A DNA stretch of 64,000 nucleotides, taken from NCBI GenBank assembly GCA_965113315.1, contig OZ220365.1, one strand, 5' to 3'. This stretch comes from Podarcis vaucheri. Its lineage: Eukaryota. This document shows, one piece after another, positions 1 through 64,000 of this stretch; positions within the stretch are counted from its first letter, which is position 1, and each line of letters starts with the position of its first letter. The notes under the pieces are model-generated. The model was not told the DNA's origin, searched no databases, and saw only the letters and a program-made list of their open reading frames with translations. The position numbers and the translations under genes were made by a program.

Positions 1-1654
1 TGTGTATAAAAGGGGGAGGTTGCTTATGTTTCTCAAAGTGTCAGTTTTATTAGGTCAAAGGTAAATTTAATTTCCTTATTGGAATCGAAACAGTTGTATT
101 TTTAGCATACATTTAAACACTTCGAAATGTCCCCTTCTATGCTTACAACCTGACATGGTATTTCCCAGCCTGCTGGAGATTTCTATCACTATGAGTAGAA
201 GCTGAGGAGTTTACGCGTAACAGCTTCCTATTTTCTTTTGCTCAAATGGTTTGTAACTGTATGCTTGGGTGAAATTGCTTCATGGTACGTCAGATTTTAT
301 TCCCTTAAATGCAGAATGGGTGTAGTAGAATACATAAAATGCTGTGAGCTAATTTTAAGAAGGCTAAAATGCAGACTAAGTGTTGGCAAAAGAAAATGAG
401 CTTGACCTTTAGGGAACAGTGTACACTGTTCTCCCATTATATTTGATATTTTAAAAAGATAATTGCTATTTAACATTAAATTACTACAGCATATTGTTTA
501 CAGATGAGGTAACCGGCAATGGCCTACACATGACACTTGTGCTGCGTGCCTTAATTCTTTAGCCAGTAAAGTATTCTTAAAACCTGTGTTACTGGCTGCA
601 TAAATATATATTGTATGACATGTATTAAAGATCCCTCCTTGGGGCTACTTTGCTCTATGGTAATACCTGTTAGCATTTCTGTAAACTAGTTTTTAAAAAG
701 AAACTGTAACCAAGACTCCTTTCTGTGCTGTGAGTTTGTATAGCGTATTCTATTCAGGCAAGCCAGGTTTGGTCCAAACCTTTGCTGAAACTATACTTAA
801 GGTATTAAATATCCATCTATGATAACATACTATTTTTCTTGTTTTTTGTTTTGTTTTTAGGACTACTGATTTATTTCAAGTTTCATACTTAGGGATTATT
901 TTAAGCATTTAGGCCAAGTAATTTGATGGACCGTTAGCTATTAAAACTCAGCTGCACACTTGGATTTAATATTTATTCAGGCAGATAATTGGTAGATGGG
1001 TGGAAAAGAATTTAGGATTTTACCCTTATTCATATGATAAAATACCATCAATTCCAAGGGAGAAAGAATGACTGAACTAAATTGCATAGCAAAAACTACA
1101 TGATGCCAGAACTGTTGTCCTAAATCCTAAGAAGTGTGCAGGTATGGTTTTCATTGCAACATATAAAACATTTGGTATGGTGCTTTAAAAGATCAGTCTC
1201 CATAAAACACAGAGCGAATATCCAATGCATACCTAGTCCCAAAGAGGTCCCATTGAATTCAGTGGAAATTGTCTTGAAATAAAAATCAATAGGAATGGAA
1301 TATCCTTTTGATTTCAGTGAAGTAGAGCTAAGTGCATGTTTAACCCTCCCACTGAAATGAATGAGACTTTGGCTGGATCTTGCCTAGTCTTCCTCTAAAT
1401 TCAATATTTACAGCCAGATGATAACACTTAATTTTTACATGAACAATTTATTTGGACAGATTATTGGGCTTTAGCTCACATAAGCATGATTTCCAACTGT
1501 TTAACCAAACCCTTCTTACTGAATGTGACCCTTATATAAATTTGGGACATTTGTTAATAAGAGTATTGCTAGAAAAAGAGAGAGACCACCTTTCTTCTTG
1601 CACTTAACATTTAAATGGCAGTTGCCTAACGATCACACTCATCACATTGTTAGT

Positions 1655-2545
1655 CAACAACTGTCTCTGAATTGTTTAAGAAGGCATGTAATTGGTGATG
1701 TGTTAGCCAGGGCATTTGGGTGTCCCCTAGTTTGTCTTTTATTTCTTGTGTTAATATGGGTTTGTTATTTTTGTAGAAGTCGGTTAGGTGGTATAAGCCT
1801 TTGATTTGCCAGGTTTCGAGTAGTAAAATCAGCTGCAACTGTGCACTTGACAACCTTCGAATACCTCCTAACAACAAAGGGACACAACAAAGGGATGGTA
1901 TCTGCAGTATACAAAATACTACTCCAAAATCCCACAAACCCTATATGTAATACAAAAACAATGGGAGAACGACATAGGCTATGCGATTAACCCCACCTAA
2001 TGGACCAGAATGTGGTCTAAACCTTTCAAATCCATATCGGCGAAAAGAAAAGAACTCAATCTGAAACTCACAGGTGGTGCCTAACACCACAGAAACTAAT
2101 GCTAATACAGAGGTACCTCAGGTTACATCCGCTTCAGGTTACGGACTCCGCTAACCCAGAAATAGTGCTTCAGGTTAAGAACTTTGCTTCAGGATGAGAA
2201 CAGGAATCGTGTTCCGGCGGTGCGGCGGCAGCAGCAGGAGGCCCCATTAGCTAAAGTGGTGCTTCAGGTTAAGAACAGTTTCAGGTTAAGAATGGACCTC
2301 CAGAAGGATTAAGTACTTAACCTGAGGTACCACTGTAAGCTCAGGAACCTCACCAAAATGCTGGAGAGGATGCACCTCCACAGGCACATACCTCCACATG
2401 TGGTGGGAATGTCCTAAAATCCAACTCTTCTGGACATCAGTCATACAAGAAATATGCAAAATAACTAAGCAAATATTAGAAGTCACTCCAGAACTGGCCC
2501 AACTAAACATCTTCCAAAACAATAATGCCCACTCAACACAAAAAC
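1655..2545. mobile_element. Degenerate L1-clade LINE ORF2 fragment: about 1655-1830 on - strand, about 1835-2545 on + strand, interrupted by a MITE
   Basis: - strand W..KGLYHLTDF...PWLTHHQL; + strand TTFEYLL...KGMVSAVYK and the Cys/His C-terminal motif CWRGC..TGTYLHMWWECP. Confidence 0.75.
2108..2335. mobile_element. Tc1/mariner-pogo (Tigger-like) MITE, family A, nested in the LINE fragment
   Basis: TA|CAG(A/T)GGTACCTCAGGTT...AACCTGAGGTACCACTG|TA termini; the LINE frame resumes across it. Confidence 0.88.
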
Positions 2546-3831
2546 TACTTTGGAAAATCCTGGTGAATGATTTTCACCAAGAGATGGATGGTGGAGTGCA
2601 ACCCTGTTACTGCTTCTGGACTCTCAGCAGCTTTTGATTCCATCAGCCATGGTATCCATGCTTTGACAAAATGGGACTTTGACTTCCTGTTTCTGCAAAT
2701 GGCAAAAAGGAGTGCTAGTCCGATCATCTGACGGACTCAAGCCCCTTGGAGATACAGGGGGAAGCACCAAGGCGAGGTGCACCCCTTAAAAGTCTTGAGA
2801 GGGTTCTCAAGGTGTTGAGGGGTCCAGCAGTCTGCAAAAGGGCTCTCCTGTGACCCTCAAACCCCTGTTCTGAGAGGAACGGGGGGGGGGAGACCGGTGA
2901 TTGAGCCTGCGGACATGGCAGTATTGCAACTCTGCGGGAGCGAAGCCTCAAACTCCCCCCTGCAGCAGAGATCTTCTGAAAACTACATTTAAGCTGACGG
3001 AAACAGAGAAGATTAATTATTGGATCTAACTAGGCTGAATTCGGCACTAGAGGGAGGAATAAAAAGAAAGTCAGATTTGCAGCCTGTCACCTACACTTTT
3101 TTACATTCCAGTGAAACTGGTAGGAGAGGTCATTTGGGGGCTAGAGCAGAAGACAGCTGCATATTCCTGCATTGTACAGGGTTAGACTAGATGATCCTCA
3201 GGGTCTCTTCCCACTCTGATTCCATGAAATCACATTTTTTATACAGAAAACACAATATCTTTTGTTTTATCTGCTTATCCCAGGGAGGCAGTAGATACCT
3301 TAACCAGGTATTTGGAGGCAGTTGTAGGATAAGGGCAAACAGCTTGGAGTTAGTGGAAGACCTCTGATCTGATGAAGGTTTGCAGTCAGTTTTGGACCGG
3401 GCTTCCTCCAACACTGCCCCCCGGTATGAAGTTTGGGGTACTCCTTTGTCTATTGACACCTATGGAAGCACAGGTGACCTCTATATAGGAGGTCTGCCTT
3501 TGACAACAGTTTGGGAACTGGTGCAGAATTAACCCCCCACCCCAAATACTTGTGGGGGCCTGGTGGTTTGATCAGATCACACCAATTTTGCATTAGCTGC
3601 ATTGTTTTCCCATTTATTTCCAAGTTCAATTTGGTATTGATTCTGACATGTAAACCTCAGAATGGTATATAATCTGATGATATGAAGGACTGTGTGTATG
3701 TATGCCCAAGAATGTGACCAAATGCTACGATTGGCCTTTAAAGCCCTGGTCAAGGTCTGTTAAGGTTGATCTGGTTGGTGGGCTTTTGCGATGATGATGC
3801 CATGCTTGTTGAATTCCCGCCCTGGGAACTA

Positions 3832-4149
3832 CAGTGGTGCCCCACAAGATGAATGCCTCGCAAGATGGAAAACTCGCTAGACGAAAGAGTTTTCCGTTTT
3901 GGAGGTGCTTCGCAAAACGAATTTCCTATGGGCTTGCATTGCAAGACGACAATGTCTTGCGAGTTCCTGCTGGTTTTTTCCCCTTTCCCACCCTTTTTCG
4001 AAGCCGCTAAGCCGCTTATCAGCTGATCTGATCAGCAGATAAGCCGCTAATAGCGCTAATCCGTCAATGGGCTTGCTTCGCAAGACGAAAAAACCGCTAG
4101 ACGAAGAGAATCACAGAACGGATTCTTTTCGTCTTGCGAGGCACCACTG
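3832..4149. mobile_element. Tigger-like MITE family B
   Basis: TA|CAGTGGTGCC...CAAGACGAA / TTCGTCTTGCGAGGCACCACTG|TA; three copies in the window. Confidence 0.88.
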
Positions 4150-4183
4150 TAATGCCTAGTTCTCTCGCTTGCAGCCTTTAAAT

Positions 4184-4739
4184 CAGTGTTTCCCAAACTT
4201 TTTTGGGCAACGGCACACCTGTTTACTGAAAAAAATCTCGCGGCACACCACCATTAAAGCCCCGCCCCGTGACGTCAGCGCGCAGCGTCACGCCGGGAGG
4301 GACCCACAAAAGTGAACGTTTTTTCCCTCCCCCTTGCCGGGGAACCTCCAAGCTTTGGGGGTGGGAGGAGGCAGCAGAGCGAGGGACTGAGGGACGGCAG
4401 CAACTGAGGCGGCGGCGGCTGTTGTGGTGGTGGTGGCGATAGCGGGCGGAGGAGGGGGCGGCGGCGGGGCTTGAGGAGCCGTCGCCGGGAGTTGCTGCTG
4501 TTGTTGCTGCTGCTGCCCGGACATGCCGGCCTCCTCCTCCTCCGCTGTCTCGCGCTCCTCCCTTTTGCACGCGCTGCCCCGCCGCTCGGCACCACCACCG
4601 CGGAGCCGCCCCCGGCTCGACGCGGATCCTCGCCGCCGCCACCTCTCACAGACCGACTCGCCCGCCTCCCTCCCACGGCACACCAGCCAATGTCTCACGG
4701 CACAGTAGTGTGCCGCGGAACACCGGTTGGGAAACACTG
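4184..4739. mobile_element. hAT (Charlie-like) MITE with a GC/CpG-rich, gene-like interior, copy 1
   Basis: TIR CAGTGTTTCCCAA / TTGGGAAACACTG; perfect 8-bp TSD CTTTAAAT. Confidence 0.93.
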
Positions 4740-4889
4740 CTTTAAATGAACACTTTCTATGTTCATTTAATTTTTCATGATAATTTTTCAAATATGATTA
4801 TTTACACTCCAAACTATGTGCACATAATTGCATTGTACCAAAAAGTTTTGGGATGTCAGTCTCTCCTTGTCTTCTGCTATAGTACATTA

Positions 4890-5114
4890 CAGTGGTACTT
4901 CAGGTTAAGTACTTAATTCGTTCTGGAGGTCCGTTCTTAACCTGAAACTGTTCTTAACCTGAAGCACCAGTTTAGCTAATGGGGCCTCCCGCTGCCGCCG
5001 CGTCGCCAGAGCACGATTTCTGTTCTTATCCTGAAGCAAAGTTCTTAACCTGAAGACTATTTTTGGGTTAGCGGAGTCTGTAACCTGAAGCGTATGTAAC
5101 CTGAGGTACCACTG
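4890..5114. mobile_element. Tigger-like MITE family A (opposite orientation to the 2108 copy)
   Basis: Same TIRs and interior, TA flanks. Confidence 0.88.
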
Positions 5115-6132
5115 TAATTGCAACACTTTCCTCCCTGAAAAACAAAAGTGGCTATTGCATGCTTAACAGAGGAATTAGAAAGTGCCACATACCTTCTGAT
5201 ATAATGAAAGCCATTAAGCATGTTAGAGCTATTTCCACATAAAACAAAAGTGCTCTGGGCAATTATTGCAACACCTAGAAATGCCTTTCTGTTAAATCAG
5301 GAGTGTTGTAAAATGAAAAGCAAAGTTTGCATGTTGAAACAGACATTTTCATCTGGATGATTTTGAACTTTGTTCACAATTTCTATTACAAAAGAAGATG
5401 TGTGTTTCAGAATCTCACTTATATTTGTCACTTCAATTTTTTCCCCTAGAGCTGCATTCCCAAATTAATCTTGTGTTTTTTTCCTGAGACTACCAATATG
5501 TTCAAGGCATTTATGCATTAAAAGGGGGAGTTTGTTTTAAAAATTACCAAAGCAATATAAGGCGAATCAGCACTCTCAGGCTTCCTACCAGATGCTGATT
5601 TTGTTCTCTGCATGTGTGAAATAAGTGGCTTTAAGAAACAAAGTAAATACAGATGAGAGGGATAGAGCAATTCACTTTTTGTGTTGCTTAGTAATGGCTG
5701 AATACCTGAATAAGCGTATGTTTTTAAGGGAGGGAGATAATAACAGACAAATTACTGGAGGCTAACTCTCATGGAGCATGACAGTTCATGAGCAGGTTTC
5801 TATTTTTATACGAGATATTTTGTATTGCTTGGCAAATCTGCAGTGCTTGGCTATTGAACAGCCTGATGCCCTTGCTTGCAAGATTGCTATTAGTTCTTAG
5901 ATTTTTATTGATGGCCACACTGTCTGTTATTTCAGTACATACACAAATGGAAGTGCATCCTCTTCCTTTGGTCCATTGATTAATAAAATGGAAGCATGGT
6001 GTGACTTTTAATTCTGTAGAAAAGAAATCTGAAACAATACAAAACTGCTTTCTAATGCATTCTTAGTTACCTACACTTTACCCCACAAGCGTTTTGTTCC
6101 CATCTCTCTACCTCTCTCTGTTTTTTATAAAG

Positions 6133-26680
<20,548 letters not shown>

Positions 26681-27469
26681 TCCAATAAGTGAACTAATAG
26701 AGATGTTGGTAATATTTCCTAGTTTCACAAGTGGAAGAACCCATAGGCATTAGATTTGTACACAGAAGGTCTCTATACTTAGCTATCCACTCACTGTACC
26801 AACAGTATTATTTCTAAGTAATTTTTCTGTACTTTCTTAACTGAAAGAATATTTAAGATGCAGATCTTTAAATGAATCTATAATTCAGCTAATATAATCT
26901 AAAGTGCAATATTGTTTGTCTTAAGAAAAGGCAGACATCTCTTGTGTAAGATGTTTTAAGATGCTGATGTTCAATGAGTTTTGAATGGCCTGTAACTGAA
27001 AAAGCTGTGAAATACGCTGTTAACTATTAAGTGCAACCACCTTATAAAGCATAAATGGCACCCATGATAAAACACTTAGATGATTTATTAATATGGCACA
27101 TAAGCTGTTTAAAATGTCTAGTACTTAACTGTTAACATTGTCTTCCTTCCTGCAGTTAATACCTTCAAGCTATAGTACCATCACAGCAACGATAGCATTG
27201 CTCAGTTACCTCACTTTTATCCTTCTCTAAAGCTGGAGTTATTGCTCTCTGTTTACCCAAAGAAGAGACACCTTAGAATGTTACTCCTTTACTGTCACCC
27301 CTCATCTTCTAGCTTCTCCTACTTTTTAGCTATTACTTCTTAAGAAATCCTAAATGTACTTCTAAATATGGGAAAATATCACCACTTCAGTGTACTTTAT
27401 GTTCTTAGAATTAAATCATGCTTTGCTTGTACAAATGTGGAAACAAATTCCACATCTGGAAGGTACGGA

Positions 27470-27475
27470 AATAAA
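27470..27475 (+). terminator. Probable UGP2 polyadenylation signal (AATAAA)
   Basis: AATAAA about 790 nt after the stop, followed by a U/GU-rich tract near 27499-27516; an ATTAAA also lies at 27410. Confidence 0.6.
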
Positions 27476-27585
27476 TAACATCAAGCCCCCTGTCTGAATT
27501 TTCTTTTTTGTTGTTAACAAAATCTGGCATTGTGCTTATCCTATTCTTAAAGAAGTTGCTCTCTTAAACAGCTCATTTTTACAAC

Positions 27586-27591
27586 TTTATT
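27586..27591 (-). terminator. Probable VPS54 distal polyadenylation signal (AATAAA on - strand)
   Basis: TTTATT on + strand about 1 kb past the VPS54 stop; a proximal ATTAAA candidate lies at 28332-28337. Confidence 0.55.
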
Positions 27592-28614
27592 TGATTGACA
27601 ACGACTTCTGCTAATGTTAACAGATAGGCATGCCTGTCTGAAGAAATCACAGGCACACAAACATGGTAGACTATCATTGTACATAATCATCACAAGAGTA
27701 GGCACTCACTGGGTTTAGGTAAAAATGCTGTGAGGTGAAATACACAGGCACTTCATTACTTAAGAGGCAGGTACCAGCCTGAAAGGTAGCATTAGAAAAA
27801 GTATTCATAAATTAGTCATGCCTCATCTCCTGCTGCACTTAAGTGTGTAGTCAGAACTACACTTAACATTTTAAATAGAGTGGGCAGGTGGGAAAGGGAA
27901 GTTGGCAAATTAGAAGTCCATGGAAGGGGTTCTTAAAAGAAGTGTTCAAAAAATTAACACAACACCTCCCCCCCCCCATAGTTTGACAAGCTTACTGGCT
28001 ATGATAAGCTATCTTATTAACATGCCCTTATACTCAGAATAAGTTGCAGGGCTTTACTTTCAAGAGCTGGGAAACATTTAAAATGTCATCTTCTGGTGGG
28101 AGTATGAAGATCATTTATAGAAATACTTTGGAACAGGATGCACCCTAACAAATCCAAATCTATGCAGATAAGACTTTATAGAAACATCTGTAAAAAAATA
28201 ATTTAACAGTAAAGTTTTATACTGAAAACATTTTCTATAATTCAACAGCAAGTATTTTCAAACTACCATCATTAAATAAAGGTGAGACACCATGTGAATT
28301 TCATTGCACTAGAGGAAATGCAAAGCATCTTTTTAATATAAAGATTTACAGAGCACTCTCTAGAAAACTACAGCTGTGTTACAGCTATATATTCTTTTGG
28401 ATTTGGTCCAAAGAAACCTGAGCCTCGTTCCAGAAAGAATGAAGAAATTGCACAGAGAACTGATCACTTTTCTGGCAAAAGAACTATCAAAGTCATTCCC
28501 ATAGTTGGTTTTCACCACATCACAAGGGAGCTTCCTCTTCTATGTTCCAAGAATTCATCTTCTACAAAGAAGAAACCATCCCATGCCAAGAGGCAATTCT
28601 GCTCTGCTGGACTA

Positions 28615-28720
28615 TCACCTCTTCTGTTCCCAGATTTCAGCCATGTTCAAGTCTAGGGTTTGAAGCCCTTTCAAAGCTTGGAGATTTCCAGTGTAAAAAG
28701 CTACATCTGCTGTAACCAAT
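28615..28720 (-). CDS. VPS54: VPS54 exon 23 coding part (LVTADVAFYTGNLQALKGLQTLDLNMAEIWEQKR*)
   Basis: tttcag|A acceptor; TGA at 28617-28615. Confidence 0.97.
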
Positions 28721-31700
28721 CTGAAACAGAAATGAACACATTGAGGAGACAAAAGGGCTGGATCTATAGGCAAGAATTTTAGATCTTGTTTCAAGCTAAG
28801 TGTTGTGCACTTGGTTTTGTGTGCTAAGCCTGATCTATTTTGCCTTGCACTGTATTTGTGTTGCATTTCAACACAAATACGCGGTGGCCCAAAAGTAGGT
28901 ATACTGCTTTAGAATCCATTTTCTTTGTACTTGACTCAAGTTTGCCGTCAGCATTCATAATAATCCTTTTATCTGACTCCACTATTATTTCTAAGTGCCA
29001 GCCTGAAATTTAACTGCAACTTTGTTGTGTGTCACCTATGTGTACCCAAATAATCTGTTGTGATGAATGTCATTGATTCAACTGTATACCTACTTTTGGG
29101 CCACCCTGTATAGTTAATACAGTTAGAAAATATCACCATCTACTATTAGTGTAAGGTAGTGGTAAAACTGTTTTTAATTCCTGAAGAGCTGTGATGTTCA
29201 AAATCACAAAATACTATGTTTTGTGTTTAATAATATAACTTCTATAAGATAACTACATCAAATATGCATCCATTAAATTCCATATTCTCTTGCTAGAATT
29301 CTTTCTCAAAACATTTATTGTATTCTGGATCTCAACACTTGTGTTCTTTCCCATAGCGTTAGGTCCTTTTCTGTGCACAGCCATCCAGCAGTATCTATCA
29401 AATGCTTAAAGGAGATAGACTGTATTTAGCAGCCTTACCCTTGAACTCCTATATAAAAAACCTTGTGTAACATACCCATTTTGAGGTCCTCCGTCATTGA
29501 CTACATTTAAGTGAGCCAATTGCCTCTTCAAGTGAAGTTTGTAGCTTGCATTAATTCTTAAAAACAACATCTAGAGAACAATATAGAAGTTCCTTTTTAG
29601 AATATATAGTAAGAACGTGAAAGGTTTTGTTCTCTTGAGGAGTGACTATGAAGAATACAGAAGACTCAACTTACGCTGAGGTTATGTTCTGGGGCTAGCG
29701 CGTAAAGCCAAAATTGTGTAATGTCAAAACACACTGGGTTCAGTGGTGGGTAGGATTGCCAAACTCTTCTTTTCCCATATGTCTGCCCCCTTATTTTTAT
29801 TTTATTGCCAAGCATATGTGTGCAAGTTAAATGCACTTAAGTTGTGAGTTGTACTCAGTTTCATGTACATACCCAACTTCGCATTTATGAGCCACTGTGC
29901 ACTTCCGCCAGCACAGAAATAATGAGCACTTCATAAATAATGGTTCCAGCATTTTTGTTTTTATTTTAAAAAACAACCCCCTAGTTCTCCATACTTTCCC
30001 CCGAACTGAAGGAATGGGTTTCCCAAACCCCTGTTTGGGGTTTCCTGGCCAACACACCAAGGCACAGGGAGGAGGGGCACTCTCCTCCCCCCCAATGGAG
30101 TTTGGGAAACCATGCTTAAGTATGGCATATACTTAAGTATGCTTAAGTATGGCATATTTTTTCATGATGTCATCTCACATAACAACTCTGCATGAATGGA
30201 CTGCGCCAAAGGTTAATAATATACAGCGGTGGTGTGAAGCTACTTATAGATGCTACAGTCCCACTTGGGGTGTGGCCATGGAGATATGGTTGTCGGTAGC
30301 TTTCACGTAGGGGCCATAATATTTAAACTAGTACCAAGAAATAGTTTACTTATTTTCTGATTCATGGGAATCTCCTTGCCCAAGCACACACAAACTTACA
30401 AGTAATAATTAATGAGGCAATATCTGCAATTAAATAGTATGTGTTACTTGTTTTAAATAGAAAGAGTCCATTACTTCTCCCATCCTGCCATACGAGACCT
30501 GGTGGGTTTGGCTCCCTCTAGCACTCGAGAGCAGGAATATACTTGCCTCTCAGGAACTTCTAACTAGCCCATTTCCAGAAGCAACCTCAGTCACTATTTC
30601 CACAGGTGGCAGCACACTACTCTGGGTCGCTGGCAAGACAATACCACCGGGCACTGCTTGCAACTGGAACTTTCTTCCATCTTTGTGTGGATCCTGTAAA
30701 CTTCTGATGGGTATTGGTAAGAGGACCCATGTGTGTGGGTTAACAAACAATAGGGAAATGGCTGGTGCCAGTTTTTAAAAACACGGGACTAGTGCATAAA
30801 GAGCCCCAGTAGCAGAGTTTAAATCTGGCATCAAGCAGATTAAAGAAGCACAGGATTGGGCTATTAAACCTTTTAATTCCATTCCTGCTGCTTGAGTCAA
30901 CTGGTCCCCTTCTACCCCACCCCATACAATGAAATAGACCACCCTCTGAAGTTAGTTTAAAAATGCTTTACTTAATCAAGTCACAGTCATGTAGCAACAT
31001 TAAGAAATGAAGATAATTGTTTTTGGGATGCTAAATACAGCAAAGGCAGCCTCAGACACACGAGGCATGTCTGCCTCCATTGTGTATGAGAAAGAGGGAG
31101 AGAAGAATATCTCTCCCATCACTGAACCTACTCTTTACTTACTAGCACAGTTAGGGTTGACTGCAGATCTCCCACAATTTCTTCCTTCTCTAACCTGGCA
31201 AAAAAACAAGAATGAGGTCGCTTCTGGGAAGGAGCTAGTTACAGGTTCCTAAGAGCCGAGTGCATTCCTGCCTTTGAATGCTAGGGGGAACCAGCCCACC
31301 TGGTTCAGCGTGACAACACAGAAATACCCAGTGGACCATTTCCCCGAGGCTATTAAAAGACTCCATAATTGAAGGCTTTACTTGCAGCCACATTTCAAAT
31401 GAGGTAAAGCTATTCCAATACTGATCTCTACTTTTTGAATATTTACTATTTATGTGTTACATAAAATAAGGAATAATTTACTTATGCATAGCGTTTTAAG
31501 CCAAGATCTTAAATAACATGAGATGTGATCCTCCTTGTATGAGTAATCAGCAAGTGTAGACTTCATTTGCAGATGCCTCTTCAACTATTGGGAGGATACG
31601 TGACACTCCTACAGCAGAAATAACACACCACTCAAAACGGTTCACCTGTGTTTGCTCCTCAGGAAGAAGGTCATATATTGCTTCATGCATCTTGGCCATC

Positions 31701-34700
31701 TGTTTACAAATATTCCTGAAGCAGGTGGAAGGAACAGGTGCTTTCACCTCATACTGTTAACAAAGACAGGGAATGTGTCACTAAATCATAGAATCATAGA
31801 GTTGGAAGAGACCACAAGGGCCATCGAGTCCAACCCCCTGCCAAGTTGTTTTCTGGCTGCTACTTTAAAAAACACTGGAAATTCATGGGTTGCCAGTTCA
31901 TTTCTGGGCCCAATCTAAAGAGGTGCTTATGTTGGCATTTTAAGCCCGAATGATTCAGGCCCCAAATATCTGAAGGACCACCCCCTCTCAGGTCTCCAGA
32001 TCAGCAGGGGGTGCCTGCTTGGTAGTTCTGCTGTCCACAGAAACTTGGGGTGGTGGCCCAGGAGAAGGCATTCTCTGTGGTAGGCCCTAGTTTGTAGAAC
32101 TCTCTCCTCAAAGCTGCGTCTGGCAACTTCAACACGTAGTTTTCAGTGAATGCTGAAGGCACACATCTTTACCTTGGCCTTTGACATCTGATAACCTTCC
32201 TAAGAGTTTCACCCTAAATCACCCCATTTTTGTGATTCTGGAGCCAGGTTCATCACAAGTAGATTGCTTTAAACTATTTTTAACATTGTATTTTAAATTA
32301 ATGTATCCAACCCCGAGACCCTAGTCTCAGCAGGAGTAATAATCTTTCTGCTGACTGGTTCAGTTTCTCATCATCAACTATGATTTGCTATACAGATGAT
32401 TTGTAATGTGCTAAAATTCTGAGCAGACAACTACCATAAAATATCTTATTTCCCAGCTGTTAAGAGAAACTGCCCCAAAGAACAGTATGTAAGTTTTCTG
32501 CAAATGCAAATACGATGCACAATAGAGATTACTTTATGTACATACAATATAGCTCAGCATGCAATGGGAGGGGCTGTTTGCATGGGGAACCTCACATGTA
32601 CACCTCTGCACACACAGAGTATGGGTTTGGAGTGGAACTGGATTCTTTTTTAAAGAATGTGATACTTCATGTATAAGGGAGGCACACCCGACCTTGCCTT
32701 ATGAGTTTGGGGTCCATATCTGGACATTTATTCTTTTATTTGCCAGTGAACTACTAATGTAACAAGTTAGCAAAATACTGCACAATGGACGTCTTGGAGC
32801 AATTATCTGATAAAACTTAGAGGTATCCTCTATAATTCTCTGCTAAGAATAACAATACTAAAAATAAGACATTTCAAACCAGAAAATTATTAGAAAAATA
32901 CCTTGCTAACATAGTCAAAATACCTAAGCATACTGAACTGCTAAGAAACAATAAGCACCTGAACAAGGAAAGTATTGTCCATGTCGCCACTGAGTATTCT
33001 ATATGAGCTGAAGAACTTAAACCTTTGTTAAGAAGCATGATTCTATCCGCAAATATTTACCTTAGAGAGCAGCTTGTCAAATAAGCTATCCATTATGGCT
33101 ACGAGCTTTGCTGAAATTTCAGCTATGTGGTCATGATAATCCTGAAAAGAATAGAATATTTATTATTTATATTTATGCAAGAGTCTGTCCTAAAGAGCCT
33201 ATCCAGGCATGAAGAAAAACAAAGATGACTACAATGCATTTGCCGCTGCTTTACATTTTTAATCAGCAATACTTACTTGTAAGGCGCCCACAAATGCCGG
33301 CTGTCCAATTAGTCTAGTCTACATTCGTCCTCACTACCAACACCTGTGGCAGTTGAGAGTTTTGGGAAAAGTCAAGAGATTTCCCTGACTTGTGCAACAG
33401 TATGAAGGTGAGGAAAAGCAATTTTTTCCCTTCTGCATGGAAGAAATTACATCTCTCTCAAGCCTATTACAGTTTCTTATCTTATCCAAATCTCCATGCA
33501 AATGAAACAAGACTTTGTCTTCCTCAATCCTTCTATATCAGTGGTTCACAATTAGCTAATTACTGAGGACCCCCTATTTTTCTATAGCCAAGCCACAGAC
33601 CCCCTACTTAGGAAAATTCTGATAACTCTGTGGTAGTTACCTGTGCAAAGCAATTATTTGAGGAAAATGTGGGGTAGCCTAGGGGATTTTAGCTTTACTA
33701 AAGGATTTTAGGTAAAATTTGTGATATTACCAAAAACTGCCTATCACCAGACAGCAGGAAAAACGTGTCCCCACTACAACTGATTTTTTAAAAAGGAATT
33801 GTGTCCCTAACTTGTACATGTTCTATATGCAGAAGGCTTTTTGTATGCTATTCCTTACTTCTAATCTGAAATGGTACATCTTAGCAAAATTTTGCAGCAT
33901 ATGGTTCTGCTAACTAAGGGATCTTGCACCTTCAAGACATAGGTGAAGGCTTGGTCAGGGCTTGATAAGGTATTGGGGAAGACTGAATGGAAAACAGCTG
34001 GAATGTTGGAATGTTGGTAGTAGTAGTATAGTAGTAGTAGTAGTAATTTATTACTGTTATTTAGTCCTCCTGTGCTCAGCTCATTAATCTCTTTGAGCTC
34101 TTGGCTCCCCTCCAGCTGGCGCTGGTAGCAGAGGAACTCAGGAGCTGCAGCAGTTTCACCAGCGATCTACCGCGGAGTGAAGCCACCATCCCACACTGCC
34201 CTCACACCGACAGAGGGAGAAACAAGTTGCATTGGCGAGGCACAAGACAGCTTCTTCCTCCCTCCACTTCTTTAAACTGCTCGGCGGAGGAGCATGCGAC
34301 TGCCCTTGCCTCAGCCAAGCAGTTTGATGGAGCCTCTAATTTGCCCCGGGCTCACATCAGCTGTTGGCAGGGTGGGGGCTCAAAGAAACTGCTCCACTGA
34401 AGGGTGGATGGTTGCCGCTCCCCTCAGCCGTGCAGTTAACGGAGCTTCCAGCCCCACTCTGGCTCATTCAGCTGAGGGACGAGAGGCTGAGCATTTCAGC
34501 AAAGCCCCAATGCTCCTCGGATCAAACATAAGCCCAAGAGGCATCGGAACTCGCTCACTGTGTAGGGGTGGGCCATGTTTCTCAGCTGCTTCTTACTTCC
34601 CTAAGGTGGGAAGAAGCAGCCAAGATAAATTTCAGACATAGTAATACATCAGCATATACCGGTATTTAAGGTAAAGGTAAAGGGACCCCTGACCATTAGG

Positions 34701-37700
34701 TCCAGTTGTGACTGACTCTGGGGTTGTGGCGCTCATCTCAGTTTATTGGCCAAGGGAGCCAGTGTACAGCTTCCGGGTCATGTGGCCAGCATGACTAAGC
34801 TGCTTCTGGCGAACCAGAGCAGCGCAGGGAAATGCCGTTTACCTTCCCGCCGGAGCGGTACCTATTTATCTACTTGCACTTTGACGTGCTTTCGAACTAC
34901 TAGGTTGGCAGGAGCAGGGACCGAGCAACGGGAGCTCACCCCGTCATGGGGATTTGAACCACCAACCTTCTGATCAGCAAGTCCTAGGCTCTATTAGCTA
35001 CTGATATATCACAATGTTGAAAAGAAAATATTGCCCAGCCATAGCACTAAACTAAATCATCAGAGGTTGAGCTGCTGTGGTAATCACAGTGGCAATGTGC
35101 TTAGCTATTTCCCCTGTTGGACTTCCAAGATGAGACATGAATCCCAAACTCATAAGGCAAGATTAACTGAAAACCGTACTACAAGAAGTGGGAGAGTCCT
35201 CTAAACTAAACTAGTTGTTGAAAGCAATTAGAAGTTCTTTTCAGTGAAAAAGTAGAGAGCAAGGGGGGAGGGATCCCTTACCTTTTTTAAAAATGATAAG
35301 CATGTGAGCTGCTTGCACTCTCTTCCCTCCTCCCTATGAAACTGTGCCAGAGGTTTTTGCCCAATCCCAGTTTACTTGCCATCCCCCAACCCTTTCACAA
35401 GTTTTTCCCCTCCCAGCAAGCAGGTGCTGGGTGGCCCCTGGAAGGCTTTCACTGTGCAGTTAACAAGATAAGCAAGTCCCTGGCCGGGGACGGTGCCATG
35501 GACCCCCTGAGTGTGTTCCGCAGACCCCCAGGGTTCCCCGGGCCCCTAATTGGGAACCACTGTTCTAGATGCTTAAAAGACAGCTTTTTCTCCCATGTAC
35601 AATGGAGTATGGAAGATGGGAGTTTAGAGAAAGGAAGCAAGAGCAGGTGGGACTGCGGCACAAAGGGAATCTGTTGGCAGTTGCTGGAATTGGTATTATG
35701 GATGTGAACTTATTCAGAAGAAAAGAAAAAGGTTTATGAGATCCTATAGCATCTATTCCCAGGACTGTCAATGAAGAAAGGCAGATGAGCAAAAGGACAT
35801 TCACATTGCACTGAGGTTATTACTATGCAACCACAGTAATGCACACCTCTAGGCTGGAACCACCAAAACGACGGCCCATGCAGGGAATGTAAAATGCATG
35901 CAGGTTTTTCTTACCTAATAACAACAACAATAGTAACAAGGTATTTCAATCCAGAAAATTATTAGAAAAATACCTTGGTAATGTGGTCAAAATGCCTAAG
36001 CATGCTGAACTGTTTGGGTTGCAGGCGAGCTTCAAAGTGAGCTCTGATAACAGGAATGTAGTGCACTATGAGCTGTAGGCAGCGTGATGAGAGGGCTGTG
36101 AAGACAGAGAAGAAAACAACACAGAAGAGCTATTACTATACTATGAGATCTTTTCCTATGCAAACTACAATAAAGAAAATATGCACAGCATTCTGCATGA
36201 GGAAATACTACTTTTATTTTAGAAATTCACCAACAGCATGTTCCTAAGGCTTACTGTGCCAGTACACAAAAGTTAATCAGAAGGCAGCTCTTTTTCATGA
36301 ACTGAATTTTAAAATATCTATTGCATGCTAGCTCCTTCACATACTGCCCATAAAAGAATTTGCAATACAACCACATTACAACCACAAAAATATGTTCTGG
36401 AAAAGCTGCCTACTCGAAGTTTCTTTAGAAAATTGAAAAGGGAATTTACATGACCATAGAAAGTTTAAGCCAAATCCGTACCTAAATTTTTTGTAGTTAT
36501 TGTTTTCAAGCCAACCACTTGCAGGGCACCTGCTCCAAGCACTAGCTGACAACTTCTTGAGTTGAAATACTGAGAAAGAGAGAAAGAGAGTAACACAGTG
36601 GCTGATGGGAATTGGGAGTCATGTTGTAGTTATCTTATGATCTTATAGACAAATTCATGGAAGATAAGGCTACAAGTCATGAGAGCTGTGCACCATCTCA
36701 GCATCCGAGGTAGCGTGTCTCCAAACACCAGTTGCTGGGGGGAAAGAGTGGGAGAGGAGAGGGCATAGTGAAAAACAGGTTGCTGCTTGACTGGAAAGTG
36801 CTTTAGTCTGACCCAGCTGGACTAAGTCCCCCAGAGCCTCTGGAGAGGGTTCTAGGAGTGTGGAGGAGAGACGTGAGCTTGAAAAGCCTCTTTCCATGAA
36901 CTGTTGTTCTAACATTCTTAGTGCAGATTCTGTATCATACAGGGTGGGGGGGACGGGACTAGATGAACACTGGGATCCCTTCCAACATTTATGATTCTCG
37001 CTTCCTCATGGAAAGCTAAGACAACAATTACCAAGTTCTTAGTTTTCTGAGACATGCAATGCCACAGTACTTATTTTATTCCAGCTAGATACTTGCAGAA
37101 ATCAGCACCTTAGTGCTAAAAAAGAAACAAACAACTCTTCCAAGAAACTGAAAATACTGGCCTTTATCAGCAGCATTAAGTCAAATGCTCTTTCAAAGCA
37201 CAAGGCAAGGCCTTTGAATTTGTTCAGTTATAGATTAAGTTATTCTTTGTTTTACTAATTTGTGGTTTAATCTCAGTGTCTGGAGCTGATCCAGCTGGCT
37301 GTGGGTTAGGAGCAGCACAAAAATTAATAATGACATTCAACAGGACGGAGGGAAGGCATATGGCTTAAATATCAAAGTCAACACTGGGAGTTGCTTGGCA
37401 TCCCACAAGGTGAAAAAATGAAGAGAAAGCTCTCTTACAAACTTTTGTGTGCATCAAAAAGAGTTCAAAGTCCTACACAAGTTTTCTGATGTTAACAGTT
37501 AAGCTATTTTCCTTGACCATACCTATTTATTTTCATAAAGCCATTTCATAAAAATATATTTTAAAAAGCAAGGTATATTCCCTGCATTTTAGGAAAGATC
37601 TGAGGGAGCTGTACCTTTAGTAAATCAGACAGACGGGTAAGCATGTCAGTAGCTATTGAGGGGATGCTGTCCACGCACTGGCAGTATTCAAGGATGATTC

Positions 37701-40700
37701 TAATTAGCAACAACACTGTCCTGCAAGACAAAGAATCAAAGATACACACTCAGACCACATGACAGACTGCAAGTCATCAAAACCTCTTTAAAAACACACT
37801 TCAACCTTTTCCTTCTCATCTTTTGCTATTAGCCAACACCATTGCCTGCCAATTTCTACTGTGGCTCCTGAATTCTACTTTCCAGGTGAGTTCAGCTCAT
37901 ATGCCATTGAATTAAATGGGGAAATTCTCACTGGCTTCAGTAGAGCTAGCTTATGGTCAGTGAAAGAGATGGTGCATTTTAGGGAAAGTCACAAATACCA
38001 ACTACCAATGTGTTTTTGACGGAGTAGGAGGGTGCAATTTTCTGCAGCAAAATGGTAAAAGATCTGAAGTTATTGCAATGAAGTATACTGCTGTGACTAC
38101 ACACACACACACACATACACACACACAGACTGCTCAGCAATTCTAAGAAGCCAACAGCAACCTATCCAAAATAGACAAAGCACTCCTCTATGACCTCTAG
38201 AACCATCCTGCCAAATTTGGTTAAGATATCTTAAGTGATGATTGAAAGCATAAGTGTTTAGATCAGTGTTTCCCAACCTTTTTTGGGCAACGGCACACCT
38301 GTTTAATGAAAAAAATCTCGCGGCACACCACCATTAAAGCCCCGCCCCGTGACGTCAGCGCGCAGCGTCACGCCGGGAGGGACGCACGAAAGTGAAAGTT
38401 TTTCCCCTCCCCCTTGCCGGGGAACCTCCAAGCTTTGGGGGTGGGAGGAGGCAGCAGAGCGAGGGACTGAGGGACGGCGGCAACTGAGGCGGCGGCGGCT
38501 GTTGTGGTGGTGGCGGCGATAGCGGGCGGAGGAGGGGGCGGCGGCGGGGCTTGAGGAGCCGTCGCCGGGAGTTGCTGCTGCTGTTGTTGCTGCTGCTGCC
38601 CGGACATGCCGGCCTCCTCCTCCTCCGCTGTCTCGCGCTCCTCCCTTTTGCACGCGCTGCCCCGCCGCTCGGCACCACCACCGCGGAGCCGCCCCCGGCT
38701 CGGTGCGGATCCTCGCCGCCGCCGCCTCTCACCGCCCGACTCGCCCGCCTCCCTCCCACGGCACACCAGCCAGCGTCTCACGGCACAGTAGTGTGCCGCG
38801 GAACACCGGTTGGGAAACACTGGTTTAGATAGACAAACAAAATTTCAAAATATACAGGAGATTGGTGGAGTGGTTAGAGTGTCGGACTAGGAACTGGGAG
38901 AGCAGGGTTCAAGTCCTCACTCGGACATTAATTCCATTGATTGATCTTGGGCCAGTCACTGTCTCTTAGCATAACCTACCTTACAGAGTAAGGGGGTGTA
39001 CCATATACACCACCTTGAGCAACTTGGGAGGAAGAGGACATAAATATAACAATATAAAAAGGGAATCCAGCATTAACAGTACAATCTTCAGCTAAAACAT
39101 AAAAATACTAATGCATACCAGTTTCTCTTGTTTTACATTCTAGAGGCTCAACCCAGAAAAAAAACAGGCATCAAAGTTAATCAACCACTTTCATTTGTTG
39201 ATCAATTCACTTTTAGAGAAATCATATAAATTTACTTCTTCTTCTTTTAAATATTCCTACTCTTACTTAATTATTGCTATCCCAACTGTACATTGGGGTC
39301 AGAGCAGCAACATCAATTAGATGAATTTTTTTTAAAAAATCTTATTTTTGAATCTTTCTTTTTACTAGCATTTCCTAAACATTAAGTTCAGAGCACACAG
39401 CAGAGACCTAAAACAGAAATACTGGTGTCGTATGTACCATATAATATCTCTGGCTACTGATTTTGGAGGAACCCAAATTATCACATGATGAGATCAAAAG
39501 AAAGAAAACAAACATTTGACTGAAATTTGCTGAGGATTTTAAAAAGGGAATTATATGCAGGAGACTTACTCGGGAGTTTTCCTCAACTTTCACAAAAACT
39601 AATAAATATTTTAATATTCAAAAGTGAACTTGCCATGATGGGGAACACACATGTCTTACCCAACTACAGCATATTTTTGTCCATCAACAACAAGGAAGTC
39701 AGTTGGCTTTCTTTCTTCAGGTGCTAAAACAATTGAATAAAAAAGGAGGGGGGATCTAAAATTAAAAACAACACAAATAACACTGCAACTGTCTCTTTAA
39801 AAAAAGGCCCAGGGATGAAAATTACCCTGTTCTTTACTCCTCCATTTCCACTTTATAACACTGGCATGCAGTCCGTGAAGCGGAGGGACTAGCTTGGTCC
39901 CCCGGCGCATGCTCAGGTGCAGAGGGAAGCAGGTTCTTCAACAGAGTCCCTCTATGTACTTTACAATGCAGAGGCGCAAGGCATGCTCTTAGTCAGAAAG
40001 TATGGACAGGGGCTCAGCTGAAGAACCCGCTTCCCTCCATGCACCGCCCACGCAACTTGTAGCACACAGGATTCTCTCACAAACATTGGGTGGGGGGCAT
40101 GTTCCCTTCAGGCGCCTGCTGCTCGCAACTATCCACATCAGCAAAAACTGGGAATTCGGGGGGGGGGGGTCATTAACTTCCAGCCACTTCTGTTGGACTG
40201 AATTCCCAGCGACCCCTTTCTTCCTACTCAGGAGGGTGAAACAGGCAAGTTTGAGGGGATATGTAGCTAAGAAGAGTCGGGGAAGGAGGACACAGCAGCC
40301 TTGGATGGCGGAGAAGGTTGCAGGGAAGCCCCAAGAGTGGGTGGTCTGGGTGGGGGAGAGAGAGTGTGTGCACAGGGAAAACCAAATCCTGCTTCAGATG
40401 GCTTGTTTTGGTTCAGAATTTTGCTTCCATTTGGATCGAAGTGGAACCTTGCTTTGGTTTGTTTTCTGAAGCTTTGAATGTCTTCTCCACTGATAAAGCA
40501 GAGAAAAAGAAAGAAACAGAAGGAAGTGGTAGTGTTGGTCAAGGGAATTCCTGTCCCGTGGACGGGCAGGCAGTCCTCTTCTGACCAATGAGCATGCTGC
40601 AAGTGGGCTGACATGGGAGCTCCAGTCTCTTTGCCGTATGAAGGTTTGTTTTGTTTTGGGCCGCTCCAGCTGCTGCCATTAAGCGAGCCAGGATAGATTC

Positions 40701-43700
40701 TAGGGTGGAAGAATCCCCTTCCTTGTCCTGAACCTTGCTCTGAGATGGGAGGGGAGGAGCAAGAGGCTGCAGTCAGCGGCGGGTGGGACATGGGTGGCAG
40801 CCCTGAGGAGGCAGCCCTGCAAGGTATGACAAACCTTCCCAACTCCCACCCTCTGGCCTTTGCCTTTTCTCTTCTTTTAATTTAGTTGAACACCCTCAGT
40901 TTGCTACTGTGCTTCAAAGTAAATTAACCCTTTAAAAACGGTCTACTGCTCCAGAAACATAAAATTTGCCTGTCAACATTTCGCAGCATCATGTCCACAT
41001 GGAAATTACTAAAGTAACAAGGAGCCAAGAAACTCACCTCCTGTTTTTTTTTCTGGTAAAGCAATTCTGCCATCTGATATAGAATCCACAAGATCCTGAA
41101 ACTCTGCCGGAACATCAGCTTGCTTCCAGCGCTCGTTATCTAGCAGGAGGCTATTTATACACATAAAGGAAGGGGGAGTTCAAAAATTAGAACACATTGC
41201 CTTGAAGAGCTATGTGTCCGTACTGATTTCAAATTTCTTACCAGGATGAAATCATGAAATAGTCAGTTGATTCAAATCCTAATCAGTGGCAGGCATACTA
41301 AAGAAAGCTGTGCTGGCAAAAGCCTTATGGAAATAAATGAGAATGAAAATTCATGAGGCAGTCTGACCATCAAGAGATTTCATTCCAACTCATACATCCA
41401 GTGAGCCACATGTGTGGCCATCAGTAAGATGTGGAAAGGCATTTGTGTGAAGTGAGTTGCCATACAGTTTGGACAACTGCAACTAAACCACCTCTGTTAA
41501 CTGTAACACCAAAACTGGGTAACTTTATGGGAAGCAGCTCCTCACTTTTCACATGATGCGCAGAAAGTTGTTACTGTTTATGTGTACACTGGGCCTCAGA
41601 TTAAACTACTGGGTTGTTTTTTTCTTTGACTGTTTATTATTGCATTGATATTCCACCTCTCAGGAGCTCATGACTCCTTCCCCCACCCTCAGTTATCCTC
41701 ACAATAACCCTGTGGGGCAGGGCAGGCTGAGTCTTGGCGACTGGTCCAAGGTCACCCTGTGAGCTGCATGAAAAGGGATTTGAACCCTGGCTCCTCAGAT
41801 CAGACGACACACTTTAGCCAAACAGTTTAGCCACCTGACTTTGCTCTGAGCTAAGAACAATGCCATATAACTCAGGGAAAACCCTGATACCAAATGGAGG
41901 CTGGAATGGGAAGGAGTTATAAGCAACAGAAATGGCACTGCCTCAGAAACTGAGGTCAGGGTGGGCTAAACTACCCATCCCTGAGGCAGATGGCTCTTCT
42001 GGAGCACATTTCTCCCACCTTTTGCCCTTTCATTCCGAAAGGTGGTGGCAGTGGGAAGCTTCAGGAGCTGTTGCATTAAGGAGCCTGGAAGCAAATATGT
42101 ACATAATCACAGAAAGATACCTGAGTTTGGTCTTTCTTTCCTCATGGAATCTGTTTACAAATCTGTTAGCTTGACTCTGAAGTGCACCACGCAATGACAT
42201 ACTCTTCCTACCACAGATTTGTTCTGTATCCAAGATGAAAGTTTCCATCAGTCGTGAAAGAGCAACAAACTCTGTAGAGTTCAATTTCTCCAGGAACCCA
42301 TCCTAAATGAAAAAGGTGATGTAACAGCATCATAACTATTTTCATTGTTATCCTACCCCATTATAAAGGCTGAAAAGGCTATGCAGTAAGGAAAGCGCCA
42401 TCAGCATGGACTATCTAATATCATTATGTCATCAGGTGACTGACAGGTGAGTGACCTGAACCGCCAACAGTTCCTCACCCTGGGCTATTGTATGAATATC
42501 ATCTCAAATATAAAGCAAAGCCCTTTCCAACTTTCAGGCTATTTTTAGACATCAGTCCTGTTGACTGTGTTGGGTCCAGGTGATTACATTAATGACCCTA
42601 GCTGGACCTCTTCTGGGACGCAGGTATATGCATGGAACTTACTTTTGCTCTAGCCATTAGGAACTTGACAGAACGATCATGGCAAATATCAGAGGCACTG
42701 TAAAGCAGGTCCTGGATATTGTTTGCTAATCTACCTAGTTCCAGTTCTGAGAGCTTTATGTCCTCACCAATCCTGAAAGAAATAGAAGGAAGACTTTGTT
42801 GACACATAATTTTCAGCTGAAACAACCCAGTGCCCCACCAGTCTGCTCAAAAAAGGAAATGATTCACATGCAACTACACAGACAATGAGAACTTTGCATT
42901 TTGATGTCAATAACAATCTCTGAACTGGAGCAGAATTGACTTTTCAACTGTCCAATAGATAGCAGCAGCAAGTGAAATGACAAATAATATATACCAAAAG
43001 ACCAAAATTAAAAAACAAAAAACCAAGCAATTGATGGCCAATTACTGATCATTTAAGTCTTTTACACCGTGTTTACATTATTTACACACCATTCCACTAG
43101 AACACATTTTTGTTTAACATAGTATACACCAGGGGTCTGCAACCCGCGGCTCCGGAGCTGCATGTGGCTCTTTTACACCTTTGCCGCGGCTCCAGGGCGG
43201 ATACTAGCGAGGGGAGGAGGCGCATTGTGCGCCCCGACACTCCCCACTGTGGCGGGCGCTGTACTGGCTGTGACGTCGCATGGGGCCGGTGCGTGCGTTA
43301 GTCACGCACCGTCCCAACGTCACCTTCCCGCCCGCTGTCAGATCAGAGGGCAGCGGCGCGCATGCTTTAAATGTCGCAATGGTTTTGCGGCTCCCAGTTG
43401 TTGTTTTTCTTCGGAAACAGGTCCTAGTGGCTCTTTTTGTCTTAAAGGTTGCAGACCCCTGGTATACACTAACCTGAGTCTTTCCAACATGCTATTTCCA
43501 GAGAGGGAAGAATATTGGCAGCTTCCACAGCTGCCACCCGCCATGAACCACCATTGGCAGGACTGGCAGCAACAGCTGCAGATATGTTCTATGCTTATGA
43601 TAATATTTTATTCTCTTGTTATTTATGCCATTCTAAATGTGCATTTTATATTTTATTTCCTTTAGCAATGTTTTATTTTTAAATGTGTAAGATGTCTGTT

Positions 43701-46700
43701 TTGCTTTATTTGCTGTGTTAAGTGTGCATCCCGTAGTTTATCTCCTTTGTAATGTTTTTTTCTGACATCTTTAAGATAATATTTTAGTTTCCTATTAATC
43801 ATGTTGCTTTGAATGTATACTTTATATTTGACTTTCTTCAGTAATGTTTTATTCTGGATTGTTTTATTTAATACTTAAATGTGCTGTAAACTGCACTGAG
43901 GTTTTTCCCTAAAAATATGAGGCTGTATAGAAATGAAATGGGGAAAAATATTAAAGATCTGCCTTTTGACTTGCTGAGTGGCCACAAGTGTTCTCCAACT
44001 AAGGCTGGTCCAAGATGTTACCAAATATCATGACAGGGAAAGGCTGTGGATGGCTGGTAACCTCACTGTTGTGGCGTCTATGCCTTGCTCTCTGTATAAT
44101 ATCTACTCTCAAACACAGGAAATTCTATGTCCATATGGTGCATCAGTGAAGCCAAAAAGGAGGACTGAAACCCATTCCTAACTCATATGGGTGTAGAGTC
44201 AGGGAACACAGCTAGGGCTCTTAAACAGGGCAAACAGAGACCAGAGAAAAGTAAAGGTAAGAAAAGAAGAAAGAATCTGCAAAGCTCTTCAGGTGTAATT
44301 AACTGCAACTAAAAACAAAGGGCTTCAAAATTTGGAATACTTATATCATATTAGATCTGAAATGAAAATGGGAGGGACAATTTATTATCATATCATAGAG
44401 TGCAGTCATAAATTTATATCATCACATTCAAAAGAGAAGCCAAGTTAATGGCTGAGGCTGAATGAGCAGACTTCCATTCACACACCGTGACTTCCCCTTC
44501 TTCTCTTCTCCCCTGCAGCCTTCCTGCTTCTAACATCTTCTCTGCAGTGTCCCCATAAGACCCTGTTGGGTACAACCTACGGAATGCTATGAAACTGAAG
44601 GTGTTCGACTCAAGAGTTGAGAAGCCAACATGGGCAGAATATGCATTAAACTTAAAACTGAGTTTTAGGCTCACATTTTTAGAGCATCTGGGAAAGTTTA
44701 CTTTCAATTTCAAATTTAAAAGCAGTGAATTTGTGCTAATTTCGTTAATTTGTTTAGCTGCAGCGGGGACTGAATCCTGCTTTTTTTTTTTTTTACTACC
44801 TACATGATGTCAATTCCACCTGGTGTAATGCTGGACGAAGTCTGTTCCTTGCTAGATGAGGAGTCAGTGATACATTCTGGCTCAGAGACAGAGTCGCTGC
44901 TGCTGGGCTCACTGTCTGGGGAAAGGTTTCTCTGAGAGGCAGAAGAAGCTGCTGCAGACGGGAGGTCTCCTTCACTGAAGGCATCACTTATGAACATGCC
45001 CTCATGCGCCAGATACACCAGTTCTGCGTCTATGGTACTGTCCTTTGCAGAGTTCTTCTGAGCAGAAGTATCACCCAGTTCCTTGCTCCTCTGGTTCTTG
45101 TCTAGAATCAAGAGAACCACTCTTCTGATAACATTTAGTGTTGCCTAAGATAAAATAAGTGCTGGTTAAAAAAATTGAGACAGTGCTGAATTCCTTGAAG
45201 AGTACATCTTTTAGCAAGAATGTTTCTATTTTAAATACTGCAAAATCTGAACACAACAGAATGATTCATATCCACTATGTTTACATCATTTATGCTGCCC
45301 CATAACATCTTCTGTCACTTGCTAAATGCAATAATCATGGTGGTTCATATGAATTCTGCAAAAAGTGACTGGCAGACTTTTAAAGCTAAGGCCAATAAAT
45401 TTATGCCACTTACGCCATTAGGCCATTTCCCCAAATATTTTTCTAAAAGGATAAAACATGAAACATTAATAATGATAGTGTTATCTTTCAGGGCTTGATC
45501 TAAGGTACGGTATCAATTTCAGAGTTCTAGAATTATCAGCACGTAGAGAGATTTAATTGATGAAGAAATTCACAATATTTTCCCACACCACAGTGTTGAA
45601 TCTAGTTTTGTTACACTGTAGAGCTAGGGATGGAAGGAAACAGTGATTTCCGCACCACCCTGTGTTCCTCACAATCAGCACCGTTTCTTGTTCTACTGCA
45701 GTTTAGCTTCTCCTAAAATCTACATTATTCATCTCGCTATCTGCTATGTCTGAAACTAGTGTAGTTAATTGCGTAATTAACGCCAATAAATTCCAATGGA
45801 AGGGAGACATAAAAAAATGTAGAAAATAATGCAATCATGTAATATTCGCACAGTAAAAAGATTGTGAATACAGCTTATACAGTCATACCTCGGGTTACAG
45901 CCGCTTCAGGTTGTGTTTTTTTGGGTTGCGGACTGCCAAAACCCGGAAGCACCGGAACTGGTTACTTCCGGGTTTTGGCGGTCGCGCATACGTAGAAGCG
46001 CTAAATCGTGCTTTGCACATATGCAGAAGTGCCAAATTGCAACCCACGTGTGCGGAGATGTGGGTTGCGAACGCTGCAGGTTGCGAACGTGCATCCCGCA
46101 CGGATCATGTTCACAACCCGAGTGTCCACTGTATTTCCTTGTATGATTTCCATTCCTGACCTCAGAGGAACATGTGAATTGTGGTAATTTTCACTTCCAT
46201 TTCCAGCTGTACAAATAAATTATAATGCCATACAAGGATACAATTCATTCAGAAGTGTACTGTTAATCTAACAAAGGAGGGTAAAAATTAACACTCAGCT
46301 GAAGCAATACCTCTGGGTAACTCATAGGCAGGAGCCTTAAGGCTTGATCTCTCAATTTAAAATGTGATTCTCCTAAGAGGCCCCAGGATGTCAGCGATTC
46401 AGCTTTGAAGAACAATTAACCTGCCAAAGGGATTATGCTCTGAGCAAGGGGCAGTGAAGTATTGCCTGAGATTCAGCCTGCCTGCTTTTGGATAATGGCA
46501 GAGGACTCTCCAAGGCCTTTCATGAAAACTCACTCAGCTGATGCAAGAGACCCAAGTCCAAATGTATCAAAATTCAATGGGTTTAATAACAATATAAAGT
46601 CTATAAAGTACACTTCTTACCTTAATTCTCTTGAGAAATAAAATAAAATTAGAAAATATATCTTTCAGTAGATCAAACCACTGTGGAAAATTCATCATCC

Positions 46701-49700
46701 TCATTTGATCTGCAAGTCTATGAAGAATACCATATAACAATAATTACAATTTCATTTAAACTCAGTTTAACTCTCATCCTGTAAGGTGGCCTTGGGTATG
46801 TCCTTGCCAGTTCTGTCTACAGCTTCTCAGGCTCAGCTTCCTATCTCTAAAAAGGTATATTAAGGTCTACCTCACAGTGCTATTATTATGGTGAATGATA
46901 CAAAGACTAACAGTATACCTCGGGGGGGGGGAATGCATTAATAAAAATGATGAAGAAGATCAACATTAAATTATGTTTACATAATTTCTGTAGCAAAATT
47001 TGTATTCTGAGGTTTCAGAAACTGAAGACTTTCAGGAACTTTGCAGATAATTCTGTAGTACATGTAAAGCTAAAGGGACCCCTGACCATTAGGTCCAGTC
47101 GCGGACGACTCTGGGGTTGCGGCACTCATCTCGCTTTATTGGCTGAGGGAGCCAGCATACAGCATACAGTCATGTGGCCAGCATGACTAAGCAGCTTCTG
47201 GCAAACCAGAGCAGCGCACGGAAACACGGTTTACATTCCCACTGGAGCTATTTATCTACTTGCACTTCGTGCTTTTGAACTGCTAGGTTGGCAGGAGCTG
47301 GGACCGAGCAACCGGAGCTCACCCCGTTGCGGGGATTAAATCATGGTTTATCCTGATGAGTATAAGCAGCAGGTGGTCTCAGCTCCCACACTTCACCCTC
47401 CCCTCTCCTCCAGGAGGAGATTTAAAGCTTTCACTTCTATTTTTTGATTAACTGGAGTTTATCATTACATCTGAACCCTAAACAGAAGCTAATCTTAACT
47501 ATGGTTTGTTGAAACAAGTCAGTTTCACAGCTTGATGCTTGAGTTCACTTCTTTCAACAAACCATTCTTAAGACTGGACTTCTGAACTGTACATAGTTTG
47601 AACTCAATAAAACCTGTAAAAGACAAGTTGGAGCCCTGGCTGTTTACTTGTGAGCAACCGCCTACAGACCTGACAGCGTGTTTTTAACATTTTGTTGGGA
47701 ACTGCCCAGAGTGGCTGGGGCTACCTAGCCAGAAGGGTTGCAAGTAAGTAAGTTCATTATTATTATTTATGCTTAGTAGCTGCTAGACATGTCATAATTT
47801 GATCACTTGTACTATATGTTTATAAAATTAAATTGGTCTTCCCGCCAACTAAATCTTTGTCATTTTTGAAAGGTAATATCACAAATTTTTATAGTCTCTT
47901 ATTTAGTATACCTAAAATCCTTTCCTTATTAGGCGCTACCCCACATTTTCTTTTTAAAAAATCATTTGTACAGGAAACTACCATGGAGTTATCAACATTT
48001 TCAAAAGTAGGGGGTTCATGGCTTGGCTTTTGAAAAATAGGGGGTCCTCAGTAACTAGCTAATTGGGAACCACTGATGTATAGTATTGCAGCCTTAACAT
48101 AAGTTTTTCAAAATTCATTCTCTCTCTCTCTATGATGACCAGAGGAAAAGGAGATAAAGCTTTGCACCTTTAATGCCATGTAGGAGAGAGAATTTCAGAA
48201 AGTGTATCTTGCGTGACCTGCCATTTTCACCTCTGCTGTTTGCACATGATCAACACATGCACTCTTTCAAAGTTATGGGAATTATGCTAAAAGCACAGAT
48301 GCCAAAAAGAAGTAAAAAGCATGTGGACAAAATTGGTAGGCAATTCACGGATAGAGAAGCAAATGGTAAATCTAGTTCATAGCAACTCAAAGCTTTATAC
48401 TTACTTAACAACCACATCTGTGTCTATTTCTTCTATTTGTGACACTGTATTAACCACACACTGCAAAGATGTAAGAAAAATATGTCTTAGAATTAAATTT
48501 GGAAAGCTTTCTACCCCTGAATCAGACACTTCCTGATTATCCTAATATTCAGAGCTGAAATAATAAAAACTTCACAATGGAAAATGAAATTGGACCACAC
48601 ATGCATTAGGCAAGTCTGCTCACAGATCACCTTATTCAGCTTTATTTTCCTCCTGCTAATTATTGTGATGTGTGAAGAATGATGCAGGAAACTGAAGTCC
48701 AGGTTTAAGGACTGAAGCCCAGGCCACTGAAAATGTTCACTCAATCCTGCCTATGGTTTCCAAATACCTTTTTAAAACATTTGATAAGTTGTCCTGAATG
48801 GGTAAGTTTTGTACCCTTCAAACATTATTCTGAGTGCCTATTCATACATTACTATGAGAGCACTGTATGTTACACATTCACATTTTAAGTGTAATTCATG
48901 TGTGTCGCATTCATTTTAAGTGTATGTGTAAAAATCTTATGTGTACAGTAAAAAAGGAAAGATAATGAAACCCTGAAATGCACCAAGTATTGCCTACAGT
49001 AGGGGTAGACAACCTAAGGACCGTGGGCAGGATCCGGCCCAATCGCCTTCTCAATCCGGCCCGCAGGTGGTCCGGAAACCAGCGTGTTTTTACATGAGAA
49101 GAATGTGTGCTTTTATTTAAAATGCATTTCTGGGTTATTTGTGGGGCATTTCCCCCCACCCCACCAAAAAATATAGTCCGGCCCACCACATGGTCTGAGG
49201 GACGGTGGACCAGGCCACAGCTGGAAAAGGTTGCTGACCCCTGGCCTATAGCCTTTCAAAGCTTCTCCTTCTTTGCTTCATTTCTAGTTTATGCTAAGCC
49301 TGAAAAGACTGTCCAAAATAAGCCAGTGTGCTTAGTACCCAAAGAATATAAAATCTTTTCAATACTAGGATGAAGATGATGTCTCTTTTCCCAAAACAGC
49401 ACAGAAGATTCAAGGAAGATTGGGCAGAGCTAAACTAAAGAGGAGAGCAATAAATGGCAGGTGCGGGAAGCCCAATCCAGATTGGGATAGATGCAACGGT
49501 GGTATTTTAGAGCAGCCTTCCTCACCTTGGGTCCCCCAAAGCTGTTGGATGACAGCTCCCATCATCCCCAGTCAGAAGGCCAGTGGTCAGCGATTATGGT
49601 ACTCCATTATTTACAGCTTATAAAAAATACATCTATTTTTAAAATCTAGATTATTGTTGCAAACAACAATCAATAAGCAAAACATATGATAAATCAACAA

Positions 49701-52700
49701 AGTATATCTATTCTTTGGGCTTTGTATAACTCATGATAGAGAAAGAAAACCGGTTTAGATACCTGGAAATATCAGAAGACCTGAAGACATACATAAAACC
49801 AGTGCTTTTTTTCTGGGGGGACGAATACCCCTAAACATTTTGTGAAACTATGTACTTTTTTCCATTTCCTGTATTTATTTTTCCCAATTTGAACTATAAA
49901 ATGGTGATTTTCTTGAATCAAAATGAGAGTACCCCTAAATTTTTCTTTTTAGAAAAAAGCACAAAAAAACACAAAACATTTAACTACAATATATGTGAAA
50001 GGTAAATATCCCTCAAAAATAAATTACCTGTTTAATTATATTTTTTGCCGTTACAATAATTTCATCTCCATATATTTCAAAAAAATTCAATTTCCTTTGT
50101 TTTAGAAGTCCAAACACTAAAGATACAAGCCTTTCCTATTTAGAAAAAAAAACAAGAATAAAGATCACATGTGAAAGAAAGGTAATCAGAACTCAAATGG
50201 CAGATTAGAACCTAACTAGTGCAGATAAATTAACATGCTAAATAGCAAATCTGTTGGAAAGTACAATAGGAGTTAGTCTCTGTACTATTAAGGTCAAGGT
50301 TTGATTCTGGCCCGGCAGAAATTATTGGCTGCTGTAGAAGCCATGTGCTACAGATGTATACTTTGCATTCATCCCCACATACTACACACAGAAGCTAGTT
50401 CTGCTAAGGACAATACAAGGTACGTATTTGTGCCTTCCATGAATGAAGGAGTGGACAGGTGGTATGCATTATGACACAGCTGAGAAATAAAAAAGAATTG
50501 AATGGGAAATGCCAAAATTAATGCTTTCAAATCACTGAGAGGATTCAAGATGTGTTGGTGAAAATTCATTTTGTAGAGGAGAAGTGAATGGAATAGGCAT
50601 TGACAGCAGTGTGTTCTGTTCTATGTCCTGAGAGGTAATTAGACCGCAAAAAGCCTTCTAAATGGGGAGTACTGTACCTCTTCCAGAATCTGGCATTCTT
50701 CTTCCAGAGGTCTATTTAAGTCACTGTGAGCATAGGTAGAAAACTCTGCAATCATCATTTTATCTATGAGTTTTTCTAATTCACATAGCTGTGATCCAAG
50801 ATGCCTGTTGAAGAAAAAAATGTGTGAAAAAGTTAAAATAATTATGGGAGGGAGCATGAAAGTGCCATTATCTAAATATCAGGAAAATATGGGGATGTAT
50901 AACTATCATCTGGGTAATTTCTACACAATAAATAAAGGACACTGAATACAGTTTATTTACGTTATGTCTTCCTTTGCAGCAAAAGAAAAAAAAAACACTT
51001 TTAAATTCCACTGTGACATTAATGTCAGACATCTCCATGAAAAGAGAACAATTTGCAATAAAATATGCATTCTAATTACACACTTCGTGAATAACCAAAG
51101 ACTCTGGAGAATTCAGCAGTCATGGGAGATGTTGACAGGTCCTCTTAGGGATCAGTAGCTGGCTAAAAAACAGGAAATAGAGGGCAAGAGTAAACTGACT
51201 TCTAACAGTGGAGGTATGCATGGAGTAATGCTTCCCCAAAGATATTTATTGAGGTGAGAGCTATCTATTTTTTTCAATAAAGAGATGGAGTCAGAAGGGG
51301 CAGTGAGAAGACCAAGTTTGTAGACTGCAAGGAGATCTAAAAGGATTTCTAAAATCTGGGCAAATGGAAAACAAAAAGGTAAATAAGAACCAACGCATGG
51401 AGAACAAATCTAAAGGGGCACAATTATAAGTCCAGCAAGAGAGCATCACGGGAATAAAAAAACTGAGCTCCATTCAATGACTATTAGAAAAGCGCTTAAC
51501 ACCCTGACACAAATCTAAGGGAAAGAAACATCTGGAGCACTAGACTGATTTCTGTTCGACGTATCTCAAAAAGGATGACTATCTTCACTCTAAGAAAGGC
51601 TTAGAAACAGGGTTTCTCAAACACCTGAACCCTGGATGAGCTTATGAAGTTCTCATTGACCCAGTGTAAATGAATAAAGTGAGGAAAAACACCTATAGAC
51701 AATTTTTTTAGCAGCAAAGCAGCACAGTCTGAGAATATGGTTGTATTGTGGAATCATCTTGTTCAATACAGAGGTTCCTCACTGGCAAGGGATGCTCACT
51801 CTGCGCATGACATGCCCTTTTCTGCAAGCTTCTTTTCCACCCCTAATTCATTTTGAGCCATAGGTCTTTATTCACTCCTTGCACAGCCCCATCAAGCCCA
51901 GGAGTCATTATCAGCCACTTTGGGAAACCCTGGACTAAAATATAAAGGACCTTTTAGTCTAGAAAACAAGATGTTTTTGGAGGGAGGAGTGTGACAGTGC
52001 TTTATTAAATTATGGATGGTGTGGAGGAAAATAAACAAAGACAACTTTCCACCTTCTCTCATAATACTAGGTGACCTGTACTCAACCATTGATCTTGATT
52101 GGCCTATATTTAGGACAGAGAGGAAGGGCAGTCTGAATACCCTTTACTTTTGCATTTATGTGGTGTACAACTATTAATGTAAATAAGAATTCGCACTATA
52201 TCAAGGATACTTTTAGGGCCTTTTAAAAAACCTGACTAATTACATTCTCACTGGACACTAATATACTGTAATATAATTAACAATATAGTAAATTAGTTCA
52301 ACTCAATAACATATATAAAGATACCACTTATAGGTGGTATGCAGCCAAGCTTTACTCACTTAGTCGTATCCATTAATTTCAACAGCTCTACTCTGAGTTA
52401 AATTTAGTTGAATACCAACTTAGATCTGCATGAACTAGATATCCCTTGAAACTGATCATAATAATTTTATATGTGATTACGAATTTCTACTGGAATGTCA
52501 AATGTCACCTACCGGAAGCTGTGAATGCCCTGGAGCTCCTGCTGTAGCACCTCTTGTGTTGTTGCTATCAAGTCTAACGCTCCAACAAATTCAGAAGTAG
52601 ACAGCAATAGTTGGACAGTAGGTTGTGTTTGGTGCACTGTTGCCATTAACTTCAGTTTATTATATGCTTTTATACAGTTATTTCTAGTCAATGATAATCT

Positions 52701-54797
52701 TAAAACTTTAAGAGATCCTTCACACATTACTTTATCAATTTGGCCTATTTTATCTCGAAGCATTTTTACAGCCTGGGAGGTTTTCCTGAGGTAGTCTTGC
52801 AGCTCATGCTGGGAGGTCATGGCATGAAAAAATGCTTCTGAGCGGAGAGATATTTGATGAGCGATGTTTACTTCCACGATATCCAGATAGTGGCTCAGCT
52901 TAAGGGGAGAAAGAGAAATCAATATTGTAACGTTTGTGCTCTTAATCTACCACAATCAGTGTCACAATACCAGACATTTAACTCAAGTAAAATGGGCACG
53001 CTGCCTTTACAAATCACACATGCACATACCCAGGAACACAGACCATATTTAATGAATACTGGATCTAAAATTAAACAAAGAAAAACAAGGAAAAAAGTAC
53101 TGTATTTTTCACTCTATAGGACGCACTTTTTCCCCTTCAAAAATGAAAGGGAAATGTGTGTGCGTCCTATGGAGCGAAGACCCCATAGCCCCGCGACCCT
53201 CTGCTGGCTGAAGAGGTGACGCGCGGCTATGGCAGGAGCCTCTACAGCCCTGCGTCACCTCTCCAGCCGGGAGAGCGCGCAACTATGGCAGGAGCCTCTC
53301 CGCTGCGCCTTTCCGCTGCTCCCTGACCTGCTCTTTGGGGCTGGTGGTGGGCTTCCCCCCGCCAGCCCCAAAGAGCAGGTCGAAAGGAACCTGAAGCCTG
53401 GAGAGCGAGAGGGGTCAGTGCACACCGACCCCTCTCGCTCTCCAGGCTTCCAACGCAGCCGCCTGAACGCACCTTAAACGGCACCTTGTTTTAGAGGGGG
53501 GAAACAAGAGGGGGAAAGTTCTCCCCCTCTCTGCGCAGCGCCTCCTGCCGCTTCACTGAAGGGGCGCTGGGCAGAGAGGGGGAGAATATTTTTTCTGGTT
53601 CTCCCCCCTCTAAAACAAAGTGCGTCCTATTGTCCGGTGCATCCTATGGTGCGAAAAATACGGTATACAGCATGACACTGGAGGTGTATTTCAATCTTCT
53701 TGAACGTTTAAGAACAGGCTTGAAAGCTGCCATTCTTCAAGGAGGAAAGTTTCAAAATGAGACTTCAGCATGAACTGGCTAAGTTGGAATTAATTTGCAG
53801 ATTTGATACTTTCAGATCAATAATGACTGGAAGTGTCTTGTGCACCACAATATTATCTTCCATTAAAAGTTCATATACCCTATTTAACAAGTTTGAGTAA
53901 TGAATACCCACTTTCCTGTTAAGATATTGTAGAATCATAGAGTTGGAAGGGACCCCAAGGATCATGTAGTCTAACTCCCTGCAATGTAGGAATCCTAACT
54001 GAAGCATCCAGGACAGACTTCTGCTTAAAAACCTTCAAGGAAGGAGACTCTACCACCTTCCCAGGGAGGCCATTCCACAGGTGAACAGCTCAGTTCACTT
54101 ATATCATGCTCACTTACACGCTAAATTGTAATATGGCATTCTTAATTTTCTGCACTGCCTTCTGGTCTCACTATGTAATAAGAACTTCTCGCTGTCACCC
54201 ACCATTCTTTGGGCTGCACTCAATTATATCTCTGATGTGCATCAGACTATTTCCCACGGCAAAACTGGTGTGGGTTTTCTACTGCTGAACAAAGACGGCT
54301 TCCCCATTTTTGCTCCTTTATTGACACAAAGTTATTCCCACTCAGTTGTTCGTTTTTGCCTCCTACCTATGCTTCATGTAAGCTTTCAAATTTAAATGTA
54401 TTTTCAGGTGTCTGACATGTTAATCCACCTCAATGTGCGTTCAGTGCCTTTTTAGAAAGCAACAATCTTTTTTTCAAACACCTCCTTTTTTTCACTGGAG
54501 GCAGGAAGAGTCTTCAGAATCTACGACCATCCAATCCACACTCTGCCCAGCTGGCTTCTCTTTGAAACAGAAAGAATCTGGGCTCAATTAGCGCTGATAG
54601 TCAACTGATATAGTGGTTACGGAGTCAGACAAGGATTATGGAGACTTTGTTCAAATTTTCACTCTGACATCAGACTCGCTGACTAACCAACTTCATAAGG
54701 TTAGATAAGGTGAAGATAAATGGGAGGAAGGCAGAATCACAAGTCCCACCTTGAGCCTTTTTGAGGAAAGGCAGGATAGAGATGGAATAAACATACA

Positions 54798-54832
<35 letters not shown>

Positions 54833-56411
54833 ATTGTGCATCCATCCTAAATGGGGTAACGGCAGATTAAGAGCCTTTGATATCAGAAATGATATCAGTA
54901 TCAAGCAAGGATCAAGCAACACTTCAAATGTTGATAAAGTGGCTTGCCTTAAATGCTTATGCCACAATCCATTTTTAGGGTTTAATGTTCTTAACCTTCC
55001 AACAGAAACAACCAACAGTCCTTTATAATATCTATATATTATAGAGTGGCTGGGGCAACCCAGTCAGATGGGCAGGCTACAAACAAACAAACATTTTATT
55101 CTGAAAGAGCTCAACCAGAATTACACAAGCCAAGAAAATATGCACAGTTAGCACCTTAATAAAGAAACTTCCATCGCACTGATCAAATACCTGCTATGGA
55201 AACAGTTTCTTCAGTGCTTTTTTTCTAGAAAAATAGGTGCTGGTACTCACCATGAAGTTGTTACAGTAAATGTCAGTGTTTTTTAACAACAACAAAAAGA
55301 GGTGCTGGTTCTATGTCCCCTTGAGTACCCCCTGGGGGAGAAAAGCACAGAGTTTATTTACCTTTTCTTGAAGCAACTTTGAGGAAGCGGCATCACGATT
55401 TCCTTTGCCTCCAGTAGTATTAAAATGAGACCAAGGTAATACTGCATTAAATGTTAGGGGATCTTCCAAGGCAAAATCTGGTTTTAAAAAAATCTGAAAA
55501 AAGAAGTCAATCACATCTCATTACCACACATCACTAATGTTCCCACCTTTACCTGTATAGTGCAGACCTCCATTCCTCAACCTTGTGGACTAAGGAGGAA
55601 AGAAGGGGAGATCACACAACTCTGAAGCTTGCTGTAGTACATTATTGCATTGGGCCTATGTATGTGTGAAATATGTTGGGATTATTGCAGCAAAGGACAA
55701 AAATAAAATAAAATGTGACTATAGTGTTAGTGTGAATAGTTAATCTTCAGAATCTAGCAAAAGAAACAACTTCAAAAAGAGGAAGATTGGTGAAAACAAC
55801 TGGAAATGATGCCTTTTGATAAGTTGCCTAAATTCTGCATACATTGTCACATATAAGAGTAGGATAAGCTATGCTAAAATATGTATCTCTATTCTGTACA
55901 CCACCCTGAGACCTGCGAGTATAGAGCGGTATATAAATTCAATAAATAATACATACAGCCCAAATAAATTAATAAGCAAAAGAAACGAGCAAAGCATTTC
56001 TTCTTACAGGTATGAAAATCTCCATCATACCTTAGGTACTTGCTCCAGATCTGTCCTGGATTTATCTAAAAATAAAATGCCGCAACAAATAGAAGATTCA
56101 AATTACATATTTTCACAGTAAACTCCAGTTGCTCATTCATTTTCAATTTTATGAAACATACAGGCCCTTATTAAACTTTGGAATGTTTCTGGATTTGGTT
56201 TCAGATTGAATATACACAAGTAAGAAAAATCTGAACTCAGTCATTTTAGATAAACAGAAGAAAATATTATTAAAGCAAATATTCTCCTTTGTAGATTGAA
56301 GAACCATCTCAGCAGGCAGTGGAGAGGCAGGTAGTCACCTCTTTCACTCTCTAGCCATTGGAGAGAGTGGTATGAAATTATGCATGGCATAGAGAAAGTG
56401 AATACAGAAAT

Positions 56412-56460
<49 letters not shown>

Positions 56461-58550
56461 TACTAGAATTTGGGGACATTAAATGAAGCTGAATTTTTGA
56501 AGATTCAGGGCAGACAATTTGAAATATTTCAGTCTGCTAGATGTTGTATTTTCATTACCCAAGTATTGGGTGAAATTAGAAATTCTAATTGCTGTCTTCA
56601 CTGTAATTTATCTTTGCTTGCTTTATGGTGAAGCTGTTGTTTTGTTCATTTATTTGCCCTATTTTTCTATACTCTGTCATTTCTGTATATTGTTATCTTT
56701 TTCCTGCATATTTTATGACTGCCTTACTTCATTGTTCCCTGCTCAGGGACTCAAATTATCCAATGAAGAGTGAAATTCTGGACATACGGCAGCCCTAGTA
56801 AATTAAAGAGAATGACTAAGCAGCTACAAGAAAACCTGTAACCTACCATGAGTATGTAACAGTGTCCTATCAAAAGTATCTTTAGCAGGGCAAATGGTCT
56901 TGCATCTCTCATGAATCTTTTCTCTCTACAAAAGGTAAAGAAAATTCCGGGTTTGAAACATTTTTTCCCCACAGCACATTATTTAAGTTTCCTATGCAAA
57001 ATGAAAATTGACTGACAAATTAAATCTATTATAATGCAATGGTGTAATTCAGGACTGCATTGGATTTGGATTTGATATCCCGCCTTTCACTCCCCTTCAG
57101 GAGTCTCAAAGCGGCTCACATTCTCCTTTCCCTTCCTCCCCCACAACAAACCCTCTGTGAGGTGAGTGGGGCTGAGAGACTTCAGAGAAGTGTGACTGGC
57201 CCAAGGTCACCCAGCAGCTGCAGGTGGAGGAGCGGAGACGCGAACCCGGTTACCCAGATTACATGACTACCGCTCTTAACCACTACACCACACTGGCTCT
57301 CATATTAATAAAATATATTAAAGATTAAATATATATATAGGCCAATTTTTCTTATACCTTTAACTAAAGCTGACATCCTATGCGTGCATACCTGGGAATA
57401 AAGCCTACAATAGCCTTTATTTCTGAGTAGCCATGCATAGGACTGGGCTATCCTCTGAAGCAGACTTCCCCAACCTTAGGTCCACATATGCTGTTGGACT
57501 GCAACCCCCATCATCTCCATGGTTGGGACATATCGTCCCAAAGCACCTGAGGGCCTAAGGCTTCTTTGTAAGGTTTAGCACTAAAGTACTCTTCAGGCCT
57601 TCATCCTGAACATGCAAGGGTAGGCGGGGGGGAGGGGGGAGTGCAGGGGACTGGTGTCCATGTGTCCCACAACTTTTGTGTGTACAGCAGCACCAACCCT
57701 CCACTCTCCATCTTAGTGTGAAGGGGTCTTCTATGCAAATTCAACTGGACAGACTTAGAAGCCTCCCCATGCTCAGGAACTCTGGATTATTGGTTTCCTA
57801 CTGCAAGGAAGCTTCCAAATTCATTCAGTCAAATGCATCTTGAAGTCCTCTTCAGACCTTGCTGCTCAAACTGAGAAGGGCTAGGTAGAGTGTGTGCAGA
57901 CACATTCAGAGTAGAGTAGAGTAACTGTTCCAAACTTTCAGCCTTTGTGCACAGAGAGATTGCACTTCTTTCATCACACTGCTTAAAAATAGGAAAAACT
58001 GTTTAAATGAACAAGTTGTGTTTCTTCTCTAAGCAGATGGATTCTTTTAAAAAATGTTCATATACAACTGTGTGTGTGCAACAAGTGTAAAAATTTCCAT
58101 TAAGTGTGGGCCACTTCAGATGTAACAGGAAACCACAGTTTTGTGTAGCTAAACTATGGTTTGCTTGTACATCCTCATGGTTTTCTATGAGGCTAACAAA
58201 ACAGGATCTGAAACACTAGCTCAAAGCTGGCTTTGGTTGACAAGTTAGCATTAACTTAAAAAAAAATTGTTTAGCATGAACTGTGCTCATCCTCTGGTCT
58301 GGCAGCAGATTCCTTTTCCCGCTCACCTCCTCACTATCAGTCCCTCACCAACCAGGCAATTTAGGTCCTAAGCCAGCTTGCAAGAAGAAAAATAAACAGT
58401 GAAAGAACTTAAAGAGACAAATTCATTTTTATCATCTTCTGTGAGGTAGCAAATTAAACTGCACAGAATATGCAAAAAAAGTCAGTCAGCATTCCATGGC
58501 CACTGAGCAGACTCAATCCTCATTAGGCTGTTCTGAGGCACTATGGTGTT

Positions 58551-58601
<51 letters not shown>

Positions 58602-60632
58602 AGCTTTGGGTTCCCCCCAACTCTCCTTTTTCTGCCCTTATTTGCTACAAAAGCAACAGCACTCACAGCCCGAACATCAGAAATAGACAGGTCTATCACA
58701 GGATTTCTCTTTTACCTGAACAATTTCCTGTTGGTATGTTACAAAAAGTTCCTTGCTGATCTGTGGGAGGTAGAGCGAAGGCACAACTTCAATGTCCACA
58801 AAATCCTGTCCCCATGTTTTTGTAAAGAAATCAGATTCCCTTTTTGTTAACCGAGGATCATTTAGTGCTGCTGGGAGATTTACTTTGGAATGATAAATAG
58901 TCCATCTATGTTGATCAGCAACTAAAGATGGACTGTCACATAAACTATTAGGATCACCTGAAAGACAAAACAGTAACTTGAAAGAGGCATGCATTTTTTC
59001 CAGCAATGACAAGATAAAATCTGCAGCATAATTTAAGAATTAACTATACAAATAAATATCTTAAGGAGATATTACACTCTAATTATGTACTGCAGGACTG
59101 CTCTGCACCTTTGTGTTTAGACTGAAATATATCCATCTTATCTTAATATTGCTTTTAGCATTCAGGGTAGAACAGAAAACTCTGAACTCTCCAATGTTGG
59201 CAGCGAGGTAGCAGACAAATCTCCATGCAGCAGGTAATTTCAGGTATCAGAGAAATGAAGCGTATTAACAATTGTTATCTTTGTGCATTTTGCAAAGCCT
59301 CACAATGACAGACCTACAAATCCTCTACACACTGAAACAGTCATCATGTAATTTACTATTGTTTGCTCCTTTCAAAGGTACAAAAATAAAATAAAATAGC
59401 AGAACCGAAGAGTATAATTAAGAGAAGAATTAGAAGGCAATGCAGCATTTCAAGAGTTACACAAGCCTGAAATTGATTTTAATTGTTTTTGCTATAAAAA
59501 TAATCTTATTGAAATTGATTTACTGCTCATCCAGCATGTTCTTTTCATTCAAGCTCACATAGGCTATCAAGTTTAATGCAAATATCCAAAATTTAAACAT
59601 TTACTGTTTTTTTATGTCTGTAGCAATATGCAACTGTGCAATAAACAAACTAATGTCAATTCACTATTTAAGGATTGTATCTGTCTAAGTCACACTCAGA
59701 AGAGATCCCCTGAAATCACTAGAATGTAGTTTGTCACGTCCACAGAGTTCAACATGTACACAATGTGTATGTTTAACAGCATAAACTTTACCATGCCTAC
59801 CCTGCTAATGACAGGCATCTCTCCACTTACGCGTGTTCAATTCATGTATACACGCAGAGCTGGGAAATAATTAAATAAATCTATTTAATCTGCAAAAATG
59901 TGTGAAAGGGGAGGCCTGTGGAGAGTTGGAGTTTGAGAAAAGAGGTTTGGAGGGAGCGATTGTGCTGGTGTTTGGTTTTTTAGATGGTGTTCCCCACTAT
60001 ACATGATTTCATGTGTACCTGTGGTACCTGGGAACATAACCCTCATTTAAGTGGGGACACGCGTGTATCAAACATAGATCTCCGTTTCCATGAGATATGG
60101 TGTGTGTATGGGGAGAGGGAGAGGAAGAGGGGGGGGTGGAGAGAGAGAGAGTTAAGGGTAAGGGTCTAGACCTAGTAACTTTGAGATCCTACCTGGCGCC
60201 TTCATTATACATCTTTAGGTGCCAGGAAAAAATGTTCCTCTTCAACCAGCCCTTTGGTTGATTAACATTCTATGTCCTTTTAAATGTGTTTGTGAGAGGA
60301 GGGTTATTGGTGTGTTTTGTTTTTGTTTTTGTTTCTTTATTTTGTTTTTATGCTGTATGTATGAATGTCTGTATTAAATTTGTATACAAATTTAATACAT
60401 ACATACTGTAATGTGGCACTCAACAGTTTTTCAATGGGGTAACGTGGCACTTAGCCTGGAAAAAAAGTTAAAGCCAATTTTGTTAGAGACACTTACCTGT
60501 TGGTTCCTTGGGACATACATCTGGCAGCGACTGCACTGGTCGAAAGCGTTTGGCAGAATCCACTTCCCTTTTAATGAAAGTATCACTGCTCTTTGATGGA
60601 GGCACTGGTGAAGACCGGTGGCTTGAGGCCAT
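28615..60632 (-). CDS. VPS54: Vacuolar protein sorting-associated protein 54 (GARP subunit), spliced gene span: 22 coding exons, 2934 nt = 977 aa
   Basis: All exons are GT-AG with consistent phases. The product runs MASSHRSSPVP...LDLNMAEIWEQKR*, the same length I recall for human VPS54, and Leu967 (the mouse wobbler site) is retained. Confidence 0.99.
28880..29108. mobile_element. Tc1/mariner MITE
   Basis: TIR GGTGGCCCAAAAGTAGGTATAC / GTATACCTACTTTTGGGCCACC with TA flanks. Confidence 0.85.
29476..29570 (-). CDS. VPS54: VPS54 exon 22 (MLFLRINASYKLHLKRQLAHLNVVNDGGPQN)
   Basis: ctctag|A, GG|gtatgt, 95 nt. Confidence 0.97.
31646..31753 (-). CDS. VPS54: VPS54 exon 21 (YEVKAPVPSTCFRNICKQMAKMHEAIYDLLPEEQTQ)
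   Basis: taacag|T, CAG|gtgaac, 108 nt. Confidence 0.97.
32870..32940 (-). other. Diverged duplicate of the VPS54 exon 19 3' end plus donor site, within intron 20
   Basis: Aligns to about 35943-36012: 33/39 nt identical in the exon part and about 30 nt of nearly identical intron. Confidence 0.9.
33061..33141 (-). CDS. VPS54: VPS54 exon 20 (DYHDHIAEISAKLVAIMDSLFDKLLSK)
   Basis: tttcag|G, AAG|gtaaat, 81 nt. Confidence 0.97.
33539..35562. mobile_element. About 2-kb non-autonomous hAT element with nested insertions
   Basis: TIR CAGTGGTTC(A/C)CAATTAG / CTAATTGGGAACCACTG; TSD TTCTATAT/TTCTAGAT. Confidence 0.75.
34668..34992 (-). mobile_element. Sauria SINE
   Basis: Reverse complement of the 12836 copy, with (TAAAGG)n tail. 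Confidence 0.9.
35974..36095 (-). CDS. VPS54: VPS54 exon 19 (ALSSRCLQLIVHYIPVIRAHFEARLQPKQFSMLRHFDHITK)
   Basis: tcacag|C, AAG|gtattt, 122 nt. Confidence 0.97.
36482..36569 (-). CDS. VPS54: VPS54 exon 18 (YFNSRSCQLVLGAGALQVVGLKTITTKNL)
   Basis: tctcag|T, G|gtacgg, 88 nt. Confidence 0.97.
37615..37720 (-). CDS. VPS54: VPS54 exon 17 (TVLLLIRIILEYCQC...LSDLLK)
   Basis: ttgcag|G, AAG|gtacag, 106 nt. Confidence 0.96.
38264..38822. mobile_element. hAT (Charlie-like) MITE with a GC/CpG-rich, gene-like interior, copy 2
   Basis: Same TIRs; perfect 8-bp TSD GTTTAGAT; about 96-97% identical to copy 1 by eye. Confidence 0.93.
39660..39723 (-). CDS. VPS54: VPS54 exon 16 (APEERKPTDFLVVDGQKYAVVG)
   Basis: ttttag|C, GG|gtaaga, 64 nt. 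Confidence 0.95.
41038..41150 (-). CDS. VPS54: VPS54 exon 15 (LLLDNERWKQADVPAEFQ...PEKKTG)
   Basis: aaatag|C, G|gtgagt, 113 nt. Confidence 0.96.
42121..42302 (-). CDS. VPS54: VPS54 exon 14 (DGFLEKLNSTEF...FHEERKTKL)
   Basis: atttag|G, AG|gtatct, 182 nt. Confidence 0.96.
42643..42772 (-). CDS. VPS54: VPS54 exon 13 (IGEDIKLSELE...KFLMARAK)
   Basis: tttcag|G, AAA|gtaagt, 130 nt. Confidence 0.96.
43130..43461. mobile_element. hAT MITE
   Basis: TIR CAGGGGTCTGCAACC / GGTTGCAGACCCCTG; perfect TSD GTATACAC. Confidence 0.92.
44804..45144 (-). CDS. VPS54: VPS54 exon 12 (ATLNVIRRVVL...HEGMFISDAF...PGGIDI)
   Basis: tcttag|G, AT|gtaggt, 341 nt. Confidence 0.96.
45880..46131. mobile_element. Tigger-like MITE family C-related
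   Basis: TA|CAGTCATACCTCGGGTT...AACCCGAG..TCCACTG|TA. Confidence 0.8.
46621..46717 (-). CDS. VPS54: VPS54 exon 11 (LADQMRMMNFPQWFDLLKDIFS...RIK)
   Basis: tcatag|A, AAG|gtaaga, 97 nt. Confidence 0.96.
47064..47336 (-). mobile_element. Sauria SINE, 5'-truncated
   Basis: Reverse complement of the SINE core and tail. Confidence 0.87.
47830..48075. mobile_element. Truncated end of the same hAT family as 33539, inverted
   Basis: Reverse complement matches about 33539-33740 (TIR, GAGGACCCCCTATTTTT, AAAATTTGTGATATTACC). Confidence 0.7.
48405..48460 (-). CDS. VPS54: VPS54 exon 10 (CVVNTVSQIEEIDTDVVV)
   Basis: ttgcag|T, AA|gtaagt, 56 nt. Confidence 0.95.
49000..49243. mobile_element. hAT MITE (older)
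   Basis: Degenerate CAGGGGT..GCAACC TIRs; TSD GCCTACAG/GCCTATAG. Confidence 0.8.
50028..50135 (-). CDS. VPS54: VPS54 exon 9 (ERLVSLVFGLLKQRKLNF...KNIIKQ)
   Basis: aaatag|G, CAG|gtaatt, 108 nt. Confidence 0.96.
50678..50804 (-). CDS. VPS54: VPS54 exon 8 (HLGSQLCELEK...CQILEE)
   Basis: caacag|G, GAG|gtacag, 127 nt. Confidence 0.96.
51404..51851 (+). repeat. 448-bp segment duplicated at 13193-13640 (likely source copy)
   Basis: Base-by-base identity with 13193-13640. Confidence 0.95.
52513..52898 (-). CDS. VPS54: VPS54 exon 7 (LSHYLDIVEVNIAHQISLRS...LQGIHSF)
   Basis: cttaag|C, CG|gtaggt, 386 nt. Confidence 0.98.
53100..53663. mobile_element. pogo/Tigger-like non-autonomous element with a GC-rich interior
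   Basis: TA|CTGTATTTTTC.C..TATAGGACGCAC ... GTGCATCCTAT.G.GCGAAAAATACGG|TA. Confidence 0.82.
53928..54092 (-). mobile_element. CR1 LINE 3' end fragment
   Basis: AGAATCATAGAGTTGGAAGGGACC... reverse CR1 tail; a short similar piece lies at 31786-31843. Confidence 0.72.
54797..54834. repeat. (AAAT)n microsatellite
   Basis: Direct reading. Confidence 0.95.
55362..55493 (-). CDS. VPS54: VPS54 exon 6 (IFLKPDFALED...SSKLLQEK)
   Basis: tttcag|A, AAG|gtaaat, 132 nt. Confidence 0.97.
56031..56065 (-). CDS. VPS54: VPS54 exon 5 (DKSRTDLEQVPK)
   Basis: ttttag|A, AAG|gtatga, 35 nt. Confidence 0.95.
56414..56455. repeat. (TC)n microsatellite
   Basis: Direct reading. Confidence 0.95.
56847..56925 (-). 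CDS. VPS54: VPS54 exon 4 (REKIHERCKTICPAKDTFDRTLLHTH)
   Basis: ttgtag|A, G|gtaggt, 79 nt. Confidence 0.96.
57060..57301 (-). mobile_element. tRNA-derived squamate SINE (Squam3/CORE-like)
   Basis: - strand head AGAGCCAGTGTGGTGTAGTGGTTAAGAGC and B-box GGTTCGCGTC; older relatives near 38860-39050, 41640-41830 and 54590-54800. Confidence 0.72.
58549..58601. repeat. (TTTC)n microsatellite
   Basis: Direct reading. Confidence 0.95.
58716..58957 (-). CDS. VPS54: VPS54 exon 3 (GDPNSLCD...VNLPAALNDPR...QQEIVQ)
   Basis: tttcag|G, CAG|gtaaaa, 242 nt. Confidence 0.97.
60497..60632 (-). CDS. VPS54: VPS54 exon 2 coding part (MASSHRSSPVPP...VCPKEPT); likely acceptor at 60658
   Basis: gcaATGG start context, G|gtaagt donor, 136 nt. 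Confidence 0.95.
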
Positions 60633-60841
60633 TGCATATAGTCACCACTGGTTAAGTACTGAATTAAAAAGAGATAACATGTATTCATAAACATCTTTTT
60701 AGATATTATGGCAGGCTGATGGCAATTATAATATGACAACCCAGTTATAGAAACTGAAAGTTAAGGTAAAAAAGGAGATAAAATGGTTTAGGAAAATGTA
60801 ATGAGACAACACCATACAGTCTTCTTTATTTTTAATGAATA

Positions 60842-61131
60842 CAGTGGTACCTCGGTTTTCAAACATAATCCATTCCAGAATGAATGAATACAGTGGTACC
60901 TCGGTTTTCAAACATAATCCATTCCAGAAGACCGTTCAAGTTCTGAAACATTCGAAAACCGAAAACTCAATAGCCAACAGCTAGGCCTCAGGATCTTGCA
61001 CTCAGGGGAAGCCGCGTTTCTGTTCAACTTCTAAGGCATGTTCAAAAACTGAAGCATTTACTTCCAGGTTTATGGCATTCAAAAACTGAAATGTTCATCA
61101 ACGGAAACGTTCAAAAACCGACATACCACTG
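60842..61131. mobile_element. Tigger-like MITE with a tandemly duplicated left end (49-bp period)
   Basis: TA|CAGTGGTACCTCGGTTTT at 60842 and again at 60891; right end AAAACCGA.ATACCACTG|TA. Confidence 0.82.
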
Positions 61132-61744
61132 TATTTTTTTCTTTCTAGGAAAAGTTTTGAGTATATGCTAACAATAAACTCATGGCTTAATGCCACTGAA
61201 GTCAATGGACTATTTGTTTTCTTATATTGATGATTTCACATTCTTGTGCAACTATATCTACCAGTACAGTAAGAAGAGATCAAGGATATAAACCTTCATA
61301 AACCCTTTTTCTTCAACTAGTCTTCATCTAGTTCACTGAATGCAACCAGGTTCTACCTTCCTGTAGAATTTTCTAAGATGCAAATGCTGATTAACTGAAC
61401 ATAAATCATCAATTTGTGATTACTGTACACAGATACCAACATGCTAGGGAAGAGACAGGTGGGATAAGCAGGCTTTGTAAGATATTCTGGAAAAAGTATA
61501 ATGCTTTTGCTTTCAACTTCCTTGTCGTCATCTTCCTCCTCTCCCTTCTACCACGCACAATCACCTTATTCCCTGCCAAAGGTGAAAAGCTTAATTTCAG
61601 TAACAAAACAGAAACATAACAGGAAGAGTAAATGTTTCTAGTTGAAGTCATCTCACTAGACCAATAAACCAGTCCTAAATCAGCAGCAACATGATGCCAC
61701 ACTAAATTATTCACAGCTAACAGCTATTTGAGTATAGTCATAAA

Positions 61745-61897
61745 TTTAGCATCAGTTGGTTAGAGCCTGGAGCTGAGAACACCAAGGTTGCAGGTTGGAT
61801 CCCTATAAAGGACAGCTGAATATTCCTGCACTGCAGGGACTTGGACTGGATGGCCCTCGGGGTCCCTTCCGACTCTACAATTCTATGATTCTATGAT
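61745..61897 (+). mobile_element. tRNA-derived SINE with a CR1-like 3' tail
   Basis: Head resembles tRNA-Ile (CAGTTGGTTAGAGC...CCAAGGTTGCAGGTT.GATCCC); tail GGTCCCTTCC..CTCTAC(ATTCTATG)n; a related tail lies at about 3145-3228. Confidence 0.75.
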
Positions 61898-62371
61898 CTT
61901 ATAAATAACTAACCTCGGCAAGCCACTGTACACACCAGTCTATTCACACAACAACAAAAAGAACAAAATGTCACAATTCCTAATTGCTCTAGTAAAATAG
62001 TATCAAAAGGGAAAATATCAAAGTGTGCTCCATAATTAGCAATTACGTGGTGAAAATCATTCCCGTTACATCTTAGACCTGTGCAGTACATTCAAATTAA
62101 CTGTTTGTGAAGAATGGCCCCACCTTATTAACTAAGATGCTTCCTCATATTGCAATGTTAAGTTTTCTAATTTAGATAACAACAGCATCCTTCTGAATTT
62201 AGTGAATATTTTTTTTAAAATATGCAGTAATGCACAAGCCTTCCAATTCAAATCTCATCACAAAGTAAAAGTGAAATGAACACAAAACAAAACCTCACAA
62301 GAAAATCTGAAGTATCACCAACAAAAAAGTACTTTAATTGCACTCCTACATTAGACTGCAATTGTATCCTG

Positions 62372-62569
62372 CAGTCATACCTCAGGTTGCGTCCATTTGA
62401 GGTTACGTGTTTTCGTGTTGTGTCCCGCAGCAACCAGGAAGTACCAGAACGGGTTACTTGTGGGTTTCGCCACTTGCGCCTGCACAGACACAGCACTTCA
62501 ACTTGCATCAGTTCCGTGTTACGGACAGGCCTCCGGAATGGATCCCGTCCGTAACACGAGGTTCCACTG
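62372..62569. mobile_element. Tigger-like MITE family C-related
   Basis: CAGTCATACCTC...GAGGTTCCACTG|TA. Confidence 0.78.
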
Positions 62570-63043
62570 TACTTCTACATAGATGCAGAAACTATAGCTT
62601 ACATTCATGGGCATATCCTGGATTTTTGTTGGGGTGGGCAGGCTTTGTTGGGGGGAAAGGCTTTTGTTAGGGGGGCAGATTTGCACTGGTTTTTTATTGA
62701 TTTGGGGAGGGAACTGCCCCCCTGCCCCCCTTTCACTACATCCATGCTTAAGGTAGGCATTGATATGGCTCCAGAAACTAAAATATGAACCTGGATTAAT
62801 CACAGCTCATATAATAAACTTTGTTGAACATTTATTTTTATTATATCTCCACCTGTCATTACATTTTCACTGGCAAGGTTAACATACAAATGTTCCAGTT
62901 TTAACATTTGGAAGATCTTTTTAAAAACTCACATTTCAGTGCCTGAAAATGATTCATGTTGATATTACTTCACTCACTGATGTAATAACAGTAGTCTGTC
63001 AAATTTTAGATCAATTAAATTAACCTAATACTGATCTAAGCTA

Positions 63044-63368
63044 CAGTGGTGCCCCGCAAGACGAATGCCTCGCAAGACGGAAAACTCGCTAGACGAAAGA
63101 GTTTTCCGTTTTGGAGGTGCTTCGCAAAACGAATCTCCTATGGGCTTGCTTCGCAAGACGACAATGTCTTGCGAGTTCCTGTGGGTTTTTTCCCTTCCCC
63201 CCCTTTTCTAAGCCGCTAAGCTGCTTATCAGCTGATCCGATAAGCCGATAAGCCGCTAAAAGCCGCTAAAAGCGCTAATCCGCTAATGGGCTTGCTTCGC
63301 AAGACGAAAAAAACGCTAGACGAAGAGAATCACAGAACGGATTCTTTTCGTCTTGCGAGGCACCACTG
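63044..63368. mobile_element. Tigger-like MITE family B
   Basis: Same TIRs and interior, TA flanks; internal AAGCCGCTA repeats vary in number between copies. Confidence 0.88.
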
Positions 63369-63708
63369 TACGTCTTAATGAAACACATTGCCGTTATTGC
63401 AGGCAAAGCATCTGGAATCCACAGGCAAATATACATAAATAATCCCAAATAAATTCCCTGAAATTCAGGGACTCCTTGCTTATTCCAAAGCGCACAGTTT
63501 CAGTAAATGCAATAATTGCCCTTGTCCGAGTCAAGAAAGCAAGTAAGAGCTGTCTGCACACCCAAACTTCCAAAGAGCTCTGAGCTAGCTGAAGCCAAAA
63601 TGTTTTACCCTGAAAGTTCCCCATACTGCTTAATTTAAACTGTTTATAAAGTATATATGAACAGTATACAAGACACAAGTTCCTAAATTTAACCTGCAGG
63701 ATTACTCA

Positions 63709-63740
63709 TTTGTTTGTTTGTTTGTTTGTTTGTTTGTTTG
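63709..63740. repeat. (TTTG)n microsatellite
   Basis: Direct reading. Confidence 0.95.
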
Positions 63741-64000
63741 AATTCATTGCAGGGTCTAGTATGCTTACATGTCAAATAGGTAGAATAGAAGCTAAATCAA
63801 ACTAAATAATAATAATTGCTTTTGGCTGGGTCAGAAGGTCTTCTTGACTCAGATCTCTCAATCCATCAATGATCATAGTCAATGAATGTTGATAAATTGG
63901 AAAGTTGTGGAAGGCTGGAATATGTATTTCACTGAGATGGGGGATAGCAAATGTGAAATAGTAACCTCTGGATAAATAAGCCCTTCATTGGTCTGCAACA

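Follow-up and report, generated by a model that had tools for sequence, protein, structure and literature searches.

The 64,000-nucleotide stretch of Podarcis vaucheri DNA analysed here (contig OZ220365.1; hereafter the window) contains, at positions 4184-4739, a 556-bp non-autonomous hAT element of the Buster/Charlie type. This is a Pack-type hAT with a chimeric promoter cargo, a kind of element that is known in plants and is rare as a multicopy family in animals. With good, though not complete, confidence it is read here as a young Buster/Charlie-type hAT carrying a trimmed mosaic of the RANBP9 and TCF20 CpG islands, which was likely captured within a composite and is likely inert and methylated today.

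Both ends of the element carry the 13-bp terminal inverted repeat (TIR) CAGTGTTTCCCAA, exact at 4184-4196 and 4727-4739, the TIRs being short and beginning with CAG. The 8-bp duplication CTTTAAAT lies on either side, and subterminal motifs of the GGCACAC/GTGTGCC type number two at the left end and three at the right (Table 1), so that the clean hAT boundaries described in the first-pass annotation hold as stated. A genome search with the interior yielded 1,576 first-look candidates, the 40 best-scored of which are all 97-100% identical; all 30 loci fetched from these best matches are TIR-bounded and 28 have a perfect 8-bp duplication, indicating that the element is not a chance arrangement. 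Among the loci fetched, a central TA (positions 4-5) is found in the duplications of 259 of the 261 distinct duplication-bounded family elements. The interior (4260-4675) has 72% GC, 47 CpG dinucleotides and a CpG observed/expected ratio of 0.88, as against 40% GC and a ratio of 0.32 for the window as a whole. The GC- and CpG-rich interior is thus as previously described, while the locus around it had been called AT-rich and requires a small correction: the immediate flanks have 43-49% GC and hold other repeats. Two high-copy MITEs, which we take to be Tc1/mariner-like, flank the element at 3827-4151 and 4885-5116, and the first of these is also missing in a related organism. Elsewhere in the window, near-identical stretches of about 250 bp at 13397-13700 and 51608-51932 have the hAT-like end CAGGGTTTCTCAA at their start and constitute a separate family. 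Exons of UGP2 occur on the + strand downstream of the element, the first about 1.4 kb away and the later ones with matches to Pfam UDPGP, and a CpG island is located 1.75-3.25 kb upstream of the window, which together suggest, in agreement with the earlier placement, that this copy lies in intron 1 of UGP2. The nearest database proteins are Podarcis or Lacerta entries, at 95-98% identity.

Table 1. Coordinates of the element, its cargo blocks and related features in the window
Feature	Position	Strand	Remarks
Left target-site duplication CTTTAAAT	4176-4183	.	TA at positions 4-5; from duplication and family logo
Element left end	4184-4256	+	13-bp TIR and two subterminal motifs; its counterpart in the autonomous partner is the transposase-3' end (73 bp, 90% identity)
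Block A	4257-4400	+	CpG-rich cargo; deleted form of a block of about 450 bp common to sister subfamilies; donor not found
RANBP9 cargo	4401-4549	-	25 bp of 5' UTR, ATG at 4524, start of exon 1 with in-frame 87-bp deletion
TCF20 cargo	4546-4642	+	Pieces of proximal promoter and non-coding first exon
Block E	4643-4673	+	Short, GC-rich, in most subfamilies; donor not found
Element right end	4674-4739	+	13-bp TIR and three subterminal motifs
Right target-site duplication CTTTAAAT	4740-4747	.	
Chimeric 78-aa open frame	4288-4524	-	Starts at the RANBP9 ATG and runs into block A; predicted from sequence
Second copy of the same subfamily	38264-38822	+	559 bp; duplication GTTTAGAT
First UGP2 coding exon within the window	6133-6260	+	Downstream of the element; end approximate

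The capture of a host first exon had been proposed from the appearance of the interior. The peptide encoded on the minus strand gave a single weak database match, to RANBP9 of Podarcis lilfordi (E 7.7). Searching the genome with the RANBP9 protein retrieved a multi-exon gene on contig C27, together with dozens of scattered matches to exon 1 only, and no family TIR was found near exon 1 at this donor locus (L073). There is, accordingly, a single TIR-free locus at which the match enters a real gene, in exon 1 of RANBP9, and the proposal of host first-exon capture is borne out; the exon structure argues against reading the TIR-free donor loci as decayed elements. The RANBP9 cargo of the window copy consists of two exon pieces joined in frame (donor segments L073:5083-5014 and 4932-4854; 91-92% identity with gaps), with the 87-bp deletion (29 codons) between them falling between 6-bp repeats, and ungapped identity to the donor is 96-98% in all ten of the long copies aligned. 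The ATG followed by poly-Gln read earlier on the minus strand opens a 78-aa frame starting MSGQQQQQQQQLPATAPQAPPPPPPPPAIATTTTTAAAAS, with eight glutamines rather than the nine originally counted; about the first 40 residues of the predicted peptide are RANBP9, less the 29 deleted codons, and unrelated DNA encodes the rest. The poly-Leu, signal-peptide-like reading of the + strand was discarded, as it is just the antisense of the RANBP9 poly-Gln codons and its frame has no ATG between the stop at 4405-4407 and the Leu run.

Longer relatives retain more of this donor. TIR- and duplication-bounded elements form a size series of about 1,590, 1,440, 1,260, 1,160, 1,030, 730 and 556 bp, those of about 1,590, 1,260, 730 and 556 bp being linked by shared junctions. 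The type of about 1,590 bp contains the start of intron 1, the whole of exon 1, the UTR and promoter pieces of RANBP9, as well as 108 bp derived from 4.2-4.3 kb upstream. The presence of intron 1, promoter and upstream DNA in these long relatives indicates that the cargo was captured as DNA and not by retroposition. A second CpG island (L073:555-1000; 62% GC, observed/expected 0.88), part of which is captured, precedes the RANBP9 ATG by about 4 kb.

The block to the right of the RANBP9 cargo is longer in siblings that lack RANBP9 (1.36-1.72 kb): there it runs on into 1.3-1.5 kb of DNA from the TCF20 locus, which matches one TIR-free locus on contig C29 at 97-98% identity (one of 14 matches). 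At this donor locus a CpG island is accompanied by a first exon that is likely non-coding, and a large frame with TCF20 proteins as its homologues (98% identity to that of Lacerta agilis) lies 7 kb further on; a query of the ESM Atlas for TCF20 returned nothing useful. The TCF20 pieces in the window derive from L290:1090-1142 and 1233-1289 (91% and 97% identity, respectively) and stand head to head with the RANBP9 cargo, the join CCGCTGTC/CCGCCGTC showing an 8-bp microhomology with one mismatch. Of the single captured first exon originally envisaged, the capture therefore stands, while the cargo is instead a chimera of RANBP9, TCF20 and blocks for which no donor was found. These blocks, A, B and E, make up about 170 bp of the window copy, and that part of the interior is unexplained: in each DNA search the 30 loci examined were family copies alone, or the search led to another donor, and the negative-constraint patterns gave no matches. 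Blocks A and E sit in the outer part of transposase-bearing composites, as might be expected if the interior were native to the transposon, GC-rich DNA from its subterminal or 5' part in which triplet runs arose by chance. Against this, about 240 bp of the window interior match the single-copy RANBP9 and TCF20 loci, the 2.49-kb body of the autonomous hAT matches the window element at 4184-4256 and 4706-4739 only, that is, at its ends, and block A has no match in that body. An origin of the interior as transposon DNA is thus refuted for the RANBP9 and TCF20 parts, and as a whole is scarcely credible.

Other cargoes are encoded in sister elements. The type of about 1.47 kb adds 820 bp from the TIR-free locus L169, at 98% identity (one of 25 matches). 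This locus has tRNA-synthetase exons (Pfam) on one side and, on the other, a frame whose S100P-binding match is weak (E 0.006, under the cut-off), and we take it to be the YARS1/S100PBP promoter. A 1.98-kb type carries DNA of the TIR-free locus L304, where no Pfam match above the cut-off was found among 63 frames; the gene captured from it might be ENDOV. A weak Endonuclease V match (E 0.0019, under the cut-off) was observed downstream of this donor, at L350:6376-6555 on the minus strand. Further sister elements carry a PKA type II regulatory first exon (Pfam RIIa, E 2.4e-15). When elements were sought via the native AT-rich end, 21 of the 22 simple closed elements had 52-56% GC and 51-93 CpG, in a sample made up of the best 30 of 297 candidates and derived from few independent captures. 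Some family cargo is AT-rich, and most cargo searches were seeded with CpG-rich pieces. A subfamily with elements of about 1,445 bp (L316 and L322-L338) accounts for 15 of the 30 AT-rich-end loci and has yet another CpG-island cargo. The minus strand of the element at L341 reads MAAVLAEG...QQGAEARVY, which has no Pfam support and presumably resembles the start of TP53RK/Bud32. A second hAT-like family, with ends CAGTGGCGTAGCGTG and flanking duplications, is nested in RANBP9-bearing elements (L076, L077, L083 and L084). It holds CpG-rich cargo itself, one piece of which, with no Pfam match, we assume to be a transglutaminase-like exon.

The number of copies was determined with a 31-base pattern spanning a deletion junction of the subfamily, which registers exact matches only. 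This pattern gave 380 matches and its control none, which sets a lower bound of 380 on the copies of the subfamily; as an estimate of copy number, the 1,576 first-look candidates were dropped. For divergence, 31 loci were taken in the order of the junction list, omitting those already analysed and one small-contig locus. Both TIRs are within range in 29 of these, with a perfect duplication in 22 of the 29, and mean divergence from the majority sequence is about 1.5% (29 copies and the two window copies). A contig of a related organism joins both flanks of 4184-4739 with about 21 letters between them, and the insertion and the neighbouring repeat are therefore absent there. One sequencing run (X1) crosses the right junction of the window element and shows no differences, and sequence words of the family are present in six organisms. 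Movement after capture is evident from the 380 junction matches, the distinct duplications of individual copies and the empty site in the related organism. The element is a young non-autonomous hAT, and its proposed amplification by a hAT family is supported.

The autonomous partner was reached via the native AT-rich end, a genome search with PF05699 having yielded no locus with family ends among 30. A 2.49-kb transposase body is present in five of the 30 AT-rich-end loci, with an open 626-aa frame in two of the five and frameshifted or interrupted frames in the rest. Its homologues are named ZBED5-like, SCAND3-like or transposase, and Pfam returned a weak Spin-doc zinc finger only. Motifs of the D-D-E type were located in the transposase, their roles being assumed here, and no solved structure matching it was found. 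Amino acid identity is 96% to a newt protein (partial), 93% to Rana (partial), 91% to a snake and 85% to Xenopus, and this identity of 85-96% across newt, frog and snake suggests, from sequence comparison, that the transposase frames are candidates for horizontal transfer. Open transposase frames occur at L342:749-2626 (minus strand) and L343:1666-3705 (plus strand), with more than 80% identity to fish, tunicate and spider proteins.

Several family members resemble intermediates of capture. In the type of about 1,590 bp, the RANBP9 cargo stops at ACTTAAGT and is followed by a complete mini element of 96-118 bp; ACTTAAGT occurs once, and empty, in the RANBP9 donor, and the mini element also stands alone with its own duplication at one of 30 loci. 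At L303 a complete 276-bp element comes first, then GTGTAGGA, host DNA over 1.3 kb and finally an outer end; only the outer ends carry the duplication, and in the donor L304 the GTGTAGGA site is single and empty. In each of the five transposase-bearing copies examined, GATTAGAG and additional DNA come after the inner right TIR, and in four of them the outer end was reached, the duplication there matching; the inner right end has one subterminal motif and the outer end three. The L169 cargo starts with GACTAGAT, fused to an old ACTTAAG, and ends with TGTTAGAG and the mini element, the donor reading TGTCAGAG, while the junction of RANBP9-upstream and TCF20 DNA looks like the target sites ACTTAAGT and CTTTAAAC fused with the loss of a few bases. 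A TA at positions 4-5 is found in seven of eight cargo-boundary 8-mers, ATATTAAC being the one that lacks it, versus 5.6% of donor 8-mers, the eight having been chosen by eye and two of them lying away from any TIR with their frame set after the fact. No target-like site was found at the intron-side boundary of the RANBP9 cargo.

Complete inner ends beside 8-mers that are single and empty at the donor favour capture by neighbouring or nested insertions that move as a unit. No TIR was found at any donor locus today, and we thus infer the insertion alleles at the donors. The transposase would first insert elements at or near promoters; a second nearby end, arising by a local hop or a nested insertion, would then create a composite able to transpose with kilobases of host DNA. 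A RANBP9-bearing element may subsequently have inserted in a TCF20-bearing sibling, with loss of its inner end fusing the two cargoes, and microhomology deletions would have shortened the composite, the 556-bp form being the one amplified most among the forms counted. A route via closely spaced insertions has been proposed for Pack-CACTA (PMC6379663). TcBuster is described as weakly favouring CpG islands and start sites (PMC3499496), and a preference of this type would supply promoter cargo; the present copies, none of 29 of which has CpG-island flanks, do not display that bias. A different origin, by template switching or gap repair (FoSTeST or gap-filling) into a single element with the inner TIRs as later nested insertions, has been published as the model for animal Pack-TIRs with multiple copies (PMC8277862), and would accommodate both the microhomology at the RANBP9/TCF20 junction and internal deletions and the several cargo junctions that have no target-like site. 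With a later nested insertion, however, the inner element would have cargo to its left and right, whereas the inner element here is terminal in the composite and the donor match breaks off precisely at the target 8-mer; the microhomology junctions can be explained as deletions since longer parents exist. Template switching is therefore considered quite unlikely, and capture by neighbouring or nested insertion is preferred. The surviving inner ends, empty donor sites, fused target sites and deletion series make these two routes testable against each other.

Transitions were counted at 102 of 3,688 CpG sites (2.8%) versus 18 of 7,930 other C/G sites (0.23%), variants present in more than three copies being dropped. 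Fast CpG transition is a signature of germline methylation. With CpG loss 12 times faster than change at other C/G sites, the copies are likely methylated, as read solely from the mutation spectrum. Reads from about 12% of two bulk RNA runs of a related organism fall on both strands of the family, to a depth of about 10-120 that is less than the depth on neighbouring repeats; unique flanks have no reads, and read starts do not cluster. The family-matching reads come from other loci and from the parent genes. The 78-aa frame is intact in most copies, as expected at the age of the family. Podarcis muralis has three database proteins, 82-91 aa long (P0003, P0005 and P0006), that run from RANBP9 exon 1 into the TIR-encoded residues WETL; they are likely gene predictions on long copies, in which the captured donor site would be spliced to the left end. 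The element family explains such false RANBP9-like gene models in wall-lizard annotation.

These data bear on the alternative that the CpG-island cargo is retained because it is functional, promoter activity or open chromatin aiding mobility or driving host transcripts. The 52-56% GC of 21 of the 22 simple closed AT-rich-end elements would be in keeping with such a role, few independent captures notwithstanding, as would the splicing predicted for the P. muralis proteins, and bat Helitrons with 5' gene ends are reported to reach higher copy number (PMC4224331). The 12-fold CpG decay, the two-stranded RNA that is no deeper than that of neighbouring repeats and has no site at which many molecules start, the lack of the CCAAT-like part of the TCF20 promoter in the most numerous form counted, and the status of the P. 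muralis proteins as gene predictions speak against it, and a functional cargo is accordingly regarded as doubtful. Somewhat less improbable, and still tentative, is a broader scenario in which a horizontally spreading hAT would harvest CpG-island promoters and first exons by nested or neighbouring insertion, stack them into multi-gene cassettes and scatter these in hundreds of copies, some of which may provide mobile promoters or splice donors, or direct silencing at parent genes such as RANBP9 and TCF20. If true, this would represent a system on the scale of Pack-MULEs in a reptile, with the capture intermediates still in the genome. The family also raises the question of what effect hundreds of methylated promoter copies have on the parent genes.

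High-copy capture of multiple genes by TIR transposons has so far been a plant story, and the present family provides a vertebrate case at scale. No description of the family was found among the largely open-access papers searched, and the family may already bear a repeat-library name with its cargo unremarked. Pack-MULEs show a bias towards GC-rich 5' regions. The plant Pack-MULEs and Pack-CACTA elements likewise hold multi-gene cargo between TIRs (Catoni et al. 2019, PMC6379663), and the closely spaced, direct-orientation insertions proposed for Pack-CACTA fit the lizard intermediates (PMC6379663); they belong to other superfamilies and another kingdom, and the amplified lizard composites differ in retaining complete inner ends. 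Among animals, the one animal-wide survey, by Tan et al. (2021, PMC8277862), reports four multicopy elements, of low copy number, among 370 Pack-TIRs in 100 animals, including Pack-hAT-N8_XT of a frog, which has CAPSL 5' UTR cargo and three copies (PMC8277862). Elements of this kind resemble the lizard family in that the ends of a non-autonomous hAT enclose a 5' fragment of the host, the parent locus has no TIRs and the duplications differ from copy to copy, but the lizard subfamily has at least 380 copies and a chimeric cargo. The filters described for that survey, a unique best hit and a length ratio of 80-120%, would likely miss such a family (PMC8277862). Bat Helitrons, likewise vertebrate DNA elements, have taken up promoters, 5' UTRs and first exons, in some cases one capture after another, and have multiplied this cargo to copy numbers in the hundreds or thousands (Thomas et al. 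2014, PMC4224331), but they are rolling-circle elements without TIRs or 8-bp duplications and capture by another route (PMC4224331). Within lizards, genomic DNA is incorporated by the hobo_AC hAT of Anolis, whose copies also recombine with one another (Novick et al. 2011, PMC3014272); its described cargo is genomic DNA with old transposable element fragments rather than gene promoters (PMC3014272), and by our reading it represents a different hAT lineage. In target site the lizard family resembles the TcBuster/Charlie group, which shares the 8-bp nnnTAnnn duplication (PMC3499496) and to which the ZBED5/SCAND3-like transposase of the lizard partner also points, while promoter cargo is not among the features described for TcBuster in that account (PMC3499496).

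Follow-up and report, generated by a model that had tools for sequence, protein, structure and literature searches.

A partial copy of VPS54 exon 19 in intron 20 of Podarcis vaucheri: probably a silent pseudo-exon, and likely an old repair scar

Introduction

Intron 20 of VPS54 in the lizard Podarcis vaucheri contains what looks like the end of an exon, an altered copy of the last codons of exon 19 that has acceptor-like sequence before it and a donor behind it, and the question that it raises is whether the spliceosome makes any use of it. The initial annotation proposed a ready-made cassette exon, in frame or poisonous depending on the acceptor, and kept a silent relic as its fallback. We followed this proposal up in the window (the whole 64,000-nt stretch of DNA analysed), in the rest of the genome, in RNA of a close relative and in VPS54 proteins of other animals. 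In our judgement the copy is quite probably a silent pseudo-exon, one that normal splicing passes over. Our literature search found no paper on this VPS54 element, on alternative splicing of VPS54 exon 20, on a VPS54 poison exon or on VPS54 in Podarcis; the papers on partial exon duplication that it did find do not concern VPS54.

The copy and its source in VPS54

Podarcis raffonei VPS54 maps on the window in 22 coding exons, whose product of 977 residues matches the query at 972 of 977 positions. The exon numbering used here assumes a single untranslated first exon, and it agrees with the available text of PMC10094427, where mouse VPS54 codon 967 falls in exon 23. Exon 19 (35974..36095, minus strand, residues 808-848), exon 20 (33061..33141, minus strand, residues 849-875) and exon 21 (31646..31753, minus strand, residues 876-911) all end in phase 0, and this mapping bears out the earlier statement that exon 20 ends and exon 21 starts in that phase.

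The copy lies at 32843..32940 on the minus strand and comprises 39 nt from the end of exon 19, the donor and 59 nt of intron; its source, at 35915..36012 on the same strand, is the final 13 codons of exon 19 with the first 59 nt of intron 19. In a self-comparison of the window the two align ungapped over 98 nt, with 82 of 98 positions identical (83.7%) and E = 1e-24, and are therefore alike far beyond chance. They are 2,975 nt apart, and a search of the animal's own whole genome (1.61 Gb) matched the copy in two places only, itself and its source. A lenient gapped alignment that ran past the 98 nt of the copy proved to be noise.

The exon-derived part (32902..32940, minus strand) differs at 6 positions from the closing 39 nt of exon 19 (36012-35974), which changes QFSMLRHFDHITK to QFSMLRYFDYVSK, and the copied donor AAGgtattt (32896..32904, minus strand) is unchanged, within a run of 27 identical nucleotides. 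The letters and coordinates quoted in the initial annotation all proved correct when checked on the minus strand, including the 13 copied codons with their six differences and the retained donor. Its estimate of about 30 nt of copied intron was too short, the measured length being 59 nt within a whole copy of 98 nt, and its description does not mention a direct repeat that flanks the copy. The left arm of this repeat (32938..32953, minus strand) contains what had been called a NAGNAG acceptor, the right arm (32840..32857, minus strand) a second NAGNAG-like site, and the core TTCTTAGCAG stands without a mismatch in each of them (32947-32938 and 32849-32840).

Three acceptors could open an exon that closes at the copied donor. 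The upstream CAG at 32958 gives a candidate pseudo-exon of 57 nt (32902..32958, minus strand) that reads VLIVS and then meets an in-frame TAG at 32943-32941, and this form is a predicted NMD target. The acceptors at 32940 and 32937 give candidate pseudo-exons of 39 nt and 36 nt, which would add 13 or 12 residues in frame. These reading-frame outcomes had all been predicted correctly.

RNA and protein evidence for use of the copy

If the copy were an exon, reads should join it to its neighbours. We mapped four raw RNA runs of a close relative (~2% diverged, word share 0.55) on positions 31600-33250 and looked for the proposed junctions from 33061 to 32958, 32940 or 32937 and from 32902 to 31753. 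None appeared among the 27 junction reads, all of which join exon 20 directly to exon 21 (7 and 20 reads in two bulk runs). Depth is zero from 32328 to 33055 in all four runs, and so over both candidate pseudo-exons, while exon bins reach 7-17x in the two bulk runs; among the joints and insertions listed for this stretch, none involves the copy or its letters. The two single-cell runs have no depth on exons 20 and 21 and are uninformative. A cassette exon is defined by reads across its junctions, and in the relative's RNA examined the copy has none.

With zero of 27 reads, inclusion is at most about 10.5% at the 95% level (5.5% if two junctions are counted), a bound that applies to a related species, to 6-12% of each run, to unstated tissue, to steady-state RNA without NMD block and to a mapped stretch that leaves exon 19 outside. 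Steady-state RNA hides NMD targets, and none of the 24 RNA runs listed is described as NMD-blocked. The relative itself should carry the copy, because the age of the copy, 0.18 substitutions per site, is about nine times the species gap of ~0.02. A rare, tissue-specific or NMD-hidden form may exist beneath RNA that is shallow, from another species and at steady state.

Protein records give the same answer. The residues of the copy occur in 0 of the 260 proteins of the VPS54 search, of which 201 pass directly from exon 20 to exon 21, 8 skip exon 21, 25 run into intron or unrelated sequence and 26 lack the end of exon 20. Searching with the frame from exon 20 into the copy put three proteins at the top; they come from other animals, read through into an intron and do not contain the copy. 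Three flags for copy residues raised by a loose pattern were false. Seventeen of the records are lacertid, from four species, and include forms that skip exon 20 and exon 22; annotation is therefore sensitive to in-frame variants, and it says little on poison forms.

These minor forms deserve a description of their own. Of 163 VPS54 protein records, 11 (3 of Podarcis muralis and 8 of birds) leave out exon 20 and keep the frame, which removes 27 residues from a long helix and makes this a minor isoform common to lizards and birds. Skipping of exon 22 (29570-29476, 95 nt) shifts the frame of exon 23 (28720-28640), and the resulting tail, beginning IGYSRC, is found in records of Podarcis, Rhineura, Pogona and kiwi without the normal C-terminus, Leu967 included. 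Terminating in the last exon, this form is predicted to escape NMD.

Selection on the copy

A coding sequence under constraint should have changed more slowly than the intron copied with it. Copy and source differ at 6 of 39 positions in the exon part and at 10 of 59 in the intron part (Fisher P = 1), with transitions making up 11 of the 16 changes, and outside the 27-nt run the decay stands at 16%, the comparison being that of copy with source only. Within the exon part 4 changes are non-synonymous (30.6 sites) and 2 synonymous (8.4 sites), for which P = 0.38 under neutrality, six changes giving little power; pN/pS is 0.55, below 1 but not significantly so, and pS is inflated by the source's own silent changes. 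The exon part has decayed as fast as the intron part, and there is no sign of purifying selection.

The replacements themselves are foreign to VPS54. Among 163 full-length proteins (of 172, the 9 under 600 aa being left out), none has the Y842, Y845, V846 or S847 of the copy; every one of the 162 proteins that cover the real segment has H842, H845 and I846, and S never occurs at 847. Constraint is hinted at in one place only, the 27-nt identical run over the donor, with P = 0.057 under random placement and 0.01-0.10 under assumed per-lineage rates. Survival of the 9-nt donor by chance has a probability of 0.2-0.5, which is unremarkable, and the case was picked for its donor.

Splice signals

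We scored splice sites with matrices built from the 21 introns of VPS54 itself, a crude model. The acceptors at 32958, 32940 and 32937 score 4.7, 7.1 and 8.1 bits and so outscore 5, 12 and 15 of the 21 real sites, respectively; the copied donor, at 6.9 bits, outscores 10 of 21 real donors. On this model the splice sites of the copy would be usable in principle, within the range of real VPS54 sites, and here the scores favour the initial annotation. They do not favour its choice of the upstream CAG as the stronger acceptor, which is the lowest of the three on this crude matrix (4.7 vs 7.1 and 8.1 bits); nor is the pyrimidine tract of that CAG stronger, with 12 pyrimidines in -20..-4 vs 11 and 12 for the other two.

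Such scores are common in this gene. Over 29 kb of VPS54 introns, 14 AG-GT pairs of 30-200 nt (at 12 donors, that of the copy included) score like the 39-nt form, and 30 pairs equal the scores of the 57-nt form. The acceptor at 32958 has an AG-free zone of 31 nt before it, and another AG separates it from the nearest yTnAy, 46 nt upstream; the in-frame acceptors have their sole yTnAy 12-15 nt away and an AG 18 nt upstream. Branch-point placement for the acceptors of the copy therefore looks poor, which is weak evidence because a strict yTnAy within 17-45 nt is present in no more than 8 of the 21 real introns. One of the copy-source differences, gc to gt, makes a competing donor-like site inside the copy, TAGgtattt (32918..32926, minus strand), at 6.1 bits vs 6.9 for the copied donor.

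Possible functions weighed

What the earlier proposal said of anatomy and frame has stood, but nothing points to use, with 0 of 27 junction reads, 0 of 260 proteins and no sign of purifying selection. Its fallback, the silent relic, is now better supported than exon use, and its acceptor can be explained as the target site of an insertion.

Function could still be argued for in several ways. The most far-reaching would be that a repair scar, falling on an acceptor-like target with a donor of its own, made a whole exon in one step, and that this exon now serves as a low-level lacertid switch in which the 57-nt poison form is set against the 36/39-nt form, tuning VPS54 dose in nerve or testis; we regard this as unlikely. 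If inclusion were true, a regulatory exon would have arisen at a single stroke in the wobbler mouse gene, a trafficking gene sensitive to dose, and its origin could be dated across lacertids.

To us it is a poor prospect that the repair copy now acts at a low level as a poison element, either as the 57-nt exon or as an extension of exon 20, and sends VPS54 RNA to NMD in some tissue or condition. The stop of the 57-nt form lies 242 nt before the last junction, on the far side of the 50-55 nt criterion for NMD; the splice sites are plausible, including the 31-nt AG-free zone before 32958; and the decay of the amino acids would be irrelevant to a poison exon, whose RNA would be depleted unless NMD was blocked. 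The level of VPS54 also matters in the wobbler mouse, according to the available text of PMC10094427. If the copied donor were instead an alternative end of exon 20, an option that the initial annotation does not name, the extension would be 240 nt long with three stops. However, no read of the close relative supports that end, and both the copy and the stretch of intron that separates it from exon 20 are free of reads. The acceptor that this idea needs, 32958, is the weakest of the three, its nearest yTnAy is the distant one behind another AG, and its scores are those of 30 other AG-GT pairs. The 27-nt unchanged run over the donor would fit a poison element, but conservation ends with that run and is not significant.

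We give very little credence to a functional, tissue-restricted in-frame cassette of 36/39 nt that would add 12-13 residues where the long helix gives way to the KYEVKAP loop, or would replace exon 20. The frame is kept, the two acceptors score 7.1 and 8.1 bits, and splicing here is loose, as the 11 of 163 proteins that skip exon 20 show, three of them from Podarcis muralis. In a low-confidence model (H838-875, loop 876-883, mean pLDDT 36) a helix also ends where exon 20 meets exon 21, and 12-13 extra residues there are predicted to lengthen the loop or the helix end. Against this stand the 0 of 27 junction reads in the close relative and the 0 of 260 proteins, four residue changes that the real segment never has, a yTnAy only 12-15 nt from the acceptors with an AG 18 nt upstream, and a competing GT within the exon. 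The solved mouse VPS54 fragment 3N1B spans residues 836-974; in the available text of PMC10094427 it is a helical bundle whose stability sets the VPS54 level. That 3N1B starts at Q836, the first copied codon, we treat as coincidence.

Origin of the copy

A silent pseudo-exon leaves the question of why an unselected copy should look so much like an exon, and the flanking repeat suggests an answer. The two occurrences of TTCTTAGCAG are spaced by exactly 98 nt, the length of the copy, and the word is rare, with 2 occurrences in the window and 3 in 264 kb. Of 20,000 anchors placed at random, 35 gave a match of at least 10 letters on such a diagonal, as did 16 of 10,000 matched for GC (~0.2% by chance), and the repeat lengthens to 16-18 nt if one 2-nt indel is allowed. 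Source and target also share CAG at the left junction and TTAG, with 12 of 15 letters, at the right junction; the last 15 nt of the copy fit the source (3 changes) about as well as they fit the target (one 2-nt indel). No poly(A) or poly(T) tract is present in the junction letters at the ends of the copy, and intron sequence is included; spliced RNA was therefore not the template.

Collapsing the repeat yields a plausible empty site. The NAGNAG acceptor is, on this comparison of letters, one arm of a putative duplicated target site; the other arm, further downstream, reaches comparable scores (6.0 and 9.8 bits) and has no exon behind it. The copy would then look like an exon, though unselected, because its target was a T-rich tract ending in TAGCAG and because a real donor was copied with it.

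Proximal repair-mediated duplications are defined by a set of criteria against which the copy can be placed. It is at least 50 bp long (98 nt), it is two-copy, and its donor is less than 5 kb and more than 50 bp away; it has no poly(A) or poly(T), and it bears the marks of microhomology and target duplication. It passes four of the five criteria; for the fifth, an empty site in an outgroup, collapsing the flanking repeat gives a predicted sequence. We consider it likely that this 98-nt local copy of the exon 19/intron 19 boundary is an old scar of double-strand-break repair.

If so, the break would have fallen in intron 20 near ttcttagcag, and one broken end would have invaded the same chromosome 3 kb off, at the CAG that it shared with exon 19. 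The invading end would have copied about 80-98 nt and left the template where the intron-19 sequence (tattgtt...ttag) resembles the target, and re-annealing would have doubled 10-18 nt of that target. Such a pathway would be synthesis-dependent strand annealing of the class "microhomology plus target duplication", presumably followed by neutral decay to about 0.18 substitutions per site between copy and source.

The copy would be equally silent if a LINE reverse transcriptase had made it from unspliced VPS54 RNA at a nick in the same locus, an origin that we think improbable. A target duplication of 10-18 nt, a 3' end of the copy that resembles the start of the target and 3 nt of homology at the 5' junction would all fit, since target-primed reverse transcription is compatible with such duplications and junction homologies, and the copy runs in the orientation of the transcript. 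Yet it has no poly(A) or LINE tail, and its source is 3 kb away, in the range where, according to the available text of PMC2671141, none of the 39 inspected cases bears marks of retrotransposition and 3 of the 39 are of the "MH+TSD" class. It is scarcely credible that exon 19-exon 20 was once duplicated in tandem over a greater length and that the copy is all that survives: the orientation and downstream position are as expected, but similarity ends sharply on both sides, no second exon 20 and no further intron-19 match were found, and the spacing of the flanking direct repeat equals the length of the copy exactly.

Comparison with known duplications

An old scar of break repair would have counterparts in other genomes. 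The survey of Pace, Sen, Batzer and Feschotte (2009, PMC2671141), as its available text reports, found 824 proximal duplications within 5 kb, with a mean of 162 bp; the 39 inspected show no poly(A), 4 of the 824 donors are classed as "partial exon/intron", and the two full exons examined show no coding constraint. The VPS54 copy is like these in being at least 50 bp long and two-copy, in having its donor 50 bp-5 kb off, and in combining absent poly(A) with microhomology and target duplication. The duplications in that text lie inside transposons of mammals, chicken and zebrafish, and for many of them a relative shows the empty site, whereas the VPS54 copy is in unique intron DNA of a lizard, with an empty site deduced from the repeat, an acceptor-like target and the sense direction. 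As read, it is one more repair-mediated duplication, in squamates, a group outside the defining survey, and a clear case of a repair junction mimicking an acceptor, so that a scar resembles a ready exon.

Unannotated tandem exon duplicates, as covered in the available text of Ivanov and Pervouchine (2022, PMC9013439), are likewise exon homologs within the same gene, at ~80% identity, and unannotated intronic homologs there cover about 2% of human exonic nucleotides. Unlike those duplicates, the VPS54 copy has only the 3' third of its exon, no acceptor of its own and no junction support. It shares with the mutually exclusive SCN exons 5a/5b an exon-derived duplicate near its source; in the available text of that study (bioRxiv 10.1101/2025.08.16.670673) those duplicates are whole, adjacent, conserved and spliced, unlike the VPS54 copy, which is partial, has exon 20 between it and its source, and has decayed codons and no reads. 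We ruled out a mutually exclusive duplicated exon, as 39 of 122 nt were copied, without the source acceptor and with exon 20 intervening.

Other duplications and repeats

Across the 264 kb examined there are 34 locally two-copy pairs, 6 of them 1-4 kb apart; genome-wide copy number was determined for these 6. Two of them are two-copy genome-wide, the VPS54 copy and an 82-nt inverted pair, and the other 4 are repeats. With a second proximal pair that is two-copy genome-wide, the process therefore acts in this genome, and the VPS54 event is not unique. The inverted pair (L003:2349-2430 and G000:C17:126160841-126160916, in the neighbouring 200 kb) has its members 2.4 kb apart at 89% identity and, to judge from these features, is probably another repair-mediated duplication.

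Younger repeats are also present. Direct-repeat pairs at L011:156-540 (385 nt, 99.7%) and L021:8302-8626 (325 nt, 100%) are spaced about 3.2-3.6 kb apart, and many similarly spaced pairs occur elsewhere in the genome; these would likely be the terminal repeats of young, short LTR-type elements. A GC-rich repeat of 574 nt at 38257-38830 and 4177-4747 of the window (96% identical), one copy of which is in VPS54 intron 16, is a young, high-copy element: the genome holds 2,425 candidate matches, and all 40 that were scored (40 of 40) stand at 97-100%. A 448-nt pair at 13193-13640 and 51404-51851, 38 kb apart, is 100% identical. Intron 20 itself holds a 65-nt high-copy repeat tail at 31781-31851, on which many RNA reads that stem from other places map, as well as an older element of 300-400 nt at 31888-32310, at about 70% identity. 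On the opposite strand, convergent with VPS54, positions 21560-21838 (plus strand) encode an exon of UTP-glucose-1-phosphate uridylyltransferase (Pfam UDPGP), a gene that we take to be UGP2.
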